From contig JBBPEB010000030.1 of NCBI GenBank assembly GCA_039096225.1, forward strand, positions 806,001 through 870,000: a stretch of 64,000 bases of DNA. The letters are read 5' to 3'. The position numbers and the translations under genes were made by a program. The notes beneath the pieces were generated by a model, which ran no database searches, was not told the DNA's origin, and worked only from the letters and a program-made list of their open reading frames with translations. Source of the DNA: Blastocystis sp. Blastoise. Its lineage: Eukaryota > Protista > Bigyra: Opalinata. Below, piece by piece: positions 1 through 64,000 of this stretch. Each line of letters begins with the position of its first letter. Positions within the stretch are counted from its first letter, which is position 1.

Positions 1-92
1 CTTCTTCTTATTTATATGAGTCTTTTATATCCTATATAATATATATTATTTATTTTAAGAATATAATTTGATTATATATATATAAATAATAG

Positions 93-851
93 GCAATACA
101 ATAGAAGGAGAACAAGGAGGCGATATGCTTTTACAACATGCCTTAAAGGTATATATATTATTATATATATATTATTATTATGTATAAATCTTATATGTAA
201 ATTTAATATATATATTTATATTATCAATAATATTATCAATAAATATTATCAATAAATAAATCAATAAATATTATATATATATGTATCCAATATATAATTG
301 ATATTCTTATATAGATTCAAGATAAGACCCGTGATGCTATTAATCAAACCCTATTAACGTTAAATGAAACCAAGCAGGTCGCTTCAAACACAACTACTGC
401 TCTGAATCAACAAACGGAACAAATTGACCATATGAATGTAAATGTGAAAAGTATTGATCAAGAACTGAATAGATCCGATAGAGTATATTATATATATATA
501 TATCATTAATATACTTTTACTCTATATTATTCATTATATATATATATAGCTAATTAAAGACTTTGCTGTAAGAATGATGACAGATAAATTGATTATGGTG
601 TTTATTACTATTATTGTTATTGGCATTATTGCTGCTATTATATTATATCTTGTATTCAAACAAGATGAAACACGTATATATATATATATTCTTTTTTTTA
701 AATATTCTTCTGATTATTATTTTAAATATACAAGTTAATTAATAAAAAAATATATAAATATAATATATATATAGCAACTGCTGCTCCTGCACCTCCTACA
801 GCATATTTTAGACAAGTTTTTGATTCAGTGAAGCAATTATCAAGTCAATAA
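93..851 (+). CDS. NPSN-like Qb-SNARE, 3' part (4 exons visible; 5' end outside window)
   Basis: Spliced exons read GNTIEGEQGGDMLLQHALK / IQDKTRDAINQTLLTLNETKQVASNTTTALNQQTEQIDHMNVNVKSIDQELNRSDR / LIKDFAVRMMTDKLIMVFITIIVIGIIAAIIYYLVF...SSQ*. This is a Q-SNARE coiled coil, the TDK motif typical of NPSN and a C-terminal TM helix. Introns are GT-AG; TAA at 849-851. Confidence 0.8.
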
Positions 852-1431
852 TTTTTTTTTAACATTATTCTCCTTGATATCACTCACTATTAGCCATGTT
901 TATTAAATAATTTTAAATCTAAAAAATATCATGTATATTATCTCATATCTGTGCTTTTTAATATCTATACATATCACTTTTTCTACTCTTCATTTATTTG
1001 TATTCTTCTCATTTTATTTTTTTTTACATTTTCTATCAGTATTGGTACTGAATCTTTATGACCTTTTCATTCATTTTTTTTGTTTGAAAATATTTAACTT
1101 GACTTTCTTTCTTTTGACGGTTTCATCTTTTTTAACATTTCACTTTCCTCTCAAGTAATCAATTAAAATAGTCAACAATCACTCTATATGCATTTTTCTA
1201 TTATATAGAATAGTTCTATTGACCTTAAAAGGTTTTTTTTTTCATTTTCTTTATGGAGAATACTGAATTTTGTTTTTTGTGTATTAACAGATTTTCAGAC
1301 TTTTTCAGTCACATTATTCCATTTAAATTGAATGTTTATTAATTTACTTTTCATAACAGTTCTATTTATATTTACATATCTTCTGTGATTCTACCAATAG
1401 TATCTCTTCATCTTTCTATGTACTCCTAATT

Positions 1432-3896
1432 ATGGAAGAAGATTACGAAGATCCTTTTTTAGACTCTGAAATTCGATGTATTCATTTTTATATTATCTAG
1501 TAGATATCAAGTTTAGATACTGTAAAACCTTCCATAACGGCACCCTTAAATGTATATCATTATCGTGATCCACAATATAAAATGATTGAAAGTACGGCTA
1601 TCCGAGATGAAAGGTGTTGTTTTAAACAGGACTCTGACGATGAAAAGTATTTTTTTTTAAGATTTATATTGTTACTAACATTTTAAAATTTCCTTTATTA
1701 TTAAAGATATAGTATTCCAACTCAAGGGTTTCGTAAAATAAAGCGAAAAAGAGGAAGTAACGATAGAGTTATTAGTAAAGGCAAGCCAAATTATGTAGTA
1801 AGTTTTTTTTTCATGTTTTGTTTTTATTATTATTATTTATAGAGTGCTTGTCCAAGTTATTCTACTCAATATACAAAAACAGATATTCAAGATATAGGAA
1901 TATATTATGAAGTAGATTCAGAAGATGAAGAATTTATTACACATTTAAAAAAGTATTTATATATATTATTTGTATTATTATTATTAGTGTTATATGTATG
2001 TACTTTTTAAAAGAAATTCTTGATAGTATCCTCTCAATTACATTATAATATATATATTATTATTATTATTATTTCTTTTCATTTATTTATATATATTATA
2101 TTTTTTCTAGTATGATTTATATATATAGTAAATACCCCGAGAGTCATATAGATATATATTCATTTGAACGGTGCATAGAAGATATTGAGGAGGAGTATTA
2201 TTATTATTTAAAAGAACATTCGCTATTACAAACAACACAAGTATATTCTATAAAGATTATCATTCTAAATATCATATATATATTATATATATAATATAGA
2301 CTATATATAAGCTATCTTACAATTCTGTTGAATTGATATTCGAATATTCATAATGATGACCATTTTTACTTATTCTCCTATTTATAGATGATAAAGAATG
2401 ATACTGAAAGTTGCTTAGACTCTCTGAAATCTATTCTTTCCTCTATATCGCCGTCACTTCCTTCGCCACAATCTTCTCTATTTACTGCTATAGATTCGCT
2501 TCATCATATATCGCTATATAAACAATCAAATAGTGAATCAACCATGTATATGCTATTCTATGATTATTAATTATATATATATAGAAAAGAATCTTCTAAT
2601 ATTTCAAAGAATGAAGTATATTTTATTTGTTCTATATTGATTCTATGCCTATCTATTCATATATTAGAGTACCATCAATCTATCAAATAATGATGTAATT
2701 CCCGCGAATATAACGTCGTATTATGTATCAAATAACTCTCCCTCATCAGATAAACAGAATAAACCTACAACCTTTATACCAAATACATCTGATTCACCTG
2801 GGAATTCTGCACTATATCCTGTTATTCCTTATTCTATGTTTAAACATATTCTTCTTGTAAAACATATATGGAAATTATATACAGGAAAGAAATATATATT
2901 TTCAGATATGTTTATTAAAGACTTGTATGTTTCTCCTCATTATTATTGTTCATAATAAAGATGATATATTTATATGTTTACATAATATTTTTGTTCATAC
3001 TTTTAATGTCACTAATTCTATTGAGTATATAAATTCATTATATATATATATATATATAGTTATACATATTGGCTACGTCGAGCCTCTACTCTCTCCTCCT
3101 TATCTATATATACACCACCACCTCCTGATACTTCTCGTCCCTATATACAGTATATAGATCCCTACTGCCCGCCTCCATCCATGCTTCCCGCCATTCATCT
3201 CGCACCCATACTTGGGGGAGGGAGAAGACCAACACAAACGAGTATATATTATTATTATTGTGTTTATTATAATGTTTATTATAATGTTTATTATAATGTT
3301 TATTATAATGTTTATTATAATGTTTATTATTCTGTTTATTATTCATTTTTTTCATCATTTTTTAAAAATTTTCTATATATATATTATTACACATATATAG
3401 TGGAAGATAATACAATTTATTCATTAGAAACGCAATTACGAATTATAATAGAAACACATTCTCGTGTGGATTATATATATGAATTAACAGAAATGATTCG
3501 TCGACGTGAACAGCATAAATGGACTCTTTTCAACATCTTTCAGGCTGCTCTAAAAATATATTCAGAGAACCCAACAGAAGTATATTATATACTAAATAAT
3601 ATTATGCTAATGATAATAATATGATGATCCTCTGTTTATATAGTCATTTCCTTCTTGTCTTCTTCCTCCACAATATCTCCCCTCATTATCTATATATAAA
3701 GGCGATAAATACACAAGTATATATATATATATATATATATCTTTTCATATTGTTTAATTGATTTTATTTATTTGAATATATATATATATATATAGCTCTG
3801 CTTACTCCAGTTGGCGACACGTCGTTTATTCAGAAAGTCATGGAACAATATCAGTCTTTATATAAACGCAAAAAACGAAAAATGAAGTCATTATGA
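1432..3896 (+). CDS. Divergent Enhancer-of-polycomb-like (EPL1-domain) protein, multi-exon
   Basis: Exons encode YYEVDSEDEEFI, IDIYSFERCIEDIE, YTYWLRR and IYELTEMIRRREQHK, matching the EPL1/EPC/BRPF motifs YDxDxEDxxWL, FExxxDxLE, YxYWxxKR and LxEMxRRREKxK. Ends KRKKRKMKSL*. The start codon and the junction near 2330-2388 are uncertain. Confidence 0.6.
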
Positions 3897-4655
3897 TCAA
3901 TAAGAATATATGTTTCTATAATACATATTGTTTTATATTAGTTAATATTAGTGTTTGCTTTTATAGGGTTATGTAGGCTTTTATATATATTTCAATACTA
4001 TTATATATGATTCTATAAGCTAAAAATACATATTTTTATCATCTTTTTCATTCCATATTAATCATAATTCATTTTTATGTATATATTTTTTTAAATTATT
4101 TATATATTTTTATATATTTTAAACAAATACATTCATATTTGACTTTGTGATTTTTCGTGATTATTCTGATGGAATTCTGTTTCCAAAGAATTAGAAGAAT
4201 ACTCTCTCTTATGGTGTATTATCTATGTATTACTATGTATCTATATCTTGTCATTCCTTGTTTATTTGTTTTTTTTTTGTTGTATTAATTCTATTTCTTT
4301 TATTTATTTATTTTTAATTGGGTTGTTTTATGTTATTTCTATGTTTTTTGTTATAAATTGTATACTAATACTCTTTTTGTATCACATCAGTATTTTTGTT
4401 ACTGCTTTTTCGACAAATACATAGACTCTCTTCTGTGTTAATACTTGATATGTTTTTTCCTCTTTTTGAAAAATAACTACTCGTAGAAATAACAAAAAAT
4501 GATAATGGATAAAGATAATTGAAAATGAATATACATATTTGAAACTGAGAATAAAACAAACTAGAAAAAGGAATGACATAATAATATAGATACCAAAAGA
4601 AGATCATATGAAAAAAGAAATGTTCATTGAATATATTGTTATTCAATATAAATGA

Positions 4656-5643
4656 TTATAATTGCATAGGTACATATGTAGTATTAATATTCTTAAATAC
4701 ATTTATATAGAAAAGATCTCCTTCAACAGATTCATCATGACATAAATCACCACTACATTCTGCCTTCTATATAATAATAAATAGAATAATAAATAAAATA
4801 ATAAATAGAGTGATAATAATAATAATAAATAGAATAATAAATAAAATAATAAATAGAATAATAAATATATACAGCAATAAATTCTTGAAGAATTGTGGAA
4901 GGTACATGGAGTTCGGAAGCAATTGTGTTCAATGACGCACCTTCTGACAATTGCGATAAATAACTAATGATTCGAGACACAAGTTTAGATTCATTGAAGT
5001 CTTGTAAAATCGATAAAGGATATATAATAATAAACATAATCAATATTATAAAAAGAATAAATATATTAAATATAATAACAAACATAAACATAATCATAAA
5101 AGTATTATATAAAAGATATCAGAAATAATAGCGGTAAATTGAGCTTTTTTGAATTCATAATATTGAAGATGATGTTGTTGGAAGTTTAGCACGTGACATG
5201 AAGACATAAAATCATCTATATATAGAGAAGAGTTTATAATAATACTACTATAATCAATGTCATGATATATAAAAATAAATCCTTTCTATATATAACTATT
5301 ACTGCATAAATAAATATATATATTATAATATATAATATTAAATTATAATATATAATAATATATACCTGGAGACATTGTATCAATCATTTTCGCTTTACAA
5401 AAATAACTATAAGCATCTAAAACAGGAATAATACCTCCACATTTCTCTAATAATCGCGGGAATAGTGAAGCAATAAGTTGAGCATTTTCTTCATAGTTTT
5501 TAGGGTTAAATCGAGCTCTATCAGCCGGATTCAGCAAACCTAAGTCTGAAATCAAGCTACTATTTTCTGTTTGCTTCTCATAAATAGTTGTAGCATATAT
5601 ACGAAGAGATCGTTTAAACATAGGTAATTGCTCTTTCTAAAGA

Positions 5644-5676
<33 letters not shown>

Positions 5677-6583
5677 AAATATATATATATATATATATAT
5701 ATATTCTGAAAAAAAAAACTAACAATTAATAATTTATAAATAAATTAAAAAAAAATAAATAATAATAATATAAATAAAAAAAAAAATGAAATAAATAACA
5801 TACAATACTAGCTAGGTATTTTTTCAAAGCAACTTGATTTGTGGCACTTGTGACTATATTTTCTCCGATGCTAATTAATTCATTTGTTTTATGAACCATA
5901 CTATTGACGGTTAGTTGTTTGAGAGGGTTTTTCTCGGCAGATGGGTCATCGTTAGGAGGATGAAGATAAGTATTAGAATCATTAAGGAACTGAGAGAACA
6001 TAGTTAAGAAACCATCATATGTATTCTTCTCAATAAACTTAATATGTAATACTTGCTTATCATTAGTAATATCACTAATATAAATATGATAACGAATAGT
6101 TAATCCTAAAAATCCTTTCTTTTCTACTTCTTCCTTATGAATCATAGTCTGACTAAAACGGAAGAATTGACCACCTATATAATTTTCTTGAAAGAACATA
6201 ACTCTATAATTACTACATGTCGCATAACCATATAATTTGGCTCCTTCTTTAGTGATACACTCACATGAAAATAAATCCATAATAGTTTCATTACTGTATA
6301 TTTTCTTTATTTTACGTTCAATCACTTCATCTTCATTAACAGGTTGAGTATTATTTAAAGGTTCATATTCTAATGTTTCTGCTATAATAGGTTTAGGAAC
6401 CGTAGGAGCAGGCAGAGTAGACGAAGAAGTAGAAGTAGAAGCAATAGGAGTAGCATAAGGAGTAGTTATAGAAGAAGAGGGATTACTGTGAGATTCTAAT
6501 TGGGTATAAATAGATCGATTTGGATTGGATGAAGTAGGAATCACAGAGGGATCTAGATAAAATGAATAAAATATATAAGTAAA

Positions 6584-6621
<38 letters not shown>

Positions 6622-7474
6622 TAATAAATAACTAAAAAAGTATATTATACTTTGTGGATAGTTATAGTTTTGTTGATTAGAATAAGGAGGTAAAGAGGGA
6701 GTTCGTTGAGGAGCAGAGATAGGAGTAGCAAGAGGAGTAACAGAGGGTGTGCCACTACTATTAATAGAACTATTTAATGTATTTTGTGTTGCATATCCAT
6801 AAATATCTCTATTTGCAAGAGGAGCAAGAGAAGGAATATTATTTGCTGATTTAGAGAGAGAGATTCCTGATGGATTCAAAGGGTAAGAATTTCGTATTTC
6901 ATTTTGATAAGGATTTGAAGATGAAATAGGAACACCTGTAACTGTATTGTGAAGAACATTTGTGGCAGGAGCTGAAGGAAGAACAGAAGGAATGACAGGC
7001 ATAGTTGCAACAGGTGGATATGAGGGATTCATGGGAATTGCAACCTGAGGTTGTTGAAACTGATTATTTGGAATGGAAGGTGCAGATGGCTGACCTCTAT
7101 AATCTTGATAAGCTTGCTGCTGAGGATATTGAACATGAGATGGAACTCTGTTATTTTGTGGTTGCTGATAATTTACATAATTTGAGTTTGGAACTGGTAT
7201 AGCTTGACGAGGATAATTCTGAGACGCATATTGGTTTTCTAAATAATGAGAATATAGCAAATACAATTGAAAAAAGGTATACGTTGATTATTGAATCCTT
7301 GCTGATAGTTTGGATAAGCCTAGTTGAAATTTTAATAGTAACGAATAGACAAACAATGAAAATACTTGTTGATTTTGTTGATACTAGAAACATTACGAAA
7401 ATAATTATTAAAAAGAAACATACGTATTGGTTATATCCTGATCCTTGATATTGATTCTGATATTGGTTATACAT
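4656..7474 (-). CDS. VPS36: ESCRT-II subunit Vps36/EAP45 with long Pro/Gln/Tyr-rich N-terminal extension
   Basis: GLUE/GRAM-like YGYATCSNYRVMF; EAP30/Vps36 motifs GGIIPVLDAYSYFCKAKMIDTMSPDDF and C-terminal GDLCHDESVEGDLFYIN; stop at 4656-4658. Contains an AT-AC intron at 5004-5119. Confidence 0.85.
5004..5119 (-). other. AT-AC (U12-type) intron in VPS36
   Basis: Donor ATATCTTT, branch-like TCCTTTAT (5013-5020), acceptor TTTTAC. The phase-1 join gives AIIS-E-DFNESKL. No GT donor lies between the exon end and the in-frame TGA. Confidence 0.8.
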
Positions 7475-8260
7475 TTTCTTGATAATAGGAAGAGTATTTA
7501 TCGAAAAATAAAGAAAAAATATCTAGGAAGTCAGCAAGAAAACTGTTTCTATATATTTCATGATTATTTTGATTTCATAAGTCTAGTTTCTATGATATTT
7601 GCGATTATTTCCTTTTTGTTATTTCTTAATGAATACTTCATTTCAACAAGAATTACGTCTCTTTCTCAGTATAATACATATATTCTATATTTGTGTTAAT
7701 TGATAGTTTATAATTCATGACCGTCTGTACTTCAAATAGTTTTTATTTGATCCAATCACAGGTTTCTTTAAAATTTCAAAATGAAATACTCAATTAGATT
7801 ATTCAAATATCCTCAAAACATTATTTTTTAAATGAGAAATAGAGAAGAATGTAGATTTGTGACAGTATACTATTATTATTTTGATGCATTTATTGACCAG
7901 TATGTTTTGCTAAAATGGTATATTATATATTTATGTATCGTTTGTCAATAATAGCGTTATCAAAGTAACACATTGTAGCATTGAATTGCGTTAAAAAAGA
8001 TTTTTATCATAAAAATTGATAATAATGTTGAATCTAAATAAACTAAATAAATAATAGAAACAAAAAAAAAGAAGAAACTCAAGAATATGTATAAAAGTGA
8101 TTCTCAAAAAGAAACAACGAAGTTTAAACTATGATAGAGATATCCCCGTGAATATCTTTGAAATTCCGGGGAGAAATACGAGCTAATAAAAAAATGGGTT
8201 CTTTTCTCCTTGGATAAAAAGTTGAAAGAAAGAATCATATTTTGTTGTGCAGACAACTCA

Positions 8261-9275
8261 ATGGATGATAATTTGTCTCATTTAGATACGAACAACTATG
8301 AGGTTGGAGATGGAAATGATTGTTTTGAAGATTCAAAACCCATTAGTCCAATGTCAGAACAGTCTCCTGATATAGCGTTTGAAGCCTTAAGTAGAGCTGG
8401 ATCAAAGAAAGATGAACATCTTCTTTACTGTCGATTAGACCAGCCAATTGTTGGAGTTTTGTTGAAACCTCGTGTGACCATTCCAAAGAAAGGAAATGAT
8501 GATCAAGCTATAGATATAGAGAGTTTGAAGTACTCTTGGTATAGATTCTCAAAACATACGGTTTGTTGTTCATACCGTTGTATTAATGAAAAAAACGACG
8601 AAAAAAAGGAGCCAGCTCCTTTAACGATGCAATGTATAGATTGTTTGAAGTATGGTAATGTCGAGAATTCATATTTCTGCAGTACGTTATGTATGTGTAA
8701 AAATTGGAAATTGCATCAAAAGTATTTATTATATAATTTATGTTATTCATTTTGATTTGATTTTGTATAGAACGCATCATTTAGCTCCAAACTCTGTTTT
8801 AAATAAAGAATATACATCAAATGGAACTATTGATGAAACAATTATGAAAGTTTCAAAGAATTTACATTATGATAAACAAGTAGCTGTTTGGGAACATATA
8901 TCTGATGATCCGTATTTTTATATTTTCTATATAATTTTTTTGAATTCTTATAAGAATATCTATATATTTTTTAATTTTCAACTATATAATATTTTATTTA
9001 TGTTTATGAATATATTCTTTTAGAAGCTATACTCCTGTATCAACGGATATTGGTCACATGCTCAAATTTGAGATTATGGTTCCTAGGAAAGGATCTACAC
9101 TTACTTATACATATGTTTCAGCTCCTATTGTTTCTTGTATATATATATTATTTATATGTTATGTATAAGATATATTGTTTTTATTATATATGTATCATTT
9201 TATGTTATTATTCTATATATTCACTTATATTATATATATATATATATATATTTATTCTAGTAGTATTTTATATTA

Positions 9276-9310
<35 letters not shown>

Positions 9311-9591
9311 CCTCCTTATCATGCTCCTCGTGTATTTTATAATATTCCTCAACCTAGAGTGTTTAATCCTATTACTTTATGTTCTTATAACATGCTAGCA
9401 GATATATATACATCTACTTCTCAATACCCTTATTGTCCACGATGGGCACTCATGTGGGACTATAGACGCGAACGACTCAGGAAAGAAATAGAATCCATTC
9501 ATACGGATATATTCTGCTTACAGGAAGTTCAAAAAGAAAGCTTTGATAATTTCTGGTTGAGTGAAATGAATCAACTCAATTATGATGGAAA

Positions 9592-9657
<66 letters not shown>

Positions 9658-9936
9658 TTATATATATATATATATATAATAGGTTTGCTCAAAAGTCACG
9701 TGCTGATGTTCAGGGGAGAATCGATGGGTGCGTCACTTTTTTTAATCGGGATAAATTTCAATGTGTTGGTGAATATAGTTTTTCATTTGATGAAGAAGTC
9801 GAACGATTTACTTCACTCACATCTGTATATATAATATATATATATATATATATAATATTTCTTTTTTTTTTAGTTATTCTATTTCATTCTTATACAATTA
9901 TATATTTTTATTTTTATCTCTTGTTTCTATCTATCC

Positions 9937-10004
<68 letters not shown>

Positions 10005-10937
10005 AGCAAAAGAGTAGAATGATACGTGGTAATATTGCTCAAGTATTACTATTAGATGTTCTCGATAATCAAAAAGTACCCTTTACTCGTATATGTATAT
10101 GTAATACTCATATATTTTGGAATCCTAAGTACATGGATGTGAAGTTATGGCAGGTACATCGTCTTATGAAGTATATCGATTCCCTTTGGACCAAGCATGT
10201 TGACCCCGTTATATTCTGTGGAGATTTCAATAGTGAACCGAGATCGGCAGTGTATATATATTCAATTATATTTATATATATTTACATGCTTTTCAAACAC
10301 TCTTCTTACTTTTTTTATTCATGATTTTTAAAAAATTGATATTTGTATAATAATAATAAATTGAATAATAATAATAATAAATTGAATAATAATACATAAT
10401 AATAATAATCATAATAATAATAATCATAATAATAATAATAATAATAATATATATATGTTATCCTCTCTAGATATGATTATATCTCGGAGGGATATGTGAC
10501 GTCGAATACAAAGGACGTGTCATACGACCCATTTCATATTCTTCCTCCTCTTCAAGACCTTCAACATGATATTAAATTCCAATCAGCTTATAAGACTATA
10601 CAAGGAAAAGAACCAGATTTCACTAATTATACAAGTATATATAATTATAGTACTATTCTTATTATACTCTGGATTCTTATATATACTTGTATACTTCATT
10701 ATAATCAAATATACATATAATATATACATAATAATAAATATATACCTTATATATATAGAGCAATATAGTGGATGTTTAGATTATATATGGTTTACACCTC
10801 TGAATCTTAGAGTTCTTGACGTTTCCCCTCTTCCAACTGTGTCTCAGATTCGGGAACACAAAGACACATTCATTCCCAATACGCAGTATCCGTCAGATCA
10901 TCTACCACTTATTGTAAAATTCGACTTTAACTTATAA
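8261..10937 (+). CDS. CCR4: CCR4-type EEP deadenylase with plant-like N-terminal Cys/His zinc finger, no LRR seen
   Basis: EEP motifs SYNMLADIY, DIFCLQEV, NTHIFW, FCGDFNSEP, FTNYT, LDYIWF, PSDHLPL. N-terminal CIDC...FCSTLCMCKNWKLHQ finger and YTPVSTDIGHMLK as in plant CCR4a/b. Confidence 0.9.
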
Positions 10938-11715
10938 TATATATATGTTTATTTATACAGATACTAGTTATATATTTTTTAAGTATTATCTAGTCATCTC
11001 TTTTCTATTCATTTATATATATATATTTTGAAAATAGTTTTTATTGTAATAATTATGTATATATAAATATATATGTATATTTTACTATTATTTCTTCCTT
11101 TTACATATCATCTTTTGATATTCCTAATATCTACTCTATTCCACTATTCATTTTGGGGAAATGTCTTATTATCTATTTGTATATCGTGACTTATTTTAAT
11201 TTTTGTTTTTGCATTATTCTGTTTTTCTGCATATTTTCACATTTGTACATTTCTTTTATTTCTTCATCTATTTATAGTATATCAAGATCATATCTGTTTC
11301 ATTTTTATCTATCTTCTTATATATACTTCGTTCTAACTATTATTCTATAGTGTTTTTTTCTCTTTTTATTTACTTTTACCTTTTATCTTTTTTTTTTTTT
11401 GGTAAAAATTCTTCATTTTTCTTCTTTTTTTCAGAGATATGAATATATATCTGACATCTTTTTGTGATTCTTATTATATAGATTATTAACTATTTTATAA
11501 AGTGATTTACGTTTCTATTGTTTTCACAGTGATCATATCTTGTTTAGAAATTCATGTGTTTTGTTTTTTATTATTTTATTTTTATTATTTATACGTTGGA
11601 AGATTTTTATAACTGTAGAATTAATATCGAATCTATCAACACTTCTAATTTATTATACCTTATCATCAATGCTTATGTATATCTTTAAAAGAAACAAATA
11701 AAAATTTATAATTAA

Positions 11716-12645
11716 ATGGATAACAATTTCTTCGTTACTGTTGATGCAGGTGGAACCAAAACTCATGCAGAAGCATTTCTTTTTAATGAGATATCTATCA
11801 AGTCTATTATAAAAGGCCCTGGAAATCTTGCTGTCAATTACAATGATGCCATTCAAAATATTCATGATTCCATTTCTGAATTAGTCACTAGCATAGATAA
11901 TAAAATGAAACTCAAATTTATAGTTATTGGATGTGCTGGGATCAGTGTAGTTCCTAATGTAATTGATATTCAAGATCAATTCTCTTCATTTTTTCATTGT
12001 TCTGTACTCATAATATCTGATATATTATTAGCACTCTATTCTATGGTTGAAAACACTTCATCATCAGCCATTTTCTCAATTGCAGGTACTGGCAGTGTTG
12101 CTATGTCTATTAAAAATATGAAAACAACTACAATCGGTGGTTGGGGTCATCTTCTTGGTGATGAGGGATCATCTTATGATATCGTTATTCAATTCTTAAA
12201 GCATTTTATTTATTCATATGACAGTGGAAATGAATTATCAACTTTACAAAAAGCGTTCATGAAATATGTAAATATAAACACACCGAATGATTTGAAAAAA
12301 ATTGTTTACAATCATTCAAAAGGAGACATTGCTCAATACTGTAAATTTCTATCAAATCAAAGTTTACAAGGAAATGAAGAATCTATAAGTTATTTTATTG
12401 AGGCTGGCAAATGTATAGGATCATTAATATATCGTCTTTACATACGAGAAAATATGGATTCTTCTTGCTATTTAGGAGTTGGTGGATCTCTTATAGAAAA
12501 TAATAAATACATGAAATCTGAAGTTGAAAGGTTTCTATTAGAGCATGGAATTCAGCAACCTTTGAATCTAGTGAACGAACACATTACACTTGGTGGTCTC
12601 CATTTTGTTAAATGCAATCATCCTTATCTTCTAAACATATTGTAA
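11716..12645 (+). CDS. BadF/BadG/BcrA/BcrD-family GlcNAc/MurNAc kinase (MurK-like), intronless, bacterial-type
   Basis: Uninterrupted 309-aa ORF with VDAGGTKT, GPGN, IGCAG, IAGTGS, GGWGHLLGDEGSSYDI and GGSL motifs (ASKHA/BadF sugar kinase). Lies directly upstream of murQ. Confidence 0.9.
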   Translation: MDNNFFVTVDAGGTKTHAEAFLFNEISIKSIIKGPGNLAVNYNDAIQNIHDSISELVTSIDNKMKLKFIVIGCAGISVVPNVIDIQDQFSSFFHCSVLIISDILLALYSMVENTSSSAIFSIAGTGSVAMSIKNMKTTTIGGWGHLLGDEGSSYDIVIQFLKHFIYSYDSGNELSTLQKAFMKYVNINTPNDLKKIVYNHSKGDIAQYCKFLSNQSLQGNEESISYFIEAGKCIGSLIYRLYIRENMDSSCYLGVGGSLIENNKYMKSEVERFLLEHGIQQPLNLVNEHITLGGLHFVKCNHPYLLNIL

Positions 12646-12765
12646 TAATAGTATTATCATTTTATATGTTAAATAAATCAATTGTTTTGTTAACAACTTT
12701 TAACCCAAATCTTTTTGCTATTTTAAAAATTTTCTTATACTTTTTTAGTTTCCTACCTTAAGAAT

Positions 12766-13680
12766 ATGTCTATTAATTTATCTAAAATTACTACTGAACA
12801 GCGTAATCAGAATACTAGTAATATTGATCAACTATCTACAGAAAATATATTGAAAGTGTTGAATCATGAAGATCAACAGGTACCATTGGCTGTATCAAAA
12901 GCAATTCCACAGATGGCTCCACTTGTAGATATGATTGTGAAAGCATTTCAACAAGGAGGTCGATTAATTTATGTAGGTTCTGGTACATCAGGTCGTCTTG
13001 GGGTTTTAGATGCTTCAGAATGTAAGCCAACATATAGTATTCCTGATGGGATGGTTCTTGGTATTATAGCAGGTGGTGATAAAGCATTACGTAATTCTAT
13101 TGAGAATGCAGAAGATAATAAAGAAGCAGCTGTCAAAGATTTGGATTTTTATAATATTTGTAATAAGGATGTTATTATTGGAATTACAGCGAGTGGTCGA
13201 ACTCCTTATCCAATAGGAGCTGTAGAATATGGAAAATCTCTTGGCTGTATAACTGGTTGTATAACGACAAGTGAGAATAGTGAGATTGCTTCTAAAGTAG
13301 ATTACCCAATAGAAGCTATAACAGGTTCTGAACCTATTACAGGATCTACAAGAATGAAATCAGGAACAGCACAAAAATTAATATTAAATATGTTGTCTAC
13401 TACTTGTATGATAAAATTAGGAAAAGTTTATGATAATTTGATGGTAGATGTACTTCCATTAAATAAGAAACTTATTATAAGATCTCAGAATATCATTAGT
13501 ACTATCACAGGTGTAAGTACAGTAGAAGCACAAGAAGCTATGAATAAATATAAAACTGTGAAGAAAAGTGTATTTGCATTAATAACAGGAGAAACAAATA
13601 TTAATGTGATTGATCAATGCCTAAATAATAATTATGGACATTTAAAAAATTCTATTCAAGATTATATGTCATCTCAATAA
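12766..13680 (+). CDS. murQ: N-acetylmuramic acid 6-phosphate etherase, intronless, bacterial-type
   Basis: 304-aa ORF with TEQRN, GRLIYVGSGTSGRLGVLDASECKPTY (first catalytic Glu), ENAED (second Glu), ITASGRTPY, ITGSTRMKSGTAQKLILNMLST and GKVYDNLMVDV. These are the diagnostic SIS etherase motifs. Confidence 0.95.
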   Translation: MSINLSKITTEQRNQNTSNIDQLSTENILKVLNHEDQQVPLAVSKAIPQMAPLVDMIVKAFQQGGRLIYVGSGTSGRLGVLDASECKPTYSIPDGMVLGIIAGGDKALRNSIENAEDNKEAAVKDLDFYNICNKDVIIGITASGRTPYPIGAVEYGKSLGCITGCITTSENSEIASKVDYPIEAITGSEPITGSTRMKSGTAQKLILNMLSTTCMIKLGKVYDNLMVDVLPLNKKLIIRSQNIISTITGVSTVEAQEAMNKYKTVKKSVFALITGETNINVIDQCLNNNYGHLKNSIQDYMSSQ

Positions 13681-14368
13681 TTAAATACTATCTATTATCT
13701 TTTTGTTTTGTTATATCAAATATATCTCAAGATGATTCATTTTTGATTGAAATACTAAGAAAACTCTTAGTTCTTTAAAAAATGATCTTTTATATATATA
13801 TAAGGAATTATATAATGATATATTCAAACAATTAATAGTAACAATTAAAACGGTTATAGCAACCAAAATAATCTATCAAACAAATATAATCAATCGAATT
13901 ATATAATGAGAGAAACAAGTGATAGTTAATAATTAATAAAAAAAGTAAAATTGAAAATAAAGATTAATAAACAAAGATAAAAAGAAGAAAAAAAAATAAA
14001 GATTAAAAAAAGAAGAGAATTTAATAAAGTGTGAGAGAGAACTACTATAATGTATAGAAAATAGCAATAAAAATGAAGGAAGCTATGTGAAAATAAAAGA
14101 GAACAAAGAAGACACACAATAATAGTAAAAACGTAGATAAATATAATTAATAAGAATGTATATATAATCCTAATGAATAAAATACAGTTAACAAATTATT
14201 AGAAAAACAGAAAATTCAATGAATGGTGTAGTATATATATAAAGTAATAGTAATAATACAATAAAAATAGAAGATATAAACTGAAAAAAGTTATTTTAAA
14301 TAATTTGATTTTTTTTTTATACAATAAATTATTTGTGTATAAACAAATATGTGTATATACATAAGTGT

Positions 14369-16645
14369 TTATACAGATTTCTTGGTGATAAGAAGAGAGT
14401 CATCCTCATTCGATTGGATTTCATCCTCATGATTCGACAATATTGATGTATCTGTGATTTCCTCGATAATAACAGATGACTTGGCTTTGGACATAACAAG
14501 AGGAAGTGATGAGTGACTCATATCGATATCGATGTCTATACCTATATCTCTAGAATCAGAACTATCTATATTTGCTGGTAATAAAGAAGAAGTTATTGGA
14601 CTCAAATCTTCTTTGATTTCTGTATTAGTATTATTATTATTTATATTATTATCATTATGTTTGTTATTAATAGTAGTATTATCATTATTAGTATTGTTAT
14701 TATTATGTTCATGATTAGTATTATTAGTATTAGTATTATTATTACTTTCATTTTTATCTGTAGTATCATTTTTATTAGTAGAACTATTTGAGAGATTGAC
14801 ATCTGATGACGACGTATTCGTCATATTGTGATCTAATCCCGCCAAAATAGGGTCTTGATCAAATGAAGATGGAAACACATTATATATATAGTTCGTTAGA
14901 GGGAAACGAGAGAAGTCTGAGATAATAGATCTATGAAGAATAAGCATATAGATTATATGTATATAAAGTATATGATCAAAATAATAATAATAATGATAAT
15001 AATAATAGTTATAATAAAAATAATAATATATAGTAATACTTAATAATTTCTTGTTGTGTGTTAATATCATTATAAATTGAAGAAGAAAAACCATTATCTT
15101 TATTATCTATAGATATGTAATAATATATATAAATAAAATAAACTATATAATATTACATACCTCTTGAATTTGAATTATTATTAGCATTAGTATTATTATT
15201 AGTATTATTATTAGCATTATTATTAGCATTATTATTAGCATTATTATTATCATTATCTTTATCATTATTATCATTTTTACTGTTATTATTATTATTATCG
15301 TTATTATCAGCATTAGCATTATTATTATTAGCATTATTATTATTATTATTAATATTAATATTATTATTATTATTAACATTATTATTATAGTTATTCACTT
15401 GATTGAACAGTGTAACTGTCGACGCATAAAGGACTTGAGTTAATGTATTAAAATCTAATAGTTCCACGGGATTACCTGTGGCTGATGTACGTGATTCAGA
15501 CATGTCGCCAGATTGTGTATTATTTCCACGGAGATTGGACTTCATATTTGTGGATTGAATTCTATTCGAATCAGCAAGAGAGGGATTTGCTGAGGCTGCT
15601 TTCTTTCTTGTGTCCCTTTCTGAAGACTTTTGAGTACGATCTTTATGGGTTGATTGTGAAGGAGTAAGGAAATAAGAAGTATATTCAGAAGATAGGTTAG
15701 ATATTTCTTTAAAAACAAGTGACTGGAAGATATTATACTCCTATATATATATATAATGTAATAAAAAATATATAAATAGAATAATAATAGTTGTAGACTA
15801 TAAATAATATACAGACACAAGTAATTTAGTTATAATTCCTGCTCCAATTTTCCCCATATAATGTGTTATACCTATTAATATATATAATAAGAGAAAGATT
15901 TGATATATACCTAGTTGGTTGAGAATGCCATAAATGCCCTCTAAAATCGATTTATTCCCGCCAATATAGAGGAAATGAATTTGTTTGATATAACTATATT
16001 TATCTACGGGCTCAGGGAAAATACCACAATCGAAGAAATAACAACTCTTTGAAGAGGCCAACTAAACAGATAATGATATAATGATATAATAATAATGTAT
16101 TAAATAATAATATCTTAAATAATAAAATACTATAAAAACAAAAATAAAAAATAATATAAAACATTATAAAGAGAAGAATCAGAGTATTAAATATGATTGT
16201 ATACTTTTTCCATGTCTCGAATAACTTTGGGTTTAATGGTACATATATCAATGAGAATCTTATTACTCTGAATGGTTTCAAATACTCCCCCCTCTCCTAT
16301 AAGGGCTCTGTAATATAGATCAGCATTCTGTATGTATACAGAGTTAAGAAAGAAAAGAGAGGTATAACAGAAAATAAAAGAAGAAAGAATATATATAATA
16401 ATAATGATAATAATAAATGTAATCATAAATAATAATAAATATAATAAATAATAATATAAATATAATAATAAATGTAATCATAAATAATAATAAATATAAT
16501 AAATAATAATATAAATGTAATAATAAATAAGATAATAATAATAATAATGGATATAGCAATAATAATAATATGGCAATTGGCAATCAGGTCTTCGAGTGAA
16601 TTATAAATCACAAGGTGACAAGAGGGAGGCAAAGGGACTTGATTA

Positions 16646-16697
<52 letters not shown>

Positions 16698-16943
16698 TTG
16701 AATACAAAAACAAAAATAAAAGAAATTCTTTGAGAAAGAGATAATTAAACTAATAATATATATATAAAAGAATATATATATAAAAGAATATATATATATA
16801 TCACATACGTTTGTATATCTTGATAAACGTCCTTGTTACTAACAGCGATATGATAACCGCGGGAAAGAAGCTTTAATGTAATAGAAAGAGCTGGTACTCC
16901 GATACCTAATACACCAATCTATATAATAAGTATAATAAGTATT

Positions 16944-16984
<41 letters not shown>

Positions 16985-17234
16985 TTCCATTGTTTGAGGG
17001 AGAATAATTACTTGACGAACTGGCTTCTTTTGAGTCTCTTTTACGATGGGTTGAGCTAGATAATAGTATAATAATAATACATATATGTATAATAATAATA
17101 TTTATTGTAAGTCATTATTTCCGTGATTATTCACCTACTTTCTTCTTTCGTTCTCTTTCGTCGCGGTAATCGTCCCATCATCTCATCATATAAATAACTC
17201 ATCTATATATATATATAAATAAATAAATAAATAA

Positions 17235-17265
<31 letters not shown>

Positions 17266-17971
17266 ATAAAAATATAAAAATAATAAAATATAAATATAAA
17301 CAAATAAAAATATAAAAATAATAAAATATAAATATAAACAAAAAAATAAATAAATAATATAAAAATATAAATACTAAATATATATAAATATGAATATACT
17401 CTTCCACTAATTAATCCTTTATGACCGTGTCCCCGCGGTAATCGTTCTCCAAATACTCTCATTTGTGTGTGACCTAATACATATCCCTTTCGCTGCTGAT
17501 CGCGACCATCGTAACTCTTCAAATATTCCAAATACTATATATATAAATATATATACATATTATGATTATACAATGAAATAAATATCTAATATATATATAT
17601 TCAAATATTTAAATATATATATATTTTATGAACAGTGATAATAACATGAATATAAATATATACAAGATAAGCACAGTATACTTCGACTTGATTCCATTCA
17701 TCATCTATCTTTAAATTTGAATTAATACTATACATAAAGATAAGAATTAAAAAAAAAATATCAAAAAAAAATATCGGTGTTAAAAGTAGTGTAGATGCAT
17801 AGTAATAACGAAGAAGAATAGCTAAACATACGTATGAAAAGGTTCACTAGGAACTCTAAAGTTTTCAGGAATTGTAATTCTTGTGGGAATATGAGGGGTG
17901 TTTGAACTATCGGTAGACAAATCTAAGTTTTCTATAGGTTCCTTATCACTATCATATTCAGAATTATCCAT
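14369..17971 (-). CDS. Degenerate beta-hydroxyacid dehydrogenase (3-hydroxyisobutyrate DH/GLYR1 fold) with N-terminal basic and C-terminal Asn-rich extensions
   Basis: Spliced core reads MEIGVLGIGVPALSITLKLLSRGYHIAVSNK...LIGEGGVFETIQSNKILIDICTIKP...YFFDCG...YIGG...HYMGKIGAGIITKLL, following the NAD_binding_2 motif order. Start inferred at MDNSEY. Contains an AT-AC intron at 16334-16554. Confidence 0.65.
16334..16554 (-). other. AT-AC (U12-type) intron in the dehydrogenase-like gene
   Basis: Donor ATATCCAT, branch TTCTTAAC (16343-16350), acceptor GTATAC. The phase-0 join gives LIANCHIIIIA-IQNADLYYRALIGEGG. Confidence 0.85.
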
Positions 17972-19067
17972 TGTTCGTTTGACTTGACGAGATTCTAAGT
18001 AACAATTATCAAAAAATAGTATTATAATTGATACCTTGAGAAGAATCAGCATTATTTGGACTGCTTGATTTTGTCTATAGGGTATAAATATGATTAAAAC
18101 ACGAAAAATACCAAACGATTATGTTGCATATTTATATAACTCTATCGGCAAAAACTGATATTACTGTTCTAAAATGCCACAAATAAAATACAACTTTAAA
18201 AGACTAGGTATAGACCTTATTTATGTCTCAGAAAAAAACAACAATCGAAATGGATGAACGAAATTTGATTCTATGTTTTGTTCAATTAACGATAGCCTCA
18301 GTAATAACCAAGGAAACTTTGAATGAATACAGCTATTTTTCATTTTCTTTCATACAAAATGTTCTTTTCAATTTTTAATTGTCTTCATCTCTTTCGTTTT
18401 TATTTTCTTTAAATATCTTTTAACTTATATATTGAATATTTTAATATTAGAATGATATGAGAGAGATATAAAATGATTTGAAGCTCAACAACACTCCATT
18501 CTAATGTCATTTCCTAATATTTTGATGAATCTCAGAATTCTATTGCTGAACTATCAGTATATGATTACAATAATATAATTGAAAATGAAAGAATGCAAAC
18601 ATAGATGTTTCATGTGTATAATTTGGTTTTCTTTATTATACATTACTTTATTTTTAATTCTGTGTTTGTTAGGAAAAGCAATACACTCTAAGGAATTCTT
18701 ACTGCTTTCTTTTGCTGATTAATTGTCTACTGGCATGTTTGATACAAATTGTTTATTTACTATGAAAGTGATGTATATTGTTTATAGGATTGTATGAAAG
18801 ATATGGGTGTTGAATAATTTAAAATATATGTATAATATGAGATATATACATAGAAATATATATGTTTTTTAATATAATAATTCAATAACATATTCACTAG
18901 AAGTCAAAACATTTAATTTCTCATATAGTCTCTATAAGATTTTTAAGTAAATTATGTTGAACATTTTACAAAAATATATTAATATAATTAGTAATAAATA
19001 ACTAAACTATGAAATAAACAAAATAACAGATATATATTTTTTGAGAGCAACCAAAATATATATTAAA

Positions 19068-20723
19068 CTATGTGTTATTAGAATGATATAAGTTCGAGAT
19101 ATCCATAGAATCACTACTTTCTGGATCATCTGATAATACTTCTTGTTCATATATATTCGAATTATTATAGGTAGAGTTTAAATTATGATTTGTGGTTGTA
19201 GAATTATTGATTGAAGGTGATTGTATAGTATTATATATAATATTATTCTGAGAATGTTGTGAATCCTCTTCAACATCACTCAATTGTTCTACTTCATATA
19301 TATCATCATCTGCATCGATAGGTAAATAATCAACATCATATTGAGAATCTAGAAGATATAGTAATAATAGGTATAATAATAGAATATCAATTATTATTAT
19401 GTAAATAGTATATGCTTTCTAGTATTACAATGAAATGAATATTTATTAAATATATATATATATACAATTTGATTGATCATGGGATTGTGATGATGAAGAT
19501 GCTAACTATATATATATATATAATAGTGATATTTCAACATTAAATATATATATATAACATTATATACAGTTTGAGTATAGAACGATGGAGGGAGATATGT
19601 ATATATGAAAGGGAGTTCTAATAAAGGATTCACAATCTTATCAATATATTTATATGTATATATATTAATATCTTTTTCACATAATTCAATTCGATTTGTA
19701 GAATCAACTGGCCTTTTCATTCCTTTTGTTTCTTGAGTTTCTAAAGAGGATGGAGTTGTAGCATAATCAGCAGAAATAGGTACTGAATATGAATTTATAT
19801 TTTTAGATTTGTCTATTTCTTTATTTGAAGGAGAAGGAGAAGAAGATAGGGATGATGCTGAACTAGTGGATTTGATAGGTAAACATTCTGTATTCTTTTG
19901 ATTTGATTTATTCGATTTTGATTTAGTTTTGTTTTCAGAAGAAGATTGAGTATTATCATTTTCAAAATTTAAGAGAAATCTATAATTGACTTGGTTCTCC
20001 TTATTATCGATAGTATTCATTTCATTATGACTGGAGGAATCACTATTAGGAATCAAATCTGTATTACTTAATATAGACATAGAATGATTATATATGTTTT
20101 GAGATGAAGAATGAAGTGTGGATTTTATACTATTTGTTATATGATTTATTCTTTTACATTTACTAGAGTTACATGAATTAAATGGTTCTGTTTCTGATAT
20201 AGATGCATTAAAATCAATATATCCTTGATCAATACCTCTAGTTTCACATATATTACGTATATATTCATATATCCATACATTACGAAGTATATTAATACTA
20301 ACATGTGCAAAGCAAGATTGTTGAAATAAAGTCCAATCACATCCATATTGATTCACAAATAATAATAATTTCACTATATCCTGATTCTTCCATCGTGAAT
20401 AATCACGGGAAATCTCTCTTGAATCCTTTATAAAGGAAGGCGTTGAACTCTTATTCGATAAATTCTTTATTCTATTTATATAAATAATAATATTCAATGG
20501 TTAAAATAATTCAATAATTATAAATAGAAGAATAATTATAAATAATTCAATAATTATAAATAGAATAATAATTATGATTAAATATATATATAAAAGCATA
20601 CCTATTTCTAATTTTCTTGATATCTTTATTAGGTAATAAATAATGTTGAATCAATTTCCATCGTCGATCTCCAAATCGTAATCTATTATATATATATATA
20701 TGAAATAAAGGAAATCCATAAGA

Positions 20724-20754
<31 letters not shown>

Positions 20755-23194
20755 CCTTTAGAGAGAAGTATATCTTCAGTAGCTGTGAAGAGAAGACGTC
20801 CGTTAGATCCCTCCCCGCCATGCATATTACCGCTACTGATAAGGGGTGTATATTCAGAGGAGAAATAAGAAAAAGAGGAGAGATATCCCTGATATTGATA
20901 AGGTATTACTGTCAGTAATCTATATATATATATAAAGTAATATATATACATAATATCAACGAGGCAAACAATTATAAATAATAAATATAATATATATAAA
21001 TAGATTATAATAAATATAATATATATAATAAATATAATAAATATAATAAATATAATAAATATAATAAATATAATACATATAATACATATAATACATATAA
21101 TAAATAAAATAAATAAAATAAATATAATAAATAAAATAAATATAATAAATAAAATAAAAAGAATAAATATAATAAATATAATAAATAGAATAAATCTAAT
21201 AAATAATAAATATAATAAATAGAATAAATAGAATAAATAGAATAAATATAATAAATAGAATAAATAGAATAAAAAGAATAAATAATAAATAGAATAAATA
21301 TAATAAATAGAATAATATAATAAATATAAAAAACATAGTGCCTACTTGGATGTAGAGGGATGTTGATTGATATACATAAGAAGTTGGTCGATGAGCTGGA
21401 AGTTATTGGGGAGTATGTCAAATATAGAAGGCAAATAGGCGCCTAAACTACGCGGTAATATCTGTAGAAGTATAATAATAATAAAAGGAATGATGTTAGT
21501 ATTCCTATTCTTATTTAATTCTTATTTATATTATTATAATATAATTGTTCAATAGATAATATATATTACATAATAATCGACATAAAATACAATAACAATA
21601 CATATAAACAATATTATAAAATACAATAGATAATATATATTACATAATAATTAACATAAAATACAATAACAATACATATAAACAATATTATAAAATACAA
21701 TAGATAATAGTAAAATAATAAAATATATACAGCATCAATTTGCCGTTTCCATTCATTTCGTGTGACTCTCTTGTTACTATTATTATAATATAAATACTTA
21801 TATTTATTAATATCTTCAGAAGGACAAGGTTGCAATGTTTTGGGTCGATTCCCACGGGACTCTGATACAATTTTACGTAGTAATTCAAGAAGACGAAGTA
21901 GTCTCATATGTAATGATTTATGTTGTCTATATATAATATATAGAATAGTATGATTATAATAATTATTATTATTATGAGAATGATTATTAATATATAGAGT
22001 GACTCCTAATAATAAGCATAGAAATACATGTCTAAAGACGTGAGTATAATCATTTGAATAAGTAACTGATAAAAGATCTGTAACTGCTTATGCAAAACAC
22101 TCATGTCTTGCTATACATATATATATATACTTTTGTAACATATATAAATAAATAGTTAAGGTAAATAAATATATATTAAGTATTTGTTGAATATAATAAT
22201 AGAATCGATATAGAGTAAGTATATTATTTGAGATACTAATGATATACCTGACTAAACATTTGAATAGGTATACATCGTATTTGATTATGAAGGATCTCAT
22301 CATATAGTATCGAATTATACTGATCCTATATAAAGTGTATTTTACATATCATATATATATGTTATATATGTTATATATTATATATATAATATATATATTA
22401 CATATTACATATTATAATATTATAAATCATATCTATATTTATACTTCTTGTAATTGTTCAACTTCTCTTTCAGTTATTCTTGAATAAAAAGCCTATATAC
22501 ATATATGACAAAATTAAAAAAAATAAATAAAAAAACTTTTTTAATATATATATACATCATTTTGTTCTTCTTCTTCATTTGGTTCATAATCTTCATCATC
22601 ATAATCTTCTTCCTCTTCTTCTTCTTCTCTTTTTTGTCGTTCTTCTTCTGATGTTAAATCACGAGATATTAATTTACCATCAGAATAATCCTGAAAACAG
22701 GAACGTAAGAAACGCTGATATCTATATATATATATAAATATATACAATAAAAAATGGAATCATTAAAATAATAATATATATTTATTAGTATACTCTTCTT
22801 TCTCTTTAATAATAGGATTGTCATTATTATAAAACTTATCTGATACCATATTCTGTAAAACTATGCTTTCTTCTTCATTCATTTGTTTTTTTGTTCTTGT
22901 TCTTTCAGCAATTGGACCTATATTTTGTGGATAATGATAAGACTTATATATTAAAGAAAAAAAAAATAGAAACAGCTTACCTCCTTCACGAATGCTTTCT
23001 GTAAACAATATGGGAGGAATATCAATAACTTCTGGTTCAAATTCAAATATCTAAAGAGTGAGTATAGTTCAATAAATATGTTTAATATATGAAATAACGA
23101 ATAAAAATACATTAAGACGAAAATCATTAGCATTTTCTTTTGTTGTAGGAATATAGTCTTCATCATCCGACAAAGAAAGATGATCTAAAGACAT
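19068..23194 (-). CDS. GON4L/YY1AP1/DUO3-like protein with Myb/SANT domains
   Basis: GPIAERTRTK, YQRFLRS, DEDYEPNE, ITEREVEQL, LLFTATEDILLSKGL..RFGDRRWKLIQHYLLPNKDIKKIRNR and a second SANT WKNQDIVKLLLFVNQYGCDW occur in the motif order of GON4L/DUO3. Start MSLDHLSLSDDED. Confidence 0.75.
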
Positions 23195-23264
23195 TTAATA
23201 AACTATTTCGAATAATATAGCCGTAATAATCGATTTGTAAAAAGAAAAAGATCAAAATGGAATC

Positions 23265-23342
23265 ACTGAAAGTAATTCAGTTTTTTTTTATTAGCCAAAA
23301 TGGATACTAATAAGCGACAAGAATCACTGAAATAGTTTCAGT
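23265..23342. promoter_or_regulatory. Two copies of the palindrome ACTGAA-N5-TTCAGT upstream of the GON4L-like gene
   Basis: ACTGAAagtaaTTCAGT (23265-23281) and ACTGAAatagtTTCAGT (23326-23342), each preceded by GAATC, 61 bp apart and about 70-150 bp upstream of the ATG. Confidence 0.45.
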
Positions 23343-23641
23343 ACTTTTGATTGAATCCTAAATGATTTACCGCGTTTTTTTTGGCTCCTTTTTATATATG
23401 GTTTTTAAAGTCATTTTATGTTTATTCATTGTCTTTTATAAATATTCATTAATTCCTTAGATTAGTCATTAATAGTAAGATATAATTTTATTTAAAAAAT
23501 ATTAAAAAATGTTGACTGACAATTGATCAATATGAAAAAGCCACCAAATAGACAAACAAGAATTTGTAAAATCATTATAAGTTATCGACAAGTACAAAAA
23601 CTCTTTTAAAAATGTATTTAAAAGAAAACTTCACACATTTC

Positions 23642-23868
23642 TTAATGAGCAAGTTCCTGAACAGTAGTGAAAGTTCTACCTTGTTTTGGCTTGACACCAT
23701 TAAAAAGATAACGAGGAACACCGTTTTCCCATAAGATATTAGCTCTTTCACGATTATTAAAGGTAATACTATAGTAATGTATGTAATAAATAATAAATAT
23801 AATAAAGAAATATACTTGGTTCCATCAGTGAATTCCATAGTTTTGGTATATCCTCTCTTATACCTATA

Positions 23869-23900
<32 letters not shown>

Positions 23901-24850
23901 TAATAATAATAATAATAATAAACATAAATATAATAATAAATAAATAAATAAATAAAAAACACCAAATAAATATACTTCCAATTATTGACTCCATCAGGAG
24001 AGTAGAAATGACCTCCAGACCAAACACCATCTTCAGAATGAGTTATAAAGTGATAACCAGTTTCATAATAAAAAGCATGGGCATCTTCATTAACACAATA
24101 ACCTTCATCCCAAGGATGATAGAGTACAGTTTTATTATGAAGATATTGAATTTCACTAGTATAATTTTGAGCAAAAGCAACACCTTGAGCTCTAATATCA
24201 CATTGAGAGTGACCATGATTATAACAATTAGTAAAATATAAATAGAATGAACCGTTAGGGAAGAAAATAGCAGAAGGATTACCAACTGGTCTCCAATCAG
24301 GATCAAATTCTTTCATTTTTTCTTCACCAACAAAAGGTTCAATGAAAGTCCATTCACCATTAAGATCTTTGGTATAAGCAATAGAGATTTCTCTTCTATT
24401 GAAAGGTTTCTTCCAACGAATGTAGAAAAGAACATAAGTTCCATCAGGAGCACGATAAATAGAAGGATTATGAGATTCAACATCACGAAGCATAGTCTTA
24501 TAAGTATAAGGACCTTGAGGATCAGTACTAATAGCATGAACAACAGTAGAATGGTTTTCCCAAGCATCTAAATCAAGATGATTTTCCATAACAGAAGTGA
24601 ATAAATGATAAAGACCATCTTCACCCTTGATAGCAGAACCACACCAAGAAGAATTATCTGCAGAACGAAAAGCAGCATATCTATTAGGATCTTGAGGAAG
24701 GAAATTAATCATAGAACAATCATCACCTTTAAACATCTTACCACAGATACAAGTATTATTTACACAACGACCAGCATAAGAACAATCTTCATTATTGTTA
24801 CAAGAAGCAAAAGCAATAGCTACTATGAAGCACAATAAAACAAATCTCAT
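23642..24850 (-). CDS. Secreted EGF-like + five-bladed beta-propeller glycoside hydrolase (GH43/clan-F-like), 3 exons
   Basis: Signal peptide MRFVLLCFIVAIAFA; EGF-like CNNNEDCSYAGRCVNNTCICGKMFKGDDC; motifs SSWCGS, GLYHLF, PQGPY, HNPSI, GNPSA, NEDAH and RERANILWENGVPRYLFNG; stop at 23642-23644. Confidence 0.75.
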
Positions 24851-25439
24851 TTTCTCTAGTACAGATAGAAGTACAAATTGACTTTACTATTTCTATATAA
24901 GAAAAGAAAAAATAGATTCTTTTTCAAAACAATATTATTTTTTGTAGGGTGTAGAGAAAGAAATGGTATTTAATTTGCATTTTCAATTACAAGGCATATA
25001 TTTGTGTTATGCCCCAATTTAAAAAAAAAATAGGTTTCCCTTTTTCCTTTTGGGCTTGATACTAAAATATCTATAGTTTTTTAAAAATAAAATAGAAAAC
25101 CCCAAAAAGTGTTTATATAATAATAGGGTTTTTTTCTTGATAGGTACATAAATAATTTGGTTTCTTCATATTGAAATTATCCAATAGAGTTTCATGTATG
25201 TGTTTTGAAGAAATAAATTTTGTTACTAAGATAATAGAAAAATAGGTATGGATACCTTCCTTAAAGTATCTATGATAGAAGATATTGATCTTTTTTATTA
25301 CTTAAACGCTTTTTAAATGAAAATCTGGATGGTTTATATATATAGTTATAGAACAAATATCATTTCATAATTTGAAGAGAACAACATGATAATAATTTGA
25401 TCCTTAACACTATGGACATTTTGTGTTTTTTTGACCCTA

Positions 25440-25936
25440 TTTCCCGTAAGAGAAACAACAAAATGACTGGGATTTTTTAATCAAAAATACGTTGGCCTAA
25501 ACTCGAGAAAAGAGTGTCCGCCAACTTGTCAAGTTTCTCTCTTTTTGACGAGAAAAACTTAAAAATAACTCTACAAAATATATTGTTTATTTATATAATC
25601 ATAGACATTCTAAATATTGACTATTTTACAGTGTTTTATGATTTAAAATGACTGTTTAAAACCAAAAAGACTTTAATTTTTTCTCTGAAGTCTATAATTC
25701 AGGAATGGATTACATGAGTGAGAAGTTTTTAAAATTTGTGTATTCTCTGAGTGATATATTATCATTTCAATCATTCTCGTCAAGTCCTTTTACAATATAA
25801 ACCATTATACAGCCTAAATCAACACACACCTAAAAATTTCTTCTTTTTGATTTCCCAAGGAAAAAACAATAAAATGACTTGACTTTTTTATTCATAATTT
25901 TTTAGCCTAAAGACGACAGCATTCTTTTAGCCAACT
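25440..25936 (+). repeat. Degenerate ~87-bp direct repeat (2 copies, ~410 bp apart), left subterminal region of the element
   Basis: Colinear blocks TTTCCC..AAACAA.AAAATGACT..TTTTT..GCCTAAA..GCCAACT at ~25440-25526 and ~25851-25936. Confidence 0.6.
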
Positions 25937-26992
25937 ACCCTAGAAAGTCAAAACAATTAAAAATTCAAAAAAGAAAAGTAAAACAGAAGCTCTTGTTTTT
26001 GTTTATTGATTATCGTCAATAAACCTGTTTTTAAAAATATGACTTTAGAATATCATTCAGGACTTGATTTATAGTTCAGGGTATCGTTTTAAGGTTTAAA
26101 ATAGCTTTTTTAAGAGAATTCATAATTATGTCCTAAACCAAGAGGAGTTGTGCGTTTTTATCATCTCTGTTGTTAGACATACTTATACACAACATACTCA
26201 GCTTACAAAATTGTTTTTCTTGCTTGTTGTGATTTTTCACTCATTTTTGAATATTTGATTTTTAGTTTCAAAAGTGGTATAAAGTGTCTATACATGCCTG
26301 TAAGAATCGATTTTAATACTATAAAGTCAAAAATATTAAAAAAAAGTGACAGCGAAAAAAGGAGGGAAAATATACTTTTTTGAATTTCTTGATATTCCCG
26401 CAAAAATGATTTTTCTTTTAAGACCTGAAGACACCCATACGCTATTGAGCCTATTGACTTAGAAAATATTTCATTTGTTACATATTTTTTTTATTTTTAT
26501 TCTATTTTTATTTGCCTTTATTTTTAAAAATAGAAGCTCATTTTAACTTCAGACTGTTCCCTTGTATGTATATTGCTATTTTTTATTCTTTACCCATATT
26601 AACATTCTCCCATTCTCTAGCATGTATAGGTTCCTGCTCGTCCGTGGTTATAAGAGTCCTCTTCAGTCCATGTCAACAACGTCTATGATGTCAAACTGTT
26701 TTCAAAGTATATATGTATTTATTTATTTTTATAATTATCTCTTATCTTTTTATTTTTTATATTGCTGTAATATTATATGATAAAATACTTATCGTATATT
26801 CATTCTATCTATTATTAACTTTCTTTTTTTTTTCTTGAATTAGAATTCTAATTCATTTTATTATTTATTTTCATTATTTTTATATTTTTATTTATTATTA
26901 TTTATTTATTTAGGTTGTTTTCTACTGTTTCTGTTGGTTATCTTTCCCTATGACTCAACATCACCAAATTCATTTTTTTCTATTAGGTATGT

Positions 26993-30870
<3,878 letters not shown>

Positions 30871-33008
30871 TTATAGATCTCTATATTTATATTTTTTTTT
30901 CTCTATATTATTATTTTAATTCTTTTTTATTAATTTCATTAATTATCCCTATCTCATTAACTTTATATTTTTCTCTATTTATTCTCTTTTCATTTTTCCC
31001 TCCTATATTTAGCATCGTTTTCTCTTATACATATATTTTTTTTCATACTTATTTTCGTATTATTATATATCCCTTTATATTACTTTTCCTCTATATTATC
31101 CTTAAGCTTAAATTGGTAAGTTTCAATCAATTTATGATTGAAAACAGGTTCAATTCCTGTCTTAAGGTCGTTTATATAACTATTTTATGTATATATAGGT
31201 TTTAATATTCATATTGTATAAGATTTTCAAAAAATATATATTCAGAGAGGTGAAGATCAATTATGTTAATTACTATTTTTTTCTTTATATGTGTATTTAT
31301 TTAATCATTAAATGTATTAGTTGTATATAGATGATTCATAGAAACATTCAAAACAGTTTATTCAATACAAAAATATTCCAACAATTATCAATTACTTAAT
31401 TAAGTGTATTGTCGAACACAGAATCTTCTCAAAAGATTGTTCAGGAGATTTTATAATGTTTATACGTAAAATATTAGTTTAGTTCCAAAAAATAATTCTA
31501 TTTTTCAAAAATAGATTATCAAAAGATTCTGTGCAATTTTTTTTTCATATGATCAGTGTATCCTTGTACAGTAGAAAAAAATCATTTAAATACATTTTTG
31601 ACTTGATAAACAATAAATTAAGAATTTATTCTTGTTAAAAAACAAAATATTTTGAAAATAATACTAAAATCATACAGATGACTAATGAAACTATTCATTC
31701 ATTTACTCTTAACATGATTTAAGACAAGTCATAAAAATGGAGATTCTTTATATTTTATAATTTTTGATTAATTGATATCACTGTCATGTTTAAACTTCAT
31801 TTAGACACTAAATATGCAATATGAGACGTTTCTGTTATTATTGAAAATAAAATATATATTTGAAATAATTTTAGTTTCACTAAAAATCACTGAAGATGAT
31901 TAAACACGGTAAGTAGACAATGAATAAATCATGAATATAACGATTAATGAGATTAAACATTTTTTTGATAAAAAAGTGATTTTTGCATTTGTTTTATAGT
32001 AAACTATCAACACGATTCTGACTTTTCAATTAAAAATATACAAAATATTATTTTTGCTTATTCATATGCATATTTGATAGCTATGAGTCCTTAGTTGATA
32101 GAAAAAGTTGTTCTTGAGTAATTATAAAATAATAATTTGATTTGTTTTTGATATTATTGTAACAATAAACATTATTTTAACTGGAAAACACTCACTCTAT
32201 ACGTTTTGAGTTTATGAAGAGGTTTTAAAAGACTTTTACTTGATTACAATTGTTGACTTAATTGACTTTAAAATGTTTTTTGTTTCTTTTCAGTCATATT
32301 ATGATATTAAAATAATTGAAAATCTACACAAATAGATTAAAAAGTTGATATTTCATAACAATTTTGACTCTAGACCTTTTTTATCATCTTTCTCTTTATT
32401 TAATCATTTTATTGAAAGTATGTGACTCAAATTAATACTCTAAATGAAGATTCAGACAATCATTCTGAATTATATGAATCACTTTTGTTTTGGGATTAGA
32501 AGTCTCAGGGTCTTCTCTATAAGTCTGTATTATAGCCTAGGTTTATTTAAAAAATAAGTTATACTTACAAAGTGATACTAAGAATAATTTTGATAATTAA
32601 CTATAAAAATGACTCTTCTGTCGTCTAAACTAATTATAAAACATTATAATGATAAATAAATATATAATTCTTTAAAATAAAACATTTTTTATAGTATTAA
32701 TAATAATTAGGATAAATTGAAAATAACAATAACAATATCCATTTTCCTCATAGAAATAAAATTTCTCTTTCTCTTTTATTCTTAACCATTCATTTTATTT
32801 ATGATGAAGATTCTCTATATTTAGTAGATATGAGATTATTCATGTTTATTTTCATTATTTCAGCTATATCTTCTAAATTCCTATTACACCCTTTTATAAC
32901 AAAACAAAATCCTACATGACTTATCACATATTTATTTTATTATATCTTATATCATTATAATGATGTATTATTAAATTATTACTTTATTTCATATCATATG
33001 ATACTATT

Positions 33009-33852
33009 ATGATGGTAGGTGTTTGCTGTTTCTTTATATTTTATTTTTTCTACTCTATTCATTCATTTTCTATAGTAGCTGTCTCTGCTTCTTGCTGTGG
33101 CTATTCCTGGTCTCCTTAAGTGTTCTGCTCCTTCTTGTGTGTGGTTATGGTTCTCTTATAGGTATATATATATATATTTCTTTTTCTAATTATTTTTATA
33201 GTTATGCTGCTTGGGTCTAGAATGAAGGGAATCAACATGAATAAAAGGTACATATATATCTATATTATCTATTACATATTATATAACTAACCCCACTTTA
33301 TATTTATATAGGAGTAATGTATATATTTATATTTTATTATTCTATATTATTTTATTATATCATATATTATTATATTCTACAACTCACTCTATCTTTATAT
33401 AGGTTTCCATAAGTTCTGTTGCTGTCGTTGTTGGCCAATTGGAGAATGGTTTATAAAAAGTATATATATATATTTAATTATATTGTTTTATTCATTATAC
33501 TATTTATCATATATCTTTTATAGGATGGTTCTTTGTCTTTGATTCCTTGCCTGTCTTGTAATGATTAGAAAAGGTATATATTTTTTATTTTATTATTATT
33601 TTAAAATGTTATATATATATTATTATTAGTAATACTTAACTAATATCATCTCTTTATATAGGTTGGTTAGGCTTAAATGCAAATTAAAGACTGAAACTGT
33701 CCTGGTTGAAATATTATAAATTAAATATTATATATATTTTATTATATTATTTATTATATGTTTTATTATCTTTTTTTTATATATTTATTATTATTGTTTT
33801 CTATTATTTGTTTTTATGATTATTTGATAATATTTAATTTGTTTGTTTTGTT
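33009..33852 (+). other. Multi-exon, spliced-looking cassette without a long ORF, inside the transposon
   Basis: About six GC-richer blocks bounded by host-type TATAG| and |GT sites (33074-33720), followed by TGTTTGTT at 33840-33847. Every joining tried hits a stop within about 70 codons. Confidence 0.4.
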
Positions 33853-34010
33853 ATATCGTTTATTATTACACCACAAAAAGAATAAAAAAAGCCAATAAAT
33901 GAAAAAATAGAGAATATTTAAAACCATTTTTATTCGCCAATTATTGTTTTAAGGTGCGTCATACTTTTGCACTGCTTTTCGATTTTATAAAATCACTGAA
34001 ACTCTGACAA

Positions 34011-34222
34011 AAAATTTCACTGCTCACCACTGGGGAAACCAAAGCAAAAAAGTCGTTGGACCTTTTGTCAGCTACCCTTTAAAATTTTTTCACTGCTCCA
34101 CCACTGGGGAAACCAAACAGAAAAATCAAATAACCTTTTGTCAGCTACATATTTAAAAATTTTCACTGCTCACCACTGGGGAAACCAAAACAAAAAAGTC
34201 GTTGGACCTTTTGACAGAAACC
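34011..34222 (+). repeat. 73-bp tandem repeat x3, right subterminal repeat of the element
   Basis: CACTGCTC(C)ACCACTGGGGAAACCAAA begins at 34018, 34091 and 34164; each unit also carries ACCTTTTG(T/A)CAG. Confidence 0.9.
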
Positions 34223-34558
34223 TGAAAAAATGTCCATAGTGTAATTGTAAAGATTTATAATAAAATAAAAAAAATAATAAAAAAAACAAAACAAACTTGG
34301 CAAACAAATATAGTAACCCAGAATAAATAATAATATATACATATTATAAGTAATACCATTAAAAATAAAAAGAATAGATAAATATTAAAAAAAAAAAATG
34401 AAAAACAAAGGAAAAAAGAAAAAAGAGCACATGAAGGATATAAAGGAAGATATAGATTGAGATTATGACGATATAGTTTAGAACGTTCAGTGAGTAATAC
34501 TCTCGAAAGGAAATAATTCTAAAAAAATATATATTTTTGTCAGAAGAGATCAACAAAA

Positions 34559-36026
34559 TTAAAGATCTTGTGGGACCATCTTCTTTTCAACTAATTCAAT
34601 AACATCACCAGGTTTATAACCCTATAATAAATATATATTAATTAATAAAAAATAGTGTGTGTTTTTAAAAGTATAAAAAAGAGAATAGAATTAAAAAAAA
34701 AAAAAAAAAAAAAGGAATTTATAAAAAAGGAATAGAATTAAAAATAAAAATTGATATAAAAAGTCATACATTATAGTCTTTTAGAACAATACCACATTCT
34801 TCTCCTTCTTTAACAAGTTTGACATCATCTTTCAGTTTCTTTAATGATGACATACCATCTGTAGTATAGACAACCTATAGAAAAAGAATATAAAAAAAAA
34901 AACAAAATATTTATATTAATAAACATAGTGATATTTAAATAAAATAAATATATGTATAAATAAGAATAATAGTATTTACTTCTCCATTTCTTAAAACTCT
35001 GAAATTGCCTGTAAATTTGATATTTCCTTTTGTAACTCTACAGCCAGCAATAGATCCAGAATTTGATTGACTGAATACCTATATATATATATATATATAT
35101 TATATAACATAATAGAATAAGAATAAAACTAAATACTCTTTTCACTTCAGCTGTAGCTGTGACTTCTTCAACTTCTTTCTGCGGTAAGACTGTAGAAAGA
35201 GCTTCTCGTAACTAGAAATGATTCGAATTCAATAATGAATAAAATAGAATAATAAATATATATAAAATTATAAATACTTGATCGAGAATCGAATAAATAA
35301 TTTTATTCTTTACAATCTTGACACTGTTTCTTTTGGCAATAGTATTAATCTTATCTAAATATATATATATAAATAATAATACAACATATTATGGTAAAAG
35401 ATATAAAAAAATATAAGTAAAAAAAGAATAGTTAAATAGGATACTAATAATAAATAGAATAATATACTATTTGAGGTGACATTATAAGCAAGAATAATGC
35501 CTTTACAACCTTTAGCTAGTTCGACATCACTTTCAGTTATATTACCTTTATATATAGAATATTTATAGTGTACGTTGTAATATAGAGGATAAATAGAATG
35601 TAAATATAAATAAATAAATAAATAAAAATAAATAATAATATAAAAATAAATATATATATAAATAAGAATAAATAAAAATAAAAAATAAATAAATATAAAT
35701 ATAAATATAAATAATAATAAAAAAAAGTTTTAGTACATATAACATACCAATAGCAGTGTGAATAACATGAAACTCAACATTTTTTGAGTCAATCTTTTCA
35801 ATTTCATTTCTCATAGCCTAAACAATATTAGAATAAGTGTAATAAAATATAATTAATATAGAATATACATTCATGGATCCATCAACATCAGCTTTCACAA
35901 TTACATTCACTTTAATCTTGGGAACAGGAGCATCTTCCGCCAATTCTACATTTTCCCCATTATTATCGGTTGTACCAGCAACAGAAGTTTTATTAAGAGT
36001 CGATGCTTCTGAACTAACAGCAGAAA

Positions 36027-36086
<60 letters not shown>

Positions 36087-36262
36087 TATTATTAGCATTA
36101 TTATTAGCATTATTATTATTAACATTATTGTTAGTATCTAAACTAGTAGCATTCTCCTCTTGTTTAGAAGAGAGTTGAGTCGCTTTACGCAATAATTTAT
36201 CCTTACGATATTGAATAACCTATAGTATTCATATATAATATTTATATAATAAAATAATAAAA

Positions 36263-36312
<50 letters not shown>

Positions 36313-39309
36313 TTCTTTCATACGATTTTCATTTTCACAGACAAAGAGCCATTCTCCTGGTTTGACATTCCCGCCTAATCCTTGTAACCGTACAGCCATT
36401 CCCGCCACAGCTTTATCTATTCGTTTATATGTATCATCGAGCATATTCTTTACTTTTCCTCCCTCTATTCCACTTACTATATAATCTCCTTTCTTTATAG
36501 ATCCCCATTTCAAAACCAAATCAATACAATTACCTAATCCTGCATCTATACGACTCTCTATTACTATACCCTCTCCTGGAGACTATATATATAGATACAT
36601 AGATATAGATATATATAGTAGAAGAATAATATGAGATGTAAGTATTATAAAATGAATAATATCAATATATTTGTGTATAAGTAGTATCAAATAGAATGAT
36701 CAAATAAATGATAAAACAAATAATAACTGAATAAATAAAAATAATTATATATAAAAATAAAATAAATATGATTATAATAAAAAAAACAAACAATATATAC
36801 TTGAATATCTGCTCTTAAATCTTGCATATCCGCTTCAAATCCAATTAATTCTTCTAATCGTTTAATATTTAATCCTGTTTTAGCACTTACTCCTAGAATG
36901 GGTATATCTCCTCCAACATCTTCTGTAAGTAAATCATATTGGGCTAATTCACGACTTATCTTATGTATTGTATCTTCTATATTAATTCCATCACGATCAC
37001 ATTTAGTAACTGCTACAATACAAGGTAATTGACTTTCATGTATTAAATCAATTACTTCTTTTGTTTGAGGCATAACTCCATCTTCTGCTGCTACTACCAT
37101 TAAAATAATATCTGTTGCTGACGCACCATGCTGACGCATCTCCTTGAATGCTGCATGACCAGGAGTATCTAAAAACACAATCTTCTTATTCTTTTGAGTT
37201 TCAAGAGAAACCGTAAATGCACTAATAGCTTGAGTAATACCTCCTGCTTCTCCTTGGGCGACATGTGCCTTACGCAAATAATCTAAAAGGGTTGTTTTCC
37301 CATGATCTACATGACCCATTACACATACTACAGGAGATCGAGGAAGAAGAGAAGAACGATCTTTTGGCATAGGTGTCGGATGAAGATTAATCTATATATA
37401 TATAGGTATATATATAGGTATATATATTTGGTATATTAAGAATAAATATAAAAATAGAAAAATATAAAAATATAAAAATATAAAAATATAAAAATATAAA
37501 AATATAAAAATATAAAAATATAAAAATAGAATTTTTGAAAAAAATAAATAAAAAACAAATTAAAAAAAAACTAACTATAAAAATAATAAAAATAAAATAA
37601 ACAACAAAAACAACAACAACAATATATACTCGTTTATCTTTTAATATAGGTATAAAATTATATTCCATAGCTAATAATTCTGCAGTTTCATTATCAATCC
37701 AATCTTCTTTTGAAAATAGACCTTCTCCAATATGTTCTAATGTCGATATACATCGAGTAATAGGAACACCAAACATTTTACTCAAATCAGCCAATTTCAG
37801 CATTTGAGGTATTTCAATTACTTTCTCTACTGGTTCTTCTATACCTTTCTTAGTATTTGAAGTGATATTTTCTGTAATAGTAGAATCATTTTGAGATTCA
37901 AGAGAAGAAGAAGAATGTATATTAAATTCATCATCTATAGAAGCATTCTTTGAATTGATTGAAGAGAGAGATTCTTCTAATTCCTCGTTATTTAATGGAT
38001 TTAATTCATTCTCTAAAGATTCTGTTTGCTTTAATATTTCTTTTCCTTCATATTCTTCTATTCTTTCTCTTTCTAAAGTTGCTAATTCGTTCTTCATAGA
38101 ATTCTCTAAATAATCTATATTCTTCGTACTAATTGATTGCTCATTTGGTTTTAAACCTAAATTCTGAAATAAAGTATCTATTTTCTGACAATCTTCTGAT
38201 TTATTCTTTAAGACAATTTCAGGGAATTTCATATTATTAATCCAAGACTGGAAATCTACACAAGCTTTTGTTGTTAATGCTTCAAATGTTTGAGGAGCTA
38301 ATAAATTACGCCTTGTTCTTGACATCCACAATATTTTATCCGATAACTCTTTATATATATATATATATATAGAATTGAATTATTCTTCATAAGTAATATA
38401 TAATAATATATAATAATATATAATAATATAAAAATATATATAATATATAATAAATATAAAAAAAATGAAATATAAAATAAAATAAAATATAAAATATACA
38501 ATAAAAAATAAAATAAATTAAAATAAAAAACATAATAAAAAATAAAATAAACATACTAATATAGCCATCATTTTTGGTTGTAGAACTTGATAAACATTTC
38601 ATATTATTATAGAAATCAGCTATAATTTGATTTTCCTCTACTTGTTGATTTGCTATTGTATTACTATAATTACATAATTGTTCTATTGATTGCATCGATT
38701 TATATTCAGGATTGATTTCTACAGAATAACGTGATACATATTTAGGAACAGAATGCTTTAAATCTACAAGACAATTTCGTAAAGATCCAAAGGCAATTCG
38801 ATATTTATATGTTTTTGTTCTTGATTCAATCATTAAATGACGTGCAGCACGAAAACGAGTTACTGAAAAAGGCTGATTGAGAACTACCGTTAATTGCTCT
38901 TTTAACATTTCACTTTTATGACTCATTCTTGGTTTTCTTGAACGCTGCTCATCTTTCATTGAAGAGTTTGTATTAACTCTCTTTTTTTGAACAACTGAAG
39001 AAGTAGAAGACTCATTGTCATTAGAATTCTTGTTGTATATTGATTTCCTTTCATAAGGTACAGCTGAACGATCTTTTGACATCGATTCCACTCCATTATT
39101 CTTATAATTTCTTGTATAATTTCCTTTACTACTAGAATTATACTTGTAATTTGATATAGCTATATATAGAAAGAATTCGTAAAAGATACTAGAATAAAGA
39201 AACCATATCATAAAAATAAAATATGATAGAAATTTTTTTAAAACGTACATCTTCTTAAGAATTGTATATTTTTTTGATATTTAGGAATTCTCTTTGACAA
39301 CTGATACAT
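34559..39309 (-). CDS. MTIF2: Mitochondrial (bacterial-type) translation initiation factor IF-2, multi-exon
   Basis: [55 protein letters not shown] and [14 protein letters not shown]; IF2_N-like [14 protein letters not shown]; basic presequence-like start [20 protein letters not shown]. Confidence 0.92.
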
Positions 39310-39581
39310 TTTCAATTCAAATGTTTGGAGAATAAATAGAAACTATATCGTAATTGATCCAAAAAGAAATTTATAACAAATTTGCCTTGTTTTCTTGTCG
39401 GGAAATAAAAAATCAGAAAAACCACGGATATAAATGACATGTTGCTTGTTTTTTCTTTTTTTGCAACTAACCAATAATAAAAAATAAAGCTGTTCTTTTT
39501 ATGGTTTTTAAAAGAGTTTAATTATTTATTACATCTTGATCTTTCTTTAAAAAGTGATTTGCTTCAAGATAATTATTAGAA
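39310..39581. promoter_or_regulatory. Putative compact bidirectional promoter between MTIF2 and NOM1
   Basis: Only 272 bp separate the divergent start codons at 39309(-) and 39582(+). Confidence 0.45.
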
Positions 39582-42500
39582 ATGAATAAGATCAAAATAG
39601 TTAAGAATAAGAAGGGTAAGACGAATCCTTCTAAGGCAATTTCAAAAGGTAAACCTGTGAAAAACAATTCTTGGAATTCAGAAAAACTAAAAAATGAATC
39701 AGGTATTGTAGCTGATGAACAAGAAATTGAGTATTTATCTGATAAATTGGGATTAAAGAGTAATAAGGATAAGAAGAAGTTATTAAAAGAATATGTGAAA
39801 GAAGATGGATACGATGAAGACTTTGTTAGTTTCTTGGATGACTTGGATAATATTTTAGATAAAGATTTGCCTGATAATTTAGATGATGATGATGTGCCTG
39901 AAGGTATGGATGCTTCAGGAGTTCCTATAGTTGTAAATACAAAATCTAAAAAGAATTCTCAAACGAAAAGAGTTTATGAAGAGAGTGAAGATGACAATGA
40001 GGAAATTGAGAGTAATGGTTATGATGATGATGAAGAAATGAATAATGATGGTTATGATGATGAAGAAGAAATTAATAGTGATGATGAAGAAATTGATAGT
40101 AATGAAGATGACGAAATAGTGGATAATGATGATGAAGAAATTAATAGTGATGAAGTGGGTAGTTTAGAAGAAGAAGAAAATGATATAATTGATGATGAAG
40201 AAGAAGATAGTGATAAAATAGAAGATTTTGAAGGTGGTGATGAAGATATAGATAGTGATGAAGCCTTAGGAAGTGAAGATGGAGATCTTATTGAAGAACT
40301 TAAGAAGAAAACACTAGAAAAAGTATATATATAGGTTTTATAATAATAATTAAATTTATAATAATGATATATATATATATATATATATAGAAGCAGAAAG
40401 TTCAGAAAGTTAAAAAACCACAAATAAAACGTCAAAAGATGGTAATTATTTTTATTTGTTTATATATATATAACTTTTTTAAAATCTAAATATTAGTATA
40501 ATAATAATAATAATAAAAGTTATAATTCAAATAATTATGTTTATAGGAAGAAGAAGAAGAAGAAGAGAATGATGATGATATGGAATTATTAGCTTCTTCA
40601 AGTGATAAGGAAGAAGAAGAAGAAGAAGATAATAATAATAATAAAAATAATAATAATGAAGAAGAAGATAATGATAATGATAGTGATGATACACTAAGAG
40701 AAGATAAAAAGATATCTAATGAGTATATAATGGTAAATGGGGAAAAGGTTTATGTTCCAAAGACAGATATTTACGGGAATCCTTTGAAAGGTCAAGAAGA
40801 AATAGAAAAGACTTATGCTACTAAATATATACCTCCTCATTTACGTAATCAAGGAAATGAGAAGAAAACATCTACATTAGACATAGTGGATGCTAAAGAA
40901 AAAGCAGAAATAAAAAAACAATTAATTAGTGCTATTAATAAATTAAGTATTGATAACTTTCTTACTATTTGTCAAGTATAATATATATATACATTAATAA
41001 ATATGAATAATTATATAAATATATTAGATTTTTATTTTGTTTTCTATCTTTAATTTTAAAATGAATTCTTTTGTTTCTATATTAATAACACCTATATGTT
41101 CTATATAGTCTATAATAAGTGTATGTAAGAATTACCCTCGTAATAGTATTAAAGTAGTATTAACAGAAGTCATTTTACAGTATTCTATGAATAGTGTAAA
41201 AGTTATTTCTACTTTTATTCGACTTTATGCAGGTATACTTGTTGCTGTTGGAGTATTTATATATATTTATATATATATAATTCTATGATATTATTTATTA
41301 TTATTATTGTTATTATTATGTTTTATTACAATAATAGATTATAACACTTATATATATATTATTATTATTTATCATCTTAATATATATATAGAATAGTTTA
41401 GGAGGAGATATTAATGCATATTATACCGAAACAATAGTAAAGAAATATATGTCTGAATATGAAGTTACTCTTAAGGAAAAGAAGAATAATAATGCTTTTG
41501 AGTATAGTAAGAATGTACATAATATATATTTATTATTACAATTCTTATATATATATGATGTGTTTTCCTCAGAAATAATAAGTGATATTATAAAAGAGGA
41601 AGCGAATAGTTTCAATAGTCTAGATATAGAATTAATTGATCTTATGTGCTCTTTTGTAGGGTATAGAATTCGAAAGGACTGTCCGGATATATTAAAAGAA
41701 GTCATTTTATTATTACAGAGAAAAAGTAAAGAACAAGGATATGATAAGAAGTATTATATAGATTTATAAATATAAGATATATTTTATTCATATACTTTTT
41801 ATTCTATTAAAAATTATTATTATTCTTTTTATACTATATAGTTGATAAATCTTTTCTTATTCATTTATTATTATTATATTTATTATTATTAACCAATTAT
41901 TATTATTATTATTATTATTTTATTTTTATTAACCAAATTATTATTATTATGATTATATATATAATATTATATTATATAGTTCGGAGAGTGATGAGAATAG
42001 TCGTATTCGATTGATGTTGGATCATATATATGAATTAAAGAATAATAAGCAGACGAATACAATTCAGCAAGATATAGAGAAGACCTTAACTATAAAGAGA
42101 TTGTTAAAGCAAACATATCCTTCTATATCTTCTCTTCATCTTACTTTAGATGATATAAAGAATATAGAACAGAATGGCAGATGGTGGGTCTTAGGTGCTC
42201 AATACGGACAGAAAGAAATAGATACAAATAGAATGATACATGGAAATATGAATAAAAAGAATAATGTTATGAATATATTGAATAATTGTGATCCTAAATT
42301 ATTATTATTAGCAAAGAAAATGAATATGAATACAGATGTCAGAAAGTATATATATAGATATAAAGCTTATATACTTTTAATTGTTATTCATATTATTATA
42401 AATGATTTATTATCGTGTTTTATAATTATATACTACAGAACTCTTTTTATTATCCATATATATTTATTATATACTATTCATTTTGGATATTCTTTATGTT

Positions 42501-43478
42501 TATCTATATATATAGATGTATATTGGTTATTTTGTTAACATCAAAGGATTATATTGAAGCATATGAACGATTAAATAGTATGAATTTCAAAGATTTACAG
42601 CAACGTGAAGTTATTAAAGTACTCATGGAATGTGCTGCTAAAGTATATATTAACTATTATTTTAATATTATTATCATGAAATATTTTATATCTATTATTT
42701 TTGTAAAATTTATAAATATATATATATTTCACTTTTTTTTTAAAGGAAAAAACGTTTAATCCTTATTATGGTTTGCTTTCCGTTCAATTATGTAAATTTA
42801 ATTCAAGTAATCGATTCACGTTTCAAGTTTCTTTCTGGGATTTTATTAGTGATATTCAATCGTCAAAACAATTAAGAATTATTAATATGGCTAAATTATT
42901 AGAATATATCTTTTTTTTAATATTTATATATTTTTATTTTTATAATATTAATAATTTATAAAATAATACTATTAATAAATAAATATATATATAACAAATA
43001 ATAATAATTTATGAATATATATACAATAATAATAATTTATAAATATATAAAATAATAATTATAAATATATATAAAGTAATAATAATTTATAAATATATAA
43101 AATAATAATTATAAATATATATAAAATAATATAATAAACATATTTATCTTCCTTAATAGAATACTTTTAGTCCAGAATTTCTCTTTATCTTTATCTATGT
43201 TCAAAAAAATTGATTTTGCTAGTTTAAGTGATAAAGCGATTCTTTTCTTTATTACTTTCTTTTCTACTTTAATTGAACAATCTTCTCAAGAAACACTTGC
43301 TAAAGTTATATCTCGTATTGCTGTTGGTCAAGATCAAGCTCTTGTTCGTGACGGTATTAATCTCTTTTTAAGAACATATATGATTGGAAGTTTGAAAGGT
43401 AATGATGCACTTCTTGCTCGTGTTAAACTAGTTTCCAAACAACTTGACAAACTTTCCTCTATGGACTCTCTTCTCTAA
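39582..43478 (+). CDS. NOM1: Nucleolar MIF4G/MA3 protein NOM1/Sgd1
   Basis: Acidic N-terminus, then KYIPPHLR, INKLSIDN, GRWWVLGA, MNMNTDVRK..SKDYIEAYERL, QQREVIKVLMECAAKEKTFNPYY and FTFQVSFWDF. Contains an AT-AC intron at 42906-43164. Confidence 0.9.
42906..43164 (+). other. AT-AC (U12-type) intron in NOM1
   Basis: Donor ATATCTTT, branch TTCCTTAAT (43149-43157), acceptor GAATAC. The phase-1 join restores NMAKLLEFLVQNFSLSLSMFKKIDF with the spacing expected for the NOM1 C-terminal motif. No frame-preserving GT/GC donor was found. Confidence 0.85.
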
Positions 43479-44174
43479 TTGTTATTTAATTGTATTCTTT
43501 AAAAATATATATATTTATTTATATTATTTTTTCTTTAATATATCCATGTTTCATATATATATAAGATTCATATATTCTATAATTCTATATATTTCATATT
43601 ATATATATTTTTTCTTCACTTCTCTTTACCTCCAAAATTTAAATTTTTACCTCTTCTTTTTTGTATTTTAACTAGATTCAAATGGTTTCCATTTTTTTAA
43701 TAATCAGTTTCTTTTCTTTTTTAACAACTTCCATTTTTTAATATTCTATATTTTTTTAGGTATTCAGGGTATTGTTGCTGTCATTCCCACGATTCTCTGT
43801 CATTTGTTCCAAAACCAATAGAATTCTCTTATTCATTTTTTTTTACTTTATTTATAGCCATATGAAAATATGGAGACAAGTGTAATTTTTAATTTCTCAA
43901 CACAACAACGAAATAACCGTGAAACTAATTTGTTTTTCAAGCCATAAACTAAAATAATTTTCTTTCTTTTTTATTAATTTTTGTTATTGCATTTTTCTTA
44001 TTTTGACTGAAAAGATGAGTGGCTAGAAATCTTCTTATCGAATCTAAGGTTCAAACGTTTTTTTGTTTATTTGCTCTTTTATTTTTCTATTTTAGATTCC
44101 AGGCTTTGTAGATTTATCCAGCCTATCAATCTACACTTTATTTACAATTTTTTTTTCTTTAAGAAATTAATTTA

Positions 44175-47171
44175 ATGATGAGGCGGTTTGCAGTCCGCCC
44201 ACGTCCTCTTCAACCTCAGAAGAAGGTACAAGTGTTTCATCTGCAAAATCCTGCTATACTTGTTGATAGTAATGGAGAACAAGTAATGATGAGTACTTAT
44301 GAAGATGAAGGAGTCGTATATATACATATAAATATCTATATTTTTATACTATTATTTATTTTCATTCATATTCTGACTTGTATTAAGAATTCTATATGTT
44401 TTTTTTTTCTGTTTTTTTTTTATCCTCTTTTTGTGTTTTTTTTTAATTTAAATTTTTTTTTGTGGAGAATTTGTTATTTGTTTTTTATTCTTTATAACCT
44501 ATAAAAAAATGTATTTATATATTATTAATTGATAATGACAGTTCATTGAAATATATATATATATTGTTGTTATATGAAACAATTAGCATGTTTTCTTTTT
44601 TTTTAGAAATTTTTGATTCAAAATAATCATTTTATTTATATAGGATTATTCTACTACGCATCCTGATATATCTCGAAAGACTATTTCTATTCCTACTCCT
44701 ACAATCATCACTGATCCTCATTATGATTCACAAGAATATACTCGTGCTGTTCAACCTCGAGCTTATATAAAATATATACCTTTGAGTCATGAAGCTGAAT
44801 ATAATCAAATTGAGTATAATTTGGATGAAGCAGATGAAGTATATATAGTTTTTTTTTTCATTTATTTTTTAAATATAATTATTATATTTATTATATAGGA
44901 ATGGTTAAGAAATAATCCTGATTTTGGTGATAACGCAAGTGAATCTTCTCAAATTTCTTTAGAAATCTTTGAGAAAATGATTGATGTTATTGACAAACAG
45001 GCAGGTGTAATTAATGATATTTCAATTGTATGTTTTATATTTGTATTAATAGGTATTTTTAAAATTATATATGTTATATAAATATGTATATATAGGATAC
45101 TGTTGAACGATTATTTGTTGAAAAACTTCAATTTCATCGTGATGATTCTTTGACAATAGCTGAGAAAGTTCATGATTATTGGTTAGCAAAACGAAAGAAG
45201 TTAGGGAAGCCGTTATTACGTCGTTATTGGCCTGTAACGTCCATAACGGATTCAAATCCTCATCTTGTTTTTCGACCTCGAGAACGAGTAATTCTAGATT
45301 TTATATCTTATATATTATATTTATTTTTTAATTATTATATATTTTTAATTATTATATATTATATATATATATTTTTAATTATTATATATTATATATATAT
45401 TTTATATATATTTTTAATTATTATATTATATATATTTTTAATTATTATATATTATATATTTATTTTTTATATATCTATTTATTATTTAATTAATTTATAG
45501 CCTGAGAAATATCGTTTCCGTAAGCATCGTAAATATGAAGGTGAAATTCATGAGAAATTAAATAGTTTGCTTTCTATTTTAGAGAATAGTATTGGATTAT
45601 GTAATGAAATTAAACTTCGAGAAAACTTGAAATTTAAAAAAATAGTATTATTGAATGAAATCTTTGAACAATATATATATGATCTTGACCATCCTGATGG
45701 TCCTGAACGATCCATCACTGTATATATATATATATATTATTATATATATTTATTATTATTATTATTATACTTATTATTATATTCATAATTAGAATTACTA
45801 ATATTTTTATCATTAATATTTTGTTTTATAAATAATAAATAAACCTTATTATATATATATATACTATTGATGACTATTCTATATATATTCTATACATATT
45901 CTATTGTATAGATCAGTGAGCCATTGCCCTATCAGAAGATGTTTACACGATTAGTGTCTCTCTCTGCTTCTCTTCCTGTGACTCTCAGCACACTATCTCT
46001 ATCCTCATTAAATCCTTCTATGTCCTCTACTCCTTTCTCTTCTTCTACGAGTACTATGAACAAGAAAATGACATTTATTCGAAATCAAAATACATTATCT
46101 GAGTATGTTCTGTAGATCTTATAAAATCTTTATTTCTCATATAATTATATTTTTTATATAATCATTTTTTATATAATCATTATTTCTTATATAATAATTA
46201 ATTCAAATATAATTATTATTTCTTAATTAATAATTAATTCATATATAATAATTAATATATATATAATTATATTTTCTTTTCATTATAGAGCGTCAATACC
46301 TGTGTCTCCCTTAGTAACACCTGAGACATTATTCTATAAATATTCTCGTAGTTTACAGCAAGCTAATGGCTATTATAGTCTTGAAAAAGGATTAGAACCT
46401 CATCCTGTACCTACTCTCGCTGTAAAGACGCCAAATACCGACTATAGTACATTAGGATGGCTCACACCCAATGAATCTCCTTCAGCCTATACATCAATTC
46501 CCGCGGAAAAATACAGATCATCAAGAATTGATCCAGATACCGTAGATCTCTCAAAAATACAAATGTATGTAGAAAATAATTATAATTATAATACATATTA
46601 TTAGTATTAGTATTTCTTTTCTTCATTCTTATTTATATTCTTCATATACATATATTCTTTTCTATATATATCATGTATATTCTATTCTTCTTTCTATCCT
46701 CTATATATGACTATATATATATATATATATATATATAGTCGTGGTCGTATTGGTCGTGGAAATCGTATTATTATCGATCGATTGCCTCAACAAAAACGTT
46801 TCTTCGAGTATCCTAAAACTACCTATAGTTCAAATATACCTCTTACTCCTGTGGATCTATCCTTTAAAGAGAATCATATCTCTCAAGGAAATCGAAACTT
46901 ATCGGAATCTACATTAATAACTCCTTCTTTCTATCCTCCTTCTTCATCTTCTTCTTCTCTATTACCTATTAGTAACTATGTATCTAAACGCAAACAATAT
47001 GATCTCAATACACTCATTCCTTCATTAAATTCAAGTAATACTATTCCTATTCATTTAACAGATATATATACTAGTTCTCAAGGATCTGAAGGAAGTGTTT
47101 CTGTCGATAGTTGTCAAAAACTACTTATTAACAGAAACTCAACATCAGATTCTCTTCAATTTGTATTATAA
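44175..47171 (+). CDS. EPL1: Enhancer of polycomb homolog (NuA4 subunit Epl1/EPC)
   Basis: RPRPL, IPTP, EYNLDEADEEWL, FEKMIDVIDK, VHDYWLAKRKKLGKPLLR, NPHLVFRPRE, IKLRENLK and the EPC-B motif RGRIGRGNRIIIDR. Confidence 0.9.
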
Positions 47172-47739
47172 TATATATATATATATTCTATTTTTGATAA
47201 CTATTTCATTTTTCATATTCTTTTCAATTTGTTATAAATAACTACAAACAATAAACCATTTTTATTATATTATATGTATTTATATTGTATTCTTCTTTTT
47301 ATTAAATAATATTTATGTACTATATACAAATAGTTTCTATATTTTATAATTTTAGGATTTCTAGATTTTTCATTTTTTTTTTTCATTTTTAAACATATGT
47401 TTATTTGCCTTATCGCTTCTTGGTTTTATGCTCTATTTTTTTATTTTTAATTTTTTAAACAAATTTTCTATTTTTATTTTAATTTTTAATTTTATTATTA
47501 TTTATAAAATGTTATAAGCCTAAAATTTTTATGTAGTTTTCTTTATTTACTTGTCATGTTCTATTAGTTTCAATTTTGTTGTGAAAAAATGTGATTTTCC
47601 ATTAGTTTTGTTTTTCTTCACAAGTCATACGTTACATGTACCATAAATTATTTATTTTCATCAAACATTCAAATACAACATATATTAAATAATCTTTTTT
47701 ATATTATTATAATTTTTTTTCACTCAATTTCACAGAAAA

Positions 47740-50699
47740 ATGGGCTTATTAACCGAAGAAAGTCTTGATGATGAAGAGAATGGAATACAATTCATAGATA
47801 TAAATGAATTATATCCAGATGTGATCACAAGAAATGTTGATGTTGAAGAGTTGGTACAAATATTAATAACTGCATCAAAAACAGAGGTAAAACGCTGCTC
47901 TGAAGACTATTCAATGATTCTAATACAAATTCTAAACTTTTTACATCAGAGTATATCATTTTATATAATTTATTATGCTTATTCTTATTGATTCTAAATA
48001 AATCAAACGATTTATAGACCGTATGGATTATGAGATTTCTCAAATACTTGAGCCTTATATGGAATTGCTAAATAAGTCATTGATATCTATGAAATGGAAG
48101 CAACAAGTTCTAACAATAGAAATTATGGCATTAATGGCATGGAAATACGAATTGAAGAAGGTTATGAATTCATTTTATTTTGATCGTTTTCAATTATATA
48201 TGAATAACTGGATTCTAGAAGGTAGATATGAATTATTACATAATATTATATTATATTATTCAATGCAATTAATATATGAAACAAGTGAAAACCATACAAA
48301 AACTAATGTATATATATATTTTTTTAATAGTTTTAACAATAATTATTTTTTTAATAGTCTATATTAAATATTTTGGTAAATTGTTATATTATTGTTCCTC
48401 TAATCCAAGATGATGCTGATAAAATATATTTCAATGATTTTTTATATCAATATAGTATATATATTATTATTATTATTATTTAGTATATTTATAGATACAT
48501 ATTATTATTATTATTATTTAGTATATTTATAGATACATATTATTATTATTATTATTTAGTATATTTATAGATACATATTATTATGATTCAATATACTTAT
48601 AGATAATTATGTTTCCTCTTCATTTATGTTTCCATCTCTGAATACATCACTTCCTGAAGCTTCAAACTATCGAACAATTCTTTTACATAATTATGTATAT
48701 ATTCTATAGTTTAATAAATATCTATAGATCACTTATATCTATATATATATAAATATATATATAGTTTTGTTCAAATAGTCATTTATATGACATTGTTTCT
48801 GCATCATATACAGCATCATTCTTTATATCTTTAGCATCTCTATATATACATATATGCTATACATCTATTCAAGAACATAATCCACATTGCGGATGTATTT
48901 ATAAACAACAAAATAAAAGAGATTTAATCTATTTTGTATATATATTATAATATATATATTTTTATTATTAAATTATTGTCAACAATAATTATAGATCTTT
49001 TTCATAATATGCTTCTATTATTTACTCCAAAAATATTTCCTTTAAATATATATTTGTTAACATTACATATATATATAACTATAAATATATTTTTAGATAT
49101 ATGAGTTTTTATACAATTATGGCAGGCATCAAGAATATTCTTTTGATATTATTTTCAATTTATTAGATAAAGTAATAAATTATTCATTATTATTATTTAC
49201 TAATATTACTTATTCTCACTAATAATAGTATTCTATATTCTATATAGAACCAAACAACTATATATGAACATATATATCTTTGTTTTCTCCTATATATATA
49301 TAAAGGTGTGATTGATACACAATATGAATGTATGTCATATATTTATATATATACTAGTTACTTATTCTATACTAGTAAATGATGATGAAAATAATACAAA
49401 AATTATAAAATTATTCAAATACATTCTTTCTAAATATATAGAAAAGGTATATATATATATATATATTTTTTTTTTATTCAATAACAATATTTTTTCATTA
49501 TTTTCTTTTTGTTAAAACTAGTTTTTCAATTTTTTTTTTTCAAATTATAGTATTTCTATATAATATATTATATATAAATAGTTTCATTTATATTATTCCA
49601 AAGACAATTCATCTTCTTCTCTTTCATCTTTTGAATATGCTACTTTACATATATATATATCCATTTTATACTCCCTCCTCTCCTATCGAAATGCAGCTTT
49701 CATGAATCGAACATGTATATATTATATATATTATGTGATTTATAATATAATATATTATTTATAATATATAATATATAATATATAATATATTATATATTAT
49801 ATATTATATACTATTAATACTTCTAGTAATGACTCAGCTTTACTTATATATGTCACCTTTCCTTGTTTCTTCTATGATATCTATTATTCCAAGTCCATTC
49901 AATACATATATACATGAGGATTCTTCTAATTGGATATCTATTCCTTCATCTTCTACTGTAGATTTATGTACGAATAGCGTTTCTCATCTTAATACTTTAT
50001 GTGTATATATTCATCATTAAAAATCTTATTTCTTATCTATTTGTTATCAATAAAAAATATTAATTTATAATAAATATTTGATTATAAATCTATAGCATAT
50101 TACTAGTGATTCTTCTTTGTGTGAATATCTATATAATGATATTATTCTATATATAAAGCCCTATTTAGTAGATGATTCTGATTATTCTATATATATACCT
50201 CTTCTTCTATTAATGAACACTATTCCTATTCATCATAATACTCTATATCTAAGTATGCATACATAACTATATATACATTCGATAATATTATAATATTATA
50301 ATTTTATAATATATATATATATATATATAATGTATATAGAACAAGTATTATCAATAATAACATTTATATTTCAAAATCAATATTATAATATATATTATAA
50401 ACAGTTTATGAACATAACAACTAGTTGTTTATCTCTCTATTTCTCTTCTGTTACTAGTCCTTCTTCACTAACGATGGATATCTTTATGACCTTCTATAAT
50501 CCATTATATATTGAACAAAATACATCAGTTCTACAAGGATTATATTCTATAATAACAATTATTATTCCTCATTTTACATGTATATTTACTAAAAATAATC
50601 TTATATATATTAATATAGATGAAGATTCAATAAAATCTTTTGATACACTTTTTTCACTATATACAACTCTCTCAAATAAAAGACTGGCAGAGTATATAT

Positions 50700-50739
<40 letters not shown>

Positions 50740-51368
50740 TTATATATTATATAGTATTTATTTTTATTTAATTAATTAATTAATGTTAATAATAATAATA
50801 ATAATATCTAGGCATATGTCCTTATTTATTCATTTACTGGGTCTTTATCCCTTGAATATTACTCTCTCTCATTATTCAAAAATATTATTTATTCTTAATT
50901 CTATATATAAACGAATTGATTCAATTCCTATAGCGTTACAAATACTATCATTTCTAGTATATAATTGTATATCTAGAACTAAAGAATTTATTCAAGAAAT
51001 ACTCACAATTTCTATCTCATTGTATATATATATCTATATAGACTCTATTATTTCATTAAAACATTTATATGCTATTCATTTTTTATAAACATATATATAT
51101 ATATATATCATTTATATATAGGTACATAGCTATAAATGATGATGAAGATGATAATTATAATTCATGGAAGAATGAACGAGAAAAAATGATTGATTTATTC
51201 ATATTATTGTTTGAACAGTTTCCTCATTCTGTCTCTTCTATTCTTTCTATTCTATCTAATGAATTTCCAATTCTCCATAAACTATCTATTACTATTCATG
51301 ATAAAGTCTCATTACATGCAAAAAACGATAATTGCGAACATTGTCAAAAACTAATGTTACAAAAATAA
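47740..51368 (+). CDS. Multi-exon helical-repeat (HEAT/ARM-like) protein, possibly TTI2-like
   Basis: About 14 exons with GT-AG junctions. The C-terminal HYSKILFIL...ALQILSFLVYNCISRTKEFIQEIL resembles the TTI2 HLxxLxxxI...ALxxLxxLxxxCWPRI motif; the family call is weak. Confidence 0.4.
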
Positions 51369-52195
51369 ATATTTTCAAGGCTTTAGCTAAATAATCTGTT
51401 AAGGATAATTAGTTGCACATTTAAATACTATAATAATTTGTTATACTATTTTGATACTACTAAAAAAATAAATAACACTTTTTTCGATCTCTCCACTATT
51501 ATCACGTTCTATAATATGTGTATGACCTCTAGTACATTATTCTTTACATATATCTCTCTTTTAATCAGCTCAAAAAGGGTTTTTTTCTTTCAATGAATTA
51601 TGAAAAACTCATGCTATCAATATGAGTGATCCATTTTATTGGCTTATTATCCGGTTCATCCAATATAATTAGTCAATTTTATATGGTATATCTTGTTCAC
51701 CAATCATCTCAAACAAACAAAAAACGTTATAAATAAACGTCTTTTATACTTCTTCTCGTTTATTTATTCTATATTAATAATCCCAAACTTTTTCTTTTAA
51801 AAACCAAAAGAATGTCAGTCAAAGTATTGTATTCATAATTAAATACTGTTTATTAATAAATAAAAAAAAAAACGTATACAAAAATAATGTCTATTTGTGT
51901 TTCTATTAACAAATTTTTTTGATCATAAGGATTTTTTTGAAAGCATAAAGAGACATGAATCACGGGAAGATCTTGAAGAAACCCGAGATAATTCATACTC
52001 AGCATAGTATTATATAAAAACTTGAGAGTCAGCATAGTGAAAAACATAGACGACTGTCCCACGGGGTTAATAACAATTCGGCAATGTTTTTATAATACAA
52101 AAATCAAATAAAATAATCATTGTTCTTTTTCAACAATTAAAGAGGCAAAATTGAATTCTTAATTATTTTGCTTGTATTATTAAATATATACAAAA

Positions 52196-55100
52196 ATGTC
52201 AGACTTTGACCTAGACAAGATCATAGATGACATAAAAACAGAAGATTTAGAGCAGTACAAGGCTCACATCCCGGAAATGCTGACAGTATGTTTTAAAAAT
52301 GGTTTTATCGATTCTTTAGAGACATAAACAAAGCAACATAACAATAAATCAATTAACAAAAGCAACAGCTAATAGATTTTCGAAAAAGCAAGCAATGAAT
52401 GTCGAGTCACTTATAAAAGAAAATGATTTTAATGGTTTCTTTACAAAAAGCATGGCATATCCATTTATAATTGGAAGAAACATCGGTCTTTATAAGAGGT
52501 TCAACATTTGTCAGACATTCAATTCAAGACCAGAAGTGGAATCATTCATTAGACTCTGGTCCCATGTAAACGGTTACTCATTACTTATAGAAAGAAGTAA
52601 CAAAACAACGATACGTTTTATTTGTCCGATCATGGAATGTAATTTCGTTGTCCAGTACACTTATCATGATGGTTCTTTCAACATTACCCATTTTCACAAT
52701 CACGATACAGATGTATATATATATATATTTAAACATTTTTTTTTATTTAATACTTAATCATTTACTTGTCATTTACTTTTTATTCTTTTATTAAAGTTAT
52801 AATACATTATTTTTTATCATTACGAATGTATTCTGATATAGAAGTGCTCAAAAATTATAACAAATTATATTGAAATTTTGAATGGAAATAGAATTAGAAA
52901 ATCCGTGTATAATTATTTTTGGAAATTGCTCCAGTCAGAAAATACAAACATTATAGTATCTAATGATAGTCCAAAAGATACTATGAATTTTAATGATACT
53001 AGAGAGATTACTTCATCTTCTGATTATAAAGGTATAATTTCAAATTTAAATAAAAATATTAATTCCTCTAATATATTACTAATGAATAGCGAACAAAATA
53101 TTTATGAAGAAGATATTTTAGAAGAAAAATTTACTCCAGAAGAAGAAAGAATAATTAATTCTTTGAATGATAATGAAGCAAACAAAGTATTCATATCTTC
53201 ATTTATTGATGATACTATGGAACGAATGAGAAAACAATACGAACCTTCAGTGAAGAATAATGAAATATATAATTTATATATGGATTATGATAATAGTGAT
53301 AATGAAGATACTATGAATGATAATACTTACATGAATATGAGTACTAATGATTATATTCCTGCTAATAATGATTATACTAATAATAATAATGATACTAACA
53401 ATAATTATACTAATAATGATTATACTAATAATAATGATTATACTAATAATAATAATGATACTTCTAATACTAATAATTGTTATAATTCTATTACTAATAA
53501 CGACGATACTAATAATAATACTTTGAATACTACTAATAATGATGCTTCTAATACTAATAATGGTTATACTTCTAATACTAATAATGGTTATAATTCTATT
53601 ACTACTAATAATTCTGTTACTAATAATAATACTTTGAATACTAATAATACTAATAATGGTTATAATTCTATTACTAATAATAATACTTTGAATACTACTA
53701 ATAATGATACTTCTAATACTAATAATGATACTTCTAATACTAATAATGGTTATAATTCCATTACTAATAATAATAATGATACTTCTAACACTAATACTAA
53801 TAATAATCTTGTGAATACAATTTCCAACGATGATATTATGAATAATGATACTATAGGTACACTAAATAATATAAAAGGTATATTAATACTATTACTAGTA
53901 ATATAATTATATATATATACATATATAGGTTTTAATGATGATGAAAATCAATTATTAGCTAACGCATTAAATAAACGATCTTTAAATGATGTAGATAATT
54001 CAATTAGAACGGTTTCATTTGAAGATTTTCAGAAGTTAATTAATAATCTAAAAGATAGTGTAAACATTGCATATGTTGATAAAAGTACCAAGAACATCTT
54101 TAAGGATCCTCTTAATTCTACTTTTGTATCTTGCTATCTTGAATGTCACAAAAAGTACAGATCTATGACTATAAAAGATACGATAAATGATATTAAGCTT
54201 CTATTTCCTAATCTAAACTATAATCAAATATATTACTCTGTCACTTCCTTCTTTACTGCAAATGATAATTCTTATAGTTTTATCCCTCAAATAATTGAGG
54301 GTATTAACAATATAAATACTTATAATCAAGCATTTTATCAATTATATGATGGAAAGAAAGTAGATAATAAGAAAGCATTTCAAACTATCCAATTTGTTAA
54401 TACTGAAATCGAAGATGATTCTATTAATAACAAACTTCTGTGCTGCGCCACTATGTTAGCTGAAAATATAAAGCTATTAAAGTATTCTCCACCAGTGATT
54501 TTCCTCGACGGCACTTTTATGGGATTGGGTTCAACTGTAACACTAGTTATTACTGGTATATATATATCATCTTATCAATTCTATTATTTTTTATAATATA
54601 TTTTTTATGTAATATATATAAATTATTTATTATATTGTCAATTATATTATATTGTCTATTATATTATCTTCAATTATGTAACATATTACTATTTATATTG
54701 TTTATTATATTATATCTCATATTATCAGTTATATTAATAATTTTTCTACCTATTATCTTTTCTATTATCATTTGTATTGATTATAATTTATTTATGTTTA
54801 TGTTATCATTTGTATTCTATATTATATATTGTATATTATCTTTTCTATTATTTTTTAAAATATACATCATATAGTCTCTTTTTATTAAGTACTAGCTGTT
54901 GAATTATTTATTTCCATTTATACTATCTATTATACTTTTTCTATGATATATATTCTTCTATATCTTCTTTGAAGTCATCTATTGTAATAAATGTTATACA
55001 CTATTTTATATATTATCCTTTATATTATATAATATATCATAGTATCTATTATATATTATATATTCTATTATATATTATATATTATGCATTCTATTATTTA

Positions 55101-57269
55101 TTATATATTCTATTATATATTATATATTCTATTATATATTATATATTATATTATATATTATATTATCATATCCATTATATTGTTAGTTATTATATGTTTT
55201 TATAGCAGTAAATGTGAACCATGAAAGTATGTGCTTAGGTTTTGGTTTTTACCCTAGTGAAAGCGAGGAAGCTTGGATTTCAATTTTAACCCCCCTAAAG
55301 AAATTATTAAATACCTTTTATCCAAGAATTGATTTTACTTTCATGTCAGACCAAGCAAAGGGCATTAAAAGTGCTGTGAAGAATGTTTTCCCTGATAGTG
55401 CACATATCTTGTGCTTCTTCCATCTTCTTCAGGATTATTTAGCTATAGATCCTCAAACCAAAAGATACATTATAGATTGCTACAAATCAGATACTTTCTT
55501 CGAAGCTCAAGAAGTATCACAAAAAATAACAAATATTGAAATTAGAAATAAGATTATGGATGTTTGGCAGAACAATGAGAAGAGTCAAAGTCAGTACAAA
55601 AACATATGTAGATGGTATATATCATCTAGTGTAGCAGAAAGCTACAACAGAATTTTGAAGAAATACCGTAATCTTCCCCTTCATATTATGTTCATTTCAA
55701 TTTATAATTATGGTCTCAATAAGCAAATAGCCATTATGCAGAACATTCCAAAAGATAAACTATTATTACCTTACTTCGAAAAAATATATACAAAAATATG
55801 TCAAGAGAAATACCATATAACCGATATAAACAAAGGAATTAGTGCATATATTAACGACGGTGTAGAATATGAAGTGGATTTATCACTTATGAAGTGCTCC
55901 TGCAAAGAATTTCAGAATAAGAATACACCATGTAAGCATGCCATTATTTTAATAAAACACTTGTTAAACACCAAAACAATTGATGATAAGATCCTTCCTC
56001 CAATATTGAAGAGTATAAATAACAATTTATATATCTCTCAATATGCAAATTATAAGCCAAAGTATATATTATTTATTGCTATAAATATTAGAATTATTTC
56101 ATTATTATATTATATTTTTAATTCTTATCCTTATTGTATTCATCATATAAACTATTTATTACATGTAATAATATAATTTTTAAATAAATACTTTTATTGA
56201 TACTTATTGTTCATCATATATACTATTTATTACATGTAATAATATAATTTTTAAATAAATACTTTTATTAATACTTATAGTATACATCATGATTTATATT
56301 TATAATGATGTTATATTTAACTTTTCTTATAGTTTATTATATTAATATATAAATATTAGTTTACATTTTATAAAGCTTTTTTTTTTCTGTATATTTTAAT
56401 ATAATATTTATTTAATACTCTGGATAAGATATATTACTATTTTATTTTTTAAGATAAAAGAATATTGATTTTATATTCTATATTATATATATATAGTTGT
56501 TTTATTATTTTTTTAATATGTATAATACACATTCTTTATAGTAAATTTTTAATGATTTTTTAATATAATATGCATATTGACATATGTATTATATATGTTA
56601 TTTATTATAAAAAAATTTCTGTAAATTTATTTCCTATATGATTCTAATTTATAATTTGTTTTTATATATCTATTTAGAAATATAATTTCTCATTATATAT
56701 ACTTATTTGTTTATAGAAAACTAATCTTATTAAATAAATTATAAGTTATTTATTTTTATTGTGAATAGAATCATATATGTATTATTATTCAAATATTCTT
56801 TAATTATATTTTTATAATCATATATATATATATATATATATATAATCCCATTATTTATTCATTATATTTGCAATCAATTAATAATACTATTATTCCATTT
56901 TATATTCATTTCACAATATTTTCTATATATATTATTATCGTAGTTTATTTTTAATCTATACATATATAATATATATCATATGGATTAGTTATATTAATAT
57001 CTATATACATAGTAATAAGAATATATTGTATAACATCATTTTATAATATCTATATCCATAGGTTACTTGATCAATCTGTTCTGGAATCTAATCCACATGT
57101 AAAAATCCTAAAACCATCGTATGCTCTACAATCAAGAGGGAAACCACAAGTGAACAGAATGAAACGAAAAAGTGAAGAAAGCATGACCAAAAGAAAAAGA
57201 AAGGTACCTTATGTTAAAAGAGCAGTTCCATATGAAGATCAGATTGGAATTCACGACTTTAAGTTTTAA
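52196..57269 (+). mobile_element. Mutator/MULE transposase gene, 6 exons, continuous ORF
   Basis: WRKY/GCM1-like CPIMECNF...HFHNH; DDE residues in FLDGT, MSDQAKG and VAESYN; CFFH; SWIM finger CSCKEFQNKNTPCKH; basic C-terminus. All five GT-AG junctions are in frame from ATG 52196 to TAA 57267-57269. No TIRs found. Confidence 0.9.
53340..53845 (+). repeat. Coding Asn/Thr minisatellite inside the transposase
   Basis: Repeated NTNNGYNSITNNN and NNDTSNT units in ORF 52878..53906. Confidence 0.85.
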
Positions 57270-60200
57270 TATATATATATATATATATATAGAATTCTAT
57301 ATATATATACTCTTATTATATAAAGTTATTTATCTGCATTCTATTCTCTTGTTACTATATATATATTAGCTATTGATCTATATTTATACATGTTCATATA
57401 CTTATCTATTTCATATTATCATATATCAGTATATATATTTCTACATATTAGCTAACTTCTACTCTCTATTATCTATATATATATATATATATATATTATC
57501 TATTTTTATATGACTATAAAATATATATATCGTCTATACTATATATAGATTTGTTTATATACTATTTATACATTTATCTATTTTCTATCATTTTCTCTGT
57601 AAACATATATATTATTCATTTATCTATATATTCTTTAAATATATATATATTTATCTATTTTCATATTATATATGTTATCTATTGATTTATATCTGTTTTC
57701 TATATATATATATTTTTATATATTTATATATATCTATTCTCATATTATATATATATTATTCATACATTTATACATACATACTATTTGTATAGCATCTTAT
57801 TTCATATTACTATATATATACTTTTTCTATCTATATATTATCTATATATTTATCTATTTTCTATCACTTGATATATATATATATATATATATTATAGATT
57901 ACCTATTTATCAGTATATATATTATCAATCTTTTTTATCTATATATTTTGCATATATCATCTATATATTATCTATATATTATCTGTATATTAAATATTAA
58001 TATGTTATCAATCTATTTATTATCTATATATTATCAATCTATTTATTATCTATATATTATCAATCTATTTATTATCTATATATTATCAATCTATATATTA
58101 TCTATATATTATCGATCTATTTTTTTTCTTTATATGTCATATATTTGCATATTCTCTTATTTTTTGTATTTTGTTTAATTTTCAATTCTTATTTACACAG
58201 CATACTTCATTATATGTATACCCCCATTTTGATCAACATTACTGAAAAATGTTCTTGATACAACATATAAAGTCATTGGAATCTGTTTTCATATACTGAT
58301 TATTCTTAATTCATATTGTATTCGTATTCAAACAAGAATTCTCTATCAGATGGTAAATAACTTCGAGCATTTGTAATTATGGTTCAAGTACAGATTCTTA
58401 AAAATTTAATCTATTTCACATTAGTAATAATCTAGATAATACGATTTTCCATTCATTAACACAATGAGATTCATTTAAACTATGAGTGAATACAACTAAA
58501 TCAACTGATTCAAAAAAAAACTATATATTTTAGAGTCATTGAATAAATAGAACCAAAAGCATAGCATGCTGAAGTGCTTGATAAACTCTTAAGATACTTT
58601 AAAGGCTTACAATCAGACATCATTTCCATCAAGAATCACTTTTTTAATCAAAACAACTATCCATACAGAAACATACCACATGTAGCAAAATAACAGATTC
58701 AATAAAAAAAAATAGTAGCTTTTGAACCAACTTTGTAGATTGGTAATGCATTCATATTCAAGAAAAGCTTTTCTATATATAAATAATTAATTAAAATAGA
58801 AGTGGCTAAATGTTCTATAACAATTGAACAAGTTATTATCATGTTTTAAGAATATATTTAAAAAATAAAATATTAAAATAACATAAAAATTACATGATAT
58901 TATAATAGCTATAACAAATAGAGTATGATAATAGTGTATACTAAATTAATTGAGATAGATCGGAAAATGAATTGAACTGTAACATAATAATAACTCCCTA
59001 AAAAGTGATTGTTTGCCTTTGAATTCATTGTTCGATTCAATCCAACAGTTCAATTGACTATATAAAAATATTAAAAAAATGAATTAGATAACATGAAAGG
59101 TTTTATTATCAATAAAGCCTCAATTTGAATACTACTACTAATAATAAAGCAGAAAATGCTATAATCCATTCAATATAAAATAATAATTAAAAAAAAAAAA
59201 GAAAAATAAAGAATAAAAAATAATTTACTAAGCTTATTACTTATTAAATCTCATATTTTGAGATAAAATTAAAAAAAATATTTATTTGCATTATTTGATA
59301 GTGTACTATTGTTTATTGAAACACAAGGACATAGAATATAAGCGATTAACGTCATTTAGACATCATTAATTTTCTCAAAAGCATTTATTGCTCCTTTTGA
59401 CACTAAAAAATGAAAAGGAATACACGAAAAATACAAAATTTGCATTCAATAATTGAAATTAAACTATTCACGAAGAATCATTTTTTCCATCTGACCTTTT
59501 ATAATAAAAAATTGAATTATCCCTGTTGTGTACAAGTTATAGAATACATTAAAATAAACTAAAAGAGTTTTTTTATGCTACACAAATTATCAAAATAGTC
59601 ATTAGTTTATTATTAAATATGATAAATATATTTCTATTAATATAATATACGATAAGAATTATTTATTATATAAAAAAATCTAATTTTGTGTCACAATCAT
59701 CCCATTATGTTTTTAAAGAAAGCTATCAGAAGTGTATAAATATTAAAAATTCGTTTCTAACTTACAATGGTGGATAATTTATATGTTTAGAGGCATATAA
59801 AAAAGAAGTAGAAATCATTGATTACTAAATAATATATTAGTTGTACTATTTAACATTATAGTATTATTTAAATGAATAAAATCACTATCAAATCGTTCAA
59901 TTCAGCTTATATGAATAACATCATGAAAAAAAAATTTAATCTTTTTTGAAGCAACTCAGCAATTTTTCAGCAATATTTTATATTGACTAGATAATATCAA
60001 ATTGATTTATTCTTGATAAATAATTAGTTGAAATTAGTCATAGCATGGATGGTTTACATGGTAGTGGTGAAACTGCCAAGAATATTATGGCCCATTGCAT
60101 TTTTCAAATTATGTTTCTTTTAGATCCTTGTTAAATACTACTATATATAAAATAATAATGGATCAGGGATTACTTGGACTTTTAAAAGTATGTAATTTAT

Positions 60201-60775
60201 ATATTTTCTTTGTGCATTATCATAATATTTTTATAATATATAAATTTCATGAGATATACTTGAATTCTTGTTGTATTTCTTTCAATTTATTATATTTATA
60301 GTTCTATTATAGTTTTCTTTATAGGATTGGAGATTAGTCTTTGTTGATTGTCAAACATTTTAAGTAAGTCTTTAATTATTATGAATTATTTCTTTGTTTT
60401 TCTCCATATTATATATAATACTTTATGAATTTGTCATATTATATAGACATTGTGTACCTAATTATAGATGTGTAGATGGATTTGCTATATAGATGCTATG
60501 ACTCCTTAACTGCTATTTTTTAGCATTATTATATTATTAATATCTGCAAGTGAGTTATTATTTTTCAATCAGAAAAAGTAATCTTTCTAGATAGTATATG
60601 TATATATATTAATTTATTTATTGTATTAAATATATTATTCTGCTTATGACTAACTTATTGTATTTATTATTATGAATATATTTATTTTTATATAGGTCTA
60701 TAAATGTTATACAAAGTGGTACTTTTGCCTGTTTTATTGTTTCAGCTCAATATCAATAAACAAATTTACATCAGA

Positions 60776-60851
<76 letters not shown>

Positions 60852-61341
60852 CAAAAGTATTGTTTATTATGTTGATTTTATTAACATCGTTATATTATTA
60901 TTTTATTATTATTATGAATGATAATATGTATTATTCTATAGTCATGTTAATGTAGTATATTATCCGTTACTTTGAGATTTGAGACAAGAAGTCTGGAGAT
61001 TCAGAACCAAAAACACATTCTATATAAAGTATATATATATACTTTATATATACATATATATACTTTATATATATATAATTATTATTGTACTTATTATAAT
61101 TATTATTGTATTCATCATTTTATTATAGTTATTATTATATTCATCTTTTATTGTAGTTATTATTACTATGCTTATGTATATATAGTATTAGATTGTATAT
61201 TAACAAGTCTATCTCTCATTTTTTTTCTCTCTTGTTATCACTCTTTCTCTTCTATACTCACAGTAATGCTCCAAATATACATAAATATTTAAATAAATAA
61301 TGCTTAACCTTCTCTACTTTCAGTCGTTATAAATGTATATA

Positions 61342-61633
<292 letters not shown>

Positions 61634-62006
61634 GGAATATATTTTGATTAAAATGTTATTGAATATCTATATATGTGTCTTAATGGATACTGAAGATGAA
61701 GATATTCATATATCTTTAACAGATGGTATTGTCTGCTATGAGTATATATATATATTTATATATCGTTATTATTATTATTATTAATATATATATAGACATA
61801 TGTATATGAATCAAAATACTAATACTGAAAATGAAGAAGGTATATATATATGTATATAATAATAATATATATATATATAGAAAGTCCAGTAAGTGTATTA
61901 GTTGATCTTTGTACTTCTCTATTAATATTTAATAATAAGACCCTTCGTGTTGTTCTTAATCAAGTATATATATTATATATCATGTATTATATATATATTA
62001 TATATA

Positions 62007-62056
<50 letters not shown>

Positions 62057-63365
62057 TATTTACTAGTATCTGTAGTCAGATAACAGAGAGTCAATTGATT
62101 GAAATGTCTCCTATATTATTAGAGAATGATAAGAAGGATGACAAAGAAGAAGAAGAAGAGAAGTAGAAGAAAATAATGATGCTGATACAGATAGTGATGA
62201 TAGCGATAGCGATAGTAGTGGTGATGATGATGATGATAATGATGAGAAGGAAGAGAATAATAGTGAAGAAGAAGAAGAAGATGAAGAAGATAGTGATGAC
62301 GATGATAGTGATAGTAGTGATGATGATGATGAAGAAGAAGAAGAAGAAGAAGATGAAGATGATAATGATAATGAAAAGAAAGTTATTGATGATGATGATG
62401 AATTATGGAAACAAGGAGTATATATATATATAACTATATATATATAACTATCTATATTTATATAATTATCTCAAGAAGATATTGATCAGATGAATAGATA
62501 TGATGATAAGATACGTAGTTATTTAACTATAAAGAAACAGATTAAGAAGGATGCTCTTAGTGAAAAACAAAAAACTATTAATTATAGACTTTAAATATTA
62601 GATTTACTTGAACTCTATATTGATAAAAATGTATATTATTATTATATTTATATTTATTATATATTTATTATTATTATTATTACATAGGCTGAAAATCCAA
62701 ATTTAGTTTGTTTGGTGTCTATTCTTGCTCAAGTGTTTGCTCTTTTCATGGTATATATAATATATATATATATATAATATATATATAATATATATATATA
62801 TATAATATGTATATAATATATATATATATATAATATGTATACTATATAATATATATATATATAGAAAGATAATAAAGAAACTGTTATTCTTGATAAATTA
62901 AAGCATATATATAAAGGAAAACTCTGTAGAACTAAATTACGTCTACCTAAAGATGCTTCTAAAGAAACTATGTATATATATATATATTATTATTATTATT
63001 ATTATATATATGTTATATATAGTATTGACTATACTGAACGTTGTTATAATGGTTTATATACCTGCATATTATTATGCTTAAAGACACCTAAAGTATATAT
63101 ATATATCTAATTATTATTTATTATTATATATAGGATAGTTATATATCTCATGAGATAGTAGAATATGTTTGTTTTGGTATTAATTTTTATTTCAATTTCT
63201 TATCATTATATTTGGATATTAATAAGAACTTCGAAGAGAATCGTAATAATTATATAGATATACAAAGATTAAGAGAAATGTTTGATTTATGTCTATTTGA
63301 TTATTTCCAAAGAAAGAAGTCACGTATATTATGTTTATTATTATTATATTTATTATTATGTAGTT

Positions 63366-63441
63366 ATTATATTTATACTTATTATTATACTTATTATTAT
63401 ACTTATTATTATACTTATTATTATACTTATTATTATTATAC

Positions 63442-63478
<37 letters not shown>

Positions 63479-63479
63479 G

Positions 63480-63572
<93 letters not shown>
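63366..63572 (+). repeat. (TATTATACTTAT)n followed by (TAT)n microsatellite, intronic
   Basis: Directly visible. Confidence 0.9.
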
Positions 63573-64000
63573 TAGTTTATTCTTTCTCTGCTATAATAAC
63601 TTTATATATACTGGTATCATGATACTTATGTTTAGATATCAAAGCACTAAATTTGTCTATATATTTGAATATTATAAGTATTATTCTTGTAAATAAATTT
63701 AAAACGTATATAATGAATATATATAATAATAAAACTAATACTAATAATATTAATAATAGTATTATTATTTCTCCTGTTTACTTTTTTTTATATACAATTT
63801 CTTCCATTTCTTCAAATGAATTCATATATATATTAATTTGGTTATTATATAAACCTTTTTATACTATTATTGCAAATACATTGTATTATATTTATTGAGT
63901 TATTTTTTTTATTAAAATAATTATATTTATTTATTTATATATATTATAATTTCGATATGTCCATATGAATATTTTCTATAGAAACATTTATGCTATTCAG

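What the first reader, a model, noticed from the sequence alone, without database searches (positions are those of the whole stretch)
11716..13680. Operon-like MurK-MurQ module for salvaging the peptidoglycan sugar MurNAc in a eukaryotic chromosome
Seen: two co-oriented, intronless ORFs 120 bp apart between heavily spliced genes, in a window where every other gene has introns. They encode a BadF-family amino-sugar kinase and a MurQ etherase with both catalytic Glu motifs intact. Known: bacterial MurK-type kinases (e.g. Clostridium acetobutylicum, Tannerella forsythia) make MurNAc-6P, and MurQ cleaves it to GlcNAc-6P + D-lactate, so the two are consecutive steps on a bacteria-specific sugar. 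Inference: a single lateral transfer of an operon fragment lets this protist use cell-wall sugar from bacteria as a carbon/nitrogen source, and it may consume muropeptide-derived MurNAc in a gut. Caveat: animal NAGK/GCKR and some fungal proteins are related, so the origin needs a phylogeny.
Basis: partly seen in the sequence, partly recalled or inferred. Interest (0 to 1): 0.92.

Follow-up and report, generated by a model that had tools for sequence, protein, structure and literature searches.

The report
Bacterial MurNAc kinase–etherase pair in Blastocystis
A tortoise-gut Blastocystis chromosome carries two adjacent intronless genes of bacterial origin, a sugar kinase and the MurQ etherase, which together would turn the bacterial cell-wall sugar MurNAc into GlcNAc-6-phosphate; this is a real lateral transfer, but of a kind already reported in other protists.

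Summary
ORF1 (11716-12645, +, 309 aa) is a BadF/BadG-type ASKHA sugar kinase. ORF2 (12766-13680, +, 304 aa) is a full-length MurQ MurNAc-6P etherase scoring above NCBIfam's equivalog cut-off. The two ORFs are 120 bp apart and lie between intron-split eukaryotic genes on a 1.12 Mb contig.

The genome (33.3 Mb, 23% GC) is almost certainly the tortoise-gut Blastocystis sp. Rus-B/"Blastoise" of Lind et al. 2025.

MurQ nests with strong support inside a clade of mostly wall-less or uncultured Bacilli (Acholeplasmataceae, Izemoplasmatales, Haloplasma, Bacilli MAGs). In those bacteria a BadF kinase lies directly upstream of murQ, or one gene away. The best hits of both proteins sit on one bacterial contig.

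The kinase is very divergent (at most 38% identity to anything in 15 billion proteins), and its exact place in the tree is unresolved. A shared donor is compatible with the data but not proven.

Both proteins keep their catalytic residues. The most likely reading is a single transfer of a kinase-murQ operon fragment that gives cytosolic MurNAc salvage.

MurQ transfers to protists and ants are already published, so I rate the novelty as moderate. The scan's own notes hold this same stretch twice; I found no earlier report on other DNA.

The parts
11716..12645 (+). Intronless CDS of a BadF/BadG-type (COG2971, CaMurK-like) ASKHA sugar kinase, 309 aa, with no N-terminal extension; predicted MurNAc (possibly also GlcNAc) 6-kinase.
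   Evidence: ORF. PF01869 at 61 bits. Best solved relative is 8zo3, the MurNAc/GlcNAc kinase, E 2.3e-23. It keeps 34 of 39 family-conserved columns, including D10-GGTKT, catalytic D102, G124-TGS and G141-GWGHLLGDEGS. Single copy, and the only BadF-type kinase found in the genome.
12646..12765 (+). 120-bp AT-rich spacer between the two genes. The equivalent spacing is -17 to +22 bp in most directly adjacent bacterial pairs compared.
   Evidence: Sequence. Bacterial spacings and an overlapping pair. The median intergenic length in tortoise Blastocystis is 645-719 bp (PMC12129017).
12766..13680 (+). [quoted passage not shown]
   Evidence: TIGR00274 at 345 bits, above the 302 cut-off. Matches 4lzj/1nri H. 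influenzae MurQ at E 1e-81 over residues 4-297. E85 and E116 are invariant. 56 of 58 conserved columns are kept. Single copy in the genome.
10938..11715 (.). 778-bp non-coding host-type flank between the stop of the CCR4-type gene and the kinase ATG; it holds no relic of other donor-operon genes.
   Evidence: Sequence. tblastn of all ORFs from nine donor-like loci gave nothing outside the two CDS at E < 0.1.
13681..14368 (.). 688-bp non-coding host-type flank between the murQ stop and the end of the convergent minus-strand gene; no operon relics.
9380..10937 (+). Context only: 3' exons of an intron-split CCR4-type Exo_endo_phos nuclease gene. This shows the upstream flank is eukaryotic.
   Evidence: Pfam profile positions 1-53, 95-162 and 194-225 fall in three separate ORF pieces divided by (TA)n-rich sequence.

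Best explanation
An ancestor of this tortoise-gut Blastocystis took up one piece of a peptidoglycan-sugar utilisation operon from a Bacillota bacterium. The donor was most likely a wall-less or uncultured Bacilli lineage related to Acholeplasmataceae, Izemoplasmatales or Haloplasma. The piece carried the adjacent genes for a BadF-type sugar kinase and for MurQ, and it inserted between a CCR4-type nuclease gene and a dehydrogenase-like gene. Both genes stayed intact and intronless, and a 120-bp spacer now separates them. In the cytosol the kinase is predicted to phosphorylate free MurNAc (perhaps GlcNAc too) at O6 using ATP. MurQ then removes the D-lactyl ether through its two catalytic glutamates, giving GlcNAc-6-phosphate and D-lactate. 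GlcNAc-6P can enter UDP-GlcNAc synthesis directly, or be deacetylated by the host's own eukaryote-type NagA. Shown here: gene identity, intact catalytic residues, bacterial ancestry of MurQ, operon-type adjacency in relatives, and physical embedding in eukaryotic sequence. Inferred: a single transfer event, MurNAc as the kinase's substrate, expression, and where the MurNAc comes from (probably free MurNAc or muropeptide breakdown products released by gut bacteria, taken up by an unidentified carrier).
For: Gene identity. MurQ phylogeny (LG+C20+F+G4, careful search): the window protein lies inside a 100/96 clade of 39 mollicute-like Bacilli sequences and is sister (98/80) to an 18-row subclade containing Haloplasma and Bacilli MAGs (the quick tree agrees at 99). 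Adjacency in the closest bacteria: the kinase lies directly upstream of murQ on the same strand in an Izemoplasmatales MAG (4 bp gap), a Firmicutes MAG and an Acholeplasmataceae MAG, and the order is kinase-AnmK-murQ in L001 and L023. The pair overlaps by 4 bp in L107. Shared contig: the best exhaustive hit for the kinase (P0417, 164 bits out of 1.84 billion representatives) lies 1.1 kb from P0009, a MurQ 60% identical to the window's, in one operon: DUF624-NamZ-GH3/MupG-kinase-AnmK-MurQ-hydrolase-ETF-FAD oxidase. Kinase phylogeny: it groups with these murQ-linked kinases at 96/88 in one sampling. Functional coupling: natural kinase-AnmK and GH3-MupG-kinase fusions exist. Constraint: the kinase keeps 34/39 and MurQ 56/58 conserved columns despite long branches. 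Integration: both genes sit at position 817-819 kb of a 1.12 Mb contig, have intron-split neighbours, flanks of 778 and 688 bp close to the published 645-719 bp median intergenic length, and are single copy. Downstream step: the host has a eukaryote-type NagA (348 bits to human AMDHD2 7nut against 198 to the B. subtilis enzyme). Route to the substrate: I found no AnmK, and eukaryotes are not known to have a PTS, so a kinase is the only visible route to MurNAc-6P. Background from the genome paper: HGT is common in this lineage, and more than 85% of its bacterial-like genes are polyadenylated transcripts (PMC12129017).
Against: The kinase's position is unstable. With denser sampling it pairs with a long-branch bacterial sequence (P0436) and falls outside the clade that holds the partners of the closest MurQs (95/98). 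AU tests reject neither 'with Clostridium' (p 0.067) nor 'with the murQ-linked clade' (p 0.115). The partner MurQ of the kinase closest on the tree (P0137, 37% identity) is only 45% identical to the window's MurQ. Base composition cannot separate host from donor: GC3 is 0.14-0.20 in the two genes, 0.12-0.16 in host genes and 0.10-0.14 in the Izemoplasmatales locus. I found no lysozyme (GH22/24/25), Amidase_2 or Amidase_3, NamZ, AnmK, NagB-type deaminase or FAD-type D-LDH in the genome, and no MurNAc transporter is known, so both supply and downstream use are incomplete. In PTS/MupG-type operons the homologous kinase may act on GlcNAc rather than MurNAc. The pair is not among the tortoise-lineage transfers listed by Lind et al., whose screen required presence in more than one genome. 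It may therefore be strain-specific, or it may have failed their filters.
Confidence: 0.68

Rival explanations
1. The genes are real and laterally acquired, but the module does not salvage MurNAc. Either the kinase is a GlcNAc kinase (the only BadF/NAGK-type kinase in the genome) and MurQ is idle or acts on another substrate, or the pair is a recent, poorly expressed and nearly neutral insertion.
For: Homologous kinases in PTS/MupG operons could serve GlcNAc released by MupG. C. acetobutylicum MurK, the closest characterised enzyme, uses both sugars (8zo3 name; PMC10465942). I found no transporter and no enzyme that releases MurNAc in the genome. The pair is not reported among the shared, expressed transfers of the lineage.
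Against: MurQ keeps 56 of 58 near-invariant columns and both catalytic Glu residues after a long branch (0.87 substitutions per site), which implies selection on etherase activity. MurNAc-6P is MurQ's only known substrate, and the neighbouring kinase is the only visible way to make it. The kinase has glycines at the GGWG position, where bulky residues would clash with the lactyl ether in the T. forsythia MurK analysis.
Confidence: 0.15
2. The kinase and murQ arrived in two independent transfers from different bacteria and happen to lie side by side.
For: The kinase falls outside the clade of the MurQ relatives' partners in the denser tree. Its highest pairwise identity is to Clostridium (38%), while MurQ's is to Bacilli MAGs (63%).
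Against: The two genes have the same order, the same strand and only 120 bp between them, in a genome with a median intergenic distance of about 700 bp. That is exactly the operon arrangement seen in bacteria. AU testing does not reject placing the kinase with the murQ-linked clade (p 0.115). The best exhaustive kinase hit shares a contig with a top MurQ hit. The kinase is a long branch, and long branches are prone to misplacement.
Confidence: 0.07
3. Bacterial contamination, or a chimeric join in the assembly.
For: The cultures were xenic and came from gut samples (PMC12129017). The genes are intronless and bacterial-like. I could not examine reads. No orthologue from a sister strain was seen in any database.
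Against: Only these two genes are bacterial-like. They are embedded 817 kb into a 1.12 Mb contig, with about 700 bp of (TA)n-rich non-coding host-type DNA and intron-split eukaryotic genes on both sides, and no other bacterial ORFs nearby. No known bacterium encodes proteins closer than 63% (MurQ) or 38% (kinase). The spacer is 120 bp rather than the near-zero or overlapping spacing typical of bacterial operons. The authors removed non-eukaryotic sequence from their assemblies.
Confidence: 0.05
4. The genes are vertically inherited eukaryotic genes of NAGK/GKRP type.
For: Animal NAGK and GKRP belong to the same superfamilies. An active GKRP-type etherase exists in Naegleria (bioRxiv 10.64898/2026.05.08.723886).
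Against: GKRP matches only 53-73 bits over part of the protein, and human NAGK matches at E 7e-9, against 277 bits for bacterial MurQ and E 2e-23 for bacterial MurK. All 120 best hits of each protein that carry a name are bacterial. MurQ is nested inside Bacilli. The architecture is the single-SIS 304-aa bacterial type, not the roughly 620-aa GKRP type.
Confidence: 0.01

Closest known systems
Bacterial MurK-MurQ (murTKQ-type) MurNAc catabolic modules: C. acetobutylicum MurK (PDB 8zo3; Reith et al. 2011), E. coli and H. influenzae MurQ (4lzj/1nri), and the NamZ-NagZ-kinase-MurQ operons of Izemoplasmatales/Acholeplasmataceae MAGs
   Same: The same two consecutive enzymes, in the same gene order and on the same strand. 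MurQ is 60-63% identical to the closest bacterial proteins. The catalytic Glu pair and the ASKHA motifs are kept.
   Different: The pair sits in a eukaryotic chromosome, with a 120-bp spacer rather than the near-zero or overlapping spacing of most adjacent bacterial pairs compared. It lacks the accompanying transporter, NamZ, NagZ/MupG, AnmK and D-lactate utilisation genes. The kinase is only 30-38% identical to any bacterial member. T. forsythia MurK is only a remote relative (E 0.003).
MurQ-type etherase genes acquired by other eukaryotes: Bodo saltans, Neobodo and Hemistasia (PMC7052976), Trepomonas (PMC7762791), anaerobic APM ciliates (PMC13198582), and Camponotini ants from Spiroplasma/Mollicutes (PMC13320244)
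   Same: A bacterial single-domain MurQ transferred into a eukaryote that lives among bacteria, and interpreted as a way to use bacterial cell-wall sugar. The donor in ants is also a Mollicutes-type lineage.
   Different: Here a kinase gene lies next to murQ in bacterial operon order. None of the passages I read in those papers describe a linked kinase. The recipient is Blastocystis, for which I found no report of MurQ.
GKRP-type etherase of Naegleria gruberi and animal GKRP; animal NAGK
   Same: The same SIS/etherase and BadF/NAGK superfamilies. Human NAGK phosphorylates the MurNAc moiety of muramyl peptides (PMC9477735, title and abstract).
   Different: GKRP is a duplicated two-SIS protein of about 620 aa. 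The window protein is a 304-aa bacterial-type MurQ and is much closer to bacterial enzymes.
Published bacterial-to-Blastocystis transfers (Eme et al. 2017; Lind et al. 2025, PMC12129017)
   Same: The same recipient lineage and the same setting of gut-bacterial donors. Tortoise isolates have lineage-specific transfers of carbohydrate-active genes.
   Different: The published tortoise-specific list is rhamnosidase, GH154, two GNATs, a cold-shock protein and SMI1/KNR4. It does not include this pair, and no two-gene operon fragment is described.

Membership tests
[quoted passage not shown] | Whole-protein score above the curated equivalog cut-off, aligned end to end | tested here: met
   345 bits against a cut-off of 302, residues 8-297 on profile positions 1-290; NF003915 scores 381 bits.
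[quoted passage not shown] | Two catalytic glutamates (E. coli Glu83/Glu114; this numbering is recalled from Hadi et al. 2008 and was not checked here) | tested here: met
   E85 (LDASEC) and E116 (NAEDN) are invariant in 24 sequences and conserved in at least 95% of 71 others. They align with the equivalent residues of H. influenzae MurQ 4lzj.
[quoted passage not shown] | Cleaves MurNAc-6P to GlcNAc-6P and D-lactate | not testable with these tools
   This needs the coupled D-lactate assay on recombinant protein.
CaMurK-type MurNAc/GlcNAc kinase (BadF/BadG/BcrA/BcrD, PF01869) | Pfam family membership and ASKHA phosphate, catalytic-Asp and adenosine motifs | tested here: met
   PF01869 at 61 bits, above the 31.5 cut-off. 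D10-GGTKT, D102, GTGS124-127, GGWGHLLGDEGS141-152, G257 and G293 are kept.
CaMurK-type MurNAc/GlcNAc kinase (BadF/BadG/BcrA/BcrD, PF01869) | Closest characterised relative is a MurNAc kinase | tested here: met
   [quoted passage not shown] Next come S. tokodaii hexokinase at 3e-12 and human NAGK at 7e-9.
CaMurK-type MurNAc/GlcNAc kinase (BadF/BadG/BcrA/BcrD, PF01869) | Genomic linkage to murQ and other MurNAc genes | tested here: met
   It is adjacent to murQ in the window. Relatives are adjacent to murQ, AnmK, MupG or NamZ or fused to AnmK or GH3-MupG.
CaMurK-type MurNAc/GlcNAc kinase (BadF/BadG/BcrA/BcrD, PF01869) | Phosphorylates MurNAc at O6 | not testable with these tools
   Sequence cannot separate MurNAc from GlcNAc specificity. 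The small residues (S101 before the catalytic Asp; GGWG) are compatible with room for the lactyl ether.
NagK_SO3507 GlcNAc kinase (NF046058 equivalog) | Score above the curated cut-off | tested here: not met
   77 bits against a cut-off of 370, so it is not a member of that equivalog.
Bacterium-to-eukaryote lateral gene transfer | Nested within a bacterial clade with support, and no closer eukaryotic homologues | tested here: met
   MurQ: 100/96 clade and 98/80 sister relation. Kinase: every hit that carries a name or whose contig I examined is bacterial, but its clade is unresolved.
Bacterium-to-eukaryote lateral gene transfer | Physically integrated between eukaryotic genes, confirmed by spanning reads | tested here: inconclusive
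   The sequence context is eukaryotic on both sides.
Bacterium-to-eukaryote lateral gene transfer | Expressed as polyadenylated mRNA | not testable with these tools
   Only the genome paper's general figure is available: more than 85% of high-alien-index genes are expressed.
Single operon-fragment co-transfer | Both genes trace to the same donor lineage, and that lineage has the same adjacency | tested here: inconclusive
   Adjacency and the shared contig are met. Kinase placement is 96/88 with the murQ-linked clade but outside it. AU p is 0.115 for the shared-clade constraint.

The most novel reading that the evidence does not exclude
The pair is a still-coupled relic operon working in a eukaryote: co-transcribed or tightly co-regulated across the 120-bp spacer. 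It would let a non-phagocytic gut protist take up and consume free MurNAc or muropeptide breakdown products shed by the microbiota. Blastocystis would then be a sink for the peptidoglycan fragments that host NOD-type sensors read.
Probability: 0.1. Interest if true: 0.7.

Novelty: new member of a known kind. Interest (0 to 1): 0.45.

Why it matters
If the pair is active, this Blastocystis lineage can process a sugar made only by bacteria. That adds a direct metabolic link between a very common gut eukaryote and bacterial cell-wall turnover.

The pair would also be an example of two functionally consecutive genes entering a eukaryote together in operon order.

The likely donors are wall-less Bacilli that themselves scavenge peptidoglycan from neighbours, so a scavenging trait may have passed from one cell-wall-free gut resident to another.

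The practical value is modest. The finding extends a growing list of MurQ transfers into protists and insects, and it gives a clean, testable two-enzyme system.

Tried and rejected

3'-end signal. I tested a Blastocystis-style signal. An 11-mer, TTGTTTTGTTA, lies 27-41 nt after both stop codons. The TGTTT(T)GTT motif follows only 1 of 6 distinct host gene ends that I checked. Lind et al. also report no enrichment of the DGE motif in tortoise isolates. I rejected it as evidence of domestication.

Base composition. It cannot separate host from donor.

Operon relics. A search for remains of other donor-operon genes in the flanks found nothing.

Neighbouring dehydrogenase. I considered the downstream dehydrogenase-like gene as a D-lactate dehydrogenase partner. 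Its exon fragments look like a beta-hydroxyacid dehydrogenase fold (my reading) and gave no Pfam hit, so I dropped the idea.

Host identification. The actin-against-PDB ranking and the contig ends were uninformative. The HSP70 cluster look-up solved it.

Closer relatives. Searches for closer relatives or orthologues found nothing closer than 63% (MurQ) or 38% (kinase). These were the 5.8-billion-protein word search, the exhaustive 1.84-billion-representative search and JGI metagenome contigs.

Pairing with P0436. The pairing of the kinase with P0436 in the tree is probably long-branch attraction, because P0436 is an ordinary bacterial PTS-MupG-kinase-AnmK gene.

Catalytic residue numbering. 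A literature search for the MurQ catalytic residue numbers found nothing usable.
Full report
**Observation**

The window holds two uninterrupted, co-oriented ORFs at exactly the stated coordinates: 11716-12645 (309 aa) and 12766-13680 (304 aa), with 120 bp between them.
- ORF1 matches PF01869, the BadF/BadG/BcrA/BcrD ATPase family, at 61 bits.
- ORF2 matches the MurQ equivalog TIGR00274 at 345 bits, above its 302-bit cut-off, and aligns end to end with H. influenzae MurQ (E 1e-81).
- The upstream gene is a CCR4-type Exo_endo_phos nuclease. Its Pfam profile is spread over at least three ORF pieces separated by (TA)n-rich sequence.
- The downstream minus-strand gene is also fragmented.
- In DNA of 23% GC, a stop codon is expected about every 11 codons, so two open frames of more than 300 codons are not chance.

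**Host**

- The genome is 33.34 Mb in 34 contigs, and the window lies at 806-870 kb of a 1.12 Mb contig.
- It has a strong [FeFe]-hydrogenase match and no light-harvesting protein genes.
- An intronless HSP70 from the genome falls in a 90%-identity cluster with KAK8807325.1 of 'Blastocystis sp. Blastoise', to which it is 99% identical.
- Size, contig number and GC match Blastocystis sp. Rus-B from a Russian tortoise (33 scaffolds, 33.3 Mb, 23.1% GC) in Lind et al., Genome Res 2025 (PMC12129017).
- That paper reports a median intergenic length of 645-719 bp in tortoise isolates and frequent HGT from gut bacteria. [quoted passage not shown]
- Its list of six tortoise-specific transfers does not include these genes. 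The words MurQ, muramic, peptidoglycan, etherase and kinase do not occur in its main text.

**Origin of MurQ**

- Among 5.8 billion proteins, the best non-self hits are 55-63% identical. Every named one is bacterial: Bacilli MAGs, Acholeplasmataceae, Izemoplasmatales, Haloplasma.
- GKRP structures reach only 53-73 bits.
- In a careful ML tree (LG+C20+F+G4, 72 rows), the window protein lies inside a 100/96-supported clade of 39 such sequences. It is sister (98/80) to an 18-row subclade. A 129-row quick tree agrees.
- The terminal branch is about twice the median. The transfer is therefore either not recent, or the true donor has not been sampled.

**Origin of the kinase**

- It is much more divergent. 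It reaches at most 38% identity in the word search. An exhaustive HMMER pass over 1.84 billion representatives gave nothing closer: 164 bits and 32-38% identity.
- Its closest solved relative is the C. acetobutylicum MurNAc/GlcNAc kinase 8zo3 (E 2e-23). The T. forsythia MurK/K1058 structures are only remote relatives (E 0.003).
- With 67 rows and a distant outgroup, it joins the kinases that sit next to murQ in Izemoplasmatales, Acholeplasmataceae, Haloplasma and Bacilli MAGs, at 96/88 support.
- An AU test of the alternative, grouping with Clostridium (the best BLAST hits), gave p = 0.067.
- After I added the best exhaustive hits, it pairs with a long-branch bacterial sequence, P0436. It then falls outside that clade, which is separated at 95/98. 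Forcing it together with the clade costs 6.4 lnL units, p-AU 0.115.
- I therefore treat the kinase's exact origin as unresolved within Bacillota kinases of MurNAc loci. It is compatible with the MurQ donor, but this is not demonstrated.

**Adjacency**

Among 81 bacterial murQ loci, 24 carry a homologue of the window kinase within the fetched flanks (up to 10 kb).
- In the loci whose MurQ is closest to the window's, the kinase is immediately upstream on the same strand. The pair is 4 bp apart in the Izemoplasmatales MAG and overlaps in the Acholeplasmataceae and Firmicutes MAGs.
- In L001 and L023 the two are separated only by AnmK.
- The kinase closest on the tree (P0137) overlaps its murQ by 4 bp, although that MurQ is only 45% identical to the window's.
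- The best exhaustive kinase hit, P0417, lies in one operon with P0009, a MurQ 60% identical to the window's. The operon order is DUF624-NamZ-GH3/MupG-kinase-AnmK-MurQ-hydrolase-ETF-FAD oxidase.
- The Izemoplasmatales operon reads ABC permeases-DUF624-NamZ-GH3-kinase-MurQ.
- Natural kinase-AnmK and GH3-MupG-kinase fusions exist.

These operons are built for feeding on peptidoglycan sugars. Several of the carriers belong to lineages regarded as wall-less (my own knowledge). The same order, the same strand and a spacer six times shorter than the host's median intergenic distance make a single transfer of an operon fragment the simplest account.

**Integrity and integration**

- MurQ keeps 56 of 58 columns that are at least 95% conserved. 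These include E85 and E116, which correspond to E. coli Glu83/Glu114 by my recollection of Hadi et al. 2008.
- The kinase keeps 34 of 39 columns that are at least 85% conserved, a number within the range of bona fide bacterial members. The retained positions include all ASKHA motifs and the catalytic Asp.
- Neither protein has an N-terminal extension, so both are predicted to be cytosolic.
- Both genes are single copy.
- The flanks are 778 and 688 bp of host-type non-coding DNA and hold no relic of other operon genes.
- Codon GC3 matches the host but equally matches AT-rich donors, so it does not discriminate.

**Pathway context in the genome**

- Present: a eukaryote-type NagA, many GH20 hexosaminidase loci, a few GH3 genes, an intron-bearing ROK kinase and one D-2-hydroxyacid dehydrogenase-family gene.
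- Not found: a NagB-type deaminase (the only PF01182 gene is 6-phosphogluconolactonase), and GH22, GH24 or GH25 lysozymes. Also not found were Amidase_2 or Amidase_3, NamZ, AnmK and FAD-type D-LDH. The GH22 search lacked a working positive control, and exon-wise searches can miss genes.
- The likely reading is salvage of free MurNAc into GlcNAc-6P, and from there into UDP-GlcNAc. Self-sufficient digestion of cell walls for carbon and nitrogen is less likely.
- How MurNAc is released and how it enters the cell remain unknown.

**Comparison with what is known**

- Bacterial-type MurNAc-6P etherases have been reported in free-living euglenozoans, and an etherase gene is noted in Naegleria (PMC7052976; the Naegleria enzyme is GKRP-type). 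They are also reported in Trepomonas (PMC7762791) and in anaerobic ciliates, together with anmK and NamZ (PMC13198582). In Camponotini ants the gene came from Mollicutes (PMC13320244).
- HGT into Blastocystis is well documented.
- What appears to be new is the recipient and the retained kinase-murQ adjacency.
- I therefore class this as a new member of a known kind, with moderate interest.

Noticed in passing
window 27001-31000: A 4-kb stretch with extreme strand asymmetry (GC skew -0.77 to -0.92, AT skew about -0.55) that contains long plus-strand ORFs. It lies inside the region another note calls a CACTA/CMC transposon.
   Followed up: no
window 23864-24850 (-): A 327-aa ORF with a weak EGF-like match followed by a sub-threshold GH43 match (26.5 bits against a cut-off of 32.2). 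It may be one of the plant-fibre enzymes that Lind et al. report as expanded in tortoise Blastocystis.
   Followed up: partly
window 55214-56176 (+): An ORF with MULE transposase and SWIM zinc-finger domains, which points to a Mutator-like element.
   Followed up: partly
window 12682-12692 and 13703-13713: The same 11-mer, TTGTTTTGTTA, lies 27-41 nt after the stop codons of both transferred genes. The TGTTT(T)GTT motif is rare in the window (6 plus-strand and 3 minus-strand hits for TGTTTTGTT), but it is not a general feature of host gene ends.
   Followed up: partly
L018 (ENA ERZ8810629 NODE_5781): A metagenome contig carries a Blastocystis-type HSP70, 90% identical to this genome's, directly beside bacterial-looking genes (Spore_YtfJ, ribosomal L28, HD domain). 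This may be a chimeric metagenome assembly.
   Followed up: no
G000 C25:695280-697094, C16:1451521-1453335, C16:1552281-1554095, C4/C8, C33 (x2), C1/C21: HSP70-family genes occur as sets with identical HMM scores on different contigs or twice on one contig, which suggests recent segmental duplications or retained haplotypes.
   Followed up: no
L112 8727-10915 and L108 9407-12798: In the bacterial operons closest to the window pair, ETF alpha/beta genes and an FAD-linked oxidase gene lie downstream in the same gene cluster (after murQ and a hydrolase in L112). This looks like a D-lactate utilisation set. The Blastocystis genome showed no FAD-oxidase_C homologue.
   Followed up: partly
G000 C19:377485-378400 (L104): An intron-bearing ROK-family sugar kinase with a CxCGxxGC zinc motif. 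Together with the window kinase, it is one of the few candidate amino-sugar kinases in the genome.
   Followed up: partly
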